A model generated the notes under the pieces. It saw nothing but the letters and a program-made list of their open reading frames with translations, had not been told where the DNA came from and made no database searches. A stretch of 12,286 nucleotides of DNA from Elusimicrobiota bacterium (GTDB taxonomy: Bacteria; Elusimicrobiota; Elusimicrobia; Elusimicrobiales; UBA9959): NCBI GenBank assembly GCA_027340875.1, contig DAIENX010000056.1, positions 1-12,286 on the forward strand, written 5' to 3'. Position 1 is the stretch's first letter. The number at the start of each line of letters is the position of its first letter. Positions 1 through 12,286 of the stretch are shown piece by piece. Position numbers and translations under genes: made by a program.

Positions 1-1
1 C

Positions 2-1543
2 GCGCTCGTCCGCCCGCGCGCCGCCGGACGCGCTCTGGCCGCCGCGGGAGCCGCCGCGGTCCTGGGCCTCGCCGCCGCTTACGGCCCGAAGTGCTGGCGG
101 CTGAAGCCGCCGGCCCCCGTCCCGGCTAAAGCCGTGCAGACGGAAGGCTCCATGCTCTACGAGGCCGGACGGGGCCTGGTCTACGAGGACGGCAGGCTCC
201 TTCACGCGCCGGAGGACACCTCCGCCGAGGAGCTGGTACATATCCCGCTCCTGACCGGGAAACGGCCGCTCAGGGTGCTGCTTGTGGGAGGAGGAGCTTT
301 CTTCGCGCTGCCGGAGGTGCTCAAGCACGCTCCGCAGGAGGTCGATATCGCGGAGCCGGACCGCTTCAAGGCGGAAGAACTGGAAAGCGGGACCGGGGCG
401 AAGCCGGGCTCCTTCCGGCTGCTGCGCGAGGACCCGCGGGAGATGGCCGGCCGCTCCGGCCGTTACTCGGCGGTGATACAGGCCGCTGGCGCGCCCGAGA
501 ACGCCGCCCAGAACAGGCTCTACACGCTGGAATATTTCCGCAAGGCCGCCTCGCTGCTCTCGCCGGGAGGCCTGTTCGTCTTCCAGCTGCCTTTCTCCGA
601 GAACTACGTGCCGCCGCAGACCGCTTATACCGCGGCTTCGGTGCTTGCCTCGGCCAGGGCCGTCTTCCCGTCGGTGCAATTGCTGCCCGGGTCCAGGCTT
701 ACCGTCATCGCCTCCTCCGCGCCGGTGAAGCTCTCCGTACCGGAGCTGGCCGCGGAATACTCGAAGCGCCGCCTGCGCGACCGCGCGGTGGTACCGTCGG
801 CCTTTCCTTTCCTGCTGGACCCTTACCGCCGGGCCTGGGCCGCCGCGGAGATAGAGAGAGTGAAGGCTCCTCCGCTCAACACCGACCTCAACCCGCTCGC
901 TTATTTCAGGTTCTGGCGCTCGTGGCTTTCCATGGTGCTCTCCCCCTCCTCGCTGCTGGGGCTGGCCGCCCTGGCGGCCGCTGGCATCTTCCTGGCATGG
1001 AAGCTGAAGAGCAGCCTGGGATTCCGCGGGGAAGAACGGACGGGAGAGGCGTTCCTTATGGGGTTCTGGGGACTGGCGCTGGAAACGGCGGCGCTGCTGG
1101 CCTTCCAGGCGCGCACCGGCCGGCTGAGCCCGGAACTGGGGGCGATGTTCTCCCTCTTCATGGCCGGAGCCGCGGCGGGAGCGTGGTCGGCGAGGAACGC
1201 CGGAACGAAGACCATAGCGGCGACGGAAGCCGCGGCGGCGGTCCTGGCGCTGGCGGCCGCGGCGTGGCCGGAACTGGCCATGGCGCCCTGGACCGCGCGC
1301 GCGCTGCTGCTTTGCGCCGGAGCGCTGTCCGGGGCTTTCTTCTCGGCCGCGGCCTTAAAGAACGGGCCGGGCGTATATTCCTGGGACCTTATAGGAGGGG
1401 CGGCCGGCGGGCTGGCGGCGGCGGCTTTCGCGGCGCCGATCGCCGGCGTCCGCTCGGCCTTCGTAATAGCGGCGCTGGCCGCGGCGGCCGCGCTCGCAGG
1501 CGGCTACTTCTTCTCCTCGAAAGCGTCCACCCCGAAAGAATAA
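2..1543 (+). CDS. Membrane-fused spermidine synthase-like / class I SAM-binding fold protein, 5'-truncated by the window edge
   Basis: Frame 2 is open from base 2 (ALVRPRAAGRALAAAGAAAVLGLAAAYGP..., a TM-like stretch), so the listed GTG at 134 is probably not the start. Motifs: EELVHIPLL, VLLVGGG...EVLKH...VDIAEPD, NRLYTLEYF...LSPGGLFV and LNTDLNP, all typical of SpeE-like domains. These are followed by about 6-7 hydrophobic helices including YSWDLIGGAAGG. Stop TAA at 1541-1543. Confidence 0.75.
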   Translation, partial: ALVRPRAAGRALAAAGAAAVLGLAAAYGPKCWRLKPPAPVPAKAVQTEGSMLYEAGRGLVYEDGRLLHAPEDTSAEELVHIPLLTGKRPLRVLLVGGGAFFALPEVLKHAPQEVDIAEPDRFKAEELESGTGAKPGSFRLLREDPREMAGRSGRYSAVIQAAGAPENAAQNRLYTLEYFRKAASLLSPGGLFVFQLPFSENYVPPQTAYTAASVLASARAVFPSVQLLPGSRLTVIASSAPVKLSVPELAAEYSKRRLRDRAVVPSAFPFLLDPYRRAWAAAEIERVKAPPLNTDLNPLAYFRFWRSWLSMVLSPSSLLGLAALAAAGIFLAWKLKSSLGFRGEERTGEAFLMGFWGLALETAALLAFQARTGRLSPELGAMFSLFMAGAAAGAWSARNAGTKTIAATEAAAAVLALAAAAWPELAMAPWTARALLLCAGALSGAFFSAAALKNGPGVYSWDLIGGAAGGLAAAAFAAPIAGVRSAFVIAALAAAAALAGGYFFSSKASTPKE

Positions 1544-2976
1544 ATGGTGGTACCCGGCTGCTTCCAACAATCGCGCGGCAGACCGGCCTTCTGCTCGCAA
1601 AGCTCCCCCATGAAGGCTTCCTTATCCGGGATCTGTTCCCAGACCTGGGGCAGGAAAAGCCCGGACTTCCCGTCCCTGGCCACGACCACGCCGTCGCCCT
1701 TCTTGACGGCGGAGGCCTTTGCGGGCCTCAGCGGGGAGAGGACGGAAACTTCTATGCGCACGTCCGCGAGTTCTTCCTTCCCCAGCGGGTGGAAACGACC
1801 GTCGCGGAAAGCCGCGGCGAAAGCGCCGTAGCGCACGGCGTCCGTCAGCGTCATCGCGGGGGTCACCGTGCCGACGCAGCCGCGCAGCGACCCTCCCTTG
1901 GTAAGCGTGACGAAAGCGGCGCCCGGCAGGTTAAGGCGCGGGTCCGGGTCCAGGCCCTCCGGCTGGGGCGTTCCGGAGAACTGGCGTTCCAGGGTGACGC
2001 GGGCTTCCTTGAGCAGAACGGCTTTCTCGTCCGCGGAAAGGGAGAGGTCGGGCGCGCGGCCGGACTTGACGAAAAGACCGCTGATATAGCCGACGACGCT
2101 CTCAGGCCCCGCCTTCGGACTCTCCGAATTGGAATCGGACATCTTCAGGAGATGGAAAGAGGCGGCGCCCAGCCGGCGGGCGGCTTCCATGCCGGCCTCG
2201 AGCGCGGCCTCGCCGCAGGCGCAGGTCTCCAGTCCGGGGATCCTCTTGCGCAGCAGGTAGTGGGACGTGGTCCAGACCAGCTCCGGGTCCATGCTGCGGA
2301 TGGCCAGCAGCATGGCTCCGTCGGCTTCGGCCGCCACCGCCTTGGGAGGGTAATGGGAGAAGTCGGAGGAGACCACTATCAGCGCCTTCTTCCCCTTGAG
2401 CGCCGAGGCCAGGGCCGCGCCGACCGCCCTGGCGGTCCCGAGGTCGTCGGTGTTCATCACGGCCGCGAGCAGCTTGAAGGGCTTCTTCAGGCGGCGCTGC
2501 AGGAACGGCAGCTGCACCTCCACCGCGTGCTCGCGGGCGTGCGCGGACGGCCTGTTCTCGAAGAGCGGGCTGACCTTCATCAGCGCGGCAGCCAGCTCGC
2601 GGTCCGTAGGCACCAGGCCCAGCGGGGTGCGGTAGTCGTCGGAAGCCAGCAGGCCGGCGCCCTTGACCGCCTCCGTGTGGCCCGTGGCCAGGATAACTAC
2701 CACGTCGTAGGAATCCTTCACGAACCAGTAGGACATGGCGGCCAGCCTGCCGGAGAACTCGTACCCGGCGTGCGGGGCCAGCACCGCCACGATCCCGCCG
2801 GCCGGCTTCTTGGCGTCCTTCGGGACCGTCAGCCAGGCGTCGGCCTCGCGCGTCAGCTCCGCAGCATCGGCGGTATAGAACTTGCCGGCCACGACCGGCT
2901 CGCGCGCCTGCGCGGAACAGGCCGCGCAGACCGCCATCAGCGCTATAATATGCAGGATGACCGCCCGTCCCGTCAT
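1504..2976 (-). CDS. amrB: AmmeMemoRadiSam system protein B (Memo-like) fused to protein A (AMMECR1 domain), with a predicted N-terminal signal peptide
   Basis: Memo motifs: REPVVAGKFY, PHAGYEFSG, TPLG, EHAVEVQLPFLQ, SSDFSHY, ACG, SVVGY. AMMECR1 motifs from about 2040 down to 1507: AFVTL...LRGCVG, AAFRDGRF, IEVSVLSP, GLFLPQVW, LCEQKAGL. The ATG at 2976-2974 overlaps the upstream TGA (ATGA), so it is preferred over the ATG at 2982. Confidence 0.92.
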   Translation of the reverse strand: MTGRAVILHIIALMAVCAACSAQAREPVVAGKFYTADAAELTREADAWLTVPKDAKKPAGGIVAVLAPHAGYEFSGRLAAMSYWFVKDSYDVVVILATGHTEAVKGAGLLASDDYRTPLGLVPTDRELAAALMKVSPLFENRPSAHAREHAVEVQLPFLQRRLKKPFKLLAAVMNTDDLGTARAVGAALASALKGKKALIVVSSDFSHYPPKAVAAEADGAMLLAIRSMDPELVWTTSHYLLRKRIPGLETCACGEAALEAGMEAARRLGAASFHLLKMSDSNSESPKAGPESVVGYISGLFVKSGRAPDLSLSADEKAVLLKEARVTLERQFSGTPQPEGLDPDPRLNLPGAAFVTLTKGGSLRGCVGTVTPAMTLTDAVRYGAFAAAFRDGRFHPLGKEELADVRIEVSVLSPLRPAKASAVKKGDGVVVARDGKSGLFLPQVWEQIPDKEAFMGELCEQKAGLPRDCWKQPGTTIYSFGVDAFEEKK

Positions 2977-4208
2977 TTCCATATGCCCGGTATCTTAGTG
3001 CCGTCCCAGGGGCAGCGCCCGCCGGTAGGGGTAAGCCTGTCCTCCAGCACCGCGTAGCCGTAGCGGCGCACCAGTATCCGGCCGCACTTGGGGCAGTAGG
3101 TGTTCTCCCCCTCGGAACCCGGCGCGTTGCCGGTGTAGACGTAGCGCAGGCCCTTCTGCATCGCTATCTTCCTGGCCTTTTCCAGGGTTTCAAGCGGAGT
3201 AGGAGGGATGTCCGAAGCCAGGTAGTTCGGGCTGAAACGGGAAAAAAAAAGGGGCGTGTCAGGCCCCAGGTTCTCGGCTACCCAGCCGGATAGCGCGGCC
3301 AGGTCCGGTTCGGAATCGTTCAACCCAGGAATGACGAGGTTGACCACCTCCACCAGGGCATTTTTCCGCTTCAGTTCGAGCAGAGCCCTCTTCACCGCCT
3401 CCAGACTGCCGCCCGCGTAGCTGCGGTAAAAGCCCTCATTGAACCCTTTCAGGTCTATCTTCACCACGTCCATGTAAGGGAGCAGCTCGTCCAGGGGCTC
3501 CGGGTTTATGTAGCCGGCGCTGACCATGACGTTCTTAAGCCCTTTCAGGTGGGCGAGCCTGGCCGTGTCGTACATGTACTCGTAGAAGACGGTGGGCTCG
3601 GAATAGGTGTAGGCCACCGAGCGGCAGCGGGAAGCCAGCGCGTAGCGCACTATGTCGGCCGGCTGCAGGTAGGCGGTTTCAGAGGTGATGAGCTCCCCGT
3701 AGGACCGCCCGTCGGGAGCGACGGCGACCCGCAGCCCGGTGGGCACCCGCACCGACGCGGGCGCCTGCTCGGGGTAGATCTGCGATATCTCCCAGTTCTG
3801 GCAGCCCCTGCAGGAGAGATTGCAGCCCGGGGAAGCGAGAGAGTAGACGAGACTGCCGGGATACATGTGGTAGACCGGCTTCTTATCGATAGGATCGACG
3901 TGCACGGCGGAAGCCCTGGAGTAGATCAGCGTCTTCACCTTGCCGCCGTAGTTTATCCTGACCTTGCAGGGGCCCCGGGCCCCCTCAGGAAGGAAGCAGT
4001 CAAGCGGGCACAGGCGGCACTGCACGCCGTTGCAGACCGGAGCGGTGAACCGGGCCGGCCTGACGGACGGATTGTCCGCAGGGAAGAGCCTGGCGAACGT
4101 GGAGGGCGGAGGGAAGAAGGCCAGGAAGGCAGCGGCGGCCGCGGCGGCGCAGGCGGCCGAGACCGCCCAGGCCAGCGCAGCTGCATGCCCCCCCTTCCTA
4201 GAAGTCAT
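2973..4208 (-). CDS. amrS: AmmeMemoRadiSam system radical SAM enzyme
   Basis: Radical SAM motif CNLSCRGC at 3824-3801, followed by QNWEISQ. N-terminal VQCRLCPLDC...GPCKVR, DPIDKKPVYHMYPGS, AYTYSEPT, KIDLKGF, FSRFSP, YVYTGN and C-terminal TYCPKCG. Translationally coupled to the B/A fusion gene; its ATG abuts the TAA of the LOG gene. Confidence 0.93.
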   Translation of the reverse strand: MTSRKGGHAAALAWAVSAACAAAAAAAFLAFFPPPSTFARLFPADNPSVRPARFTAPVCNGVQCRLCPLDCFLPEGARGPCKVRINYGGKVKTLIYSRASAVHVDPIDKKPVYHMYPGSLVYSLASPGCNLSCRGCQNWEISQIYPEQAPASVRVPTGLRVAVAPDGRSYGELITSETAYLQPADIVRYALASRCRSVAYTYSEPTVFYEYMYDTARLAHLKGLKNVMVSAGYINPEPLDELLPYMDVVKIDLKGFNEGFYRSYAGGSLEAVKRALLELKRKNALVEVVNLVIPGLNDSEPDLAALSGWVAENLGPDTPLFFSRFSPNYLASDIPPTPLETLEKARKIAMQKGLRYVYTGNAPGSEGENTYCPKCGRILVRRYGYAVLEDRLTPTGGRCPWDGTKIPGIWK

Positions 4209-5081
4209 TTATTTGTGCTTCCCGTGGTTGCCGTTGAACGGGTGCTTCTTGTAGAAGTCCTGTATGCGCTTCACGATCTCCTCGCCGGTCTCCGCGAAGG
4301 AGAACAGCTTGAGGTCCTCCTTGGAGATGTAGCCCCACTTGGCTATCGCGGGGAAGTTGATCACGTCGGTCCAGTACTTCTTACCCACCAGCACTATGGG
4401 CAGGTGGCTCTTCTTGCCGGTCTGCACCAGCGTCAGCACCTCGAACATCTCGTCCATCGTGCCGAAGCCTCCGGGGCAGACGACCAGCGCGCGGGCGCGC
4501 ATCACGAAGTGCATCTTGCGGATGGCGAAATAGTGGAAGCGGAAGCAGAACTCCGGGGAAACGTACGGGTTCGGGCCCTGCTCCATCTCCAGCGTGATGT
4601 TGAGGCCGATGCTCTTGGCGCCGGCGTCGTGGGCGCCGCGGTTGGCGGCCTCCATGATGCCGGGGCCGCCGCCGGTCACGACCACCAGCTTCCTGCCGGG
4701 CAGCACGTCGCTCTGCGAGATCAGCCTGCCGAAATCCCTGGCCGCGTTATAGTATTTCTCCGAGCCGCGGAGGCGCGTCACGGAAGCGAGCTTGTTGCGC
4801 AGCACCGGATTCTTAGGGTCCTTCCGGAGCAGGGCCTTCACTTCCTTTATCCGCTGCTCTGTCTGTTCGGCGTCCCAGATGCGGGCGCTGCCGAAGACCA
4901 CCACCGTGGAAGTGACGCCCTTCTCGGCCAGCGTCATCTCCGGCTTGAGCAGCTCGAGCTGCAGGCGCACCGGGCGCAGCTCATCGCGGCTCAGGAATTC
5001 AGGATCGGTGTACGCCTTGCGGTAGGCTTTGGAATGCCTCAGCGCGAGCGTTTGCTTGCTGACTTTCGTGCTCATTTTCAC
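4209..5081 (-). CDS. LOG family protein (Rossmann-fold nucleotide monophosphate phosphoribohydrolase-like; TIGR00730-type, long form)
   Basis: Motifs VVFGSAR, TGGGPGIMEAANRGA, SIGLNITL..EQ.PNPY, FHYFAIRKMHF and PGGFGTMDE. SD AAGGAG at 5092-5087 lies 5 nt before GTG 5081; ATG 5075 is an alternative start. Confidence 0.9.
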   Translation of the reverse strand: MKMSTKVSKQTLALRHSKAYRKAYTDPEFLSRDELRPVRLQLELLKPEMTLAEKGVTSTVVVFGSARIWDAEQTEQRIKEVKALLRKDPKNPVLRNKLASVTRLRGSEKYYNAARDFGRLISQSDVLPGRKLVVVTGGGPGIMEAANRGAHDAGAKSIGLNITLEMEQGPNPYVSPEFCFRFHYFAIRKMHFVMRARALVVCPGGFGTMDEMFEVLTLVQTGKKSHLPIVLVGKKYWTDVINFPAIAKWGYISKEDLKLFSFAETGEEIVKRIQDFYKKHPFNGNHGKHK

Positions 5082-5118
5082 GGTAGCTCCTTATGCTTAC
5101 TGTTATAAACGCGCCGCC

Positions 5119-7005
5119 TCAGGCGGCCGTTTTCTCGACGCGGCGGCCCAGCCAGCGGGCTGACGCCGCCGCCATCTTTTCTGGCGTAAGTTCGACATCG
5201 TCATAAAGCTCGTCCGGCTTACCGTGCTCGACGTAAGAATCCGGGATACCCAGCCTGAGCAGGCGCTGATCAATGGATTCTGCGTTCAGGTACTCCAGCA
5301 CGGCCGAGCCGAAGCCCCCTGCCAGCGCGTTGTCCTCCGCAGTTACCAGCGGGCCGGCGGCCGCCAGCTCGCGCAGCAGGGCCCCGTCAAGCGGTTTGGC
5401 GAAACGCATGTCCGTCACGCCCGCGTCGATGCCGGCGGCTTTCAGCAGCTCGGCGGCCTTCACTGCCGGGTGCACCCTGTTGCCTATGGCGAGGAAATTC
5501 ACGTCGCGGCCGCGTGACAGGACCCTGCCCTTGCCTATCTCCAACGCGCGCGGCTCCGGATCCATCGTCACGCCGTAGCCCTTGCCGCGCGGATAGCGCA
5601 GCATGGCCGGCCTGCCGCAGGCCAGCGCCGTGGCCAGCATGTGCTGCAGCTCGTTCTCGTCGGCCGGCGCCATGACCACCACGTCGGGTATCATGCGGAA
5701 CAGGCCGAGGTCGAAGACGCCGTGGTGGGTGGGACCGTCCTCGCCGACTATGCCGGCGCGGTCCATCGCTATGACCACGGGCAGCTTCTGCAGCGAGATG
5801 TCGTGCTGCACCTGGTCGAACGAGCGCTGCATGAAGGAAGAATAGATCGCGGCGACAGGCTTCATGCCGTCGGCGGCAAGGCCCGCCGCGAAGGTGACCG
5901 CGTGCTCCTCGGCGATGCCCACGTCGTAATAGCGGCGCGGGAAAGTGTCGCGGAAAAGGTCCAGGCCGGTGCCCTCCGGCATAGCGGCCGTTATCGCGCA
6001 GATCTTGGGGTCCTTCTTCGCCAGCTCAACCAGCGTGCGACCGAAGACGGCCGTGAAAGTGGGCGCCTGCTTGCCCTGTCCGGCGGCTTTCTTCGCCTCG
6101 CCGGTCTCGATATCGAACTTAGGGGCTCCGTGGAAGTTGGTCGGGGCCTCCTCGGCGGGCTCGTAGCCGCGGCCCTTCTTGGTGACTACGTGCAGCAGCA
6201 CCGGGCCTTTAAGGTTCTTCACGTAGCCGAGCACCTCGGTCAGCTCCGCGAGGTTGTGCCCGTCGACAGGCCCGAAATAGGTGAAACCCATCTCCTCGAA
6301 GATCATGCCCGGGAAGAACAATACGCGCGCCCTCTTGGCCACGCGCAGGATCTTCTTGCCCCAGAACTGGAAGCGGTTCAGGAAAAGCTCCGCCTTGCGC
6401 TCGGCGTCCTGCACGGTGCCCAGCGTCAGCATCTTAGTCAGTATGTGGCCCAGCCGGCCTACGCGCTGAGAAATGAACATCTGGTTGTCGTTCAGGATGA
6501 CCAGCAGGTCCGTGCCCAGCTGGCCGACGTTCTGCATGGCCTCCCAGGCCATGCCGCCGGTCATCGCGCCGTCGGCGACCACCGCCACGACCCGGTGGGG
6601 ACTGCCTGCCTGGTCGCGCGCGGCGGCCATGCCCGCGGCCGCGGAGAGGGAGGTGGAGGCGTGACCCGCTCCGAACGCGTCGTATTCGGACTCGTAGCGT
6701 TTCAGGAAGCCGGACAGGCCGCCTTTCTGGCGGATGGTATGGAACTTGTCGGCTCTGCCGGTGAGGATCTTGTGGGCGTAAGCCTGGTGACCGGTATCGA
6801 AGATTATCCGGTCCCGGGGGGTATCGAAAACATAGTGTAGGGCCAGGATCAGGTCGGCCGCGCCGAGGCTGGAGGCCAGGTGGCCTCCTGTGCGGCTGAC
6901 GCCTTCGACGATAAGCTTGCGCACCTCGGCGGCCAGGGCCGGGAGCTGGGCCACGGTAAGCTTTTTAATATCCTCGGAGCCACGGATGCCTTTTAACAGT
7001 TCCAT
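5119..7005 (-). CDS. dxs: 1-deoxy-D-xylulose-5-phosphate synthase
   Basis: Motifs GGHLASSLG, FDTGHQAY, GAGHASTS, DGAMTGGMAWEA...ILNDN, GPVDGH, ITAAMPEGTGL, DVGIAEEHAV, YSSFMQR, DRAG and DGPTHHG. Follows ispA as usual. The ATG at 7005 lies 1 nt after the ispA stop and is preferred to GTG 7017. Confidence 0.97.
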   Translation of the reverse strand: MELLKGIRGSEDIKKLTVAQLPALAAEVRKLIVEGVSRTGGHLASSLGAADLILALHYVFDTPRDRIIFDTGHQAYAHKILTGRADKFHTIRQKGGLSGFLKRYESEYDAFGAGHASTSLSAAAGMAAARDQAGSPHRVVAVVADGAMTGGMAWEAMQNVGQLGTDLLVILNDNQMFISQRVGRLGHILTKMLTLGTVQDAERKAELFLNRFQFWGKKILRVAKRARVLFFPGMIFEEMGFTYFGPVDGHNLAELTEVLGYVKNLKGPVLLHVVTKKGRGYEPAEEAPTNFHGAPKFDIETGEAKKAAGQGKQAPTFTAVFGRTLVELAKKDPKICAITAAMPEGTGLDLFRDTFPRRYYDVGIAEEHAVTFAAGLAADGMKPVAAIYSSFMQRSFDQVQHDISLQKLPVVIAMDRAGIVGEDGPTHHGVFDLGLFRMIPDVVVMAPADENELQHMLATALACGRPAMLRYPRGKGYGVTMDPEPRALEIGKGRVLSRGRDVNFLAIGNRVHPAVKAAELLKAAGIDAGVTDMRFAKPLDGALLRELAAAGPLVTAEDNALAGGFGSAVLEYLNAESIDQRLLRLGIPDSYVEHGKPDELYDDVELTPEKMAAASARWLGRRVEKTAA

Positions 7006-7006
7006 A

Positions 7007-7936
7007 TCAGTTCTCACGCCTGAGGACGAACCCCGCTATCTCCGCGAGCGCCTCCTTCGGGGCGCCGCGGCCTTTCACCGAGGAAAGGCGGGAGAGGGCC
7101 CGGCTCAGGAGCTCCGCGGCTTTAAGCCTGGCCTCGCCCACTCCGAGCAGGGAGGCGTAGGTGAGCTTGCGGTTGCGGGCGTCGCTGCCGCTCTTGCCCA
7201 GCTTCTTCTTGTCGACTACCACGTCAAGGACGTCGTCCGCGACCTGGAAGCAGAGGCCTATCTCCCGGCCGAAGGCCGACAGCGCGCGGAAATCCTTTTC
7301 CGGGGCTCCGGCGAGCGCGGCTCCCATCTCGACCGCGGCGGTTATCAGGTCGGCGGTCTTGTGCAGGTGTATATAGGATAGGAGGTCCAGCCCAGAGCGC
7401 CGTTTGGCCGGGGTAAGCCTGCCGTCGAGGAAACCCTCGGCGTCCAGGTCCGCGGCCTGGCCGGAGACCATTCCCCTCGCCCCGGCCCTGGAAGAGAGGA
7501 CTGAGGCCGCCTTCACAAGGGCGGGCTTGGTCACCCGGGCTGGGTACCTGGAGGTCAGCAGGACCGTGAAAGCGTCGGTCAGCAGGGCGTCGCCGGCAAG
7601 TATCGCCAGCGCCTCGCCGTAGACCTTGTGGCTCGTCGGCCGGCCCCGGCGCAGATCGTCGTCGTCCATCGCGGGCAGGTCGTCGTGGACCAGGGAGTAG
7701 GTGTGGACCATCTCCAGCGCGCAGGCCGCGGGCAGGATGTCGGAAGCCTTGCCGCCGAAGATCTCGTAGGCCGCCCCCATCAGGACCGGGCGAAGGCGCT
7801 TGCCGCCGGCCGCCAGGGAGTAGGTCATGGCTTCGGCCAGGCGCGGCTGGGCGTCTTTAAGGCGCGAGATATGTACCGGAAGGGCTTTGTTGACCGCGGA
7901 GGCTCTTTCAGCGATGTACTTCTCTATGTCCATCAC
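7007..7936 (-). CDS. ispA: Polyprenyl (farnesyl/geranylgeranyl) diphosphate synthase
   Basis: Motifs GGKRLRP, EMVHTYSLVHDDLPAMDDDDLRRGRPT (first aspartate-rich motif), AILAGDALL, GMVSGQ..D, KT, FQVADDVLD (second aspartate-rich motif), GK and KLTY. Start is GTG 7936 or ATG 7933. Confidence 0.95.
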   Translation of the reverse strand: MMDIEKYIAERASAVNKALPVHISRLKDAQPRLAEAMTYSLAAGGKRLRPVLMGAAYEIFGGKASDILPAACALEMVHTYSLVHDDLPAMDDDDLRRGRPTSHKVYGEALAILAGDALLTDAFTVLLTSRYPARVTKPALVKAASVLSSRAGARGMVSGQAADLDAEGFLDGRLTPAKRRSGLDLLSYIHLHKTADLITAAVEMGAALAGAPEKDFRALSAFGREIGLCFQVADDVLDVVVDKKKLGKSGSDARNRKLTYASLLGVGEARLKAAELLSRALSRLSSVKGRGAPKEALAEIAGFVLRREN

Positions 7937-7941
7937 ACTTA

Positions 7942-7947
7942 ATTATA
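7942..7947 (-). promoter_or_regulatory. Perfect TATAAT -10 box directly upstream of ispA (possible leaderless transcript)
   Basis: The minus strand reads ATTTG-TATAAT-TAAGT-GTG-ATG in an AT-rich patch. No SD and no recognisable -35 element. Confidence 0.45.
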
Positions 7948-7988
7948 CAAATAATCGGGAGGGAGCGGGACCGGGTCCCCGGGTGGGG

Positions 7989-9023
7989 CTACCAGATGAA
8001 CTGAACACCGAGACGGTGGGTGGTGCCGAGCGTGCCGTAGTCCAGGTACGCGTAGTCCACCCGGACGCCGCGCATCAGGCTGTTGCTGTCGGACAGGCGG
8101 TCGAAGTTCATGCCGAAGCCGCCGCAGACCCGCGATCCGGAGTCCTTGTGGGTCTTGTAGCCCAGCCGCAGCTGGAACATCTTCATGATATCCATCTGGA
8201 GCCCGGTGGAGGAATTATAGGACTCGTCGCGGTACTTTACCAGGTCGGAGGCCACGGTGAAGATTATGATGTCGTTGACGGTATGGAAATCCTTGGCCAC
8301 GCCGAAGCGCAGCGAGGACGGCAGCGGGGAGGACTGGGAGATGAACTTACGTCCCCCTCCCAGATTGAGCACGGAGGCGCCTACGTGAAAGTGATGCGGC
8401 AGGATCAGCGTGGCGCCTCCGTCGAAAGCTACGGAAGCCGCGGATTCTCCGGCGAGCTCCTCGCTGATGCGCTTAACAGTGCCGCCGACCGCCACGCGGT
8501 ATACCTTGGGGCGGTAGTCGCGCACCGGCTCCACCCTGGTCCACGGCGGAGTGATCAGCATCGGGTCCAGCTTGCCGGCGTCGCGCTTGAAATTGGGCCA
8601 GCTCTGCGCGAAGGAGAAGGCGAGCATGGTATGCGAGGTCGAGGTCTTGCCTATCGGCATGTCGTTCTGGTCGTAGGCGTCGATATCGCCGCTGGAAAGG
8701 GAGGAGTAGGCGGCCGCGGCCGTACCGAAAGGGAAGCGCCAGGCTACCGTCAGGTACTCCTGCTTCACCCCGATGAGGTACTGGTTGTGAGACCCGGAGA
8801 AGGAGGAGTAGCTGAGCAGGCCCAGCCCGGCGGGGTTGTACAGGATGGAATCGGGCCCCACCATGGCGGTATAGGCCTCGCCCATGGCGGAAGGGATGGA
8901 GGCCACCGGGATCTTCAGGAAATTGGCGGAGGTGGTGCCCGCCCCGGCGGCGCCGGCGGGACGCGGCCAGGCCGCTGTCAGGGCGGCTGCGCAGAAAGCG
9001 AGTATAGCGGCGCGGGTTCTCAT
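7989..9023 (-). CDS. PorV/PorQ-family (UPF0164-like, FadL-type) outer-membrane beta-barrel protein
   Basis: Signal peptide MRTRAAILAFCAAALTAAW...AGA. N-terminal family motif GTTSANFLKI...AMGEAYTAM...ILYNPAGL. Alternating beta-strand pattern, LRLGY, and C-terminal VDYAYLDYGTLGTTHRLGVQFIW ending in an aromatic residue. ATG 9023 is preferred to TTG 9029. Confidence 0.85.
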   Translation of the reverse strand: MRTRAAILAFCAAALTAAWPRPAGAAGAGTTSANFLKIPVASIPSAMGEAYTAMVGPDSILYNPAGLGLLSYSSFSGSHNQYLIGVKQEYLTVAWRFPFGTAAAAYSSLSSGDIDAYDQNDMPIGKTSTSHTMLAFSFAQSWPNFKRDAGKLDPMLITPPWTRVEPVRDYRPKVYRVAVGGTVKRISEELAGESAASVAFDGGATLILPHHFHVGASVLNLGGGRKFISQSSPLPSSLRFGVAKDFHTVNDIIIFTVASDLVKYRDESYNSSTGLQMDIMKMFQLRLGYKTHKDSGSRVCGGFGMNFDRLSDSNSLMRGVRVDYAYLDYGTLGTTHRLGVQFIW

Positions 9024-9066
9024 AAACAAGGCGCTGCCGGAGCGGTCTGCGCTCCAGCGGTATTAT

Positions 9067-9094
9067 AGTATACACTAATGACCGGGCTTTTCAA
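9067..9094 (-). promoter_or_regulatory. Putative sigma70 promoter of the PorV-like gene
   Basis: Minus strand TTGAAA (9094-9089), 16-nt spacer, TATACT (9072-9067). A second perfect TATAAT overlaps at 9067-9062. Confidence 0.5.
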
Positions 9095-9112
9095 TGACAG
9101 ATTTGTTACAGG

Positions 9113-9350
9113 GTCGCTCCGTGTTCCCCCCGCTCGCAAGAGCGGGTGCAGCGGAAGAGGACCTTGTGCCTCCGCCCGCGAAGAACTCGTCGCGCACACA
9201 GTGCGCTCCTCAGACAATCTTCGCGGCCGACCTAATGATAGGCGGTCCGCTCCGGCACTGCGGCCCTGCACCCGCAAGCTCGCGTGGGCAACACGTCGCT
9301 CCGGCACTAACCCTGCGCCGGAAAGCTCGCGCGGGGAACATGTCGCTCCG
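9113..9350. repeat. Structured intergenic element (nested inverted repeats, duplicated arm, flanking direct repeats); MITE/REP-like or ncRNA
   Basis: Perfect pairings: 9142-9151/9266-9275 (10 bp), 9176-9184/9218-9226 (9 bp), 9192-9197/9201-9206, 9122-9129/9333-9340 (8 bp). Imperfect tandem units 9248-9296 and 9297-9343. GTCGCTCCG occurs at 9113, 9295 and 9342. Confidence 0.65.
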
Positions 9351-9362
9351 CATCATCCGGAC

Positions 9363-9395
9363 AAAAAAAGAAGGGCGGGGTTGCCCCCGCCCTTC
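9363..9395 (-). terminator. Rho-independent terminator of the clostripain gene
   Basis: Minus strand GAAGGGCGGGG-GCAA-CCCCGCCCTTC-TTTTTTT: a perfect 11-bp stem, GNRA loop and U7 tail, 26 nt after the stop codon. Confidence 0.92.
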
Positions 9396-9421
9396 GGTAT
9401 GGGCCGGTGTTCAGGAACGGA

Positions 9422-10672
9422 TCACTTGATCCACTTCATGAAGTCGTCCCATTTGCTGTCCTGCGCCCACTGCAGCCCGTCGTAAGCAGAGTTGTAGGCG
9501 TTGGGCAGGTACACGGCGAGGCCGAAGGCGTTGGCGTACTTCGAACCCACGGCCCTGTTGTGCGTTATCACGCTGCCGGAGAGGAAGGACAGTATCTCCC
9601 CGCCCTTCGCCTTGACGGCCGGGTCGGACGAGGCGTCGTCCACCAGCTTGACGAAGTGATACAGGTCCTTGTTGCTGGAATAATAGAACGCCTGCGCCTT
9701 GGTGCGGGCGTTCCTGGCGGCGGCGGTGTCGCCGGAAGCCATCACGGCGGAGACCCAGCCGTCGACCATCCCGGCCAGACTGCCCAGCTCGGAGGTCTTG
9801 ACGGCCGACTGCGTGGCGCCCTGGTTTATGGACTGGTAGTGGTCGGCGTAGGAATTGACCATGACCTTGGAAAGGGCCGCGGCCTCCATCGACGGGGAGG
9901 CGGTCAGCTTGTCCAGCCAGGTGTTGTAGGTGTAGCCGTCGCCGGGCTCGGTCTCCTCGGAGGCCACGATGTAGTCGGCCCCGGAGCGCGCCTCGTAGGC
10001 GACCTCCATCATCTGCATCAGGCAGGCGTCCATCGACAGAATGTCGATCTTGCCGGTGCGCTCCAGCACCTGGCGGAGCTGCTGCGTGGTTATGTGGCGG
10101 CCGCTCTCGTCGTCGTAGGAGATGCCCTTGCCGGCGGCTCCGTCGAGCTTGCTCCAGCCGGAGCCGTGGTTCCAGATGACCAGCACGTAATGCTGGGCAG
10201 GGAACTTCTGCTGCGACCAGGCCACGAACTCGACGAGATTCTCCCAGTTGCCCATATCGGATTTGGGGATAGACATCAGGACGGGGGAAGTGATCTTGGA
10301 AGTGTTATTGTCCTTCTTTATCAGGTACCGGCGGGAACCGGTCCAGTCGCCGTCGTCCGAGGAATAGCCGCGGATGCGCCCCAGCTCCGCGACGATGTTC
10401 ACGTCCGGGGAGGACCCCACCATCTCCATCTCGTTGACGTCCTTGAGACCGAAGGACTCAAGGTTGTTCTTGGCGTTCACGTAGACCATCACGGTCCACT
10501 TCGCCTGGGCTTTCTGGTCGCCGGGGAGCGGCACTACGGCCGCCTCTGCGGATGAGCCGCGCAATTGCGCGACCAACTGCGGAACGCTGCCCTGCTGGTC
10601 GAAGGTCACCGCCGCGAACGCGCCGGTGGCCGTGGCCAGGCAGAGAAACGCGCCAAACAACTTTTTCGTCAT
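9422..10672 (-). CDS. Secreted clostripain-related cysteine peptidase (family C11)
   Basis: Signal peptide MTKKLFGAFLCLATATGAFA. C11 motifs WTVMVYVNAKNNLE, DVNEME.VGS, DMG...L..FV.W....FPA.HYVLVIWNHGSGW (catalytic His codon 10168-10166), DILSMDACLM..EVAYE (catalytic Cys codon 10024-10022), YIVASEETEPGDG, GLAVYLP and WDDF. Strong SD AGGAGGAG before the ATG. Confidence 0.92.
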   Translation of the reverse strand: MTKKLFGAFLCLATATGAFAAVTFDQQGSVPQLVAQLRGSSAEAAVVPLPGDQKAQAKWTVMVYVNAKNNLESFGLKDVNEMEMVGSSPDVNIVAELGRIRGYSSDDGDWTGSRRYLIKKDNNTSKITSPVLMSIPKSDMGNWENLVEFVAWSQQKFPAQHYVLVIWNHGSGWSKLDGAAGKGISYDDESGRHITTQQLRQVLERTGKIDILSMDACLMQMMEVAYEARSGADYIVASEETEPGDGYTYNTWLDKLTASPSMEAAALSKVMVNSYADHYQSINQGATQSAVKTSELGSLAGMVDGWVSAVMASGDTAAARNARTKAQAFYYSSNKDLYHFVKLVDDASSDPAVKAKGGEILSFLSGSVITHNRAVGSKYANAFGLAVYLPNAYNSAYDGLQWAQDSKWDDFMKWIK

Positions 10673-10716
10673 TCACTCCTCCTGTTCCGAACTTGTCTTT
10701 GTGCAGCTTCAGGCAA

Positions 10717-10745
10717 ATCCTAGTAAAAGCCCTGACGCAAGTCAA
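10717..10745 (-). promoter_or_regulatory. Putative sigma70 promoter of the clostripain gene
   Basis: Minus strand TTGACT (10745-10740), 17-nt spacer, TAGGAT (10722-10717), about 45 nt upstream of the ATG. Confidence 0.6.
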
Positions 10746-10776
10746 CTAGCGGAGGCCCTCCTGGCCGCGGACGGTA

Positions 10777-10805
10777 TTGTCCGCCGCTGGGCTACTTTAT
10801 ATAAT
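10777..10805 (+). promoter_or_regulatory. Putative sigma70 promoter of the FliF/FliG-like fusion gene
   Basis: TTGTCC (10777-10782), 17-nt spacer, TATAAT (10800-10805), followed by an AT-rich patch. Confidence 0.6.
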
Positions 10806-10857
10806 AACATGATATATATATCCATGCGGCCGTTAGTTGACCGCCGGGGGCTTATTG

Positions 10858-12286
10858 ATGCTCAGACAATACTTAAGATCCATACCGCTGCTCCTGCTGC
10901 TGTGCGCTCCTCTTGCCGCGCAGACCTCCAGCAAGACCTCCCTGGAATCCAGGCTGGCGCTGGAAAGTTCGCTCGAGAAGCGCGTGCAGATGGTCCTCTC
11001 GGAGGCCCTCGGCACGGACGACGTCATAGTGATGATCTCGGCCGAACTGCAGGAACAGAACAAGAAGGCCCTGGAGATACTCCCGGGGGTTCCGCAGAAG
11101 GACAAGATGGGGGAGCCTTCCCTTTCCAGCAGCCTTACGATGGTCAAGGAGATCTCCGCCACGCTGATACTGGACAAGAGCCTCCCGGACGAGGACGTGC
11201 AGCTGGCGCGGAAGCTGGCGGCCGGCCTGCTTGGCCTGCCCGCCGACCGCCAGGACCTGATAACCATAGAGAAGATGGACTTCCGCAAGACGAGACCGAT
11301 AAAGCCCTCCGATTTCCTGTCCCCCCCGAACCTCTGGAGCATAGTCTGGATACTGGTGGTGGCCGCCCTGGTCATATTCACCGTCTCCGCCTTCCTGTCG
11401 CCGCTCTCCAAGAGCGCTGGCGCCTTCGTCGAGGCCTTCAGCGCGAAAGCCGCCGCCGGAGAGTCCTCCGCCGCGGCGCGCTCCGAGCGCCGCGAGGAAG
11501 CGGAATCCGGGGAGTCACAGGCCAAGCAGGCAGAGACCGCGCCCCAGGTCCAGGCCATAGAGGGCCGCAAGCCCCCTTTCTGGTTCCTCTCCCCGGCCCA
11601 CCTCGGCAGCCTTGCCTTCATCATGAAGAACCGGCCGTCCGAGGACCTGACTATACTGCTCAGTTACGCGCCGGAAGAACTGGCGGTTAAGCTTTCCGAG
11701 GCGCTTTACCCCAAGAGCACGGAGGCGCTGGCCGCGCTGCCTAAGGTGGCGCTGATGCCGGAGTCACGCATCAGGGGACTGGAATCCGAGATCCTCTCCT
11801 CGCTGGATTACGTGGTGGGAGGCGAGGACAAGACCGCGGACATACTCAGCGCCCTCGATGAGTCCGTGCAGGAAAAAGCCCTGGCCGCGTTCACCCGCCT
11901 AGACCCGATGGTAGCGAAGAAGATGAAGGCCGCCGTAGTGAGGCTCTCCAACGTGGCGGACCTGTCCCCGGCCCATGCCCAGGCCCTGGCCCGCAGGCTT
12001 CCGATGCGCGTCATAGCGGCGGCGCTGAAAGGTTCCCCTTTCGCGGCTACTTTCATTGCCAAGCTCGCCGGCGGCATGCAGGACCGCCTGAAGCAGGAGC
12101 TGGAGCTCACCCGAGACCTCCCCGCCGAGGCCTACAAGGCCGACCGCGCGAAGCTCGTGGACGCGATGCGTCAGATGAGCAGGGAAGGCCTTGTCTCGCT
12201 GAAGCCCCAGGGTCCGGCCCCGGTAAGGCCTGCTGGCGCCGTGCCCCCGGCCGCCGCCAAGCCAGGCGCCGCACCGCGCCCCGCCG
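10858..12286 (+). CDS. Exported single-TM protein with a FliF/SpoIIIAG-like ring domain and FliG middle + C-terminal domains (FliF-FliG-like fusion); 3'-truncated and absent from the ORF track
   Basis: Hand translation of frame 1 from ATG 10858 (GGGGG 7 nt upstream; in-frame TAG at 10834) gives at least 476 codons with no stop and strongly GC3-biased codons. Segments: MLRQYLRSIPLLLLLCAPLAA/Q (signal); LESSLEKRVQMVLSEALGTDDVIVMISAEL; VKEISATLILD..LPDEDVQLARKLAAGLLGLPADRQDLITIEKMDF; LWSIVWILVVAALVIFTVSAFL (TM); PPFWFL...LAFIMKNRPSEDLTILLSY; GGEDKTADILSALDESVQEKAL...DPMVAKKMK; IAAALKG...RLKQELE...MRQMSREGLVSL; then a Pro/Ala-rich tail. Confidence 0.85.
   Translation, partial: MLRQYLRSIPLLLLLCAPLAAQTSSKTSLESRLALESSLEKRVQMVLSEALGTDDVIVMISAELQEQNKKALEILPGVPQKDKMGEPSLSSSLTMVKEISATLILDKSLPDEDVQLARKLAAGLLGLPADRQDLITIEKMDFRKTRPIKPSDFLSPPNLWSIVWILVVAALVIFTVSAFLSPLSKSAGAFVEAFSAKAAAGESSAAARSERREEAESGESQAKQAETAPQVQAIEGRKPPFWFLSPAHLGSLAFIMKNRPSEDLTILLSYAPEELAVKLSEALYPKSTEALAALPKVALMPESRIRGLESEILSSLDYVVGGEDKTADILSALDESVQEKALAAFTRLDPMVAKKMKAAVVRLSNVADLSPAHAQALARRLPMRVIAAALKGSPFAATFIAKLAGGMQDRLKQELELTRDLPAEAYKADRAKLVDAMRQMSREGLVSLKPQGPAPVRPAGAVPPAAAKPGAAPRPA

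Follow-up and report, generated by a model that had tools for sequence, protein, structure and literature searches.

The stretch of DNA analysed here (the window) is 12,286 nucleotides long and makes up the whole of one contig, C98, of a 2.8-Mb Elusimicrobiota genome (G000) that is 92% complete and lies in 112 contigs. At its right-hand end, on the forward strand at 10858..12286, is a gene for a protein that combines a FliF-RBM3-like domain, a transmembrane helix and the middle and C-terminal domains of FliG in one chain, RBM3-TM-FliG(MC). The preliminary description of the window had claimed an open gene of at least 476 codons at this place, and that is borne out. From the ATG at 10858 the frame runs without a stop for 476 codons to the end of the window, and its substitutions relative to the 87%-identical protein of a related stretch (L002) are of the coding type. 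The differences at the three codon positions number 46/17/157, with the third positions holding 157 of the 220 base differences found in the first 450 codons. Since the differences concentrate at third codon positions, we take the gene to be coding and under selection, which by this comparison is purifying. A candidate sigma70-like promoter, TTGTCC-17-TATAAT, lies upstream at 10777..10805 on the same strand, as had been proposed. The search for such sites found 2 where 0.3 were expected, and the TATAAT is retained upstream of the gene in all five of the relatives printed; its function is putative.

The gene is open at the contig end, and its continuation can probably be located. The 13 terminal bases of C98 are identical to the 13 initial bases of the reverse strand of another contig, C63, and L002 is collinear with C98 and with reverse C63 over its positions 5605-7113 and 7100-16792, respectively. 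We infer the join from this 13-base overlap and from the gene order in relatives; contigs of four DNA runs from one study, which cover both ends, do not bridge it with 31 letters per side. With the join, the frame would continue for about 30 codons on reverse C63 before a stop, and the full-length product is likely to be about 506 aa.

The architecture of the protein, confirmed by profile and structure comparisons, is a signal-like N-terminus followed by an RBM3/SpoIIIAG-type domain, a transmembrane helix, FliG-M and FliG-C, all encoded on the forward strand. The signal peptide (aa 1-21, 10858..10920) is predicted to be cleavable from hydropathy and the family alignment. By hydropathy, aa 11-21 are hydrophobic and a single internal helix lies at aa 162-180 (11341..11397), in agreement with the signal peptide and one transmembrane helix claimed earlier, and exactly one internal hydrophobic segment is found in 81 of the 85 family members longer than 420 aa. 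Only about 120 aa separate the signal from the transmembrane helix. They hold a split ring-building motif of the FliF-RBM3/SpoIIIAG type (aa 22-143, 10921..11286), predicted to be periplasmic, within which an insert at about aa 65-95 is modelled with low confidence and bears a conserved PG(V/I)P motif. The corresponding beta-collar insert is much shorter than in FliF, with 28-53 aa between landmarks. Past the membrane, a charged, poorly conserved linker that is predicted to be disordered (aa 201-238, 11458..11571) occupies the place of FliF-C/FliG-N. It is followed by the FliG middle domain (aa 239-317, 11572..11808), a Gly-Gly hinge at G321-G322 (11818..11823) whose two positions are Gly in 80 and 84 of 85 family members, and the FliG C-terminal domain with a modified torque helix (aa 347-447, 11896..12198). 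A Pro/Ala-rich disordered tail (12211..12286) is cut by the contig end.

Profile comparisons support both ends of the chain. Pfam FliG_C matches aa 347-447 over its cut-off (E 9e-10), and YscJ_FliF_C matches aa 94-142 under its cut-off (E 0.012). In a paralogue on contig C111 of the same genome, FliG_M (E 4e-13) and YscJ_FliF_C (E 7e-8) are both over their cut-offs. A profile built from 44 family sequences matched 14 FliG-containing PDB sequences, the best being a solved FliG-MC at E 5e-32, against E 0.62 for MgtE, so the cytoplasmic part is no generic helical or MgtE-N-like repeat. A profile of the N-domain gave four PDB matches up to E 10, and these are three FliF proteins and SpoIIIAG, the best at E 0.003. 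The AlphaFold model of the whole protein has a mean pLDDT of 74.6 and a pTM of 0.40. Its aa 22-143 align to FliF RBM3 (6scn_A) with Z 11.6 and rmsd 2.6, its aa 239-317 to FliG-M (4fq0_D) with Z 11.0 and rmsd 1.9, and its aa 360-446 to FliG-C (1qc7_B) with Z 11.6 and rmsd 2.0. Taking all models together, including the N-domain modelled alone (pLDDT 73.7), the alignment to FliF RBM3 has Z 11.5-11.6 and rmsd 2.6-3.2 over 99-103 residues. The structural ranking of the N-domain runs from Salmonella FliF (Z 11.5) and Vibrio FliF (10.7) through PrgK (10.0) and EscJ (9.9) to SpoIIIAG (8.8), with the best folds from outside secretion systems at Z 8.0. An RBM3-type domain is present in every full-length paralogue group examined. 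A four-copy complex prediction of the N-domain scored 0.00, which falls outside the calibration of the tool and counts neither way.

The FliF RBM3/SpoIIIAG-type exported domain and the succession of FliG-M and FliG-C named in the preliminary description thus stand. Its wider reading of a FliF-FliG-like fusion holds for RBM3, FliG-M and FliG-C and fails for the rest of the two parent proteins. PF01514 (YscJ_FliF; RBM1/RBM2) was not found in the protein or in five genomes searched with positive controls, the collar is short, and the transmembrane helix and disordered linker stand where a FliF-C/FliG-N unit and FliG-N would be.

The genes downstream encode a stator. In the inferred joined C98-C63 locus, the stop of the frame is followed after 20 bases by motA, two motB genes and a TPR gene. 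The order fusion-motA-motB-motB-TPR is contiguous in L002 and L006, and of the 21 orthologous loci of the window's own paralogue group (L037-L057), all have motA as the next gene, 20 have two motB genes and 20 have the TPR gene. What the gene heads is not a canonical flagellar operon, and the idea of a one-gene ring/rotor or passive scaffold is contradicted by the motA and two motB directly downstream. On the opposite strand near the C63 set are genes for a protein of about 640 aa and for a 1537-aa kelch/sorting-domain protein. The ~640-aa protein recurs in 17 of the 21 orthologous loci; it has no match in Pfam or NCBIfam, its Atlas clusters are unnamed, and we read it as a putative barrel from a terminal alternating pattern and a final Phe. 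The MotA proteins best match the flagellar MotA/PomA/MotP models, with E 1e-45 to 1e-65, under the cut-offs. In the C63 genes, MotA has the cytoplasmic torque region, and MotB has the plug, the OmpA-like domain and the channel Asp.

The residues at the presumed contact between rotor and stator are partly conserved. The numbering of E. coli FliG was mapped onto the family by motif and spacing. We take K264 and R297 of FliG to be torque residues and EHPQ to be its FliM-binding motif. The stator-rotor residue pairs of the flagellar motor are given as R90/D288-D289 and E98/R281, with R281, D288 and D289 as torque charges (PMC12505986). In the window protein, K391 and E414 are kept, and G406 stands at the R281 position, Q413 at D288 and P422 at R297. 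Among 85 family members, the K264 position is occupied by K or R in 65, D288 by an acid in 48 and D289 by E in 46. Gly replaces R281 in 62 and a basic residue stands there in 7, neither R nor K is among the residues listed for the R297 position, and the FliM-binding motif has mostly lost its His and Gln. Two other arginines, R410 and R419, are near-invariant in 44 close homologues and might stand in for the lost rotor arginines. Judged by these residues, only half of the classic rotor charge pattern survives and the rotor surface is altered. On the stator side, a basic residue occupies the MotA R90 position in 54 of 62 proteins, and the E98 position is mostly Gln. It is likewise Gln in both flagellar MotA of the phylum, for which reason we dropped the notion that E98 of MotA and R281 of FliG were lost together by co-evolution. 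Of 105 MotB, 83 retain the channel Asp. At the 38 loci with a tandem pair, the first MotB always has it (scored as DD, DN or DS), and the second has Asn or Ser instead in 18; both MotB at the window's own locus have it. By this measure the stator looks functional.

The family is widespread in the phylum and occurs almost entirely in genomes where no flagellin, FlhA or FliM/N was found. A homologue search that scored 7997 candidates gave 97 proteins, and every one with an organism name was from Elusimicrobia except for one labelled "bacterium". We then consider 201 Elusimicrobiota genomes drawn evenly across the phylum, of which 72 matched the family profile. Three of these were excluded as flagellated genomes with a single weak match (E 1e-15 to 1e-17), one match being confirmed as an ordinary FliG (L128) and the other two presumed to be so, which leaves 69 carriers. 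Flagellin, FlhA and FliMN_C are over cut-off in the same five of the 201 genomes, two of them carriers, and none of the three is found in the other 67 carriers. The non-flagellar setting claimed for the window also holds in G000, where searches with positive controls gave no flagellin, FlhA, FliM/N, FliP, rod/hook or FliF-N. FliP and rod/hook genes were found in one of five genomes tested, the flagellated G064, which has an ordinary 334-aa FliG within its flagellar cluster and two fusion genes elsewhere. Matches to the MotB plug occur in 78 genomes, 71 of them shared with the 72 profile-positive genomes, a count in which related genomes are not independent; four of the seven MotB-plug genomes lacking a rotor profile match are weak MotB matches. 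Since CheW is present in only 16 of the 69 carriers, chemotaxis is not tied to the rotor gene. Two large families are nearly free of rotor genes (0 of 58 and 1 of 63 genomes). They would be the gut-symbiont families of Elusimicrobiota, which are described as non-motile (bioRxiv 10.1101/2022.07.08.499144). Outside the phylum, going by Atlas cluster labels only, the family occurs in Cloacimonadota, Bdellovibrionota, Bacteroidota and Thermodesulfobacteriota.

Several paralogues occur together in one genome. G000 has four full-length copies (on C98, C30, C111 and C76) and one TM-FliG copy (C28), along with five MotA-type genes and six MotB-plug matches. A further set on C81 is a 91.6% copy of that on C30 and may be from a second strain. 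In a quick tree built from 88 FliG regions, with no outgroup and with its backbone open, several paralogue groups span families, and the two flagellar FliG stand apart from the rest on a long branch.

Neighbouring genes connect the rotor to outer-membrane barrels. Eighty loci were fetched out of 150 matches listed (183 in total), chosen for spread and contig room; their genes were called by a custom script and then clustered, and the loci are related rather than 80 independent cases. Both motA and motB lie inside the fetched locus in 58 of the 80, with motA directly next to the rotor gene in 38. PorV/PorP-like genes are present in 58 loci, sorting-domain genes in 57, kinase or receiver genes in 29 and FecR-like genes in 11; flbD is found in one paralogue group. 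PorV-like genes are common, with 25-53 matches in each of five genomes. In 52 of the 80 loci, a same-strand PorV/PorP-like gene is one or two genes upstream of the rotor gene, compared to 33 of 2315 genes (1.4%) in G000, and this enrichment is seen across several paralogue groups. Of 53 such upstream barrels, 49 are at least 475 aa long and 40 are preceded by a sorting-domain gene; the long barrels scanned have TPR tails, sometimes with LysM too. The window's own group has no link to a PorV-TPR gene. Its partners are instead a separate TPR protein, a FecR-like protein, a sorting-domain protein and the ~640-aa protein, in many cases encoded on the other strand. Signalling by c-di-GMP is often tied to motility and adhesion. 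Riboswitches of the c-di-GMP-I type lie upstream of the TPR-bearing paralogue group at all seven loci scanned and at none of 14 loci of other paralogue groups. At the window's own group none was found in seven loci, nor was one found in the window, L002, L006 or L117. G000 also encodes an SprA-like protein of 1784 aa (TIGR04189, E 1e-39, a partial match under the cut-off), 27 PorV-like genes, and 21 sorting-domain proteins, of which 16 have a PorV-like gene as neighbour; PorV_fam is over its cut-off and the CTD models are near or over theirs. In Flavobacterium johnsoniae, the PorP-like SprF is described as holding the gliding adhesin SprB (PMC9143113).

Going beyond the domain make-up, the gene order, the co-occurrence with MotB and the failure to find filament, export and switch genes, we can propose how the parts would work together. 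Sec export would place the RBM domain in the periplasm and leave FliG in the cytoplasm. The RBM domains would form a small S-ring-like ring, and that would align a ring of FliG. MotA5B2, which the OmpA-like domain of MotB would tether to the peptidoglycan, would turn upon ion flow and push FliG-C. Because FliG-N, FliM and FliN are missing, rotation would probably be in one direction, with no CheY switch. The link from ring to outer membrane would be made by periplasmic TPR proteins or by the TPR tails of the PorV/PorP-like barrels. The barrels would carry large type-IX-like sorting-domain proteins, which the motor would move or pull, and the output would most likely be surface attachment or surface motility. 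Confidence differs among these steps. That the gene and its neighbours form a non-flagellar rotor-stator pair we regard as very probable, and the coupling of that pair to outer-membrane barrels as somewhat probable. The whole reading, an ion-driven single-chain rotor coupled to outer-membrane barrels and moving surface proteins, is a tentative one that falls a little short of an even chance.

The same barrels could be taken to mean that the module energises type-IX-like secretion, with the ring and MotAB replacing PorKN and PorLM and driving cargo through the SprA-like translocon. The SprA-like protein, the PorV-like genes and the sorting-domain proteins of G000 are what this would call for. 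No match to GldM was found in the 201 genomes, nor to GldL or GldN in five, which would be in its favour, only the controls were silent, so these results are uninformative. As an obligatory function, this had been our initial favourite, and it was lowered because SprA-like and PorV-like genes are also in most rotor-free genomes. Of the 201 genomes, 180 have a match to the SprA-like gene and 190 to PorV-like genes, among them 56 of 58 and 45 of 63 from the two rotor-poor families, and a translocon match, weak in a few cases, occurs without a rotor in 108 genomes. The translocon is also single-copy, whereas the rotor has several paralogues, and in G000 they are on different contigs. We now hold an energiser to be unlikely, though the rotor module could serve a subset of very large cargos. 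Another possibility dispenses with the spinning ring. MotAB would tug on the FliG of monomers or small oligomers, and the pull would open a barrel in the manner of TonB or relay a signal across the envelope. The lost charges at R281 and R297, the missing FliM/N, the short collar insert, the second MotB that often lacks its Asp, and the FecR-like and kinase/receiver genes in the neighbourhood would all suit such a pull. The subunits of flagellar rings pack against one another through FliG-M, the Gly-Gly hinge and FliG-C, and all three are kept here. So is the RBM3-type domain in all full-length groups, its best structural matches being large ring proteins, and G000 has separate TolQR-like genes (C110). 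We consider direct pulling improbable for these reasons.

Alternatively, the ring could be static, a scaffold for a channel like those of SpoIIIAG or SctJ, and the adjoining stator genes could serve some other purpose. The matches of the N-domain to SpoIIIAG, PrgK and EscJ at Z 8.8-10.0 fit a scaffold, as do the 22 of 80 loci with no motA in the fetched stretch. It is hard to reconcile with motA as the next gene in so many loci, including every orthologue of the window's gene, with a presence that tracks MotB across genomes, and with FliG being the known stator contact (PMC12505986), and we rate it as very unlikely. Finally, the gene might be the remnant of a lost flagellum, or belong to a flagellum for which the assembly lacks the other genes. 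G000 is indeed incomplete and fragmented, and five genomes of the phylum are flagellated. Against this, 67 of the 69 carriers have no flagellin, FlhA or FliMN_C, G064 keeps its own FliG beside two fusion genes, and the gene is under purifying selection and has diversified into several paralogue groups. This explanation is scarcely credible. We return to the rotor-stator pair coupled to barrels. It would mean that free-living Elusimicrobiota have a family of minimal flagellum-free rotary motors, geared by TPR proteins to type-IX-like barrels and moving adhesins, a proposal we advance with some doubt, as just under evenly balanced.

To our knowledge, contact between FliG and MotA is known only from flagella. 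If the proposal is true, it describes a new surface motility or envelope machine, in which the flagellar torque core runs without a type III export system. The candidate consists of few genes, and the RBM3-TM-FliG chain with MotAB is testable as a minimal rotary motor, which bears on the origin of the flagellar motor and on the design of small motors. A type-IX-like outer-membrane system is also indicated in a phylum other than Bacteroidota. Many motAB, flbD and fliG homologues have been noted in non-flagellated free-living Elusimicrobiota, with their role called unclear, and the main text of that report does not mention the fusion (bioRxiv 10.1101/2022.07.08.499144). The main texts of PMC12505986, PMC12199754, PMC13277936 and PMC13104615 do not mention Elusimicrobia. 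A literature search with most subscription papers outside its scope gave no description of an RBM3-TM-FliG fusion or of its system.

The module would function as the flagellar motor's torque core does, but it does not belong to a flagellum and fits no described system. With the flagellar motor core it shares the RBM3 fold, the FliG-M/hinge/FliG-C series, a flagellar-type MotA, and the plug and OmpA-like domain of MotB. It differs in being one chain with a signal peptide, a short collar and altered torque-helix charges, in having two different motB genes and up to about five paralogues per genome, and in that no RBM1/RBM2, FliF-C/FliG-N, FliM/N, export gate, rod, hook or filament was found. The preliminary description knew of FliF-FliG fusions only as laboratory mutants, and this needs correction. 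A natural fusion has been published from the Chlamydiaceae, which are non-flagellated (Bergeron 2016, PMC4768692). As described there, it is about 330 aa long with two transmembrane helices, a FliG-M-like region only and no SpoIIIAG-like domain, and it is tied to the injectisome. By architecture, the Elusimicrobia protein is a different fusion, with an RBM3-like domain, FliG-M, FliG-C and stator genes. The engineered or mutant fusions of Salmonella and Vibrio (PDB 8z4d) indicate that a FliF-FliG chain can form rings; they are laboratory constructs of near-full FliF and FliG in a flagellar setting, unlike the protein here.

Other systems share single parts. Of Bacteroidota type IX secretion and gliding, the Elusimicrobiota genomes with the rotor have an SprA-like translocon match, PorV-/PorP-like barrels and type A/B sorting-domain cargo, often adjoining the rotor locus. 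The motor here is instead MotAB with an inner-membrane FliG rotor, and the outer-membrane parts also occur without that rotor. SpoIIIAG and PrgK/EscJ have the RBM fold in common with the N-domain, but they are static rings without a FliG domain or a stator. The Agl motor of Myxococcus is presumably of the TolQR class, working without FliG or an RBM ring. AglRQS resembles the present module in being a non-flagellar ion motor of the 5:2 type acting across the envelope, with one A-type and two different B-type components (PMC13104615). The stator of the Elusimicrobia module, by comparison, is flagellar-type and has a peptidoglycan-binding domain.

The second MotB of a tandem pair often differs from the first at the channel: in 18 of 38 tandem motB pairs (for example, L046:10721-12611 and L068:10989-12429), the channel Asp of the second protein is replaced by Asn or Ser. 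This suggests that the stator is asymmetric and contains B subunits of two kinds. The window's rotor group is also accompanied in 17 of 21 loci by a conserved protein of ~640 aa (L117:14455-16374, equal to 55954-57873 of C63, the contig inferred to continue the window). It has a signal peptide and a barrel-like C-terminus, and no match in Pfam or NCBIfam.

The operons of the TPR-bearing paralogue group have c-di-GMP-I riboswitches upstream (L081, L088, L091, L096, L098, L104, L107 and, in the window's own genome, C99:152-230), in tandem at three loci. Elsewhere in this genome, a 289-aa TM-FliG(MC) paralogue (C28:93-962; locus L121) lacks the periplasmic domain. The flbD-motA-motB region is present twice, C81:1-5600 and C30:1-5038 being 91.6% identical; the bin may include a second strain, or the region may have been duplicated recently. 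At L119, an FMN riboswitch (724-849, minus strand) precedes a run of riboflavin synthesis genes, named by eye.

In the window, a clostripain-family peptidase gene (9422-10672, minus strand) is divergent from the rotor gene; it is found in several relatives and is missing at the corresponding place in locus L002. Between it and a PorV/PorQ-family barrel gene (7989-9029, minus strand; NF033709 over cut-off) lies a dispersed repeat of ~150 bp (~9130-9285), with copies 75-81% identical on at least six other contigs. The barrel gene precedes a prenyl-synthase/dxs/LOG/AmmeMemo radical SAM run.

PorV-like barrels were matched in 190 of 201 Elusimicrobiota genomes, and a single-copy SprA-like protein of ~1780 aa in 180. 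In the window's genome, the SprA-like gene (C14:47514-52868; loci L120, L129) and a pair of genes recognised by eye as LptF/G-like are arranged head to head, and most of the 21 sorting-domain proteins are paired with a PorV-like gene. No PorLM motor was recognised alongside, in searches (GldM in 201 genomes, GldL/GldN in five) where the positive controls were also silent. As judged from sequence, the SprA-like, PorV-like and sorting-domain proteins probably constitute a type-IX-like outer-membrane system that is phylum-wide in Elusimicrobiota, found even in genomes as small as those of symbionts.
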